From: a phage
Direction: 5' to 3' (one strand)
Length of the DNA: 44,786 nucleotides
Assembly: GCA_012646845.1 (NCBI GenBank)
Contig: GCA_012646845.1_4707.2
Made by a program: the position numbers and the translations under genes
The notes under the pieces: generated by a model
Told to the model about the DNA's origin: nothing
The model's database searches: none
Seen by the model: the letters and a program-made list of their open reading frames with translations, nothing else
Shown here: positions 1 through 44,786 of the stretch, piece by piece
Position numbering within the stretch: the first letter of the stretch is position 1
Layout: each line of letters starts with the position of its first letter

Positions 1-723
1 CAAGGCACACGTCTTGGCGGATACGCTTATCGTAAAGTGGTTCCCGACAGCGGGTTTACACCGCAGTTGTATCGTCACCGAGCTATCATGTTAGCGTTTA
101 CGAGATATGATGCTAACGTTGTGAACTTAACCGTAAACCATAAGAACGGAATTAAAGGTGACGATTGGTTTGATAACCTCGAATGGGCGACATATGCTGA
201 GAACAATCAACATGCTCGTATGGCAGGGTTGTGTATGGGTACGTCAAAACCTGTTTTGGTTTATGATTACCGTGCACGAATCGAACGTCGTTTTAATAGT
301 ATCGCAGAAGCGGAACGTGCTTATCCGTACGTGCCGAAAGGACGTTTCAAATGGTGGGTAAACAATCCTCCGAAACGTATCCCAGAATGCGATTTATACA
401 TCAAGTTTGCCACGGACAATACGCCTTGGCCGGAGTGGAAACTTGGAGAAGATCGTCGTGTCGAGGACACTGATGGTCGCGGTATTCTCGCTATTAATAA
501 AGAGACGAACGAACGACATGTGTTTCCATCAGTAACTGCTGCCGCAAATGCGTTAGGAATCTCCTGGATTACCGTAAGACGTCATTGCGATCGTCGTGCA
601 GTACCTACGAAACAGCCTTGGTGTTTTCGTTATGCCGATGATATTGCCGCTATGCCTGATTTCGATGTTAATAAATTAGTTCCTAAGAAGAAGCGTGTAT
701 TTAATGTTCCATTAGAACGATAA
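1..723 (+). CDS. HNH homing endonuclease (5' end beyond window edge)
   Basis: Frame open from nt 1 (track start at 37 is GTG); HNH motif VNHKNGIKGDDWFDNLEWATYAENNQHA; C-terminal NUMOD/IENR-like HTH (ALGISWITVRRH). Confidence 0.8.
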   Translation, partial: QGTRLGGYAYRKVVPDSGFTPQLYRHRAIMLAFTRYDANVVNLTVNHKNGIKGDDWFDNLEWATYAENNQHARMAGLCMGTSKPVLVYDYRARIERRFNSIAEAERAYPYVPKGRFKWWVNNPPKRIPECDLYIKFATDNTPWPEWKLGEDRRVEDTDGRGILAINKETNERHVFPSVTAAANALGISWITVRRHCDRRAVPTKQPWCFRYADDIAAMPDFDVNKLVPKKKRVFNVPLER

Positions 724-1197
724 CAGGTCCCCCTACTTGTAATGAGTGGGTGAACTCTCTTTAATTGCTGGAAACCTTTAATGCCCCTCCACACCACAAC
801 GCAATCCGAAAGGGTAAACGTGATGGTTGTCGAAAGACAGAAAAAAGTTGGAGGGGATTACCTATGTTGCAATAAAAGCCGCCGCTTTCTTGGATAACGA
901 AAGGTAACGGTGGTACTAAGGGTAGAAGATAGAAATAAGGTGATCAGCAGCGAAGCCTCTACGGACTGTCGTGACCGATTTCAATAATCGGCGTACAATG
1001 TGCGGACAGACTACGAGGAACGTTCAACGGCCATCCGGTTGCGCGGAGTAGGAGAATTAGGATGTTCTCTGAAAAGGGAGAAGTCGGTCGAGGTGTTGTA
1101 GAAACACCGTTCGGTTTGCTAACGCAAATCTAAGACAGGCTAAGATATGGTCTATTTTACGTTGCGTTCATGTATAGAAATTACTGAACTATCGTAA
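724..1197 (+). ncRNA. Candidate 3' portion of a group I intron (structured, ORF-free)
   Basis: No ORF >=60 aa; R-like ACAGACTACG at 1006-1015 and S-like AAGATATGGTCT at 1142-1153 could form P7 (GACUA/UGGUC); lies directly downstream of an HNH ORF. Confidence 0.3.
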
Positions 1198-1455
1198 GAG
1201 CTCGATATATCTTCAAGTTATCCAAATGGGCAGATACTGCTCAATCTATCCAGAGCGTGTGTTTTTCGCGAGCTCTCACGCATTGAGGGCGTCTCTGACT
1301 ATCAATTCAGGAAGTTAGGTATCAACTTTATTACCGGAGGTAAAACGAACGCTGTAGACTTCTGTAGAATCGTTTATAAAGCACCGTCGATGTTTGAACT
1401 CTTAGAACATTTCGATGCGACGCGTCCAAAAGAGGAAGCGCGAACCATCGAATGA
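1198..1455 (+). CDS. Candidate 3' exon: start-less open frame of 85 codons ending TGA 1453-1455
   Basis: Frame open from stop at 1195-1197 to 1453-1455 with no ATG/GTG/TTG before 1387; followed by a plus-oriented terminator hairpin. Confidence 0.25.
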   Translation, partial: ELDISSSYPNGQILLNLSRACVFRELSRIEGVSDYQFRKLGINFITGGKTNAVDFCRIVYKAPSMFELLEHFDATRPKEEARTIE

Positions 1456-1498
1456 ATCAAGTATGTTGATCCTCGTTTAACAAAAAGAAAACGCATGC

Positions 1499-1547
1499 GA
1501 AGCCCCTCCCCCCGGCGGAAGCCGGAGGGAGGGGTGAGGTTTATGCG
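1499..1547 (+). terminator. GC-rich hairpin (CCCCTCCCCCCGG/CCGGAGGGAGGGG) followed by TTTATGC
   Basis: Inverted repeat 1503-1534 then TGAGGTTTATGCGCG; member of recurrent hairpin family. Confidence 0.5.
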
Positions 1548-2026
1548 CGTTCGTTGCCAACCGTTACTTTGTAGTCAGCGTCGGTTAAGAAAATAGACAG
1601 GAATCCATGTTCTTTGCAAATCTGACTAAGGATGTCAGCAATGATTTCGTTGATCATCGGTTTGTTTGCAAGGGCATAGATGTACCCGGGTGTAAAAGAA
1701 AGTGCGTGATTGATCATAGGCTCATGAGAAGCCAAGATAAGGATCACGTGATGCTTCCCATCGTCGGTAATGACCGCTTGCGTAGACACGAAGAAATCAG
1801 TGAAGCAGCAGCGATCACAGGCTTTAGGTATATACAAATCACCCAGAGCTTCGTCGCGTGCTTTTATGTGTGTTTCAGGGGTGATGCTGCTAAGTTGATC
1901 TTCAGCGAGATCCAAGACATCCTCAATCGTTTTAAGAATAGCGTTGCGGAAATCCTCGCGGTAGAATGGGATGATATCACGATCGTTCATGTAATCGCCG
2001 GATTCGATAGTAAAGTTGATGTTCAT
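1541..2026 (-). CDS. hypothetical protein (161 aa)
   Basis: ORF track; acidic protein-like composition; overlaps less convincing plus-strand ORF. Confidence 0.55.
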   Translation of the reverse strand: MNINFTIESGDYMNDRDIIPFYREDFRNAILKTIEDVLDLAEDQLSSITPETHIKARDEALGDLYIPKACDRCCFTDFFVSTQAVITDDGKHHVILILASHEPMINHALSFTPGYIYALANKPMINEIIADILSQICKEHGFLSIFLTDADYKVTVGNERA

Positions 2027-2136
2027 TGAATGCTCCTAGTGGTTATGTCGATTGATTGACGTGTTAATTTATGTTTGATGAGGTATACTTGAAACTACAA
2101 ATAAGGCTCTCGGCGTTGCTGTTATGGTTCAGTTCT

Positions 2137-2586
2137 TTATCCCTTGTTGGATTCGTCAATATACTTGGTGTCGTAAGACAAATGCTGAATTAATTTTCTA
2201 GGTCTGATGAATATACGACATGTGATAAACACATCAGGATCGTATTGTTCCACGCAACGTCCGAAGGCTCGTTTTGCGGACTGACGCATCAGGGTTAATT
2301 CCTGATCGTTCATCTCATCATCAAATTCGATGTGTATCGTGATTTTATCGGGAAATAAATAGATAGAGTAATCGCTACCAATACCGCCGTCGTCAAAGCG
2401 ATAATCGTTGTGGCAATGGTGGAGTTTACCTTCGTGTATCGTCTGGTACCACCCGACGATACTATCAAGACCCATACCCAGGTGTCCGAATGCTTGGTTA
2501 ATAATATCCTCGACGACGGATGCGGGCGTGGGACCATGGAATAGACGATCTAAGCGCTTTTTCATTGATTTGGTTTTCTCGTTCAT
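2137..2586 (-). CDS. hypothetical protein (149 aa)
   Basis: ORF track; co-oriented with neighbours. Confidence 0.6.
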   Translation of the reverse strand: MNEKTKSMKKRLDRLFHGPTPASVVEDIINQAFGHLGMGLDSIVGWYQTIHEGKLHHCHNDYRFDDGGIGSDYSIYLFPDKITIHIEFDDEMNDQELTLMRQSAKRAFGRCVEQYDPDVFITCRIFIRPRKLIQHLSYDTKYIDESNKG

Positions 2587-2608
2587 GATTTTTTTCCTGT
2601 TATAATCG

Positions 2609-2657
2609 GCATACAGCCCTTCCCCGGCCTTGACGGCTAGGGAAGGGGCTATGCTAC
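2609..2657 (-). terminator. GCATA-flanked GC-rich hairpin (family member)
   Basis: GCATACAGCCCTTCCCC ... GGGAAGGGGCTATGC inverted repeat immediately after stop of 2662..3060. Confidence 0.45.
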
Positions 2658-2661
2658 GTTG

Positions 2662-3060
2662 TTATGCTTCGCAATCAGCTGAAGGCGTCGCGCCTTTCTT
2701 ACCAACGATACGCCAAATCCGACACGCTGGGTAATGGTTAACCTCTAGAGAGCAAGGAATGTTATATTTCTCTTCCAGCGCATAAAGACATTTCGTTAGC
2801 TGCTCCAGCGCGTTCTCGTCGTGTCGTAACGCGTGGTGGCCTAATCGATGTTGGTCGTTCTTTATATACGCCTCGAAGAGAACATGTTGGCGATGTACGC
2901 TGACGTTTACAGCCTCGAGTATAGCTTGGTCGAGCATACGACTAAAGCACATCAACGAGTCAGATACGTTTTCTCGCTTAACCAGATCGATCATGGCGGG
3001 AATATACGAATGGTCGATGTTATCGATGACCGCTTTAGCGACGGAATCCGCAATGTTCAT
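2662..3060 (-). CDS. hypothetical protein, tandem paralog 1 (132 aa)
   Basis: N-terminus MNIADSVAKAVIDNIDH... closely matches neighbour MSIVESIVKAVNDNIDH... Confidence 0.7.
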   Translation of the reverse strand: MNIADSVAKAVIDNIDHSYIPAMIDLVKRENVSDSLMCFSRMLDQAILEAVNVSVHRQHVLFEAYIKNDQHRLGHHALRHDENALEQLTKCLYALEEKYNIPCSLEVNHYPACRIWRIVGKKGATPSADCEA

Positions 3061-3095
3061 CTTTTAATCCCTAGTTTGTTATTGATCACGTATAT

Positions 3096-3491
3096 TTACT
3101 CTTTGACGTCGGTTGTTGTTTCGGTGTGTTTCTCGCTGCTGATGTACCAGAGCAGGTACGCTGGGAAAAGATTGACCTCTAAGCTAAATGGGGTATTGTA
3201 TTTCTCTTCCATTTTACAGAGATGTTCTTTAAGTAAATTTCTCGCGTCACTATCACCACGAACAGAGTGCCAGTCTAGTTCTTTGTTCTCCTTTACCAGG
3301 ACCTCTACGATGATACGTTGCTCGTGAACCTCGGTTTTCACAGTGAAAAGTAAATCGCTGCTATCAAAACGGGTAAAACGAATGTATGAACCAGGTGTTT
3401 TTTCTTGTTTAATAATATCGATCATGGTAGAAATGCGCGGATGATCGATGTTGTCGTTAACAGCTTTAACGATGGATTCTACAATGCTCAT
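3096..3491 (-). CDS. hypothetical protein, tandem paralog 2 (131 aa)
   Basis: Shared N-terminal and central motifs (EEKYN.P.SLEVN) with 2662..3060. Confidence 0.7.
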   Translation of the reverse strand: MSIVESIVKAVNDNIDHPRISTMIDIIKQEKTPGSYIRFTRFDSSDLLFTVKTEVHEQRIIVEVLVKENKELDWHSVRGDSDARNLLKEHLCKMEEKYNTPFSLEVNLFPAYLLWYISSEKHTETTTDVKE

Positions 3492-3615
3492 TTTTTATCC
3501 TTAATGTTATCGATTTGGAAATATTACTTATTTACTGTTTTCTTTATCAACAGTTGTTACCCACGACATGATGGCGGGATGAAAACAGAGCGTGAACGTA
3601 ACCTTCGCGTCGTAT

Positions 3616-4098
3616 TTAAACGCGCAGTTCGCTAGCCGAGTATCGAACGTTTTCCTTTTCGTCTGGAGAGTATTCCATCGTGTAGAATTCATAACCATCG
3701 GAAAACTTGAGTGTTAATGTAATAGGGAAATCGCACGGCATAGCTGATTTCGTAAATGCGTTATTAGCAACATCAGCCAACCGACGTATAGCATCAGTCC
3801 CGCTGACGCTGAACGGTAGTTGTATGTTGATAAGGATACGATGCTTGTAAACATAGAAAACAACGGTACTGTCGAGATAAACGCTGTGGAACGGTATTGT
3901 TGGGATGCGTTCCACGATGGTAAAATACGTCCCGTCATTATCGCTATGTCCCACCGACCAAATATCGGATTTGCGTAGATTTTGTTTGAGAGATTCGATG
4001 CTTCGAGTGACGGTATCAACAACAGGTGTAACGTAAGTGTCTTTATGCGAGTCGAAAAGTTCGTTGACGTTAGATTCGAATGAATACGTTGTTGCCAT
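3616..4098 (-). CDS. hypothetical protein (160 aa)
   Basis: ORF track; co-oriented gene block. Confidence 0.6.
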   Translation of the reverse strand: MATTYSFESNVNELFDSHKDTYVTPVVDTVTRSIESLKQNLRKSDIWSVGHSDNDGTYFTIVERIPTIPFHSVYLDSTVVFYVYKHRILINIQLPFSVSGTDAIRRLADVANNAFTKSAMPCDFPITLTLKFSDGYEFYTMEYSPDEKENVRYSASELRV

Positions 4099-4164
4099 TA
4101 TTCTACCTCAATGGTTTAACCGATACGTGCCCCACCTAACAAGGGACACGTTATCGTTGATTAA

Positions 4165-4665
4165 TTACTCTTCTGTGTTTTCATTGTCGGGATCGTAGTG
4201 GAATTCGAACAGCCCTGAACCGTCGTGCCCGTTGATTGTTAGTATAACGGGCATATCGAATCCTCGGACACGCGAATGAAAACACTGTGCTAATTTTAGT
4301 TTGGCGTATGCCGCTATTTCATTGACGGCAATACACGACTCACCTGTTATACTCAGTATAACGTCGATACTAACAATGTTGGCGTGCAACGCAAAACGCC
4401 AGCGATCGATACGATTATTATCTTTATCGGTTGTCTCGTTTACGAGATAGACTTTATCGTCAACCGACAAAGCGGGACTCCAGCAACGTTCGTTTATTAA
4501 ATTCGCCTGGAGTTTTAGTATCGTCTGATCGATAATATCCCAACACGTAACCAGCGTGACGTCAGGCACTGAATTGAGAAGGGCGAGCACTTTATCCTTT
4601 ATTTTAAGTGCTTCCGCAGGACGCCCGCAAATACCATGCATTTCAACTTTCTTATCCATATTCAC
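4165..4665 (-). CDS. hypothetical protein (166 aa; GTG start, ATG two codons in)
   Basis: ORF track; start codon is GTG at 4663-4665, in-frame ATG at 4657-4659. Confidence 0.6.
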   Translation of the reverse strand: MNMDKKVEMHGICGRPAEALKIKDKVLALLNSVPDVTLVTCWDIIDQTILKLQANLINERCWSPALSVDDKVYLVNETTDKDNNRIDRWRFALHANIVSIDVILSITGESCIAVNEIAAYAKLKLAQCFHSRVRGFDMPVILTINGHDGSGLFEFHYDPDNENTEE

Positions 4666-4702
4666 CTCTTTTTTAATCTAAATGTTAGTTGGGATAGGGC
4701 GA

Positions 4703-5305
4703 TCACATGCTTTCTAGCATATTGACGATCATGGAACCCATACCGAAACTCGGTCTCTCGCCGATGTACTCAGCAAGCTGACGATGGACGTCTTTTGGAT
4801 TTCCTTCTTCACCATCGGCATCGATGTAAACCGAAAAAGAAACCGAATCGGAATCCACGCTGATAACCAGACGACGTTCATTGCGTTCCTTGAGTGTATC
4901 GACAATAGCTGCTTTCAGTACCGGGATCGCATTCATCGCGTGCAAGATATCTCCATCGGGTTTCGGTAGATCGATCTTTTCTTTCAGGTCGATATTGATG
5001 TTGGTTACAATTGGGTTGAGGTCGACCTTGACATAATCGTTAGGATACATGCGAATAATCGCACGATCAATATCTGAACCGTAAAAGTCAACACGTGGCT
5101 TTAACACCTCTTTGTTTGGATCCATGTTTTCATCCATCCCAGCCTGCAAGAAACGTTCTACGTTATCCAGTTCACGATAAACTGACGCTTCGATTTCTTT
5201 CAGATAGTTGGCTGCGGTTTCATGCTCTTTACGCAGCTCGTCTTTAAGGAGCTGTACGGTGGTTTCACTGGAACGAATGCTGTTCGCGAATTGGGTAATT
5301 GACAT
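4703..5305 (-). CDS. hypothetical protein (200 aa)
   Basis: Track ORF begins with TTG at 5335; internal ATG at 5305 preceded by TAAGGA RBS. Confidence 0.6.
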   Translation of the reverse strand: MSITQFANSIRSSETTVQLLKDELRKEHETAANYLKEIEASVYRELDNVERFLQAGMDENMDPNKEVLKPRVDFYGSDIDRAIIRMYPNDYVKVDLNPIVTNINIDLKEKIDLPKPDGDILHAMNAIPVLKAAIVDTLKERNERRLVISVDSDSVSFSVYIDADGEEGNPKDVHRQLAEYIGERPSFGMGSMIVNMLESM

Positions 5306-5402
5306 ATTGAATTCCTTAAATTCTCTTGAGTTCAATTAATGATGAAAAGCTGTAAAAAAGGTGGGGCGAACCCCACCAAAACGTCAGACACACGCAGGAA
5401 AA

Positions 5403-5828
5403 TTAATTCAGTGACGCATATAACGCATAACGACTGTAGATCTCAACCGCCGGTCCGTTATGGGTTAACAGACCATCCTGGTTGTAATACTGGAAAAATG
5501 AATAACGTTTGTCGAAGTGATAAACAAAAGCAATGTCTTTGCCGTCAAAACCTGTGATGCGTGGTCTGTTTTTATCTAGCAATGCTTTGACTTTTAACAG
5601 TGTTGCCGCACGTGCTTTAACGTTAGGGATCAAGCCATCGCAATCGATATAAACTGTGTAACCTGTTTCAGATGTTGCGACGGTCGTATTGCGATTGATG
5701 CGAAAGATTTTTGTTTTGTATGTATCATCTTCAAGAATTGGGTTTTGTTTTTCGTATTTTCGTTTACGCAGAAATTCTACAACGGTAATATAGTTAGCGG
5801 TGATATGTCCGGTTATAGCTTGTAACAT
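5403..5828 (-). CDS. hypothetical protein (141 aa)
   Basis: ORF track; preceded by conserved leader GGATGTCAAG-ATG. Confidence 0.65.
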   Translation of the reverse strand: MLQAITGHITANYITVVEFLRKRKYEKQNPILEDDTYKTKIFRINRNTTVATSETGYTVYIDCDGLIPNVKARAATLLKVKALLDKNRPRITGFDGKDIAFVYHFDKRYSFFQYYNQDGLLTHNGPAVEIYSRYALYASLN

Positions 5829-5940
5829 CTTGACATCCTTTTATATTGGATTGGTTGCAATTGTCTTAAATAGATGATAAGATATTTTGCTCTTATCACT
5901 AAGGTAATATAGCCGTGAAATAGACTGCGTTAACAAGAAA
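5829..5940 (-). promoter_or_regulatory. Conserved promoter/leader module, copy 1
   Basis: Minus strand reads TTTCACGGCTATATTACCTTAG - hairpin (TGATAAGA..TCTTATCA) - CAATCCAATATAAAAGGATGTCAAG-ATG; same architecture at 29786-29889. Confidence 0.45.
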
Positions 5941-5948
5941 TAAAAACA

Positions 5949-6000
5949 GCATAAAACCTCCTCCCCCATCCTTCAAGAGGACGGTGGGAAGAGGGAGAGA
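5949..6000 (-). terminator. GCATAAAA-flanked GC-rich imperfect hairpin (family member)
   Basis: Lies immediately after stop of 6003..6404 on the minus strand. Confidence 0.4.
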
Positions 6001-6002
6001 GA

Positions 6003-6404
6003 TTAAATGTCGTGGACGGCATTGCCGTTTAACCAGCAATACAGCTTAACGCGACACGGATACCGCTTCGTTGCAGTAGCCATTTCATCGCGTAAACGTT
6101 GGTAGATTTCATCCTGGTGTTCACGATCAATGGGGTAATCAGCCCAACATTCGATCATGACGTCACCATTAGTCAGAATCGTCGTACGCATCCTGTCCTG
6201 GACTCGACGATCTTTCCCGGCATTAGGGAAATACATTCCTTCAGTACGAATAAGGTCGCCGCAGGGCATGACTAACCATTCGTTCGTTTTGCCGGTATTC
6301 TTATAATCCATTACGGCTTGCATTGCAGTGTCAACGCTAAAAGAAACATAATTCCAAACGGATGTCCAACGATAGATTGCGGGTTGTTCAAGTGTTTCGT
6401 TCAT
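6003..6404 (-). CDS. hypothetical protein (133 aa)
   Basis: ORF track. Confidence 0.6.
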   Translation of the reverse strand: MNETLEQPAIYRWTSVWNYVSFSVDTAMQAVMDYKNTGKTNEWLVMPCGDLIRTEGMYFPNAGKDRRVQDRMRTTILTNGDVMIECWADYPIDREHQDEIYQRLRDEMATATKRYPCRVKLYCWLNGNAVHDI

Positions 6405-6451
6405 GGAGTGCTTGTCCTATTTTTTATTTTCTGCACAGGATAAATTCAACG

Positions 6452-6498
6452 GCATAAAGCCCTTCCCTGCCCTTATATGGGGCGGGAAGAGTTTATGA
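6452..6498 (-). terminator. GCATAAA ... TTTATGA flanked GC-rich hairpin (family member)
   Basis: GCATAAAGCCCTTCCC ... GGGAAGAGTTTATGA; between 6620..7258 and 6003..6404. Confidence 0.45.
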
Positions 6499-6619
6499 CC
6501 GCAATGAGAATCTCTCACGACAAGCTCACGACGATTATCGCATCACCCCGCGAGTGAGGGAGATCAGGATCACCTCCTACGTCGTAACGACAGTAATCCC
6601 GTTAACGTCGCCTTAGGCA

Positions 6620-7258
6620 TTATGCGAAGCGACGCATGTAACCTGCCAGATAGTTACGTGTATCGAAGTAAGCAATTTCAGGAATTGCGATATTAAGGTC
6701 GATAGCACGGATTTCAACTTGGCGACGGCTTTCATCATAGATCGCATCCATCAGACGCAGTACTGTCAGGAAAGCCATGCGGGTATGGTAGTCCAGCGGC
6801 ATGTTATCGATACCACGATACAGATAACGGTTTGCGTTAAACGCCCCTTCGCGGTTATCTTTCCAGATCTTCAGAATATCAGCAAAGGCGGTGCGGAAAA
6901 CCTCAGGATTATCCACATCCAGTAACGCACGGAAAGCAGACATTAAAGACCGCTGATGACGGATCAACGACTGCGGTGTTTGCGGCATGGTCGGACCCAT
7001 TTCTTCCGCATATTTCTGGAACGGAGCAACCAGGGTTGCGGCACGAGAAGCCACGATAGAAACAGCAGGCGATTCTTTCACCGCCGGTTTCGCAGGCTTT
7101 TCTTCAACGGCGGTTTCCTTCTTCTCAACAGCAGCCGTTTCCGGTTGTGCTACAACGTTGTTGATTGGAGCAGCAGCCGCACCATTTTCCACGGTGGTCT
7201 CTACTGCTGTAATCTTTTCTTCCATTTGTGCGGAACGTTGGTCTTTATTCTTGCTCAT
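6620..7258 (-). CDS. hypothetical protein (212 aa), Ala/Glu/Lys-rich N-terminal low-complexity region
   Basis: ORF track. Confidence 0.65.
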   Translation of the reverse strand: MSKNKDQRSAQMEEKITAVETTVENGAAAAPINNVVAQPETAAVEKKETAVEEKPAKPAVKESPAVSIVASRAATLVAPFQKYAEEMGPTMPQTPQSLIRHQRSLMSAFRALLDVDNPEVFRTAFADILKIWKDNREGAFNANRYLYRGIDNMPLDYHTRMAFLTVLRLMDAIYDESRRQVEIRAIDLNIAIPEIAYFDTRNYLAGYMRRFA

Positions 7259-7283
7259 GTCTATTTCCTTTTGTTTAACAAGG

Positions 7284-8585
7284 TTAACTAATATAAAGTT
7301 CAGGATCGTAAGGCGCTAACGATACACTGGCGTTATGCATTGCTTTCATCATAGTGTTCATGAAAACGTTGTTTACACCGGTGATCTCTGCCCCGATCGC
7401 GTCTGGGGTTGGAGCCATCGCGTTACCGCAACAGGTAGCACAGTATTCCAACGGACCCGCTTTACAGCGTTGAGGATCGCGTAACTTGATGGTTTGTCCT
7501 TCCAAGGAAGCGAATAATTCAGCATCAATAAGTTTAAGCGCTGCGCCGTCGATCATGTAACGGCCGACAAGTAGCTTATCTTTGATGTGGTCGCGGTTTA
7601 CCGTGAACAGAATATGTTCTTGGGTGCCGCAGTCGTCCATCGTGATTTTAAGGTTCTGTGTTGCACGTTGCGATTCTTTAGCCGTTTGTCCGGCTAAAGC
7701 GGTCAACGCACCACGTGAGAACGAACCAGCACGTGCACTGTTGTTGTACTCCGCCCAATGGTCGACGCGCATCCCTTCGGCCAGGCTGTGTGTGATAACG
7801 TTACGTTTACCAGGGTCAACGAAGTCGGCTTCAACCCCCATCATGATGTGCGTTTTCTTTCGAGTATTACCGAAACTCTTACCGGGGTTAATATAGAACC
7901 CTTCCGATTCATCGCCCTTAAAGGATTCCTTATCCATTTTGGTTAGCGTGGCTTCGAGTTTGATCAGTTCTTCAGGGGTGAACTTACCTTCCTCTTGTAA
8001 GCGTGCCAACTCTTTATCACGATAGGCAATAATATCATCATCGACCGTTAACGCTTTATCGCTCATTGAAGGCACAATTAAGCGGTTGATAGCGGTTAAT
8101 GCGCTGATATTGTTGGTGAATTTCTTCACTTCGCTTGCGTACAGCGGACCAATCGGACGCTCGTTAGGATCGGGTATTCCCTCTTCGGGATCATCTGCTA
8201 CGCGCGGCGCAATCAGCGATTCTAGTGTGCCGCTGGTTAACCGTCCTGCCTGATATTCAATCTGAATACCGAAAGCGTCATAAAGGACGTACATATTGAA
8301 CAACGCTTCACCGAAGGTTGTGGTGGTTGTGTTCTTAACCGACGGTAGATCGCCAGGCGCAAGCTCCAACGGATCCCAGAAATTCAACAAGGGTTTTGTT
8401 GGTTCTGTTTCCCATTGGTGTTCTTCACCGTCGATGGTAACCGTAACGATGTTACCTTGACGACGTAATTTAGGCTGATACTTCTCAGCGCCCCCTTCCG
8501 TAAAAGCAAATGCGTCGTTAATCCACTCAAGATAACGGTAATGCCCTTCACGCAACGCGTAAAGGAAATAATCACGAGGTGTCAT
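7284..8585 (-). CDS. hypothetical protein (433 aa) with C-terminal Cys cluster (CATCCGNA)
   Basis: ORF track; long uninterrupted frame. Confidence 0.7.
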   Translation of the reverse strand: MTPRDYFLYALREGHYRYLEWINDAFAFTEGGAEKYQPKLRRQGNIVTVTIDGEEHQWETEPTKPLLNFWDPLELAPGDLPSVKNTTTTTFGEALFNMYVLYDAFGIQIEYQAGRLTSGTLESLIAPRVADDPEEGIPDPNERPIGPLYASEVKKFTNNISALTAINRLIVPSMSDKALTVDDDIIAYRDKELARLQEEGKFTPEELIKLEATLTKMDKESFKGDESEGFYINPGKSFGNTRKKTHIMMGVEADFVDPGKRNVITHSLAEGMRVDHWAEYNNSARAGSFSRGALTALAGQTAKESQRATQNLKITMDDCGTQEHILFTVNRDHIKDKLLVGRYMIDGAALKLIDAELFASLEGQTIKLRDPQRCKAGPLEYCATCCGNAMAPTPDAIGAEITGVNNVFMNTMMKAMHNASVSLAPYDPELYIS

Positions 8586-8598
8586 GTAACAACTCCTT

Positions 8599-9477
8599 TT
8601 AAACGTGGGTCAGGTCACCGTGACGTGAAACGAACTCTGATAACGCTCGGGTTGCTTCTTTGGATTCTTCAGCCATCGGGAAGTTTGCGGTAATAAGTTC
8701 TCGTAAGACAGGGACGAGTTCGTTATCTTCGAGATCAGAAGCTAAAGCGAATGCAATCAGTTCTTGGGTGTATGCATACGGTTGCTGACGTAATGCAGCA
8801 AGCTGATCCCGACACTGCGACATGAGCAGGTCCAGTGGAACCGCTATTGTACCCCCTTCATCAATATACTGACCGAATACCGGTGGGAACGCATCGCTGA
8901 TTACACGAATTCGTCGACGGATGCGATCGGGAATCTGGACGTTTTCTTCGTCGGCGATATTTTCGCTGTCTTTCTCCAGCTTCTTGGTCAGCACCTGCTG
9001 AATGCGTGGGAGTAAGCTTGAATGTACGAAACCGATTAGTGATGTTACACCCACAGCATCGACACCGTAAATATAATGCGCGCATTCCGCTAGCGCTTCA
9101 GCTGCGGTGTAGTCTTCATCTTCAACGATAGCGAGTAGAAAAGCGGTATCGTCATGCGTTTCCAGGTCTAATAACGTAGACGCCAGTGCATGAAGATATT
9201 TCAGGCTATCCAGAGATAGTTGCCCTTCGTTAATTCGGATCCCGAAGGCAAGCAATTGTTGTTTATAAAGTTCGATACACCCGTTTGTTAAAATGATATC
9301 GAGTTCGTTTAAATCGTATTGTTCCCCAGCACCTGACAACATCGTACTACAAAACGTTTCCAGTTGCCCGCATTTAAAATCTTGATATAAACGATACATG
9401 CAATGCTGTAACAGCGTACGCCTTGTTTCAGGGATCTTACCTTCTAACAAAGCCAAGACGGAATCAATCATATCCAC
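8599..9477 (-). CDS. hypothetical protein (292 aa)
   Basis: ORF track. Confidence 0.7.
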   Translation of the reverse strand: MDMIDSVLALLEGKIPETRRTLLQHCMYRLYQDFKCGQLETFCSTMLSGAGEQYDLNELDIILTNGCIELYKQQLLAFGIRINEGQLSLDSLKYLHALASTLLDLETHDDTAFLLAIVEDEDYTAAEALAECAHYIYGVDAVGVTSLIGFVHSSLLPRIQQVLTKKLEKDSENIADEENVQIPDRIRRRIRVISDAFPPVFGQYIDEGGTIAVPLDLLMSQCRDQLAALRQQPYAYTQELIAFALASDLEDNELVPVLRELITANFPMAEESKEATRALSEFVSRHGDLTHV

Positions 9478-9567
9478 TCCGATGCGGTAAATGTCTACTA
9501 GCTCTCATAATCTATTGAAGAAACTACCAGCTTACGCCAACTTAGATTAATCAGGAGTAACCATCCC

Positions 9568-10041
9568 ATGCCAGTTTCATCCAAACCAAGAAAGAAATCA
9601 GTAGGAAAACCTAAAGCTCAGGAAACAACAGCGATTCGTTGGGACGAGTTACGTGAACCTATCGAAAACTGCGAATTGTTATTAGGCACCCTGGGTGCGG
9701 CTATTTACCAAGCGACACAACCCTGTCGTTTACGATTAACCCAAAACAAGCGTGATGAGTTCGTTGCGTTATCAACAAGTACGAATAAAGATCTGACCGA
9801 ACTTCAAACCGAGTTGACGACGATCAAGAACTCCATTACGCCGATGTATGGTAAAGAAGTCGATGAACAAAGTATTCTGTTACAGTACAACTACGGGATG
9901 TCGTTAATGAATATCCTGGAACGTGCATCCGATATTCTGCGTCCTGACGTTGCACGCCTGAGCCAACTGCGTGTTGAAGGGATGGAGAACCAGATCCGAT
10001 TCGCTAACAGTGTTAAATCTCAAGGAGCCACCGAAGCATGA
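9568..10041 (+). CDS. hypothetical protein (157 aa)
   Basis: ORF track; AGGAG RBS upstream; stop overlaps next start (ATGA). Confidence 0.65.
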   Translation: MPVSSKPRKKSVGKPKAQETTAIRWDELREPIENCELLLGTLGAAIYQATQPCRLRLTQNKRDEFVALSTSTNKDLTELQTELTTIKNSITPMYGKEVDEQSILLQYNYGMSLMNILERASDILRPDVARLSQLRVEGMENQIRFANSVKSQGATEA

Positions 10042-11696
10042 GCGAACAAGAAAAAGAAGTCGTGACGAATCAGGAAGCCATTGAGCCTTCAGAGTCGTCC
10101 GTTGAAACAATGATTCCAGCAAGTGAGGGTAAAGACGAAGCTGTCACTACCGAAGGAGATGTAGCGGCTCCAGAAGCAACCCGTGAAGAAGAACCATCGC
10201 ATCCACCGCTGGTCGATTTCTCGAAGGCGACGATACGTTTCCAATGCGAAGACATTCGTCCTAAGAGTCCGAAGAAAACAAAACGTCAGCCGTTGGTGTT
10301 ACCGCTGTATTCTCCGCGTGTACAGACAGCGTATTACAAGGAATACATCAACGAAGCAATGGATACCGTGCAAGCCATTGTCGCTCAACGCGGTAAACCT
10401 TCGGACGAGCAATTTGATAAATTCAGTAAAGCGGTAGTGCAATCGGTTGCTGATGGGCAATACCAACCGCGTGGGCCAGCTCATGATCGTGCGTTGGAAC
10501 GTAAGGGTAGTCAGTGGACTAACGTACCCGTAGACTCATCGGGTGTTGGTCGTGTTATTCCTGGCATCCCACAACCGAACCATATTCCTGATGATGTCGA
10601 AGCGCCGTTGACAGGAACCGATGCGATCTATTTTGCTATCCGCAATACGAAATCGGGCGCACCTGCGGTAATGCCGTTATGGCATAGCGGTATTAAGCTG
10701 CAGTTCAATCCACCGTCAAATGAACGTGTTGCGATTATGCATGAACGTATCGCACGTGATAAAATCCTGGGTGGACGTGATAGTACCGGTTTCCTGTTTT
10801 CGGCAACCTCGATTATCACCATGAAGCATGCTATCGAATTAGCGTTAGAATGCTGTTACATGGCCAACGTACCGAACCTGGATATCCAGCGTTTGAAAGA
10901 CATTATTCCGGTTACCGATGTTCCAGCGTTATTGTTGAACGTGCTGGTAACCATGTACCCGTACGGCTATCCTTACGTACAGACCTGCTATCAGAATCCA
11001 GAAACCTGCGACTATCGTGTTGAAGATACCGTAAGCTTTGCGAAGCTCTATCAAGTTGACAACAGCGCAATTACCAAACGTATGCGACAGATCATGACCG
11101 AAGGTCCGGTCATGACAGATGAACTTTTGCGTGAGTATGCAAACGAGCTGGGCGAAACAAACTCCCGTACGCTGGATCTGTCTGACAACGGTTCGGTTAT
11201 CATTGAGCTTGAAGTACCGAAGATTTCACGTCAGATTGCCATGGGTGAACGCTGGTTAAGTGATACCCTGGAAGATCTGCGTGATATTCTATCGCGTCCG
11301 TCAATGACCGAAGAAGAGCGTGATCGTGTTATTCGTGAGCGTCAGTTCTATAGCTGGATGCGTCAATATGATGCGTGGATCAAATCGATGCATGTGTCGG
11401 TAAACGGCACCATGCGTCGTGTAAGCGATGCAGATACGGCAACGGTATTAGCACAGCTGTCTCGTGATAGCGACCTTCGTGAACGCTATATCGATGGGTT
11501 GATGCAGTTCATCGGTGATTCGACGATTGCGCTCGCAGCGATGCCTGCCTGGAAATGTCCGAAATGTAATACCGATATTGCTGACAATCTGCGTGACCAG
11601 AAATACTACGATCTGATTGCTTTGGATGTACCCCAGCTTTTTTTTACCCTAAACTCCGTCCAATCTCTTCAGGAGGGGATGGACGCGGTATTCTAA
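10038..11696 (+). CDS. hypothetical protein (552 aa), acidic low-complexity N-terminus
   Basis: ORF track; translationally coupled to upstream gene; T8 run 17 codons before stop. Confidence 0.75.
   Translation: MSEQEKEVVTNQEAIEPSESSVETMIPASEGKDEAVTTEGDVAAPEATREEEPSHPPLVDFSKATIRFQCEDIRPKSPKKTKRQPLVLPLYSPRVQTAYYKEYINEAMDTVQAIVAQRGKPSDEQFDKFSKAVVQSVADGQYQPRGPAHDRALERKGSQWTNVPVDSSGVGRVIPGIPQPNHIPDDVEAPLTGTDAIYFAIRNTKSGAPAVMPLWHSGIKLQFNPPSNERVAIMHERIARDKILGGRDSTGFLFSATSIITMKHAIELALECCYMANVPNLDIQRLKDIIPVTDVPALLLNVLVTMYPYGYPYVQTCYQNPETCDYRVEDTVSFAKLYQVDNSAITKRMRQIMTEGPVMTDELLREYANELGETNSRTLDLSDNGSVIIELEVPKISRQIAMGERWLSDTLEDLRDILSRPSMTEEERDRVIRERQFYSWMRQYDAWIKSMHVSVNGTMRRVSDADTATVLAQLSRDSDLRERYIDGLMQFIGDSTIALAAMPAWKCPKCNTDIADNLRDQKYYDLIALDVPQLFFTLNSVQSLQEGMDAVF
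11639..11645 (+). other. T TTT TTT slippery heptamer (candidate -1 frameshift site)
   Basis: Heptamer is in X_XXY_YYZ register in the 0 frame of 10038..11696; the -1 frame is open from 11597 through 12118. Confidence 0.3.
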
Positions 11697-11788
11697 TCGA
11701 TCCGCGATACGGGTTACACGACGGACAACTTGTTCGTAATGATGAAAAAATCTGGGAATTGCTGTTAGCGCGTAAAGGCGACGGTGGC

Positions 11789-12118
11789 ATGAAACTGAAC
11801 ATCGAAATGGGTATTGCGTACGATACCATGTTTGGCATGTATGATCGTGTTAACGACTGGACGCCGTTGAAATGGGTTGCTCAGCACCCCGCTGAAGATC
11901 CCTGGGACAGATTAGGGATTAAGCCCTTAATCGAGGATTATGTTCGATTCGGTATTAAAGAGTTCATGACGCTGGATGCGTTTTTACAAGCACCGTATCC
12001 TTACGCGCAAACGGTACTCAAAATCGCACAAGACGAACTGCGGAAACGTAGTGCGGTACTGGACGACGATGAGGACAAGTTACGACGAGAAGAAGAACGT
12101 TTACGAAACGGAAAATAA
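11789..12118 (+). CDS. hypothetical protein or frameshift extension of 10038..11696
   Basis: Track ORF begins with TTG at 11759; first ATG at 11789; frame continuous with -1 frame of upstream gene. Confidence 0.45.
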   Translation: MKLNIEMGIAYDTMFGMYDRVNDWTPLKWVAQHPAEDPWDRLGIKPLIEDYVRFGIKEFMTLDAFLQAPYPYAQTVLKIAQDELRKRSAVLDDDEDKLRREEERLRNGK

Positions 12119-12119
12119 A

Positions 12120-12629
12120 ATGGCGAGATTTACCAGTTTGATTGGGTTGGATATTTGGGAAACACCGGCTGACGTTCGGGTTATTCCTGTCAACACCGTC
12201 GGTGTGATGGGGCGTGGTCTTGCCAAGCAGGCAGCTGATCGTGTACCCGGTCTTCTTGAAGCGTACCGTAAGCAATGTCGAGATGGGTTTAAGGTGGGCG
12301 AAGTCGTATCGTATCAACATGGCGATAACGATCAACTCACCTACGTGTTGTTTCCATCAAAATCGGATTGGCGTGAAAGAACACGGCGCGAGTATATCGT
12401 TAACGGTTTACTGGCGTTAAAAGCGTGGTTATTGGAGCTTCAGTTCGAAAGAGACGGCTTCTCATACCACCGTCCGGCTGAACCACTGATTGTCGCAATT
12501 CCTCCGGTTGGTTCTGGTTGCGGTAATATCGGTTACGGACAATCCGAGACAATCCAGCCTCAATGGGTACGCGCACAAATCAAACAGTATCTTGCCACCG
12601 TGCCAAACGTTCATTTCTACTTGTTCTAA
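12120..12629 (+). CDS. macro-domain protein (putative ADP-ribose binding/hydrolase)
   Basis: ATG at 12120; motifs VIPVNTVGVMGRGLAKQAADRVPG and IAIPPVGSGCGNIGYG resemble macro-domain glycine-rich loops. Confidence 0.7.
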   Translation: MARFTSLIGLDIWETPADVRVIPVNTVGVMGRGLAKQAADRVPGLLEAYRKQCRDGFKVGEVVSYQHGDNDQLTYVLFPSKSDWRERTRREYIVNGLLALKAWLLELQFERDGFSYHRPAEPLIVAIPPVGSGCGNIGYGQSETIQPQWVRAQIKQYLATVPNVHFYLF

Positions 12630-12639
12630 TGCAAAGATA

Positions 12640-12687
12640 GCATAACCCTCCTCCTGGCCTGAACCAGGAGGAAGGGTGTTTTTATGC
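12640..12687. terminator. Bidirectional terminator hairpin between convergent genes
   Basis: GCATAA-CCCTCCTCCTGG-CCTGAA-CCAGGAGGAAGGGTG-TTTTTATGC; perfect extended inverted repeat. Confidence 0.65.
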
Positions 12688-14196
12688 CGCGAAGGTTGGC
12701 TTGTTGCTGGCTTCCCAGGCGGTAGCACCGGTGTCGAAATCGGCATGTTCTGTTACGTTGGAGACGTTCCAACCGGAGATATCCTGGTTGAACGCCTTTG
12801 CGTCCTCAAACATGCTCCGCATCGAAACAATATTAGACATGTTCCAGCTACCGATGTTCTGGTTGAACACAACAGCACTACGGAACATGCGATCGGCATT
12901 CGTTACGTTCGACATATCCCAACCGATGACGTTAGGATCGTTGAACTTCGAACAGCCTAAGAACATCGAGTTGGTGCTGGTGACAGCAGTAGGCAGCTCT
13001 GCCGGGACCGACGTCAGGTTGCTAGCACGTTCGAATGACCAGTTACGGACATCATTCTGTTTCCCGAAGCTCAGAACCGCGAGCAGCGCGTTACCGCCGA
13101 GGTTGATTTTCAGGGATTTAAGTCCGCTCTCTTTCCAACCAATCTCGATGCGACCGGCTTGCGTAACGTCGATGCCCGTATTCGCACCTTCGACAACGTC
13201 TACCTTCACATTGTCGTACGAGAGACGATACCAGAGTTCTGGGTCGACGCCGCCGGTAAGAGGAATATCACCATCGCCCAATGGCACGTCAAACGTGTCG
13301 GAGATAACAGAAAGATCCAGCGCACCCGGCTGCACGGTAGCGGTGAAGTAGGTGAAGTCCTCTGGCTCGGTCACGACCTCATGGTAGCGAAGATACACAT
13401 CGCCAGCCCAAGATTCCGTTTCGGCGTAATCCGTGCTAAGATGCACTGCCTTGTATCCGTCATCAAGGTCGTGCACGGCGATTACATACGCATATTCGAG
13501 CAACGTCGCGAACTCAGTGCGGGTGGTTTCATCGTACCCACCCGCTGAGACCAGACGGTCGATAATGTCGTTACGTAACGCATCATCGATAGCGGCACCG
13601 ATTTCCATCGTCGCCACGTTGTGCTTCGCGACGATCTCATCCCAATCTAACGACAGCGACAGCAGACTCAATGAGGCAAGAGAGTCGCTGTTGTGTAAAT
13701 AGTTGAGTGTATAAAGGTCGGTTTTAGCGATGATGGTCACCAGGTCCAACGTATCGTTGGCGACGGTGAACTTGAGTTTACCTGCCCATACGTAGGAGGC
13801 ATCCGCTGCGTTAAGTTCGAGTTCCTTAACGCCGCTGTCTTCAAAGGTCACTGCGGTTTGCAGATCGGCTTCCAAGAAGTCAACGGTTTTGTCTAACGAC
13901 ACCCCATACCGTGCAGCTAACTGATCGACCACAGCGCCGATGGTGGTATCTGCGTTAACGATGAAGCGCAGAGGAAGACCCAGGAAGTTCTTGGTAAGAT
14001 CTCGGCGAACATAGACCAGGGTTTGTTCGTTGAAGTAGGGGCTACCCTCTAACGGTTTGATGCGGACACTCACCGCATCTGTAGCGTCGTCCTTAGCGAC
14101 AAACTCAAACGTCACGTCCTGTTCGGTCAGCGTAAGCTGGTTCTTACTGTTAACCAGTTCCAGCAACTCATCTTTCCAGTGTTGTAATAACTTCAT
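12682..14196 (-). CDS. putative receptor-binding/tail fibre protein with C-terminal DUF285 (BspA-like) repeats
   Basis: C-terminal repeats GWDMSNVTNADRMF / FNQNIGSWNMSNIVSMRSMF / FNQDISGWNVSNVT; N-terminal domain shared with 15364..17976 and 23321..23848. Confidence 0.75.
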   Translation of the reverse strand: MKLLQHWKDELLELVNSKNQLTLTEQDVTFEFVAKDDATDAVSVRIKPLEGSPYFNEQTLVYVRRDLTKNFLGLPLRFIVNADTTIGAVVDQLAARYGVSLDKTVDFLEADLQTAVTFEDSGVKELELNAADASYVWAGKLKFTVANDTLDLVTIIAKTDLYTLNYLHNSDSLASLSLLSLSLDWDEIVAKHNVATMEIGAAIDDALRNDIIDRLVSAGGYDETTRTEFATLLEYAYVIAVHDLDDGYKAVHLSTDYAETESWAGDVYLRYHEVVTEPEDFTYFTATVQPGALDLSVISDTFDVPLGDGDIPLTGGVDPELWYRLSYDNVKVDVVEGANTGIDVTQAGRIEIGWKESGLKSLKINLGGNALLAVLSFGKQNDVRNWSFERASNLTSVPAELPTAVTSTNSMFLGCSKFNDPNVIGWDMSNVTNADRMFRSAVVFNQNIGSWNMSNIVSMRSMFEDAKAFNQDISGWNVSNVTEHADFDTGATAWEASNKPTFAA

Positions 14197-14203
14197 TTTG
14201 GCC

Positions 14204-14380
14204 TCATTCTAAGCGTGGCATTGAGGGAACCTCGTGCCGGTGTTTTCGGAATTGTGTGTCGATAACCTCACGAAGCTTCAGGGCATCGTGAAGAGTCGAC
14301 GAGTTATACAACGTGAGCGTTACCGTCATGCGGGTGCGTTCACGCGTGTATTCTTTCCGACTGATGATGTCCGTATGCTG
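14204..14380 (-). pseudogene. Partial duplicate of the 3' half of gene 14389..14763
   Basis: Frame encodes ...TVTLTLYNSSTLHDALKLREVIDTQFRKHRHEVPSMPRLE*, paralogous to ...TVTLELFNKSTWVDAYRLREVIDGQFRKHRHEVPSMPKK... of the adjacent gene; DNA-level similarity evident. Confidence 0.45.
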
Positions 14381-14388
14381 TTATGCTA

Positions 14389-14763
14389 TTAATGTTCGTT
14401 CCAGATGGCATCTTCCGGTGGAACAATAGGATCTTTCTTCGGCATTGATGGCACTTCATGACGATGTTTACGGAACTGTCCGTCGATAACTTCACGAAGC
14501 CGGTACGCATCAACCCACGTTGATTTATTGAACAGCTCCAACGTCACAGTTAACCGCGTTCTTGACATTGAATAGCTTTTCTTTGCAATCAAATCGGGAT
14601 AATTCAGTTGAGCGAACCATGCCCGTATTTGTGCTTCGGTAAAAGCGATGCTGTAATAACTAAGTTTACCGTCATTAAAATCGTGCGCGTGGGTGTAACG
14701 TCCAGCGTAACGCCAAACAAGATGCACATTCAGATCGATCCATGGTGGGGTGGTATCAGCCAT
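14389..14763 (-). CDS. hypothetical protein (124 aa)
   Basis: ORF track. Confidence 0.65.
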   Translation of the reverse strand: MADTTPPWIDLNVHLVWRYAGRYTHAHDFNDGKLSYYSIAFTEAQIRAWFAQLNYPDLIAKKSYSMSRTRLTVTLELFNKSTWVDAYRLREVIDGQFRKHRHEVPSMPKKDPIVPPEDAIWNEH

Positions 14764-14772
14764 GTGTTACCC

Positions 14773-15342
14773 TCAACGATTCTTCATCACTTTACCCAGG
14801 CTTTCGATATTATCCCAAAAGCGATTTTTACTTGGCGCATCGCCGACGATAACCGACATCAAATCACGACGCTCGCGACTGATGATACCCTGCGATTTCC
14901 AGATCACCATCGTCCAGCAAGCAGCCAGAACGAACAGATGGTTAATACTCGGTTTGGTTTGTGCGATGAACGCAAGCCATGCCCAGATACCGGTATATAC
15001 TACCGTCACTAAAAAGAGAGAGATTGTTGCAACGACAACAACGAAGTTTTGGATGGCTGGCTGATTGGCGTTATCCTGAAAAGCGGTAAGATCAGGAAGA
15101 TTACCTTCAACGGAACTCGTATCATCGATTTCCAATTCTTCGATTTCTTTTCGTATGTCGGGAGCTAATCCGGCATCATCAAGATGCTTTTTTAACCGCT
15201 GTATACTTAATCGTTGACCGACAGGGATATTAATGTTGTCGTAACTATTAAGCACATCAACCAGGGAGCGTCCGTCAACGAGAACCAGGCTCGCGGTACC
15301 CATCGTTTGCGGTTTTATTTTGTAAAGATCTTTTACTTTCAT
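14773..15342 (-). CDS. hypothetical membrane protein (189 aa)
   Basis: Hydrophobic segments VVVATISLFLVTVVYTGIWAWLAFIA and LFVLAACWTMVIW. Confidence 0.65.
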   Translation of the reverse strand: MKVKDLYKIKPQTMGTASLVLVDGRSLVDVLNSYDNINIPVGQRLSIQRLKKHLDDAGLAPDIRKEIEELEIDDTSSVEGNLPDLTAFQDNANQPAIQNFVVVVATISLFLVTVVYTGIWAWLAFIAQTKPSINHLFVLAACWTMVIWKSQGIISRERRDLMSVIVGDAPSKNRFWDNIESLGKVMKNR

Positions 15343-15363
15343 GTAGACACCACCTCCAACGTG

Positions 15364-17976
15364 TTAAGCGTCTGGTGTAAAATCAAAAGGAACGTCCGTA
15401 CGAATGATATCATAACGTTTTCCTAGGAAATAGAACTCTTCGGGAACCTGACCGGGAATGATGCTATCGCCGATGAACTGTGGGTATGCCCAGATGTACT
15501 GAGTGAGTCCTTCGAACATATCCAGGTTATTTGCGTGGTTACCCATGATACGTTTCCAGAGTTCGCGTTTATACGGTGTTTTGACATCGAACCCATAAAG
15601 CGGTGCGAGGTCTTCGCCTGGAACAAACCCCAGGTAATAGTGGATCTGACTAACCGGGAACCCAAGCGTGTCTCGCGGAATGGTGATCGCTCGCTCAGCC
15701 TTGGTGACATGCGTCTCAATAATCCAGTCGTAGCACTCCGAATAGAACCGATCGAATTTCTCTGGATTGTACCACGCTTTGGGAAGATTCAGTTTCTCTG
15801 TGAACGCGTTCGACATGATCGTCGGCAAGAACGGAAGAACGCCGGTTTTGATCTGCGTGTATTTCGATTTTACCCGATTGACCAGATTCCAGCAAGCAGA
15901 GCCGAGCTGATCGTTGCAGAACTCAACGTACAGATCGTAATCCCCACCCGATAATGGATTATTAATGTCGCCGATATCGGCGGCGTATTTGTTGGGGTAT
16001 CGGTTATTGAAAGCCAGTTTGGTTTGGTAATCGTAGATACACGGTTTGTTGTTCGCCGTGTTGATCCACCACCAGGGTTCACCTACTTGTACACAAATGT
16101 CTTGGACATGCGGGTAGATGATATCAGCAAACGCGGTTAACACATCCCCTAACCACGTCATCGCATGTTGGTTGCATGGCGACAACAACCAAGACGGCGG
16201 CGTATATCCGGTTGCTGCGATGTTTCCTTCCCAATCCTGCTGCGCCCATTCGAACGGGCATGCGGTACTCATCAATTCGTAACTTAAACTGATGGTGATA
16301 GAGAAATGATGTTTTGCAGCATATGCGGCGAACGCTTCATGCCACGCGATACAGGGTGGATTTAATACATCCGTGGTGTTCACCAGTAACTTACCCGCAC
16401 TTGGCGTCCAGACAGTATCGTAGAAATGCGACATGCCAACATAATGCACTAATTCATCCTGATACCCTGCATAAACCAGGTTTTCAAATACGCGCTCCGG
16501 CGTGATGTTGTAATGGTCATCGTAAGCGGTTATCGCACGAAGTTCGTGTGGTGTACAGTGGTGGCGACTAACCGTCATTTCCTGATACACCCCATCGATA
16601 GGAAGAATCTCGAGGGTTAAACCGAGGTCGATTGGCGTTTCCAGGTAGGTCGTTTCAGTCGCATCTTCCTTATAATGTCGAGAACTCATACTGAACATCA
16701 GCGACGTGACCGATTCGAGTTCGATAGGTTCGTCAGCATAGAACCCCGCCATCGCGTCGTTGAAATCGATCGTTACGATTGCGCTTGTACCGTCTTCAGA
16801 GACGTCGGTCGCATATCGGGTTAATGAGATATACTGACGGCTATCGTCTTTGTGTACGATGGTTAGAACCGGCGGGTGTTCGGTATCTGCAAAGTTACGC
16901 TGATCGCCAGTAAATGTGATCTTCGCTTTAAAGATCAAACCGAGCAACGACGTCATTGGATCATACGCAACACAACCGTGATCCAGCGTATCCGTTGTCC
17001 GCCATTCTATCCCGACCAACCCGTTAGCGGTATGGCATCGCATATACGCATTAAGTACCATGTCTTCACTGACAACCGCGAAGTTCTCTGTTGACTGACC
17101 GTTGATAATCCAATACATCGGTTGCCAGAGGTTACGCGTACCTTTTGCGTAGCGGTAGGTTGGTGCGCCTTTAGGGTTGCCGTTATTGAGATGGAATACG
17201 GCAGTACCTTGGTAATGATCGTTCGTGTTAATCGGAACAGTGTACGCGTCGCCGAGGTCCGTACGTTCGACCTTCGTGACAGTTGCGTTTTCAAACAGCC
17301 TGCGTAGTGTAGGAAGACCAATATCATCAGGCGCGTTTTCTCGACGAATTGCGTCCGCGATGCGATGGGCTAGGGCGGGGTAAATGGTCTCACCCTGCTG
17401 TAAGTTTGCAAGACCTACAAAGCGATCGGGGTTGATACCGGCAATCAATAACTCAACATCGCCCCTCGTTCTATCATCATGGAGGTATTTCAGTCCAGTA
17501 AGATCGAGGTGTCGAATTAACGACAACAGATTGTACTTACGGTTTTCAACAGTCAGTACAAGATCACCTGCCCAAACCAAACTTCCCTCATCCACCATTA
17601 CTCTAACGGATTGGCGGCCTGTGGTAGACGTTGTTGTCGTTTTATTTAATTGTCCTTGTAGGAAGTCGGTTGCGAGGTCAAAGGCAACGCCGTAACGGTC
17701 AGCGACCGCCTGCATGATTTCACGTAACTGGGTATCTTCTTCAATGATGATCTTGACAGGTATTCCCAAGAACGCTTTGGCGAGGTCTCGCTTAACCATC
17801 GAGACGAATACGGATTTGTAATATCGGCCTCCATCTTTCCCTTTAAAAAGAATGGAGGTTGTTTCGGGCGACGATAGAACACGTGCAAATTCAACATCGT
17901 CGGAAGTAAGAGAAAGTCCGTTTTTCTCGTTGACCAATCTTAGTATTTCATTTTGCGCGGTTTCATGCAACTTCAT
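15364..17976 (-). CDS. large putative receptor-binding protein/tailspike (870 aa)
   Basis: N-terminal domain (VKRDLAKAFLGIPVKII) shared with 12682..14196 and 23321..23848; long Trp/Tyr-rich C-terminal domain. Confidence 0.75.
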   Translation of the reverse strand: MKLHETAQNEILRLVNEKNGLSLTSDDVEFARVLSSPETTSILFKGKDGGRYYKSVFVSMVKRDLAKAFLGIPVKIIIEEDTQLREIMQAVADRYGVAFDLATDFLQGQLNKTTTTSTTGRQSVRVMVDEGSLVWAGDLVLTVENRKYNLLSLIRHLDLTGLKYLHDDRTRGDVELLIAGINPDRFVGLANLQQGETIYPALAHRIADAIRRENAPDDIGLPTLRRLFENATVTKVERTDLGDAYTVPINTNDHYQGTAVFHLNNGNPKGAPTYRYAKGTRNLWQPMYWIINGQSTENFAVVSEDMVLNAYMRCHTANGLVGIEWRTTDTLDHGCVAYDPMTSLLGLIFKAKITFTGDQRNFADTEHPPVLTIVHKDDSRQYISLTRYATDVSEDGTSAIVTIDFNDAMAGFYADEPIELESVTSLMFSMSSRHYKEDATETTYLETPIDLGLTLEILPIDGVYQEMTVSRHHCTPHELRAITAYDDHYNITPERVFENLVYAGYQDELVHYVGMSHFYDTVWTPSAGKLLVNTTDVLNPPCIAWHEAFAAYAAKHHFSITISLSYELMSTACPFEWAQQDWEGNIAATGYTPPSWLLSPCNQHAMTWLGDVLTAFADIIYPHVQDICVQVGEPWWWINTANNKPCIYDYQTKLAFNNRYPNKYAADIGDINNPLSGGDYDLYVEFCNDQLGSACWNLVNRVKSKYTQIKTGVLPFLPTIMSNAFTEKLNLPKAWYNPEKFDRFYSECYDWIIETHVTKAERAITIPRDTLGFPVSQIHYYLGFVPGEDLAPLYGFDVKTPYKRELWKRIMGNHANNLDMFEGLTQYIWAYPQFIGDSIIPGQVPEEFYFLGKRYDIIRTDVPFDFTPDA

Positions 17977-17998
17977 TGAAAACCTCAGCCCTTTAGAA

Positions 17999-18640
17999 TT
18001 AGATGTACTGCTTACCGCCCACGAAGGAAGTTAGCCAGTTCCCACTGACAAGCTGTGATACCCAGCCAGGCACTGCCCTGCCATTCTGACTCATCACATT
18101 ACCACACCAACCAGGGAATCCGGGACGGATATAATAGAAAGTTAAATTGTAGAGATGGCAATTCCATACTGCAACGTTATGTTTACGAGCAACCGCTTTA
18201 AAGACAAACGCAACGGGTAAAGGCGACGATAGCAATTCGGTCACGGGGACGGCCGACCAGTTCGCATTTGCGTTCCACGGTTGCCAGGTATGGCTACGCG
18301 AGTCGCAATATACGTTACCGTTGTTACCTCGCCCACCCGCATTCCACCATAGCGACGGACTCATGTTCTTAAGTGAGGTAAATTGCTGTGGTGGAATATT
18401 CGGAATAATAACAGGGTTGACGCCTTGCCCATTTTTCTTTTCTTTTGCGTTCACATACCCGCTTATCGATTCGAGGTATTTGACACCAGGATAATTGTTC
18501 TGGACTCGTGTCGCAATATCACGGACATCAAACGTCCAGCAGATCATGGTGTTGTAGTAAGCATCGGTGTTGTCGTACCATGCGTTACCATCTTGTAAAC
18601 GTGCGCCACTATTCGGTGTTTTATCTGTGCTTATAGCCAT
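17999..18640 (-). CDS. hypothetical tail-associated protein, paralog 1 (213 aa)
   Basis: C-terminal 40 aa (RPGFPGW.GNVMSQNGRAVPGWVSQLVSGNWLTSFVGGKQY) identical to neighbour apart from one residue. Confidence 0.7.
   Translation of the reverse strand: MAISTDKTPNSGARLQDGNAWYDNTDAYYNTMICWTFDVRDIATRVQNNYPGVKYLESISGYVNAKEKKNGQGVNPVIIPNIPPQQFTSLKNMSPSLWWNAGGRGNNGNVYCDSRSHTWQPWNANANWSAVPVTELLSSPLPVAFVFKAVARKHNVAVWNCHLYNLTFYYIRPGFPGWCGNVMSQNGRAVPGWVSQLVSGNWLTSFVGGKQYI
18035..18103. repeat. 69-nt near-identical direct repeat, copy 1
   Basis: Matches 18792-18860 with a single mismatch. Confidence 0.85.
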
Positions 18641-18746
18641 GGTATTGTCCTATACTACGATGATTGAGGTATCGAATGTCGGACGCCTGGTGTCGTCTGG
18701 TAGTACATACAGAAACACCCGCAGATAAAACAATAACTCCCATCAA

Positions 18747-19412
18747 TTAAATTGATGTTAGATACTGCTTACCTCCGACAAACGATGTCAACCAGTTCCC
18801 ACTGACAAGCTGTGATACCCAGCCAGGCACTGCCCTGCCATTCTGGCTCATCACATTACCAGCCCATCCCGGAAAACCAGGTCGGAAAATATATACTTGA
18901 ATATGTGTTAAAGCGTTATCATTACCTCCACCAACAGCAACATTACGACGTCCGGATGATGGGAAATATTCTTTTAAGAACAGGGGATCGTTTGCCAATA
19001 AAGAAGCAGGCCAAGGATTAGCGGATGCGTCAACATCGAATTCGGTCCATCGCCATTTGCGTCCGGTATCGAACCAGGTTGACGTACCGCCACCACGCAC
19101 CGCAAGATTGCGTGCATCACGGGCACTGTATATTGATTCGATGTTTCGCCACCCACCTTTTGCGGCGTTTGCCGCATAGCAAACCGCATTACCACCATTC
19201 TTCTTTTCGTAAACGGTTCGTTTGATATGAACACGGTCGATAAACGCTTCACCGTATTTGTTGACAAGTGTTTGCGCAATATCACGAAGATCGTGCATAT
19301 GAAAGGCGATGTCTTCGTTGTGGAACCACGTTGTCGGGTTCCAAACGGTGCCGTTTGGTTCGGCACACATCGATCTGATATTGTTGCGCTGATTAATCGC
19401 GATAAAGCCCAT
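18747..19412 (-). CDS. hypothetical tail-associated protein, paralog 2
   Basis: Start moved to ATG at 19412 (GAGGTG RBS; track start at 19475 lies inside an upstream hairpin); N-terminal DLRDIAQTLVNKY aligns with DVRDIATRVQNNY of paralog 1. Confidence 0.7.
   Translation of the reverse strand: MGFIAINQRNNIRSMCAEPNGTVWNPTTWFHNEDIAFHMHDLRDIAQTLVNKYGEAFIDRVHIKRTVYEKKNGGNAVCYAANAAKGGWRNIESIYSARDARNLAVRGGGTSTWFDTGRKWRWTEFDVDASANPWPASLLANDPLFLKEYFPSSGRRNVAVGGGNDNALTHIQVYIFRPGFPGWAGNVMSQNGRAVPGWVSQLVSGNWLTSFVGGKQYLTSI
18792..18860. repeat. 69-nt near-identical direct repeat, copy 2
   Basis: Matches 18035-18103 with a single mismatch. Confidence 0.85.
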
Positions 19413-19527
19413 GGCCCACCTCGTTTCTATTCTCGAAGGAAATTTCATACGATGACGCCATAACAGCTCCCCCATCCCCCCAACCCGTAAGGGAAGGGAG
19501 GATGTAAGGGAAGGAGGAGCTATTTAA

Positions 19528-20031
19528 TTACTGGCTGACAACCTCAACGGAACTGGGATCGGCGATCAGCGCACGGTCGGTAGAACAATTGAAGAAGACC
19601 ATCCCAACACCATCGCCGTTCGAGTTCAGGGTTGAACTTACGTAAGACAATGTTGGTTTATTCATACGGTAGAAGCGTTCGCTGGTGGTGGTATTGAACC
19701 CCAGATCAACGTAGTCTTTCACCGTGGTGTACAGCTGTGTGGACTCGAAAACGGTTACCGGAGAGTCAACGGTAAACTGACTGCCTTCATCCACAACCAG
19801 AACTTTATCGTTCCAGATTTCAGTGGTTGAGAACTTCGGTTTCCAATGTTCGAATTCCTGGGTTGCGCCCCAGCAAGAATACACAGCGAGATTGCTGTTC
19901 TTCTCGACAGGTTTTAACCCCACCAGTTGTGTCAGGCCTTTATCCAGGTTCGGTAAGCCTTCCAGCGTAGCACACCCACCCAGAGAAAGTACCATCAACA
20001 TACCGAGAATAATCGCGCAAAGTTTCTTCAT
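19528..20031 (-). CDS. lipoprotein (167 aa)
   Basis: Signal peptide with lipobox MKKLCAIILGMLMVLSLGGC. Confidence 0.75.
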   Translation of the reverse strand: MKKLCAIILGMLMVLSLGGCATLEGLPNLDKGLTQLVGLKPVEKNSNLAVYSCWGATQEFEHWKPKFSTTEIWNDKVLVVDEGSQFTVDSPVTVFESTQLYTTVKDYVDLGFNTTTSERFYRMNKPTLSYVSSTLNSNGDGVGMVFFNCSTDRALIADPSSVEVVSQ

Positions 20032-20075
20032 CGTCGGATTTCCTTATGTGTTAACGGAAGTGATTTCCATAGTAA

Positions 20076-20660
20076 TTACACAGCTGTAGGAAGTTCAGGC
20101 CAATCGATATTTGGTGCTGTTGATGTGTCAACGCGGTGCAGAGCCACCCGATACTTTTTCCATGCTGTCAGCATCGACACCTCTTCTTCCGTTGCGATCT
20201 CCAGATCCACAGCATCCTGAAGTGGCGCAATACGATCATTCGCTGCCTGCATCAGACTGTTTTTTGTTTCTTCCGCCTCCCGGACATGGGATTGTTTTTC
20301 CGCATCTGTATCTTTCACCCAGGTTGTTCCGTCCCACTTCTGAAACTCTCCTTCCGGGGATAACCAAGTAGTATTTTCTGGTAACGGACCGAGTTCAGAA
20401 ATAAATAACGCGTCGCCGGAAGCCACATCATAGACGGTTTTACCCCGATGGTCTTCAACAATATACCACGATTCATTTTCACTGTTAAAAACTGCCACAA
20501 AGTCAGCAGGAATTTCCGGTGGGGCGATATCTGTAGAATTAGCTGGTAGTCCCGTATGCGGTGGAATATATGCGTCGCCTTCACCAATAAACTCATTGGT
20601 TCCGGCCAGCAGATTATAAATTTTTATGGTTTGTGGTTCATCACTCATTCTGAATGCCAT
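20076..20660 (-). CDS. tail fibre assembly protein (chaperone)
   Basis: Start overlaps fibre stop (TAATG); sequence resembles Tfa/gpG-type chaperones; position immediately downstream of fibre gene. Confidence 0.8.
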
Positions 20661-23314
20661 TATGCAAGCCTCACGATGTAGTTAAATGCGATGTTTTTGA
20701 CGGTGTTTTCCGCGTTACCCGCGGCGTTAACGGTGATGGTGTGTCCATGCGATCCAATCGCAACCGAGTGCGTATGCGCACCAATACCTACAGTATGTGC
20801 ATGTGCACCGGCACTCGCGGCTGTACCGGACAATGAGTGACTATGAGCGCCAGCAGAAGAAGTGTTGACATCGTATTTAGCATAATCAGGCGACCCACTT
20901 CCCGGAGTACCACTGGTGCCACCTGCGACAAATCTCATCGAGTGGGTGTGTGCTCCAGCCGTGTTTGTGGAACCACTCAGACTGTGCGTATGCGCCCCGG
21001 TGTTATTCGTGGTTTTAGTGCCGTAATCAAACGACGATGTGGTTTTCGTCCCCAAATCCGTACCGGATGCGCTGGCGCTATGGTTGTGCGATTTAATGCC
21101 GTCCTGTTCCTGAGACAATACAGCACGACCACTGGCAGGTTTGCCCTTAATCGTCCAGCCACGCATATCAGGAATAACGCCTGACGGATAAGCCACTGCA
21201 AGTTTCGGGTATACAGATTTGTCAAAAGTCTGCCCTTGCATCAGAGCATAACCAGACGGAACGGTATCTGAAGGCCATGGAATAGGCGTACCAACAGGCA
21301 ACGCTGAACCGCCATCCGAACCCGCATCTTTGGTTGGTATAACGATGTTCGCCGAGCCGTCGAACTCAATACCGTTGATTGTGACAGCCGTTTGCAATTT
21401 CGTGGCTGTCGCAGCGTTACCCGTCGTATTCTGATTACCAACCGCATTGACGCCCGGTAATGCAATATCCGCTGTTCCGTCAAAGGCAACACCACCGATT
21501 TTACGTGCGGTTTGTAGCTTGGTTGCACTAGCGGCGTTACCGCTGGTATTCTGGGTGCCAGCTTTGTTAACACCGGGGAGATCGATGTTAGCAGAACCAT
21601 CGAAGCTGACGCCACCTATCGTTCTTGCGGTAGCGAGTTTAGCTGCTGTGGCTGCATTATTACCCACTTTCAGCCAATCATCCCATGGGCCATCCTGGCC
21701 GTTCCATGCTGCCGTTAAACTACGTACGTAAATATTGCCGGTACGTACAGTGTAACGTTGCGTTCCACCGAATTGTCCGGCAGGGAGCACTTCAAGGTAA
21801 CCTGCGGCATTTGCTTCAGGGAAATTGTGGGCGACGTCCGCGTTCGTTGATACTGGTTTAGACCAAATACCCACGGACGCTTCAACCGGACCGTAAGTAT
21901 TCAGATTTGCGTCGGTGGGGAGCTGTCCTCGAAAACGCTGGAATTGTGTTGCCGATAACCCCAACGTTGTTTGCATGCTTTCAATGCTGGATTGCTGCAG
22001 TAACGTCCGTGCTGTCGACGTAATCACGGTAAGCGCAACTTTATTAACACCGGTGAAATACGGGAGTTTGTCTGCTGATGTCACTAAACCTGAAAAGGCG
22101 GTCAGTAATTCGTTAAGGGGTTGCTTCCCAGCTAACGCATTTGTTACCGTCGTTGCGAAATTAGGATCGCTTCCTATAGCTCGAGCCAGCTTATTAAGCG
22201 TATTTAGCGTCGCTGGTGACGAGTCGATCAGTGCCGTGATCGCACGCATCACAAATTCCGTGTTGGCTATCTGTCGACTGCTATCGTTAACTGCTGCGGT
22301 GGGCGCTGCTGGCGTACCAGTGAATACAGGGCTATTAAGATCCGCCTTGAGGGCGATGAGGCGTTTAAGCGCTTCAACATCAACTTTCAGGTTTTCCCAT
22401 CCGATGAGAGAACCATCACCGTTGGCATGATAACGGTTGTACCAGAAGTCACCGTTAACGCCAAAAAAGAATATACATTTCTCTTCGTTTTGTGGACCGG
22501 AACTATTTCGTGATGAGTCGATATATTTGATTTCAATAAGACCGCTAAACACCACCCCTGGGATTATATTGTTGTCTCCAGCTGACTGTGATACCTGGTA
22601 CATCCCCGGGGTTGCGGCTTTAACCCATGTTAAGAATTCTGTTACTCCAGCGGTACCGCTAAAATTCTTAACGTCGGTAAGTATCGCCCCATAACCGAAC
22701 ATACCGGGTAGAGCCACTCGTCCGCTGGTACGATCACGAATATCTGTCGCAACAACAGGCAATTGTTTACGAACGGCATTAACCGCTTTAGGCGTGGCCG
22801 ATTTTGTCTCGTCGTCGCTATCGGTTTCATTACTTAGAATAGTTAAACCGCGTGTAGCAGTAGTTGCATCAGGAAGAAATGCGTTATCCAACACCTTAAG
22901 CTGTATTGCACTCGTATTACTAACAACGACATGCACCTGACAGTTAAGAACGCTGGTTGCGCCTTCGGCAGGCGTAGGCTTATATCTTTCTGGCGCACTG
23001 CAGACGGCAATCAGAACACCTTGGTCGTCATACAGACCGATCTCACGTACCCAGAACCCACCTTGACTAGCAGGAATAATACCCTCAACGATAATCCTGG
23101 TTGTACTATCGCCATCCGTATGGACATTGGAAACTTCCCCACGATAAACTTCATGGACAAGCGCTGTTTGACTGGTGGTTGGGGTTGGGATCGAACCACT
23201 ACCATCGCCAACGGCAAAGTGTGTGATTTTTAGTTTCTTACCGTCAGGAAGTAACGCTGCAGCGATACGTTCTGCGCCTTTATCGGTAACGACCGTTTTA
23301 TATGCTGTACTCAT
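20660..23314 (-). CDS. tail fibre protein, P2 gpH-like N-terminus, internal repeats, His-rich C-terminus
   Basis: N-terminus [21 protein letters not shown]...[20 protein letters not shown] resembles gpH-type collar domain; ~39-aa tandem repeats ([28 protein letters not shown]); C-terminal GAHTHS repeats. Confidence 0.9.
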
Positions 23315-23320
23315 GATGTT

Positions 23321-23848
23321 TTATCCTGGATAAATAGTGATGGTATCGCCAATGACGGCTGTAGCACCGGTGTAAAGATAAGCCGGAGATACATCACGCT
23401 GGTTTGTCGCAGTAAGATCCAGTCGACCACGCCAAACCATAGAGGTACTCGCAATGGGGATAGAAATCTTTTTGGATATATCGTCACGAAAATCAATAAC
23501 AGTGGCAAGGGTAACTGCATCAAAGTCAACGTCGGGGTCAAAGACGAACCCGTATTGATCTGAAATCGCCCGAATAATCGCATTTATAGTTGTTGTCTCA
23601 ACGGACTCTAAAACGATTTTTACCGGTATTCCTAGAAATACCTTCGCAATATCGCGTCGAGCGTAAACGATAAAACTTTCACCGTTCCACCTTGTTCCTT
23701 CATTTGCTGTGACGATCACTTTTGCCATGTTAGCACCGGAACTTCCATCCAAGACTAATGTAAGATCGGAGCTGTTGAACACGCTACTGTTACGTCTGTT
23801 TATCAATGACGTCAGTTCGTCTTTCCATGGCGGGTAAAGTGAACACAT
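23321..23848 (-). CDS. hypothetical protein carrying the shared RBP N-terminal domain only
   Basis: Start moved to ATG at 23848 (GGAGGAGGG RBS); ARRDIAKVFLGIPVKIV motif matches N-termini of 12682..14196 and 15364..17976. Confidence 0.65.
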   Translation of the reverse strand: MCSLYPPWKDELTSLINRRNSSVFNSSDLTLVLDGSSGANMAKVIVTANEGTRWNGESFIVYARRDIAKVFLGIPVKIVLESVETTTINAIIRAISDQYGFVFDPDVDFDAVTLATVIDFRDDISKKISIPIASTSMVWRGRLDLTATNQRDVSPAYLYTGATAVIGDTITIYPG

Positions 23849-23871
23849 ATATGCACCCTCCTCCAACATAA

Positions 23872-24462
23872 TCAGATTAAATATAAACTTCTTAAACGTG
23901 GAACACGATTCGAGATAAACGTAAACGGCCTTAACGACCGCATAAAATTCCGCGCATACCCTCTATCCCGACAAAGCGAGGGGGGTTTATCCATCGGAAA
24001 ATCCGTAGGAGACCGATAGGTGTTTTCCTGTTGATACGTAAACAAGAAATCGATCCAATGACTGATGTAAGTGAATAGCTTCTCAGGGATAGCTAAACCG
24101 CGATCATGCAGTCCTGCATAAAGCCTCACCGCTGAAAAGAAAGCCCTCGGCTGATAACCAGACCATGCTGTCTGATCGCCGAAGTGGTACATCGTAAAAT
24201 CATTAACTTTCGATCCGCTTGGCGCATCCCAACGATCCCACACGTACGCACTCGCACCCGACCCTAAAACCCCGAATTTCTGATAATACCACTGCTGTGA
24301 GTCATACCAGAAATTCACAACATTCCGAATCATGAGGTCACGTCGTTCAGCCGGTACGTCCATATCCAGGAAGACCCATGGATGTTGGTAGCCAGGATAA
24401 GGCTGACCACGCCAACTGTCGAACGTCAACGCTTCCTCTTGCCATGATGCTTCAGGATACAT
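23872..24462 (-). CDS. hypothetical protein, Trp/Tyr-rich (196 aa)
   Basis: ORF track; first gene after strong terminator. Confidence 0.6.
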   Translation of the reverse strand: MYPEASWQEEALTFDSWRGQPYPGYQHPWVFLDMDVPAERRDLMIRNVVNFWYDSQQWYYQKFGVLGSGASAYVWDRWDAPSGSKVNDFTMYHFGDQTAWSGYQPRAFFSAVRLYAGLHDRGLAIPEKLFTYISHWIDFLFTYQQENTYRSPTDFPMDKPPSLCRDRGYARNFMRSLRPFTFISNRVPRLRSLYLI

Positions 24463-24518
24463 GCTGACCTCATAGATGATCGTTGATAGGAAAGAAACCT
24501 AATTCATACCATGGGAAC

Positions 24519-24577
24519 CTCAAAAAAAAAAACAAAAAATAGGAAAACGATGCTCATCCTTTTAGGGATGAGCATCG
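24519..24577 (-). terminator. rho-independent terminator (minus strand)
   Basis: Perfect 12-bp stem CGATGCTCATCC/GGATGAGCATCG (24548-24577), followed on minus strand by TTTTCCTATTTTTTGTTTTTTTTTTTG. Confidence 0.8.
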
Positions 24578-24597
24578 CGTACCGTTATATCGAATGA

Positions 24598-25176
24598 TTA
24601 ATAAGGAATCAGATCGTTAAGCTTTTCTTCTTCAATGACAAAGAAGTTGTTCTGGTCGTCTAAATCTGTTAGCAGGACTTGTCCGACAGTAAAGCACGTG
24701 CCACCCTTCTTAGGCATCCATACCGGCTCATTCGTTACCTTATCGGGATACCATTTGAAACGATTGGTATCCAAGAAGAACGCAGCTTTGTTCGCTTTAT
24801 CCGTTGATCGGTAGCTTACTAACGCTGGCCATTCGATCCAGGTATTTGTGCATGGCACATGTAAAGGATACCATGCACGCCAACGTTTGCCCGGCTTGTT
24901 AGGATCAACCCAATACTCGGCAGTCAATACAGCATCTTTATAATGTTTCTGTATTAACATTTCGAGCACAAGCTCATTGCCTTTTGATGAATCTAAAGTC
25001 ACTTCAGCCATATAAAGAGATTTAGGTAATCCAGACTGTTTTGTGGGTAGCGTTACGACACCGGTAACCAACGGTCTGCTCGGCTTACGCTTCCGTTCTT
25101 TCCGATGTGTGTAAAGGAATAGCCCGATAGCTGCGGCAACAAGTATAATAAACAACACTACCTTAATCCAATTCAT
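24598..25176 (-). CDS. hypothetical membrane-anchored protein (192 aa)
   Basis: N-terminal TM segment WIKVVLFIILVAAAIGLFLY followed by basic stretch. Confidence 0.65.
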   Translation of the reverse strand: MNWIKVVLFIILVAAAIGLFLYTHRKERKRKPSRPLVTGVVTLPTKQSGLPKSLYMAEVTLDSSKGNELVLEMLIQKHYKDAVLTAEYWVDPNKPGKRWRAWYPLHVPCTNTWIEWPALVSYRSTDKANKAAFFLDTNRFKWYPDKVTNEPVWMPKKGGTCFTVGQVLLTDLDDQNNFFVIEEEKLNDLIPY

Positions 25177-25922
25177 TCGTCAATATCTCCTTCTACAAAC
25201 AGAGTCAATTTGATTTCAGGGTCATAGAACATAGTAATCACATCATCTTGCTCTACTGAACGTTGTGCTGTCCATAATAACTGTTCATCCCGAATATCAA
25301 ATTTATGCCGCTCATCACTCACCACGGCTTCCGCATCAACGTAATGGTAAACATCGCCGAGAGGATTCTCAATCCAACCGCGTACCATCAAACGTTCTTT
25401 TTGTTTACGTGTAAAGAAGCGATAAGGATCTTCACACGTGCGCCATACATCCCCGTTCCCACCGACCAGCTCATCATAAACTTTAGAGAGTTCGTCAGGT
25501 ACCGGAATCAAAATGTTATCTTGATAGTTCGACCAGAAACGACATACATCTTGGATCAGCTCATCGTCCTGCAGTTTGATTGCCGCGTCATTATGATCGA
25601 TTTTAACAGCATCGATATCATGATGGGTAAACGGAAGAGCGTCTAGGTTTGCCACCACGATCTCGATGCCATCGTGGTGAACACGAACCCACCCGTCAAA
25701 CCATCGGTACCCGTCAGCTTGATATAACGTTGTATGATATCTGACAACATTGATGTCTTCGAACGAGTCCAATAAAGCTTTAGCTGCTAGAAGCGGCGAA
25801 AAGTTCTTTGATTGTCCCGGCTTACGTATTTCTTCTTTGATGAACAATTTACCAAGAATCGGATGTTCGATAACAAAACCACAGGAAAGCATGATGCTTC
25901 CTTGATAGCGTGCTTCTTGCAT
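25173..25922 (-). CDS. hypothetical protein (249 aa)
   Basis: ORF track; stop overlaps downstream start. Confidence 0.65.
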   Translation of the reverse strand: MQEARYQGSIMLSCGFVIEHPILGKLFIKEEIRKPGQSKNFSPLLAAKALLDSFEDINVVRYHTTLYQADGYRWFDGWVRVHHDGIEIVVANLDALPFTHHDIDAVKIDHNDAAIKLQDDELIQDVCRFWSNYQDNILIPVPDELSKVYDELVGGNGDVWRTCEDPYRFFTRKQKERLMVRGWIENPLGDVYHYVDAEAVVSDERHKFDIRDEQLLWTAQRSVEQDDVITMFYDPEIKLTLFVEGDIDE

Positions 25923-25999
25923 TTTCTATTCCTCAAACAAAAGATTGTCTTTTACACGACATGCTTACAAGTACACAGGTTACTGAATTTCTGTAAGAG

Positions 26000-26530
26000 T
26001 TAATTCTTGTTCTTTACGAACTCTACCGCTTCCAGAATAGCAGCGTTTAATCGTTGACCGCGTTCCTCCATTGTCCCGCCATCGCGATGTCTGAAATTAA
26101 CCGAGTGGATATCCCAAGCCCAGTAATGTGTCTCCGGCGTGTCATCTTCTTTGGTGGGATCGCTCAATCTGTTAACCCCAATTCGCCAAATATAATCAGC
26201 GGGTTGGCGTCGTAAGCATTCACCTATAGCGTCTATATAAGACAACCCTTCGGTCGTTACGGCGACGATAACGTGCGGGTGCTTACGAACAACCTTTGTG
26301 CTTGTTTTCCCATCAACGACCACTTTACGGGTTACATTATCATGTCCTTCGCATGACCACATCGGTGCAATACCAGGCGCATCTAACAACGCCTGGCATG
26401 CGGGTAATATTCCAGGTTCAATGACTCCTTCCTTGATAGCCATCCGTGCACGTTCTTTGAATATCGCTAATTGTTCTTCACTGACAACAAAAGAAAACAT
26501 AATTACTCCTTTCTGGTTCTTCCCCTCCAC
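26000..26530 (-). CDS. hypothetical protein (176 aa)
   Basis: ORF track. Confidence 0.6.
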   Translation of the reverse strand: MEGKNQKGVIMFSFVVSEEQLAIFKERARMAIKEGVIEPGILPACQALLDAPGIAPMWSCEGHDNVTRKVVVDGKTSTKVVRKHPHVIVAVTTEGLSYIDAIGECLRRQPADYIWRIGVNRLSDPTKEDDTPETHYWAWDIHSVNFRHRDGGTMEERGQRLNAAILEAVEFVKNKN

Positions 26531-26572
26531 AGCCTCAGGAAGAGAAGAACCGTTTGCTAAGTTGCTGGGTAA

Positions 26573-26821
26573 TTAAAATGCATTGATTGGACTGTTCAAT
26601 GCTTTATCACGGATTTGAATCGCCGCCAGCATCGCTTTCTGGTACGAATCGTAAGCATCAACAGAAACCGTCAGATCAACCAATTTCTCTAATACGGATT
26701 CAGCCGCTTTTACGCGGACGCGGAACTTGGTGATTGCGTTATCTTTGTTACGATAAACCGTGATGTGGTGCAGCGGTTGAACTTTGGTTTTAACGGATTT
26801 AGTTGCTTTGATCGCTTTCAT
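26573..26821 (-). CDS. hypothetical basic protein (82 aa)
   Basis: ORF track. Confidence 0.55.
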   Translation of the reverse strand: MKAIKATKSVKTKVQPLHHITVYRNKDNAITKFRVRVKAAESVLEKLVDLTVSVDAYDSYQKAMLAAIQIRDKALNSPINAF

Positions 26822-26868
26822 GATGATTTCCTTCTTTATTAGGATGATTACATTTAGTCAGTTTAACG

Positions 26869-26910
26869 GCATAAACCCTCCCCGCGTATGGCAGGAAGGG
26901 TGTATGGATT
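26869..26910 (-). terminator. GCATAAA-flanked GC-rich hairpin (family member)
   Basis: GCATAAACCCTCCCC ... GGAAGGG after stop of 26915..27412. Confidence 0.4.
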
Positions 26911-26914
26911 TGTT

Positions 26915-27412
26915 TTACGCGTGTCGTCGTTTACCAAAGAAAATATGATTGTCTACCACGGTGATATTGGTAGCGTTTTTTCTGAAATGTTTAGGGCGAA
27001 GATGTTTCGCGTTAAAGAATACGGCTCCTCGTGTTGGATCGGCTTTACGGTAAGCAACAATGTCGTTATTGCGCAATGTTGCGACCTCTCGTGCTATCGC
27101 TCTTGCACGATTGAATGCAGCATGATCGCGTATAACAATTCGTTGTTGTCTTGCCCAGGGGAATTGACCTCTTTGCAGTACGACGTCTCTGACGTTCGTA
27201 GGGAATCGGTAGTCCATAGATCGATTATGTATTAAAAACGCCACGGAGTATTGCCCTTTTACAGATTCGCCTCTGGCTTCCATATACACAGCGCATGCGA
27301 CGATCTCTTTCCGGCAATCGATTCTAGGCCCTGCGTTCACCGATGCTTGACTGAACGGTGCGATAAGCAACATAACAAGCCCTAAAACCAACGTGTGTAA
27401 AATACCTTGCAT
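26915..27412 (-). CDS. SleB-like cell-wall hydrolase with N-terminal export signal (candidate endolysin)
   Basis: Hydrophobic N-terminus ILHTLVLGLVMLLIAPFSQA; motifs AVYMEARGE and LIHNR resemble SleB/CwlJ hydrolase family. Confidence 0.55.
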   Translation of the reverse strand: MQGILHTLVLGLVMLLIAPFSQASVNAGPRIDCRKEIVACAVYMEARGESVKGQYSVAFLIHNRSMDYRFPTNVRDVVLQRGQFPWARQQRIVIRDHAAFNRARAIAREVATLRNNDIVAYRKADPTRGAVFFNAKHLRPKHFRKNATNITVVDNHIFFGKRRHA

Positions 27413-27665
27413 CTTAATAACCTCACGATAAGGTGCTGTCCACTGGCGTCTTGATAACGCATCCCGTCTATCGGGTTGTTCTATTCAGCGGGCAGCAGGT
27501 TAGCGTCAGATGTTTGCCCGACATCCACGACAGAAATAAACGGTACTGAAAATGCGGTCTCCTCTGGTTTGGCAATAAACATAACGTTGGATAACAGAAC
27601 CCATTTCCCGCATCCAACGCGGTAAAGGTGTACATCGTTTGAATTCATATAGTTTCTCAAAGATG

Positions 27666-27968
27666 TTAACCTCTACCGTCGAGCCACAAGTTGTATTTCT
27701 CACGAGCGTCGGGATCACGATAGATGCAACGGTACCTTAACTCCGGTAATAATCCGGTTCGCACTAACTCATCCGTTAACTTTCTACGACGTTCTACGCC
27801 GTTATGGATACGACGTAACTCACGAAAATTAAGCGGTGTTTGTTTCAATAGAACCCCCATTACGATCGGGCGATGATCAATTTCATACAGCGATAATACA
27901 CCACGTATTTCATCTAATACCTGCTCGCGATCGATTAGTATTCGATCATGATATTTTAATTGTTCCAT
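27666..27968 (-). CDS. hypothetical protein (100 aa)
   Basis: ORF track. Confidence 0.5.
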   Translation of the reverse strand: MEQLKYHDRILIDREQVLDEIRGVLSLYEIDHRPIVMGVLLKQTPLNFRELRRIHNGVERRRKLTDELVRTGLLPELRYRCIYRDPDAREKYNLWLDGRG

Positions 27969-27994
27969 AACAGCCGCTCTCGTTTCAGGGGGAG

Positions 27995-28237
27995 TTAAGT
28001 ATTGTGATTATTCCTACCTACATTCCTCAACAGTGTAACGATAACGAATACCGCCACCATCAAGAAGACGAACCATAACCCGACATTAATTCGGGCAGCA
28101 GGTTCATCGACCATGAAGAACATCATCCCACAAAACCCAATGACCATCCATGCTAGAACCATCCCCGTTAATCCCCGTAGTAGCATATGTCCCATCATGA
28201 ACTCCTTCTTACTTTTTCTGATAAAGCGATGATTCAA
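27995..28237 (-). CDS. small two-TM membrane protein (holin-like)
   Basis: Two hydrophobic helices (GMVLAWMVIGFCGMMFFMV; VGLWFVFLMVAVFVIVTLL). Confidence 0.5.
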   Translation of the reverse strand: MNHRFIRKSKKEFMMGHMLLRGLTGMVLAWMVIGFCGMMFFMVDEPAARINVGLWFVFLMVAVFVIVTLLRNVGRNNHNT

Positions 28238-28379
28238 ATTTTAGAAACATCACTAACGCGAATGCGAGTAACAACGCACGTACCCACATACCTCCTTGAT
28301 AGCTGTTGTACAACATAAAGACCAGAGCGATGCCGCCCATATGCAGGCGGCACTTATCGAACAGTGTTGGTTTATACAT
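28211..28379 (-). CDS. small membrane protein (56 aa, below ORF-track cutoff)
   Basis: Hand-translated MYKPTLFDKCRLHMGGIALVFMLYNSYQGGMWVRALLLAFALVMFLKFESSLYQKK. Confidence 0.3.
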
Positions 28380-28599
28380 AGGAGATTAAACGTTGAATGA
28401 TTTTTACTTTGCCTTTACCTGGACCTTTCTTGCGGCGATTCAACAGACGGATACTGTTTCCAGTTACGGTGTCGCCATCATAATCAGCCTGGAACTGTGA
28501 TAAAAAAGCAGGTTGTATCCGGTTGACACCAAGATTGTTGTGGAAAGGATTGAGACTTAAAAGAGGGTTAGCTGGAATCATCGTATTGTCCTTACTCAA
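28372..28599 (-). CDS. hypothetical protein (75 aa)
   Basis: ORF track. Confidence 0.4.
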   Translation of the reverse strand: MSKDNTMIPANPLLSLNPFHNNLGVNRIQPAFLSQFQADYDGDTVTGNSIRLLNRRKKGPGKGKVKIIQRLISYV

Positions 28600-28950
28600 T
28601 TATTTACCCAGATAGAGGTATTCACCACCCTGAATAGCACCGGTTGTTGGGTCAACCAGTATGCGAACCCGCGCATAGGTCTTGAAAGAGGGATTGAAAA
28701 CTTCGAAGTCTGCCACTTTCAATTTCACGTTGGGATTGATAGGGTTCTTAACACCAGGAAGTTCTTTCGGTAATCCGAAGTCGACACCGCATTCTTCAAG
28801 GTCTGCTGGCGTCATGCTTTCCATGGCCATGTAAATTGCTTTTGCTTTATCGTAAACCTCTGGGCTATCCAGCAATCCAGCCTGCGCTGAACCGACAACA
28901 CTACCGAACAGAATAGCAACAGCAACAAACAATTTAGTTAACGTTTTCAT
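28600..28950 (-). CDS. secreted protein (116 aa)
   Basis: Signal peptide MKTLTKLFVAVAILFGSVVGSAQA. Confidence 0.65.
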   Translation of the reverse strand: MKTLTKLFVAVAILFGSVVGSAQAGLLDSPEVYDKAKAIYMAMESMTPADLEECGVDFGLPKELPGVKNPINPNVKLKVADFEVFNPSFKTYARVRILVDPTTGAIQGGEYLYLGK

Positions 28951-28986
28951 GATATTTTCCTCGAAAGTAAAATGTTACAATACCTA

Positions 28987-29409
28987 TTAACGTACGGCTG
29001 CTACGCTGTTAGCGCATGCCTGAATATCATCGGTATTTACGATGATGGTTTCGTTAAACGCACGAATGCGTGCACGACGGGCTTCTTTAAGACTGGCGAT
29101 TGCGTTAGCAGCTTGATCCGTATTCGCAAGGCTAATAACCGGGATCAAACGCATGTCCGGACTGCAGATATTCAATGCTTGGTATACACGGCCGTTGATT
29201 CCTACGGTATCAGACATCGGATAGTGCGCACGACATTGAAATTGACCCATGACAACAAGCGAGCGATCGGAGATACCAATCTGATAACGACCGTCTTCGC
29301 TGTAGGCGTAGCAGTTATTCCCACGAGCCATCCAGTTAGCTTGTGCTTGTGCACTAACAAAAGCCAGGGTAGCAACGATAGCGAGTACGATATTTTTGAA
29401 CAGTTTCAT
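28987..29409 (-). CDS. secreted protein (140 aa)
   Basis: Start at ATG 29409 (AAGGA RBS); signal peptide MKLFKNIVLAIVATLAFVSAQAQA. Confidence 0.65.
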   Translation of the reverse strand: MKLFKNIVLAIVATLAFVSAQAQANWMARGNNCYAYSEDGRYQIGISDRSLVVMGQFQCRAHYPMSDTVGINGRVYQALNICSPDMRLIPVISLANTDQAANAIASLKEARRARIRAFNETIIVNTDDIQACANSVAAVR

Positions 29410-29437
29410 GATAAAGATCCTTATTGAAATAAAATCG

Positions 29438-29466
29438 GTATAAAGCCCCCCATTTAGGGGGACCTG
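29438..29466 (-). terminator. GGTATAAA-flanked short GC hairpin (family member)
   Basis: GCCCCCC-ATTTA-GGGGG after stop of 29468..29785. Confidence 0.35.
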
Positions 29467-29467
29467 A

Positions 29468-29785
29468 TTAGTTTGCACTTAAGAAATGGCCCAGAACCGT
29501 TACGATTGGAAACAGTCCCGTAACCGTATTATCGCCAGAAAACATCATCTTTGAGTCGTTAACCGTAATGAAACGGATGTCGGTTGCAGACCCATCGATA
29601 GCGACAAAACGCATCGAGTTTGGTGGAAGATCCTCAACAACTTCCACGAGGTGTTCACGATTTTCAAAGGCTTCTTTAACACGACGCATGAAACGAATCA
29701 ATGTTCCTTCAGCGTCGGCTTCCAAATGACCTAAGATATCGCGATTATTACGAATAGCGAATACAGCCATTTTAAACATACACAT
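29468..29785 (-). CDS. hypothetical protein (105 aa)
   Basis: ORF track; same conserved leader as 5403..5828. Confidence 0.6.
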   Translation of the reverse strand: MCMFKMAVFAIRNNRDILGHLEADAEGTLIRFMRRVKEAFENREHLVEVVEDLPPNSMRFVAIDGSATDIRFITVNDSKMMFSGDNTVTGLFPIVTVLGHFLSAN

Positions 29786-29889
29786 CTTGACATCCTCTTA
29801 TATTGGATTGATTGCTAATAATTCAAGGTGAAGTCAATGACTCCATTGCTTCACCTAGGTAATATAGCCGTGAAAATTAATGCATTGAC
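29786..29889 (-). promoter_or_regulatory. Conserved promoter/leader module, copy 2
   Basis: Minus strand reads TTTTCACGGCTATATTACCTAG - hairpin (GGTGAAG..CTTCACC) - CAATCCAATATAAGAGGATGTCAAG-ATG. Confidence 0.45.
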
Positions 29890-30846
29890 TCACGTCTTTG
29901 CTACATGGGGCTGAATCTCGTCGATGCGTTTAACCACAACCTCAGGGAAAAGTTGGAGGATTTCGTCAGGTGGTGTCGTACCTTCTGTCCAACGATAACG
30001 TTCAACCTTTTCGATGCGTGGACTCCCTCCGACGTCAGCGATACGAAAGATACAGGCGATGCCTAAATCGAAACATACGCTGTAAATATCTTCCGTACCT
30101 CCTTTATCGGCAAGTATTTTCGCAAAATGCTCGTTATCAGGAAGAATGGCTAAATTACGGATACACCAAACATTATCACCCATTTCTTCAAGTTTTGGGT
30201 AGGTTAAAGTGTGCCCGTAGCATGTTAACCATCGATGATTTTCTAGGCGGAAGTCCTTATCTCCTGGCCGATAACCCAGTATCACCTCGGTGTAGAAAAG
30301 ATTGGGCATATCGAGCAGTTCTTGCACTGTCGGGCCGGTATGCTCCCAGAGACAGATTTGTTTACGGTCTATATCGTAATCTGTGACGTTACTCACCTCC
30401 CAACTTATCGTAAGTTCATCGACAACGTGCCAACCTAAAGCATGTTCACCACCAAGCAGATTAACAATAGCTGCTATCTCGTGCTTGTCAAATACCCCCA
30501 AATTCTGCGGTGGTTGCATCGTACGTAATGGCTCCCATAACGCACTGTAATCATAGAGCAAATGACGACACAGACTTTTTGTTAAGGGGGTATGTTCAGT
30601 AAACAGTGGAAGAATCACCGTATCCAGCAACGGACGTAATGGATGATTGTCGGGTGGCAACGAAGCGTATAACCGACTTTCCTTTTTAGGAATGTCGTAA
30701 CCAAACCCGTAACGCTCCGAAATGAGTGCAATCAGCACTTTTGCTACGCGGTTACGTAGCATGCGATGGATATCATCACTGTAACTGAATTTCGGTTTAT
30801 TACCGCAAACGAAGGTGAAGTATCTGGGCGTTAGCGCAGCCATCAT
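29890..30846 (-). CDS. hypothetical protein (318 aa)
   Basis: ORF track. Confidence 0.7.
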   Translation of the reverse strand: MMAALTPRYFTFVCGNKPKFSYSDDIHRMLRNRVAKVLIALISERYGFGYDIPKKESRLYASLPPDNHPLRPLLDTVILPLFTEHTPLTKSLCRHLLYDYSALWEPLRTMQPPQNLGVFDKHEIAAIVNLLGGEHALGWHVVDELTISWEVSNVTDYDIDRKQICLWEHTGPTVQELLDMPNLFYTEVILGYRPGDKDFRLENHRWLTCYGHTLTYPKLEEMGDNVWCIRNLAILPDNEHFAKILADKGGTEDIYSVCFDLGIACIFRIADVGGSPRIEKVERYRWTEGTTPPDEILQLFPEVVVKRIDEIQPHVAKT

Positions 30847-30853
30847 CTTTCCC

Positions 30854-31300
30854 TCAATCTAAATAGTACGTGATGGAAAGGTCTTTTCCATCGAACACGA
30901 TATCCGCGCAGTCATGGATCGTCGGTAATACCATTTTGGCGGCTACTGGAACGTACGCCTGCAACTCCATGAAGTTATCCATACGGAATGCACGACGCAC
31001 CATCAGCGGCGTTAGTGTAAACGTTACGCTGACGTTACCACCTGAGGTCAAGTGCATTATCGCATGCCCATGATCGCACCAACAATGGTTTTCGAGCCAT
31101 CCGGTGTAAATCAGAATATTTTTCTCTTCGTCGTAATAAGCAATGCCGGTCTGCTTTAAACGGCTGGTAAACCGAGAGGCTTGCTCGTAGCCCGCACGCA
31201 ACATTCGAGCAACCAAACGGGTATTGTTAGCGATTCGATTCTGTTCGTTGGTTTTTGTGGTTTTGAAAAGTTCGATACGTTCTGCTTTTGTAATTTGCAT
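30854..31300 (-). CDS. hypothetical protein (148 aa)
   Basis: ORF track. Confidence 0.65.
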   Translation of the reverse strand: MQITKAERIELFKTTKTNEQNRIANNTRLVARMLRAGYEQASRFTSRLKQTGIAYYDEEKNILIYTGWLENHCWCDHGHAIMHLTSGGNVSVTFTLTPLMVRRAFRMDNFMELQAYVPVAAKMVLPTIHDCADIVFDGKDLSITYYLD

Positions 31301-31379
31301 GGTTACTGTCCTTTTGAAATATGTTTAGATAAGGAGGATTTACCGGATATTAAAAAGTTATTTGGTGTATGTAATGTTT

Positions 31380-31979
31380 TTACTTGGGTTCCAGTGTTGG
31401 TCCGAACAACCAGAATGTCAGACGCCGGTAAACCTGTTCGATGACTGCGGCTTCTGTTTGCTCTTCTAGTGCTTTCCCTTTCTTATGTTGTATTTCTGGC
31501 GGTATGTCGTCGTTGTAAACGTACCCTGCTGAGAAGTCCCACATCAACCGTTTACCGAAAGTAGGTAAAAACACCTCTTCGAATCGGAACGCTTTCGAAT
31601 TCCAATGAAGCAGCTGATCGGATTCAACATGTAAAGCTTTATTACGTTTGCTTGGCATGTTTCCGAAGTACTGAACGATAGCTGATTTCATAACCCGATC
31701 TGCGAAGTCTTTGGCTTCGGCCTCATCGAGGGGAGGCAGACGATGCGACAGATTCAGCTTGCGTTGTTCAACATCGATCTTACGCATCGCTTTAATCAAA
31801 TCACCCGGAACGATTTTACCCTTATGGCCTTCCTGTCGGTGTATGAAACACCCCTGGAATAATACGCAAAGTTCTTGAGGTGCGGTACTTTCCATTCGTC
31901 CGTAAGCAACGATCACCGATCGACGACGATCGATAACTTCGCGGATAAACCGCGGCTCAGTAATACTCACCACTGTCAT
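31380..31979 (-). CDS. hypothetical protein (199 aa)
   Basis: ORF track. Confidence 0.65.
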   Translation of the reverse strand: MTVVSITEPRFIREVIDRRRSVIVAYGRMESTAPQELCVLFQGCFIHRQEGHKGKIVPGDLIKAMRKIDVEQRKLNLSHRLPPLDEAEAKDFADRVMKSAIVQYFGNMPSKRNKALHVESDQLLHWNSKAFRFEEVFLPTFGKRLMWDFSAGYVYNDDIPPEIQHKKGKALEEQTEAAVIEQVYRRLTFWLFGPTLEPK

Positions 31980-32023
31980 TTAAAGCCCTCTTTATCTTTT
32001 TCCATTTCTCTTTACACAACCAC

Positions 32024-32749
32024 TTAAGACGTTGCCATCTTACTTTCCAGAGACTTCTTCGGTAAACCATGGATAACTCCTTCCGGGGTTAAGAACACAC
32101 AGTCTGGATTCTGCGTTCGTGAACGGTCTTCTGGACTGTTCAACGAGAACAACAACGCAGAAATACCTTTTGTCCGATTTAACGTTGCGACGATCACATC
32201 AAGCTGTCGTAGCGCATCCGATACGGTTCGATGAGGAACGATTCGCGACTGTTTGAAGCTGGCTAACCGCCAAGTCTCGAACAAACAACGTAGTTTAAAC
32301 ACGTCGGACGGAATAGCAGTAGATCCCTGTTCGATAACCTCAACACGATCAGCTTCAGGATAACCTACAGCAACCGCACTAAAGTGTCTTACCCCATTAT
32401 GAAAATCATCGATAGACGCTTCAGCGTATTTACATACCGTGCCAGAAACGACCATCACTTTTGCTAAACCGCGATAATTGATCGTCAATGGAATACGAAA
32501 TACGCGTAAAGCATGTTCTGGATTTAATGAGACGTCGTTAACCTTTGTTGCGATCAACTTACCACGCTCGTAACGTGCGGTGAATGGCAGCCCGTCATAA
32601 ACGGGATTAATCACAACGCCCCCTGGGGAGGCGTTAGCGTTAAGATGGGTGTTAAGCCAATCGGATACTTCCTGTCTACTAGTTACGATTAACATAAAAC
32701 GGTCCTCCATTTCTTTTCCTTTATTCATGACGAGTATCTTCCAAATCAT
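32024..32749 (-). CDS. hypothetical protein (241 aa)
   Basis: ORF track; start uncertain. Confidence 0.6.
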   Translation of the reverse strand: MIWKILVMNKGKEMEDRFMLIVTSRQEVSDWLNTHLNANASPGGVVINPVYDGLPFTARYERGKLIATKVNDVSLNPEHALRVFRIPLTINYRGLAKVMVVSGTVCKYAEASIDDFHNGVRHFSAVAVGYPEADRVEVIEQGSTAIPSDVFKLRCLFETWRLASFKQSRIVPHRTVSDALRQLDVIVATLNRTKGISALLFSLNSPEDRSRTQNPDCVFLTPEGVIHGLPKKSLESKMATS

Positions 32750-33371
32750 CCCTTTGTTTTGTAAATTCTGATTGCTTGCGATAAACCGTCCACGAATCGT
32801 GTATACCGTTAAAAGTCAAATGGCGCGCATTTAAGTTCACGGTGAATTCCTCTACAGAGGCAAAATCCGAACGAAGCATCAGATGAAAGTTATCGTCCCC
32901 GGTACAGCCTCCGTACCCTTCGCCCTGATAAATCAAAAGCTGGTGGGGTTGGATACGTGCGGCAACCAACGCAGCTTGTGGTTTGTCGTAAGGCGGCCAT
33001 GACAGTAGAATAACATCGTACTGTGAAAGATCGATGTTTGTGTAGTCGGCTTGCTGGATATCATCAATAAACGGATGGGGGTGTACTTTAATATCGTACG
33101 CGGTAACATCCTCTACACCGAGTTTACGTAGGACGTAAGTCAGGTAACCTGTCCCACAACCCAGGTCAGCGACACGTCTACCGTAACAGATGTTCGCCAA
33201 CTGGAGTGCTGTATCCATAGTTAACAACGACCATCCAACGCGTTGTGTGTATTCTTCACGTACATCCCATTGTTGACGGAACGTCATCGGTTCTATGATG
33301 TTAGCAAACTGCTGGTACGGCAACGGCATTTTGGTTTCGCCTTGCGTGAGTAAAGCAATAACATCGTTCAT
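32721..33371 (-). CDS. SAM-dependent methyltransferase (putative amino-methyltransferase)
   Basis: Start at ATG 33371 (AAGGAAAC RBS); motif I VADLGCGTGYL and motif IV-like LLSWPPYD. Confidence 0.7.
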   Translation of the reverse strand: MNDVIALLTQGETKMPLPYQQFANIIEPMTFRQQWDVREEYTQRVGWSLLTMDTALQLANICYGRRVADLGCGTGYLTYVLRKLGVEDVTAYDIKVHPHPFIDDIQQADYTNIDLSQYDVILLSWPPYDKPQAALVAARIQPHQLLIYQGEGYGGCTGDDNFHLMLRSDFASVEEFTVNLNARHLTFNGIHDSWTVYRKQSEFTKQRDDLEDTRHE

Positions 33372-33388
33372 TTTGTTTCCTTTTATCA

Positions 33389-33414
33389 GCATAAACCCTC
33401 CCATACCGGGAGGG
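33389..33414 (-). terminator. GCATAAA + perfect hairpin CCCTCCC-ATACC-GGGAGGG
   Basis: Perfect 7-bp GC stem directly upstream of methyltransferase RBS. Confidence 0.55.
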
Positions 33415-33419
33415 TACGA

Positions 33420-33545
33420 TTATTCATTTTCAATAACTTTAAGATTCGGTGTGCCGAGCGTTTTCTTCACCAACGCCTCAGCAACGCGTTTCTCGATGAA
33501 ATCGGTCGAATTGCTTCCGTTAATAACCAGTGTTTTGATGCTCAT
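33420..33545 (-). CDS. small ORF (41 aa, below track cutoff)
   Basis: Hand-translated MSIKTLVINGSNSTDFIEKRVAEALVKKTLGTPNLKVIENE; GAAGGA RBS. Confidence 0.3.
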   Translation of the reverse strand: MSIKTLVINGSNSTDFIEKRVAEALVKKTLGTPNLKVIENE

Positions 33546-34048
33546 GCTAAAATTCCTTCATTACCTAACAGTCGATTACGATGACGTCGGTACATTTGAC
33601 AAAGTGTTGTGATTTGATAAAGTTTGTTGTAACGTACCTCGATACGTTTTTGCACCTCTTTCCACGGAAGTTTATCGTATTGCCGATAACGATGGATTTC
33701 ATTCAACATCCGAAGACGCGTAGGATCGGTATTCTTTATTGTTACGAGCTTCACGCGCTGGTATCCGCGCTGCAACCCCGATTCCGAATACGTAATACCG
33801 AACTCATCCTGAATGATAGTAATGATCTCCCGCCATCGGCGCTTCTCACCGTCACGTAAATGGACAACCCGTGATAAGATATCGTTCCGATTACGATGAC
33901 TCAGTTTAATGTTAAGCATTGATGCGATCGCGCTAATTGCTCTCTGACTCCGTCCTAACGCATCACCGATCTCTTTCGATGTCATGACGCCAGCGTTTCG
34001 GCGTATGAATGCGATTTCGGTTGTTGTGTATTCTTTACCTGCTGCCAT
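33542..34048 (-). CDS. HTH-repeat protein, array member F
   Basis: Repeats YTTTEIAFIRRNAGVMTSKEIGDALGRSQRAI and WREIITIIQDEFGITYSESGLQRGYQR. Confidence 0.7.
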   Translation of the reverse strand: MAAGKEYTTTEIAFIRRNAGVMTSKEIGDALGRSQRAISAIASMLNIKLSHRNRNDILSRVVHLRDGEKRRWREIITIIQDEFGITYSESGLQRGYQRVKLVTIKNTDPTRLRMLNEIHRYRQYDKLPWKEVQKRIEVRYNKLYQITTLCQMYRRHRNRLLGNEGILA

Positions 34049-34512
34049 TTTTTACCACGTGTGTTATAATAGTAACGTTGACAAAGATGTGTGTGATGGT
34101 ACTCCCGTTTGAACTCGACATTGATAATGCGAGCAACTTCTCTCCATCTGACCCCTTCATGTCGCAGTGCTGTGATACGGTCTGAAATTTTGCACCATTC
34201 ATCTGGGTCGTATCGTCGCAGTTTATGGCGTCGTATTACGGAGGCGACGCTCGCTTTCGATCGGCCAAGATGGTTTGACAGTTGTTTAACCGAGTATCTG
34301 TGGATATTATCGCGAATATAGGAAAGCTCGTTGTTCGTATATGCCTCATTGGTTCTCGGCGAAGGGAACAATACGTATAACTTATTCTTAATCGCGCTTT
34401 CTGTGCGTTGAAACACGGTAACCAGTTCACTAATCGATGGTCTAGGTATTTGATACGCGTAATTCTCGAGGCGTGAGAGTTCCTCATCTGTCCAGCGGCG
34501 GTATTTGCGCAT
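33982..34512 (-). CDS. HTH-repeat protein, array member E
   Basis: Start at ATG 34512 (AAGGAG RBS); WTDEELSRL..., SVKQLSNHLGRSKASV, WREVARIINVEF modules. Confidence 0.7.
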   Translation of the reverse strand: MRKYRRWTDEELSRLENYAYQIPRPSISELVTVFQRTESAIKNKLYVLFPSPRTNEAYTNNELSYIRDNIHRYSVKQLSNHLGRSKASVASVIRRHKLRRYDPDEWCKISDRITALRHEGVRWREVARIINVEFKREYHHTHLCQRYYYNTRGKKWQQVKNTQQPKSHSYAETLAS

Positions 34513-34987
34513 GGGCAACTCCTTTGTTTTTCGTGTAATAGCACCAACGTTGATACAACGCATGTTTATTCGTTGTAATCCCAAATTTAACAACAACGTC
34601 GTATGTGATAATATTCCAATTTTGGGTGACGTTAAGTCGTTCCGCGATAAACGCGATAATCGCTTCCCGTTCTTGCTTGGTTAACGCACGACGAATTCCA
34701 TTAAGCCGTATAAACTGACGAACCGAGTCATACGAACGGTTTAAATCATACGCAATCTCCCTCAGCGATTTTTGTTTGATTACGGACTTGATGTATGCAC
34801 GTTCTTCTTCCGTATACGGTCGATGCTTCTGGCGCTGACGTATTCCCAAACGCCCCAGACACGCGTCGATGCTGGCGTATGTTCGTCCTGTCCGTTGTGC
34901 GATTTCATCAATCGTCAGCGGCGTGTTCAAGTACATGTGTGTAACATCTTTTAACTCATCGTTACGCCACGGCCGAGGTCGTCCCAT
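34484..34987 (-). CDS. HTH-repeat protein, array member D
   Basis: WRNDELKDV...IDEIAQRTGRTYASI; SLREIAYDLNRSYDSV; WNIITYDVVVKFGIT. Confidence 0.7.
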   Translation of the reverse strand: MGRPRPWRNDELKDVTHMYLNTPLTIDEIAQRTGRTYASIDACLGRLGIRQRQKHRPYTEEERAYIKSVIKQKSLREIAYDLNRSYDSVRQFIRLNGIRRALTKQEREAIIAFIAERLNVTQNWNIITYDVVVKFGITTNKHALYQRWCYYTKNKGVAHAQIPPLDR

Positions 34988-35465
34988 CTTGTATCCCTCT
35001 TTTCTTTCTATGATGCCACCAACGCTGATAAACAGCTTGCTTCGTCCGTGTTATGCCAAAATGCGCATTAACCCGTTCAGCAATGTGGTACCAATCCTGC
35101 GTTTCTTCTAACAATGCATCAACGAAGGCTATGAAGATCTTAGTATCATCCTCGCTTAACCGCTTGAAACCATGGCGGTGTGCTATTGTTCGAATACTGT
35201 TTGGATCTCTGTTTAAATCGCGTGCGAGCTGTTTGTAACTTTTGTGCTTACAGTGTAGTCTGATATATTCCAACTCATCGACGCTGAAACGTTTATGTGG
35301 TTTACGACGTTCGACATTTAAGTATATCAACCTCGATTTAATTGCACCGTACGTTGTTTCCATGATTTCTGCGATTTCACGGATTTTTAATTTCGGATGG
35401 CGGTAGTACAATTCCAGCAGCTGTTCATCATCCTTACGATTCCATCGTCGTACTGGGGGTTTCAC
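34962..35465 (-). CDS. HTH-repeat protein, array member C (GTG start)
   Basis: WNRKDDEQLLELY...IREIAEIMETTYGAI; SYKQLARDLNRDPNSI; WYHIAERVNAHFGIT. Confidence 0.7.
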   Translation of the reverse strand: MKPPVRRWNRKDDEQLLELYYRHPKLKIREIAEIMETTYGAIKSRLIYLNVERRKPHKRFSVDELEYIRLHCKHKSYKQLARDLNRDPNSIRTIAHRHGFKRLSEDDTKIFIAFVDALLEETQDWYHIAERVNAHFGITRTKQAVYQRWWHHRKKRGIQDGTTSAVA

Positions 35466-35478
35466 AACTCGATTTCTC

Positions 35479-35946
35479 CTATTCTACGCGTTTTAATGCT
35501 TGAGTGTAGTAGAGGGTATGAACACCACTTAATGTGTAATGGGTGTTAAATTCGTTATTGATGATATTCTGTATTCTCTCCCAGGTTTTCTTCTCTTTTC
35601 TAAGAGTATGTATTCGGTGATAAATCATCTCTCGACGTTGCGCTTTGCACGCGATAATACCGTAGCGGTAGCAGAGTTTAGCGATCGCGTCCACGCTACG
35701 ATTGAACATTACCGCGGCTTCTTTCACGCTGTGCGTCTTGAGATAATCGGCTAACATCACGCGTTCTTCGAAACAACAATAGCGGTGACGCGACGTGAGT
35801 TTCCAGCGCTTGCGATTACGGTTAATTCGACCTTGAACCGAACCTTCCGTTCGGCCAAGTCGTACCGCAATCTCTTGCATCGGGATACCGTTGCGATAGA
35901 GGGTAATCAACATCGCATCTTCTTCGGGTGTCCAGTCTTTGACCAT
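35479..35946 (-). CDS. HTH-repeat protein, array member B
   Basis: WTPEEDAMLITLYRNGIPMQEIAVRLGRTEGSV (Myb/SANT-like pattern); SVKEAAVMFNRSVDAI; WERIQNIINNEF. Confidence 0.7.
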   Translation of the reverse strand: MVKDWTPEEDAMLITLYRNGIPMQEIAVRLGRTEGSVQGRINRNRKRWKLTSRHRYCCFEERVMLADYLKTHSVKEAAVMFNRSVDAIAKLCYRYGIIACKAQRREMIYHRIHTLRKEKKTWERIQNIINNEFNTHYTLSGVHTLYYTQALKRVE

Positions 35947-35958
35947 AGTACCACCCCA

Positions 35959-36271
35959 TCAACGTCTTACTTTAAGCGGTATCTTGTTTCGGAAACAATA
36001 ACACCGGATGGCGTGTACGCTACGATTCATTATTTCAGCAATTTCTTTTAGGGTATGTTTCTTTGCAAGCATAGCAATCCTAACCCTTTCTTCTGGTGTG
36101 TAAACTCCCCCACGAGGAGGTAGGTCACCTCGTCGTTTCCTCAACTTGAGGTAACGCGCGCGAATAGAACACGGCGTCCGATCCATACAACGCGCTATTT
36201 CTTTATAGCTCGCTTTTGGTGATGTGCTAAGAATAAGCAGCAGCGCTTCATCCTCTTTATCCGTCCAACGT

Positions 36272-36279
<8 letters not shown>
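35959..36279 (-). CDS. HTH-repeat protein, array member A (two modules)
   Basis: WTDKEDEALLLIL...SYKEIARCMDRTPCSI; TLKEIAEIMNRSVHAI. Confidence 0.7.
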
Positions 36280-39334
<3,055 letters not shown>

Positions 39335-39383
39335 GTTGTCGTTTCCTCCATACGAAACCAAAAAATTGTCAAAATGTACATCA

Positions 39384-39420
39384 GCATAACGCCCGTGCCC
39401 GCCCGCGATGGGAGGGACAC
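39384..39420 (-). terminator. GCATAA-flanked imperfect GC hairpin (family member)
   Basis: GCATAACGCCCGTGCCCGCCC ... GGGAGGGACAC after stop of 39442..40074. Confidence 0.3.
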
Positions 39421-39441
39421 AGGCAATACGCTTTTATTTCA

Positions 39442-40074
39442 TCAAGACTTCACAACGCATTCGACTTCGTCGTTCATATAGGCTTCGTATAAAGACAGCA
39501 CTTCCTTCATTTTAATTTCAGGTAGCGCGACGGAACGAATCGCTTTCAGGATATTCCGTGTTTGATGGTGTTTAGCCTTCGCCTCACGCAGTTTACAGAA
39601 TTGACGGATGCAGGTATTAACTTTACCACCTTCCGCACGTTCGAGGGCGACGTGCAGCTTCAGATCCAGTAATACTTCCGTGAGTTCCTGGGTGGCGGGA
39701 TCGTTACGAATAAGTCGCACCGTCCGTTCATCCGGATTCAGCATCGTAAGGTACTGAAGCTTGATCTGCTCAGGTACGGGTTTCGTGTTCATCATGATGG
39801 TGTCAAACTGTTCCTTAACATCCAACTCATTGAACACATAACGTTCGATGTGTACGACGTGCGCTTTTCCTGACTCGCCATAAACCGCCATCGCACGATA
39901 ATCATCGAACAACACAGCATACAACAAATCCTGTTCCGGTCCGGTGGTACCATCGATGAGCTTCGGTGCATACTTCTTAAAGAAGCCGCAACGAACCGCC
40001 TCATCCGGCATGAGCGTCCACGCATTAACGGGTTGCTTTACGAGTTCCATGTAACACCTCATCAAGATTATCAC
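39442..40074 (-). CDS. hypothetical protein (210 aa; start uncertain)
   Basis: ORF track. Confidence 0.6.
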   Translation of the reverse strand: MIILMRCYMELVKQPVNAWTLMPDEAVRCGFFKKYAPKLIDGTTGPEQDLLYAVLFDDYRAMAVYGESGKAHVVHIERYVFNELDVKEQFDTIMMNTKPVPEQIKLQYLTMLNPDERTVRLIRNDPATQELTEVLLDLKLHVALERAEGGKVNTCIRQFCKLREAKAKHHQTRNILKAIRSVALPEIKMKEVLSLYEAYMNDEVECVVKS

Positions 40075-40345
40075 TTACACCTGGCGGTACCACGATACCG
40101 GTACGAATCACAGCAGCAACTTCCTGCATGCCTTTACCCTTCAACGCATAGGTTTCATGTACCACATTACGTCGAGTCGTTAATCCAACAAATTTACATA
40201 CAACCATGTTGTTTTCTGAAAGATAAGCGGTGTCGAGTTCACCATGCAACAATTCTTTCTCTTTGGTGTCAATACCCAATAACGCAATTTGATAAGCCGA
40301 AAGTTTCCAATAACGCATGTTATCACCCAAACTGTTAAGAAGCAT
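40025..40345 (-). CDS. hypothetical protein (start uncertain)
   Basis: ORF track; overlaps neighbours at both ends. Confidence 0.45.
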   Translation of the reverse strand: MLLNSLGDNMRYWKLSAYQIALLGIDTKEKELLHGELDTAYLSENNMVVCKFVGLTTRRNVVHETYALKGKGMQEVAAVIRTGIVVPPGVSDNLDEVLHGTRKATR

Positions 40346-40751
40346 CCTGTTTAATGTCGATGAGTATTTCCGTTCGAACCGGATTGGTCAGTACGGCCCG
40401 CATGCGTTCAAGCATCATTGGGTTATCCGTAACCACCACATCGGCGTAACACAACGGATGACTTTCGAACGCTTCCGTGTCGCTTACTAACAGGACACCC
40501 ATCACATTTACGTATTGCGGTATGCGGCCACGAATGCGTTGCCACATGTCTTGAGTAAGGTCCTCGCTTTCTAATGCAACCACGACAACGGGACTGATAT
40601 TTACCGGGAAACGCGGATGCACTGTGCGGCGAAACGTTATCCAGCTTTCGATGTGGGATAATGCGAGTTCGAGAGAACAGCATTTTGGAGAAATCTGTAT
40701 GTTTATTTGTTGAATCAATGAAAGGGGGTTTTGTACAGTCTCTTCAGCCAT
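40335..40751 (-). CDS. hypothetical protein (138 aa)
   Basis: ORF track. Confidence 0.6.
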   Translation of the reverse strand: MAEETVQNPLSLIQQINIQISPKCCSLELALSHIESWITFRRTVHPRFPVNISPVVVVALESEDLTQDMWQRIRGRIPQYVNVMGVLLVSDTEAFESHPLCYADVVVTDNPMMLERMRAVLTNPVRTEILIDIKQDAS

Positions 40752-41729
40752 TTACTTTTTCCTGAAAATCAATGTCGGTAAGCCGTTTCTTACAGCATAA
40801 TACAACACTAAGAGGTTAATCTTGCCAGTGGATACCGTAAGCATTTTACGACGACGCGGTAAACTAACCGGTACGGTAGATGCCATCGTCGCACTGTTCT
40901 TGAACGTTTGGGAATAACGTCGCAGCGACGCTTCACCTAACAACGGAAGGAACAGATCCTCAGTAAGAATATCATCGCAGATATACGTAATCGCAAGTAA
41001 CGGCGGATTCCACTCGTTCAGGAACTCGAAAATCTCGTTTGCGATACCCAGTGCGTTATTGGGAAGCGGAACCTCACGAACATATTTCTGATTGCCTTTA
41101 TCCAGCAGGATTCTCGACATACAGTAGTCGTGGATTATACCCGCAACGTCATCCGCTGTCTCAGCATTCTGCATCAATGCCCGTGCTTCTTCCCAAGCCA
41201 GCTGACGTTTTGTTTCGTAATAGGTTGGTTTCAAAACCGCGTAAAAATCATGGATTAAACGACCAACGTCGCCACGGGTTTTCTCAGCCAGCGCGATCGC
41301 GTACGCTTTCTTCTCCGCATCCGTTAAGATCTGATTACGCCACAGTTCATATTCGTCTAACAGCTCGGTGTATTTGGCGGTCCAGTCAGAGGAAAGATAA
41401 TAACCGATGCTATCAATCAACGCCTTCGTTAAAACACCCAGACGTTCGCGTCTCGGATCGACCGACGGTTCATAGACGAAAGGCAGCTTCGGTTTTTCAA
41501 AACCGCTGGCTACGACGGTATCTGAAAAAGCGTTCGCGAAAACACCCATCGGTTTCCATGACGTGAGGAGATCCTGATACAGCATCGGATGAACGTTATT
41601 AATCGCTGTGAATTTATCGTCGAAAAGACTCACGCTTGGATGTTCGGCATTCGCAAGTTCAAAATAAATTATTTCGAGCAACGCCTTTACTGCATCGCGT
41701 GTCTTATCGATTGGGCCAACAGAAGCCAT
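40752..41729 (-). CDS. hypothetical protein (325 aa)
   Basis: ORF track. Confidence 0.7.
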   Translation of the reverse strand: MASVGPIDKTRDAVKALLEIIYFELANAEHPSVSLFDDKFTAINNVHPMLYQDLLTSWKPMGVFANAFSDTVVASGFEKPKLPFVYEPSVDPRRERLGVLTKALIDSIGYYLSSDWTAKYTELLDEYELWRNQILTDAEKKAYAIALAEKTRGDVGRLIHDFYAVLKPTYYETKRQLAWEEARALMQNAETADDVAGIIHDYCMSRILLDKGNQKYVREVPLPNNALGIANEIFEFLNEWNPPLLAITYICDDILTEDLFLPLLGEASLRRYSQTFKNSATMASTVPVSLPRRRKMLTVSTGKINLLVLYYAVRNGLPTLIFRKK

Positions 41730-41743
41730 GTAAATTATCCTCG

Positions 41744-42010
41744 TTAAAAAGTACCCATGATCGATAGGGCAATATGGTCTTTATTCGCACGCGCTTGTAA
41801 CGACATATCGAGACCGCTTTTCTTAATATGCCAGCGTGCCACCAGTTCCGGTTGGTCAACGGAATACAACCCTTCTCGATGTTTATTCAACCATTTAGCA
41901 ATCGGATGCAATTTATCGGGATTGACCACACCCAATTCCAAGCCGCCAGGTGTTAATGGTTTAGAATAAAAGTCAAGTACGTTCCGTAAAAAGTCATCCT
42001 CGATGCTCAT
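41744..42010 (-). CDS. hypothetical protein (88 aa)
   Basis: ORF track. Confidence 0.55.
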   Translation of the reverse strand: MSIEDDFLRNVLDFYSKPLTPGGLELGVVNPDKLHPIAKWLNKHREGLYSVDQPELVARWHIKKSGLDMSLQARANKDHIALSIMGTF

Positions 42011-42123
42011 CGTAGCATACCTACCATGCCAATTACGGCAAACAGTACGCCGACGGCGCTATACGCAAGCAGCGCTTTAGCAACCCAAGATTTTATTTCC
42101 GCAAGCTCGTCATTATTTACCAT
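42007..42123 (-). CDS. small single-TM protein (38 aa, below track cutoff)
   Basis: Hand-translated MVNNDELAEIKSWVAKALLAYSAVGVLFAVIGMVGMLR; GGGGTGAG RBS; stop overlaps next start (ATGA). Confidence 0.3.
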   Translation of the reverse strand: MVNNDELAEIKSWVAKALLAYSAVGVLFAVIGMVGMLR

Positions 42124-42199
42124 ATCTCACCCCGTTAGGTTATTGCCTGATCTCATACCTTTACCTAAGCGTATCCCCGCCATTAAGACGGGGTGCTTA

Positions 42200-42574
42200 T
42201 CACCAGAGACGATTACCTTCCTCGTCCCACCAAGCAATCGCTTGTGTCGACCCAAATGCGTTAGGGCGTAATGCCATGCCCTTACGGTCAACGATTAACC
42301 GCAACTCAGTACCGAACCATTCAATCGAGATAAACAAACCCTTCCGAATGATTGCTTGATAACCTGATAGCCGTTCAAAGAGCCGTTGAAAAATCTCATC
42401 ATGTTCACACGACACTAATGCTTCTGAATAACGTCGCATCGATTTTGCATCGCTAGGTAAACGTGTTCTACAGTTCCACCATAACACAGCGTACATCAAT
42501 GCGGCATTACGCAATCGTAACGATTGAACCGGTGTTAATTGCCGTCCTTCAACATCGTCGATAATAACGTACAT
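42200..42574 (-). CDS. hypothetical protein (124 aa)
   Basis: ORF track. Confidence 0.6.
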   Translation of the reverse strand: MYVIIDDVEGRQLTPVQSLRLRNAALMYAVLWWNCRTRLPSDAKSMRRYSEALVSCEHDEIFQRLFERLSGYQAIIRKGLFISIEWFGTELRLIVDRKGMALRPNAFGSTQAIAWWDEEGNRLW

Positions 42575-42580
42575 TGCGTC

Positions 42581-42835
42581 TTATTCCGCGCTTGTTTCCT
42601 TAACATGGACACATTCCGCATCGATAGTCACACCGGTAGAACGATGGGTCTCGTTGGGAGAATCAAATCCGCCATTGAACAGCATCGCGAACGTGTTATT
42701 ATCCATACGAGCAAAGGTCTCCGCAATACGATCGGGATGAAAATCGGTGCGGTTGATGGTCGATTTCACAAAAACTCCTATAAACGATTTAATTATTGGT
42801 ATTAAGATTAAAGCAGGATCTGCGGACAGCAGCAT
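42581..42835 (-). CDS. hypothetical protein (start uncertain)
   Basis: ORF track; 5' part overlaps 42808..43293. Confidence 0.35.
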   Translation of the reverse strand: MLLSADPALILIPIIKSFIGVFVKSTINRTDFHPDRIAETFARMDNNTFAMLFNGGFDSPNETHRSTGVTIDAECVHVKETSAE

Positions 42836-43293
42836 GATTCGTAACCACCTTCATGGGGTAACGTATTGCTGGTGTCAGGCCAGACAAGCTGAATGCCTGC
42901 AACTTTTTTACCATATCGAGCGAAAGCCGCTATCGCATACACTTCGTTGAAGGATTCAATATCCTCAATTTCGCGCACGTCAAGACGCAAGGTTTCACCC
43001 GTACCTTTCAAAGTCAGATTACCATCGAACGCGCCTAACGGGATGGTCTTTGCTTTCACCATGAAGTTACCCAGCTTGTTGATTGCTGAACCAAGGGCAG
43101 GGCAGTAACCGGACACGAAGATTTCCGGCATTCCATGTTCGGTTAGACCAACGGTATACATAAAGCCAGGCTCGTCGCTTCCCTCATCGGGAGCGACACC
43201 GACAATAGCCCACTGCTTTTTCTCGATATATTCTTCGACAAAATCGTCCAGTTTTGAAAAATTGTTTTCATTAAGTTTAACTGTGTTACTCAT
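42808..43293 (-). CDS. hypothetical protein (161 aa)
   Basis: ORF track. Confidence 0.65.
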   Translation of the reverse strand: MSNTVKLNENNFSKLDDFVEEYIEKKQWAIVGVAPDEGSDEPGFMYTVGLTEHGMPEIFVSGYCPALGSAINKLGNFMVKAKTIPLGAFDGNLTLKGTGETLRLDVREIEDIESFNEVYAIAAFARYGKKVAGIQLVWPDTSNTLPHEGGYESCCCPQILL

Positions 43294-43567
43294 GTTCTTT
43301 ATCCTTTAATGCGTTTTCTAACCAACGGACATAACTTTCACGATAAACATGAATATGTCTTTTACCGTCGCGAAAGTTGGGATCAATAAGATGAATCGCA
43401 GCGTGGGTTGAGGCAGCCGCATGCTGCAAATGTTTTCGTGTTAATCGTCCACGTTTTACCCAGCGTTGAATATACCGCGCGTCTGCCGCTAAACAGGTAC
43501 GTTCATCGATGAAAGGTACCAATACCTGAACGATGCTACCGTAATACACCATCGAACTGTTGAACAT
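43286..43567 (-). CDS. hypothetical protein (93 aa)
   Basis: ORF track. Confidence 0.55.
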   Translation of the reverse strand: MFNSSMVYYGSIVQVLVPFIDERTCLAADARYIQRWVKRGRLTRKHLQHAAASTHAAIHLIDPNFRDGKRHIHVYRESYVRWLENALKDKEHE

Positions 43568-43597
43568 CTGCGTCTCCGTGCAAATGGATGGGGCGGA

Positions 43598-43906
43598 TTA
43601 GTGAAGAATTACTGTTTGCGATCCGTTCTCGTATTCAGCAAGTAACTCGTCGTACCGACGATCAACTGTCTTGATCGCATTATCAATCTCCGACATGTCT
43701 GATGCCGTAGATCGTTTCGTTTCCAATCGATATACTAACGCATCACGCATACCCTCGGCTGCAGCGAGTTCACAGGTTGCTTGATGTTTATTATCCGAAA
43801 AGACGAAGAATGGTTTGTTCTCTTCATCAGCCAAAAAGTAGTCACGAATCGCAACCAACCTTTCTTCTGGAACCAGTTCACAATTGTTTTCGTTCATTTT
43901 CATCAT
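43598..43906 (-). CDS. hypothetical acidic protein (102 aa)
   Basis: ORF track. Confidence 0.6.
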   Translation of the reverse strand: MMKMNENNCELVPEERLVAIRDYFLADEENKPFFVFSDNKHQATCELAAAEGMRDALVYRLETKRSTASDMSEIDNAIKTVDRRYDELLAEYENGSQTVILH

Positions 43907-43911
43907 CTCAC

Positions 43912-44244
43912 TTAAAGTTTTAACGTATTGACGCCGTTTATAAAGGCGTTGATTTCATTGTCGATGTTACCGGTTTGCTCGATAATCTTCTCCACCATCA
44001 ATCTTGGTTTGTTGTAAGCAATACTTACAGCATCGGGACCATTCCCATACATGCTCGCCACGTAAATTCGAAGTTCTTTTAAACGATCAAGTAACAACTG
44101 CGCGATTTCCAGAACTTCTTCTGTGGTGGTCTGTACGTTGCATTCGCGTAACTTGTGCTCTAACAGCGAAGTCGCAGCATCAAGCATGGATGTGTATTTA
44201 CGGTAGTTATAAATATCAATTATAGCTGTCTGATTCATATACAC
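43912..44244 (-). CDS. hypothetical protein (110 aa)
   Basis: ORF track. Confidence 0.6.
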   Translation of the reverse strand: MYMNQTAIIDIYNYRKYTSMLDAATSLLEHKLRECNVQTTTEEVLEIAQLLLDRLKELRIYVASMYGNGPDAVSIAYNKPRLMVEKIIEQTGNIDNEINAFINGVNTLKL

Positions 44245-44249
44245 GTTAT

Positions 44250-44618
44250 TTATTTATCGGGGTCTGGAAAATAGTAAAATCGCCAATGTAACATAGAAAT
44301 CGCATTTCTTATTCGATTCGCACGAACACGACGTCCGAGAAAGGACTTGTAGCAAGAATCGCAATCCATAAACAACTCATGGCTCGATTTCATCAGAACC
44401 ACGATGTCTCTTATATACGAATTGCAGTACTCGATAAACGGGTCTGTATCGTACGTATATTTCCTCGCGCTACCTATCCCCAACTCTCTATTTAACTCAC
44501 GACAATTTATCATGAGCTTCACATAACGGATAAGCCGAACGAAGTCACGTAAATTACGATTAAACCAATAGCGATACCAAAATGACTGTATACCCCAAAC
44601 AGTTCTATTTAACTTCAT
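44250..44618 (-). CDS. hypothetical protein (122 aa)
   Basis: ORF track. Confidence 0.6.
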   Translation of the reverse strand: MKLNRTVWGIQSFWYRYWFNRNLRDFVRLIRYVKLMINCRELNRELGIGSARKYTYDTDPFIEYCNSYIRDIVVLMKSSHELFMDCDSCYKSFLGRRVRANRIRNAISMLHWRFYYFPDPDK

Positions 44619-44786
44619 TGATACCTTCTATTAGTTGTACAGCAACTTCTTTTTCGGTGCTATAAAAGAACTTGCGGTGGAACTGAACAAGAAGCTTTTC
44701 GAATTTACATTGAACGATCTTTTTGCGTTCGATATGACCCAGGGAGAGCAAAGCACCCATGCAACGTACCGCTTGTTCAAGAACCT
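44605..44786 (-). CDS. hypothetical protein, 5'-truncated by window edge
   Basis: Minus-strand frame open from window end to stop at 44605-44607 (...QLIEGINEVK*), overlapping next start. Confidence 0.4.
   Translation of the reverse strand, partial: VLEQAVRCMGALLSLGHIERKKIVQCKFEKLLVQFHRKFFYSTEKEVAVQLIEGINEVK

Follow-up and report, generated by a model that had tools for sequence, protein, structure and literature searches.

A stretch of DNA of 44,786 nucleotides, hereafter called the window and belonging to a Goslar-like jumbo phage of the nucleus-forming kind, carries on its minus strand at positions 33542-36279 six co-directional genes of 106-176 predicted amino acids, orthologous to gp119-gp114 of Escherichia phage Goslar. 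Their products consist of tandem helix-turn-helix (HTH) modules, two of which form a pair homologous to the D5 protein of phage T5, and the array expands a type of phage DNA-binding protein that is already known; it does not constitute a new system. The proteins are somewhat more probably than otherwise (about 0.55) multi-HTH binders of double-stranded DNA that regulate the transcription programme of the phage, its replication, or both. The most distinctive feature of the array is that its first five genes form a hypervariable mosaic cassette.

The genes, called P1 to P6 and numbered from the highest window coordinate downward, are P1 (35959-36279, 106 amino acids, ortholog of Goslar gp119), P2 (35479-35946, 155 amino acids, gp118), P3 (34962-35465, 167 amino acids with a GTG start, gp117), P4 (34484-34987, 167 amino acids, gp116), P5 (33982-34512, 176 amino acids from the ATG at 34512, gp115) and P6 (33542-34048, 168 amino acids, gp114). 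These positions are those given by an earlier, sequence-only reading of the DNA, and the list of open reading frames (ORFs) agrees with them; the mechanical ORF of P5 extends back to a TTG at 34596. P1 and P2 are separated by 12 nt and P2 and P3 by 13 nt, while the remaining neighbours overlap, P3/P4 by 26 nt, P4/P5 by 29 nt and P5/P6 by 67 nt. A Shine-Dalgarno-like purine run is found 5' of most of the genes, and all of the products are strongly basic (pI 9.9-10.5). A family HMM picks out exactly P1-P6 among the ORFs of at least 70 amino acids in the 44.8-kb window, with no seventh member.

The paralogs are old, with 22-40 % identity between them, and P1 has 92 % amino acid identity with its Goslar ortholog. 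The dN/dS values of P1-P6 against the Goslar orthologs are 0.03-0.21 (0.08 for P2, 0.03 for P3 and 0.14 for P5), compared with 0.10 for the ligase gene, and all six genes evolve under purifying selection. Goslar gp114-118 are now annotated as hypothetical, and the annotated start of gp114 is apparently 21 codons too short. The literature searched contains no data on Goslar gp114-119 and does not mention the array.

The six proteins contain 17 modules of three types. The first (module A, W-x-x-E/D-E ... EIA ... RT ... I) is found in every protein except P6, the second (module B) is common to all six, and the third (module C, W..I...F...Y..L.QR) occurs in P2-P6, with two copies in P6 and none in P1. 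The order is A-B in P1, A-B-C in P2-P5 and B-C-C' in P6. Modules A and B are homologous (hhalign 97 %, E 6e-11), C and C' match each other (95 %, E 2e-8), and module C gives no significant hhalign match with A or B; it is a family-specific three-helix module. The proteins had been described beforehand as triple-HTH proteins. The number holds for five of the six, P1 having two modules here and three in relatives, and the relatedness holds for the first two modules, homology of the third to them being without sequence support in hhalign.

The AlphaFold2 model of P4 (pLDDT 83.7, pTM 0.51) has nine helices in three three-helix bundles (residues 9-21/26-33/37-47, 60-69/75-82/86-96 and 104-118/124-135/141-155), and the model of P6 (pLDDT 78.8, pTM 0.44) likewise has nine helices and three bundles. 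The low pTM values are expected for flexibly linked domains, and the predicted architecture is that of three-helix bundles like beads on a string. In P4, the modelled helices place module A, a three-helix HTH, at residues 9-47 (34847-34963, minus strand), module B, also a three-helix HTH, at residues 60-96 (34700-34810, minus strand), preceded by the basic linker RLGIRQRQKHRP, and the three-helix module C at residues 104-155 (34523-34678, minus strand). The linkers between the modules are short and mostly basic (KLRKRRGDLPPRGG, NRNRKRWKLTSRHR, LNVERRKPHKR and LGIRQRQKHRP). Helix 3 is among the least conserved parts between paralogs (18-25 % identity, with 30-36 % for helix 2); between orthologous alleles it is 50-60 % identical and conserved at least as well as the rest. 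The conservation signal at the level of single helices is weak.

All six proteins match a single family of the 38,880 in PHROG, phrog_323, annotated 'transcriptional regulator, D5-like', with E values of 2.2e-19 (P1), 1.6e-17 (P2), 1.3e-14 (P3), 2.5e-14 (P4), 6.3e-17 (P5) and 2.8e-10 (P6), the matches spanning only profile positions ~92-286 of 319. The modular pattern lies far outside chance expectation, and the view that the proteins are paralogous and built from tandem HTH modules of ~45-55 amino acids is borne out. T5 D5 (T5.118) is itself in phrog_323 (E 1.2e-71). An alignment of the array proteins matches one of 25 D5 proteins over 94 columns (hhalign 94.5 %, E 7.4e-8), and in T5 D5 the A-B pair finds its counterpart in residues 135-236 (~21 % identity). 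When an HMM of the array was run against the ORFs of at least 60 amino acids in 35 kb of T5, D5 was the sole match (E 1e-10); the HMM of module C has no match in T5 D5. Because the A-B pair is homologous to T5 D5, the statement of the sequence-only reading that no characterised phage system has this layout was too strong. The mechanism of D5 itself is poorly defined. D5 is annotated in the T5 record as 'DNA-binding protein; required for DNA replication and late transcription', and a 2026 preprint identifies it as an HTH DNA binder (10.64898/2026.07.11.737809).

The two systems differ in arrangement. T5 D5 is a single protein of 255 amino acids with about four A/B-type modules and without module C, whereas the array has six separate genes for 106-176 amino acids with at most two A/B modules each, most of them with module C in addition. 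The D5 homologs have 240-257 amino acids, and the full-length D5 architecture is not found in P1-P6. Furthermore, D5 is a single-copy gene in T5-like genomes of ~110 kb, whereas the array varies and occurs only in Goslar-like jumbo phages. The gene order in T5 is ligA, ligB, D5 and D6 helicase, D5 directly following the NAD-ligase genes. The array likewise follows an NAD-dependent DNA ligase gene (36978-39053, minus strand), directly so in the related loci L002, L003, L005, L007 and L011, while in the window a gp120-like ORF (36272-36988, minus strand) intervenes.

Other families are matched as well. Module A of P1 exceeds the cut-offs of Pfam Myb_DNA-binding (35.3 bits vs 24.4) and of a second Pfam Myb model (35.2 vs 22.9; PF00249 and PF13921 were tested), P1 also matches Pfam HTH_23 above cut-off (29.3 bits), and module C of P3 (residues 104-151) passes Myb_DNA-bind_6 (25.3 vs 22.9). 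P2 remains below the cut-offs of the Pfam Myb/SANT models, and P4-P6 are unmatched by them. With P1 and the third module of P3 passing Myb models, the earlier description of the modules as Myb/SANT- or GcrA-like is a fair one. As in Myb, the modules are three-helix bundles in which helices 2 and 3 make up the HTH, but of the three tryptophans of Myb repeats module A keeps only the first, module B has Y/F, and the later tryptophan positions are I, A or L. The DNA-binding domain of Caulobacter GcrA (PDB 5yiu) has the same fold as the array modules and also a W-T-x-E-E start. GcrA consists of one DNA-binding domain and a C-terminal sigma-70-interacting domain and is a sigma-70 cofactor acting at methylated promoters (PMC4647560, PMC5887438). 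Membership of the GcrA family is ruled out for P1-P6 because the sigma-interacting domain is missing; P2 alone matches the Pfam GcrA model (PF07750), with 15.1 bits vs a cut-off of 26.9 and at profile positions 2-42 of 155. A sigma-70 factor was rejected as well: Sigma70_r4_2 matches P2 (35.9 bits) and P3 (27.8 bits; cut-off 25.7), so that the region 4 HTH is present, but no region 2 or 3 match was found in any of the six (Pfam, E<=1), and NCBIfam sigma models give just 16-22 bits vs cut-offs of 43-323.

Cbp2 (2lvs) ranks first in Foldseek, and the other best matches are the Tc3 bipartite domain, Reb1, CENP-B and Pax6, all five being tandem-HTH DNA binders. A sequence-profile search of the PDB gave 2lvs as the best natural match (E 4e-8), with a 'CAP REPEAT' chain just above it, and Myb R2R3 (E 3e-4). 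The archaeal CRISPR-repeat-binding proteins Cbp1 (three HTH) and Cbp2 (two HTH) match the array in overall design, with two to three imperfect HTH repeats in ~100-150 amino acids tethered by basic linkers (PMC3597662), and the NCBIfam model HTH_Cbp1 (NF040595) weakly matches P3 and P4 across the three modules (23.7 and 24.0 bits vs a cut-off of 140). They are archaeal and have CRISPR repeats as targets, however, and the likeness is one of design. Myb R2R3, Tc3 transposase, the Pax paired domain, Reb1 and CENP-B also consist of tandem three-helix modules, and in tandem HTH domains of that kind helix 3 of each module is expected in the major groove; this resemblance to eukaryotic proteins concerns fold and design, the lineage being different.

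The A/B module matches 24,577 cluster representatives from metagenomes and genomes at E<=1e-3, the best matches being long poly-HTH proteins with 4-10 A-B stretches, such as P0031 (a helicase with nine repeats) and P0035 (six repeats). In these the repeats are fused in one chain of 300-900 amino acids and are often nearly identical, whereas in the array the modules are spread over six genes, diverged long ago and are combined with module C. The six paralogs had been regarded as unusual for a phage. The array is real, but general descriptions of expanded HTH regulator sets in jumbo phages already exist: jumbo phages have a median of 2 transcription factors each (range 1-15), and the RsfA-like Myb-type factors of Bacillus phage G are a comparable paralog expansion, in a different phage group and HTH family (PMC7824862).

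Modules A and B are copies of one module type, 'W-T-x-E-E ... E-I-A ... G-R-S/T', which is widespread, shares its fold with Myb repeats and the GcrA DNA-binding domain, and also builds D5 and many long poly-HTH proteins. Each array protein consists of two to three independently folded three-helix HTH modules on short linkers. Most probably each HTH would lie in a neighbouring stretch of the major groove of double-stranded DNA, tethered by the linkers, as in Cbp1/Cbp2, Myb R2R3, Tc3 and Pax paired domains. Site preferences would differ from paralog to paralog along with the recognition helices, and by analogy with T5 D5 the target would be the phage's own DNA. DNA binding, site specificity, the phage DNA as target, and the regulatory role and its timing are all parts of the mechanism that we infer. 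Myb/SANT-type modules can also bind proteins instead of DNA. A candidate binding site for the array proteins was looked for and not found. An early-type promoter motif, present twice elsewhere in the window, does not occur within 8.5 kb upstream of the array; judged by this one indication, the array genes are probably middle genes co-expressed with the adjacent replication genes. The role in host takeover suggested by the sequence-only reading is unsupported, no such motif lying upstream within the window.

Alternatively, the proteins could be a kind of chromatin in the phage nucleus and not gene-specific regulators: they would coat or compact the phage DNA cooperatively and with low specificity for sequence, in place of the host nucleoid proteins, which have no access to the nucleus. 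The very basic, flexible, bead-like multi-HTH proteins agree with this, as do the relatives with 4-10 near-identical module pairs per chain, which suggest binding along DNA, and T5 D5 is described in older literature as an abundant, cooperative binder of double-stranded DNA. Cbp1, the closest solved architecture, is described as forming chromatin-like structures with Cren7 on CRISPR arrays (PMC10883916), and DNA-organising proteins are absent from those named in a 2025 review of nucleus-forming phages. Non-specific coating, however, needs no six diverged paralogs with different recognition helices, and the paper on the Goslar virion structure names none of gp114-gp118, the one 'gp119' in it being that of PhiKZ. 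An architectural role of this kind is considered unlikely.

Among the Goslar-like genomes the flanks of the array are mostly 85-97 % identical, the ligase having 85-97 % amino acid identity in all related loci as a conserved 5' flank, and the order of the array genes is kept in all relatives. The array itself has 5-6 genes, and its P1-P5 part is mosaic from gene to gene, with deeply diverged alleles of 37-92 % identity. Divergence between orthologs is greatest for P4 (37 % identity to L003/L004), P1 or P2 is absent in some relatives, P2 being missing from L002 and L003, and in L011 the alleles are shuffled gene by gene. The P1 orthologs of L002, L003, L005 and L011 have three modules in 152-156 amino acids, and relative to these the P1 of the window has lost module C. 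P6 is well kept (88-95 % identity) and is the 3' boundary of the variable cassette: in blastn comparisons with L002/L003 the similarity ends at window position 36994 and picks up again at 34032, the P1-P5 block showing no detectable nucleotide similarity between genomes with flanks of 90-95 % identity. Synonymous sites in the cassette are saturated (pS 0.70-0.81, compared with 0.22 for the ligase). The gp120-like ORF, which has no Pfam match and lies outside the array family, shows an indel polymorphism, being present in the window, Goslar and L004 and not in L002, L003, L005, L007 and L011. Other genes of the flanks are mosaic too (a 199-aa ORF with 60 % and a 103-aa ORF with 68-69 % identity), and therefore mosaicism alone is not special. 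The chimalliviruses Moabite and RSL2 have no array homolog adjoining the ligase, and the array therefore lies outside the conserved programme of the family. The hypervariability of P1-P5 and the absence of P1 or P2 from some genomes, set against the usual conservation of core regulators, suggest dispensability or a role in conflict.

Such a role would be an arms race, as opposed to housekeeping regulation, in which the diversity is kept by host immune sensing, by discrimination between related phages in co-infection or by binding of host DNA or RNA polymerase in takeover. The P1-P5 block without nucleotide similarity, its saturated synonymous sites, the shuffling in L011 and the variable copy number are in line with it, and T5 D5 is toxic by itself and triggers a type IX retron (10.64898/2026.07.11.737809). 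Selection within an allele class is purifying, however (dN/dS 0.10-0.14, in addition to the values of 0.03-0.21 above), single flank genes are mosaic as well, no PADLOC or anti-defence signature was found, and the early promoter motif expected for takeover genes is absent upstream; we regard an arms race as rather improbable.

As a more speculative proposal, for which the odds are long, P1-P5 could be interchangeable specificity factors for DNA transactions in the phage nucleus, acting as promoter-selectivity or methylation-reading cofactors of the phage RNA polymerase, with deeply diverged alleles, exchanged one gene at a time, that would sort co-infecting Goslar-like phages into compatibility groups. 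A phage Dam-like (D12) methyltransferase co-occurs with the three-module P1 allele at a distance of 3.5 kb, which would fit a methyl-reading role by analogy with GcrA at methylated promoters.

Descent from homing endonucleases, the genes being DNA-binding domains without a nuclease, either decaying remnants or domesticated occupiers of target sites, is very unlikely: P3 and P4 do match phage HNH-endonuclease families over the first ~100 residues of the latter (phrog_1891, E 1.9e-8 for P3; phrog_8446, E 2.1e-7 for P4; phrog_7545, E 4.5e-6), BFVD structural neighbours include the BcepSauron and ME3 endonucleases and mobile genes have a similar mosaic distribution, but the PHROG matches cover profile positions 7-104, with the tandem HTH targeting domain, and end before the nuclease part, Pfam finds no nuclease domain or remnant in any of the six, the endonuclease families are without module C, the E values for phrog_323 (D5) are lower by many orders of magnitude, and the six genes are intact, under purifying selection and in the same order in all relatives.

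Goslar is the E. coli model for nucleus-forming jumbo phages. For the chimallivirus nucleus, no gene-specific regulators or DNA-organising proteins are named in the 2025 field review, and the array supplies six candidates for DNA-binding proteins that are tractable and whose domains have been mapped, linked to the long-known but poorly understood D5 of T5. If they are ordinary accessory regulators, the value of the finding would lie mainly in annotation. The alternative alleles and the five- and six-gene versions of the array, in otherwise near-identical genomes, provide a natural experiment.

The window has 93% nucleotide identity with Escherichia phage vB_EcoM_Goslar, a 237-kb nucleus-forming jumbo phage. 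The six tandem ORFs at 33542-36279, hereafter called P1 to P6, are all present where the sequence-only reading had placed them, and they are matched one to one by Goslar gp119 to gp114, of which gp119 is annotated as 'SANT/Myb domain-containing protein' and the other five as hypothetical proteins. The array is part of a long co-directional minus-strand gene block, downstream of the NAD-dependent DNA ligase. All six genes are on the minus strand and code for three-helix HTH units, designated modules A, B, C and C'. P1 (35959-36279, 106 aa) has modules A-B, while P2 (35479-35946, 155 aa), P3 (34962-35465, 167 aa, GTG start), P4 (34484-34987, 167 aa) and P5 (33982-34512, 176 aa) have modules A-B-C and P6 (33542-34048, 168 aa) has modules B-C-C'. 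The proteins are basic (pI 9.9-10.5) and have 22-40% pairwise identity; among window ORFs of at least 70 aa, the family HMM matched P1-P6 only.

Two of the junctions have spacers of 12-13 nt and three are overlaps of 26-67 nt, and a purine-rich (Shine-Dalgarno-like) ribosome-binding sequence precedes most of the starts. The dN/dS of the array genes against Goslar was 0.03-0.21, alongside 0.10 for the ligase and 0.13 for the neighbouring methyltransferase, and P1-P6 are therefore real genes under purifying selection. A single frameshifted long gene was considered and rejected, since every one of the six ORFs begins with a start of its own, in most cases with the Shine-Dalgarno-like sequence, and single genes have been lost independently in relatives. 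Scans of the array for sigma-70 promoters and terminators gave no signal above shuffle level. Meaningful DNA repeats were not found inside the array, and its duplications are therefore old.

Goslar gp114 (4981-5487 of the Goslar locus) is annotated as 147 aa, starting from an internal Met. A start 21 codons upstream gives a 168-aa form and adds helix 1 of module B (EYTTTEIAFIRRNAG); because this upstream stretch is kept in all relatives, the 168-aa form is probably right.

Elsewhere in the window, direct repeats were found at 18006-18136 / 18763-18893 (131 nt, 85% identity) and at 2938-3066 / 3369-3497 (129 nt, 71% identity). Each pair extends over neighbouring minus-strand ORFs and so points to another small tandem gene duplication. 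Rfam RF02111 'IS009' has a full-length match at 20119-20317 (minus strand, 173.8 bits, E 1.5e-41), wholly within the gene of a tail-fibre assembly protein (ORF 20076-20660; Pfam Caudo_TAP, E 7e-43); this match most likely comes from conservation of the coding sequence and not from an RNA gene.

Alignment together with AlphaFold2 models gave 17 three-helix modules across P1-P6. The models of P4 (pLDDT 83.7) and P6 (pLDDT 78.8) each had nine helices, arranged 3+3+3, and their pTM values (0.51 and 0.44, respectively) are compatible with independent domains on flexible linkers. The A-B linkers are mostly short and basic, e.g. LGIRQRQKHRP. Modules A and B are homologous by hhalign (97%, E 6e-11), as are C and C' (95%, E 2e-8), whereas comparison of A or B with C was not significant (E 0.002-0.003, probability 9-13%), and the third module is therefore a different sequence family. 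The proposal of paralogous HTH modules was thus largely right at module level, and 'triple HTH' describes the structure correctly, although not as three repeats of one sequence family.

Pfam matches above threshold were Myb_DNA-binding and HTH_23 for P1 and Sigma70_r4_2 for P2 and P3; the GcrA match to P2 was weak, and module C was Myb-like in P3 only. Foldseek placed Cbp2 (2lvs), a two-HTH CRISPR-repeat-binding protein, first, followed by the Tc3 bipartite domain, Reb1, CENP-B and Pax6, and a sequence profile search also matched 2lvs (E 4e-8) as well as Myb R2R3. The model of the three-HTH protein Cbp1 was matched weakly by P3 and P4 across all three modules, far below its cut-off. In Cbp2, the tethered HTH units sit in neighbouring major-groove segments (PMC3597662), and the domains matched by Pfam, Foldseek and profile searches are DNA-binding domains of this type, with tethered HTH units in neighbouring major-groove segments.

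The sequence-only reading recognised no characterised relative, which does not hold, as the D5 protein of phage T5 (T5.118, 255 aa) shares the A-B module pair. P1-P6 all match phrog_323 'transcriptional regulator, D5-like' (E 2.8e-10 to 2.2e-19), a PHROG family of which T5 D5 is a member (E 1.2e-71), and the array HMM found only D5 (E 1e-10) in 35 kb of T5. D5 is built of approximately four A/B-type modules, and in profile-profile comparison of the array with 25 D5 homologs (94.5%, E 7.4e-8) A-B aligned with D5 residues 135-236. The D5 gene is directly 3' of two NAD-ligase genes, the array likewise being downstream of a ligase. According to the T5 record, D5 binds DNA, is needed for DNA replication and late transcription and takes part in shut-off, and a 2026 preprint reports it as an HTH DNA binder which has mild toxicity and activates a type IX retron (10.64898/2026.07.11.737809). 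The array proteins differ from D5 in size, module number and module C, and so they are not D5 orthologs and the relationship is confined to the module pair.

When 1.84 billion cluster representatives were searched exhaustively with the profile, 24,577 proteins matched at E<=1e-3, of which 404 reached E<=1e-30. Proteins of 300-900 aa with 4-10 A-B stretches each headed the list, some fused to a helicase (P0031) and some made up of repeats alone (P0035, P0048). The best matched stretch nearly always ended near profile position 100, and module C is therefore almost exclusive to the Goslar-like family. The specific family itself has a narrow spread (30 clusters, nearly all on contigs of ~240 kb), with P6 in four clusters only. 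In tblastn searches of 50,697 phage records, P4 found only Goslar, and a generic four-module relative only Listeria phage B025 gp44 ('D5-like') and Acidovorax phage AP1; a viral contig search with P6 found two Goslar-type genomes only. The ligase neighbourhoods of the chimalliviruses Serratia phage Moabite and Ralstonia phage RSL2 contained no family member. The array is a lineage-specific expansion. The closest copy of P4 in the databases, P0002, is identical save for a 3-aa deletion and is on a 199-kb contig; it is named as an Escherichia coli hypothetical protein, so Goslar-like phage genomes occur inside bacterial assemblies.

The array is found at the same place in seven related loci, with differing content. 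The window, Goslar and L007 have six members with a two-module P1, and L011 has six with a three-module P1 (152 aa). Five members are present in L003 (P2 missing), L002 (P2 missing, P4 truncated) and L004 (P1 missing). While flanking proteins are mostly 85-97% identical to those of the window, identity to L002-L005 is 55-57% for P1, 70-72% for P2, 48-52% for P3, 37-40% for P4 and 46-47% for P5, and 88-94% for P6. With blastn, similarity to L002 and L003 ends at 36994 (ligase end) and restarts at 34032 (P6 start). In P1-P5, pS was 0.70-0.81 (saturated), compared with 0.22 in the ligase of the same genome pair; the alleles are therefore old and joined by recombination, with no recent burst of positive selection, and rapid positive selection as the main cause of divergence was rejected. 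Selection within an allele class was purifying (0.10-0.14, L003 vs L004). L011 mixes allele classes gene by gene (P1 56%, P2 92%, P3 75%, P4 69%, P5 89%). Mosaic single genes also occur in the flanks (60% and 68-69% identity), so mosaicism as such is normal in these phages, and the array is simply the largest mosaic block among the loci compared.

Indels are also found near the array. A gp120-like ORF (36272-37018, minus strand, 235-248 aa), between ligase and array and with no Pfam match, occurs in the window, Goslar and L004 but not in L002, L003, L005, L007 and L011. In a 41-aa ORF (33420-33545, minus strand), the nine initial codons of Goslar gp113, which codes for a GNAT acetyltransferase, are fused to ~32 codons from the end of gp112; hence ~840 bp, the acetyltransferase and most of gp112, have been lost from the window, both genes being kept in Goslar, L002-L004, L007 and L011. 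Opposite 40318-40352, where the window has a 106-aa ORF, L002, L003, L005 and L011 have a Dam-like D12-class DNA methyltransferase (275 aa, split in L005) and a 97-aa ORF. Among the loci at hand the methyltransferase was seen only alongside the three-module P1 allele, a co-occurrence that is suggestive in view of the GcrA-like fold, in a small sample and with the loci just 3.5 kb apart.

In the best-supported reading, P1-P6 would be multi-HTH dsDNA-binding proteins with site preferences differing between paralogs. In comparisons of paralogs, few parts are less conserved than the third helices, and across orthologous alleles these helices are conserved at least as well as the remainder, which gives modest backing to this reading; that recognition helices are the most variable part between alleles was tested and rejected. 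No family of candidate binding sites emerged from a repeat search across the whole window. BFVD structural neighbours were a Vibrio phage D5 protein, the paralogs from Goslar, numerous small uncharacterised proteins from phages and some endonucleases with such N-terminal domains, the last favouring an alternative in which P1-P6 are endonuclease-derived binders. They might also be non-specific architectural proteins of the phage nucleus, or conflict or compatibility factors; the PADLOC defence library gave three marginal matches only, all to P5. The literature searched had no mention of Goslar gp114-118, its single 'gp119' being that of PhiKZ, and no genome-wide Goslar fitness screen was found there.

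A role in early host takeover, as had been suggested, is weakly disfavoured. The PhiKZ-like early-promoter motif is TATATTAC in phiKZ and TTTRARR.BTATATTACDWHDGTG in 201phi2-1 (PMC7058600). Two exact copies of TTTCACGGCTATATTACCTnnGTG, which matches this published consensus (PMC7058600, Table 2), are at 5897-5920 and 29852-29875, both on the minus strand, each followed after ~40-45 nt by a second conserved block, GCAAyCAATCCAATATAArAGGATGTCAAGATG, which includes the downstream gene's ribosome-binding site and start codon. The motif is absent from the 8.5 kb upstream of the array, which argues, if weakly, against the early role.

As multi-HTH binders, P1-P6 would, we infer, act on phage DNA, regulating transcription timing and/or replication, a mode of action ascribed to D5. 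The array is a new form of an already known sort of phage protein, the D5/GcrA/Myb-type tandem-HTH proteins, here expanded to six genes that have an additional family-specific module and unusual allelic diversity.
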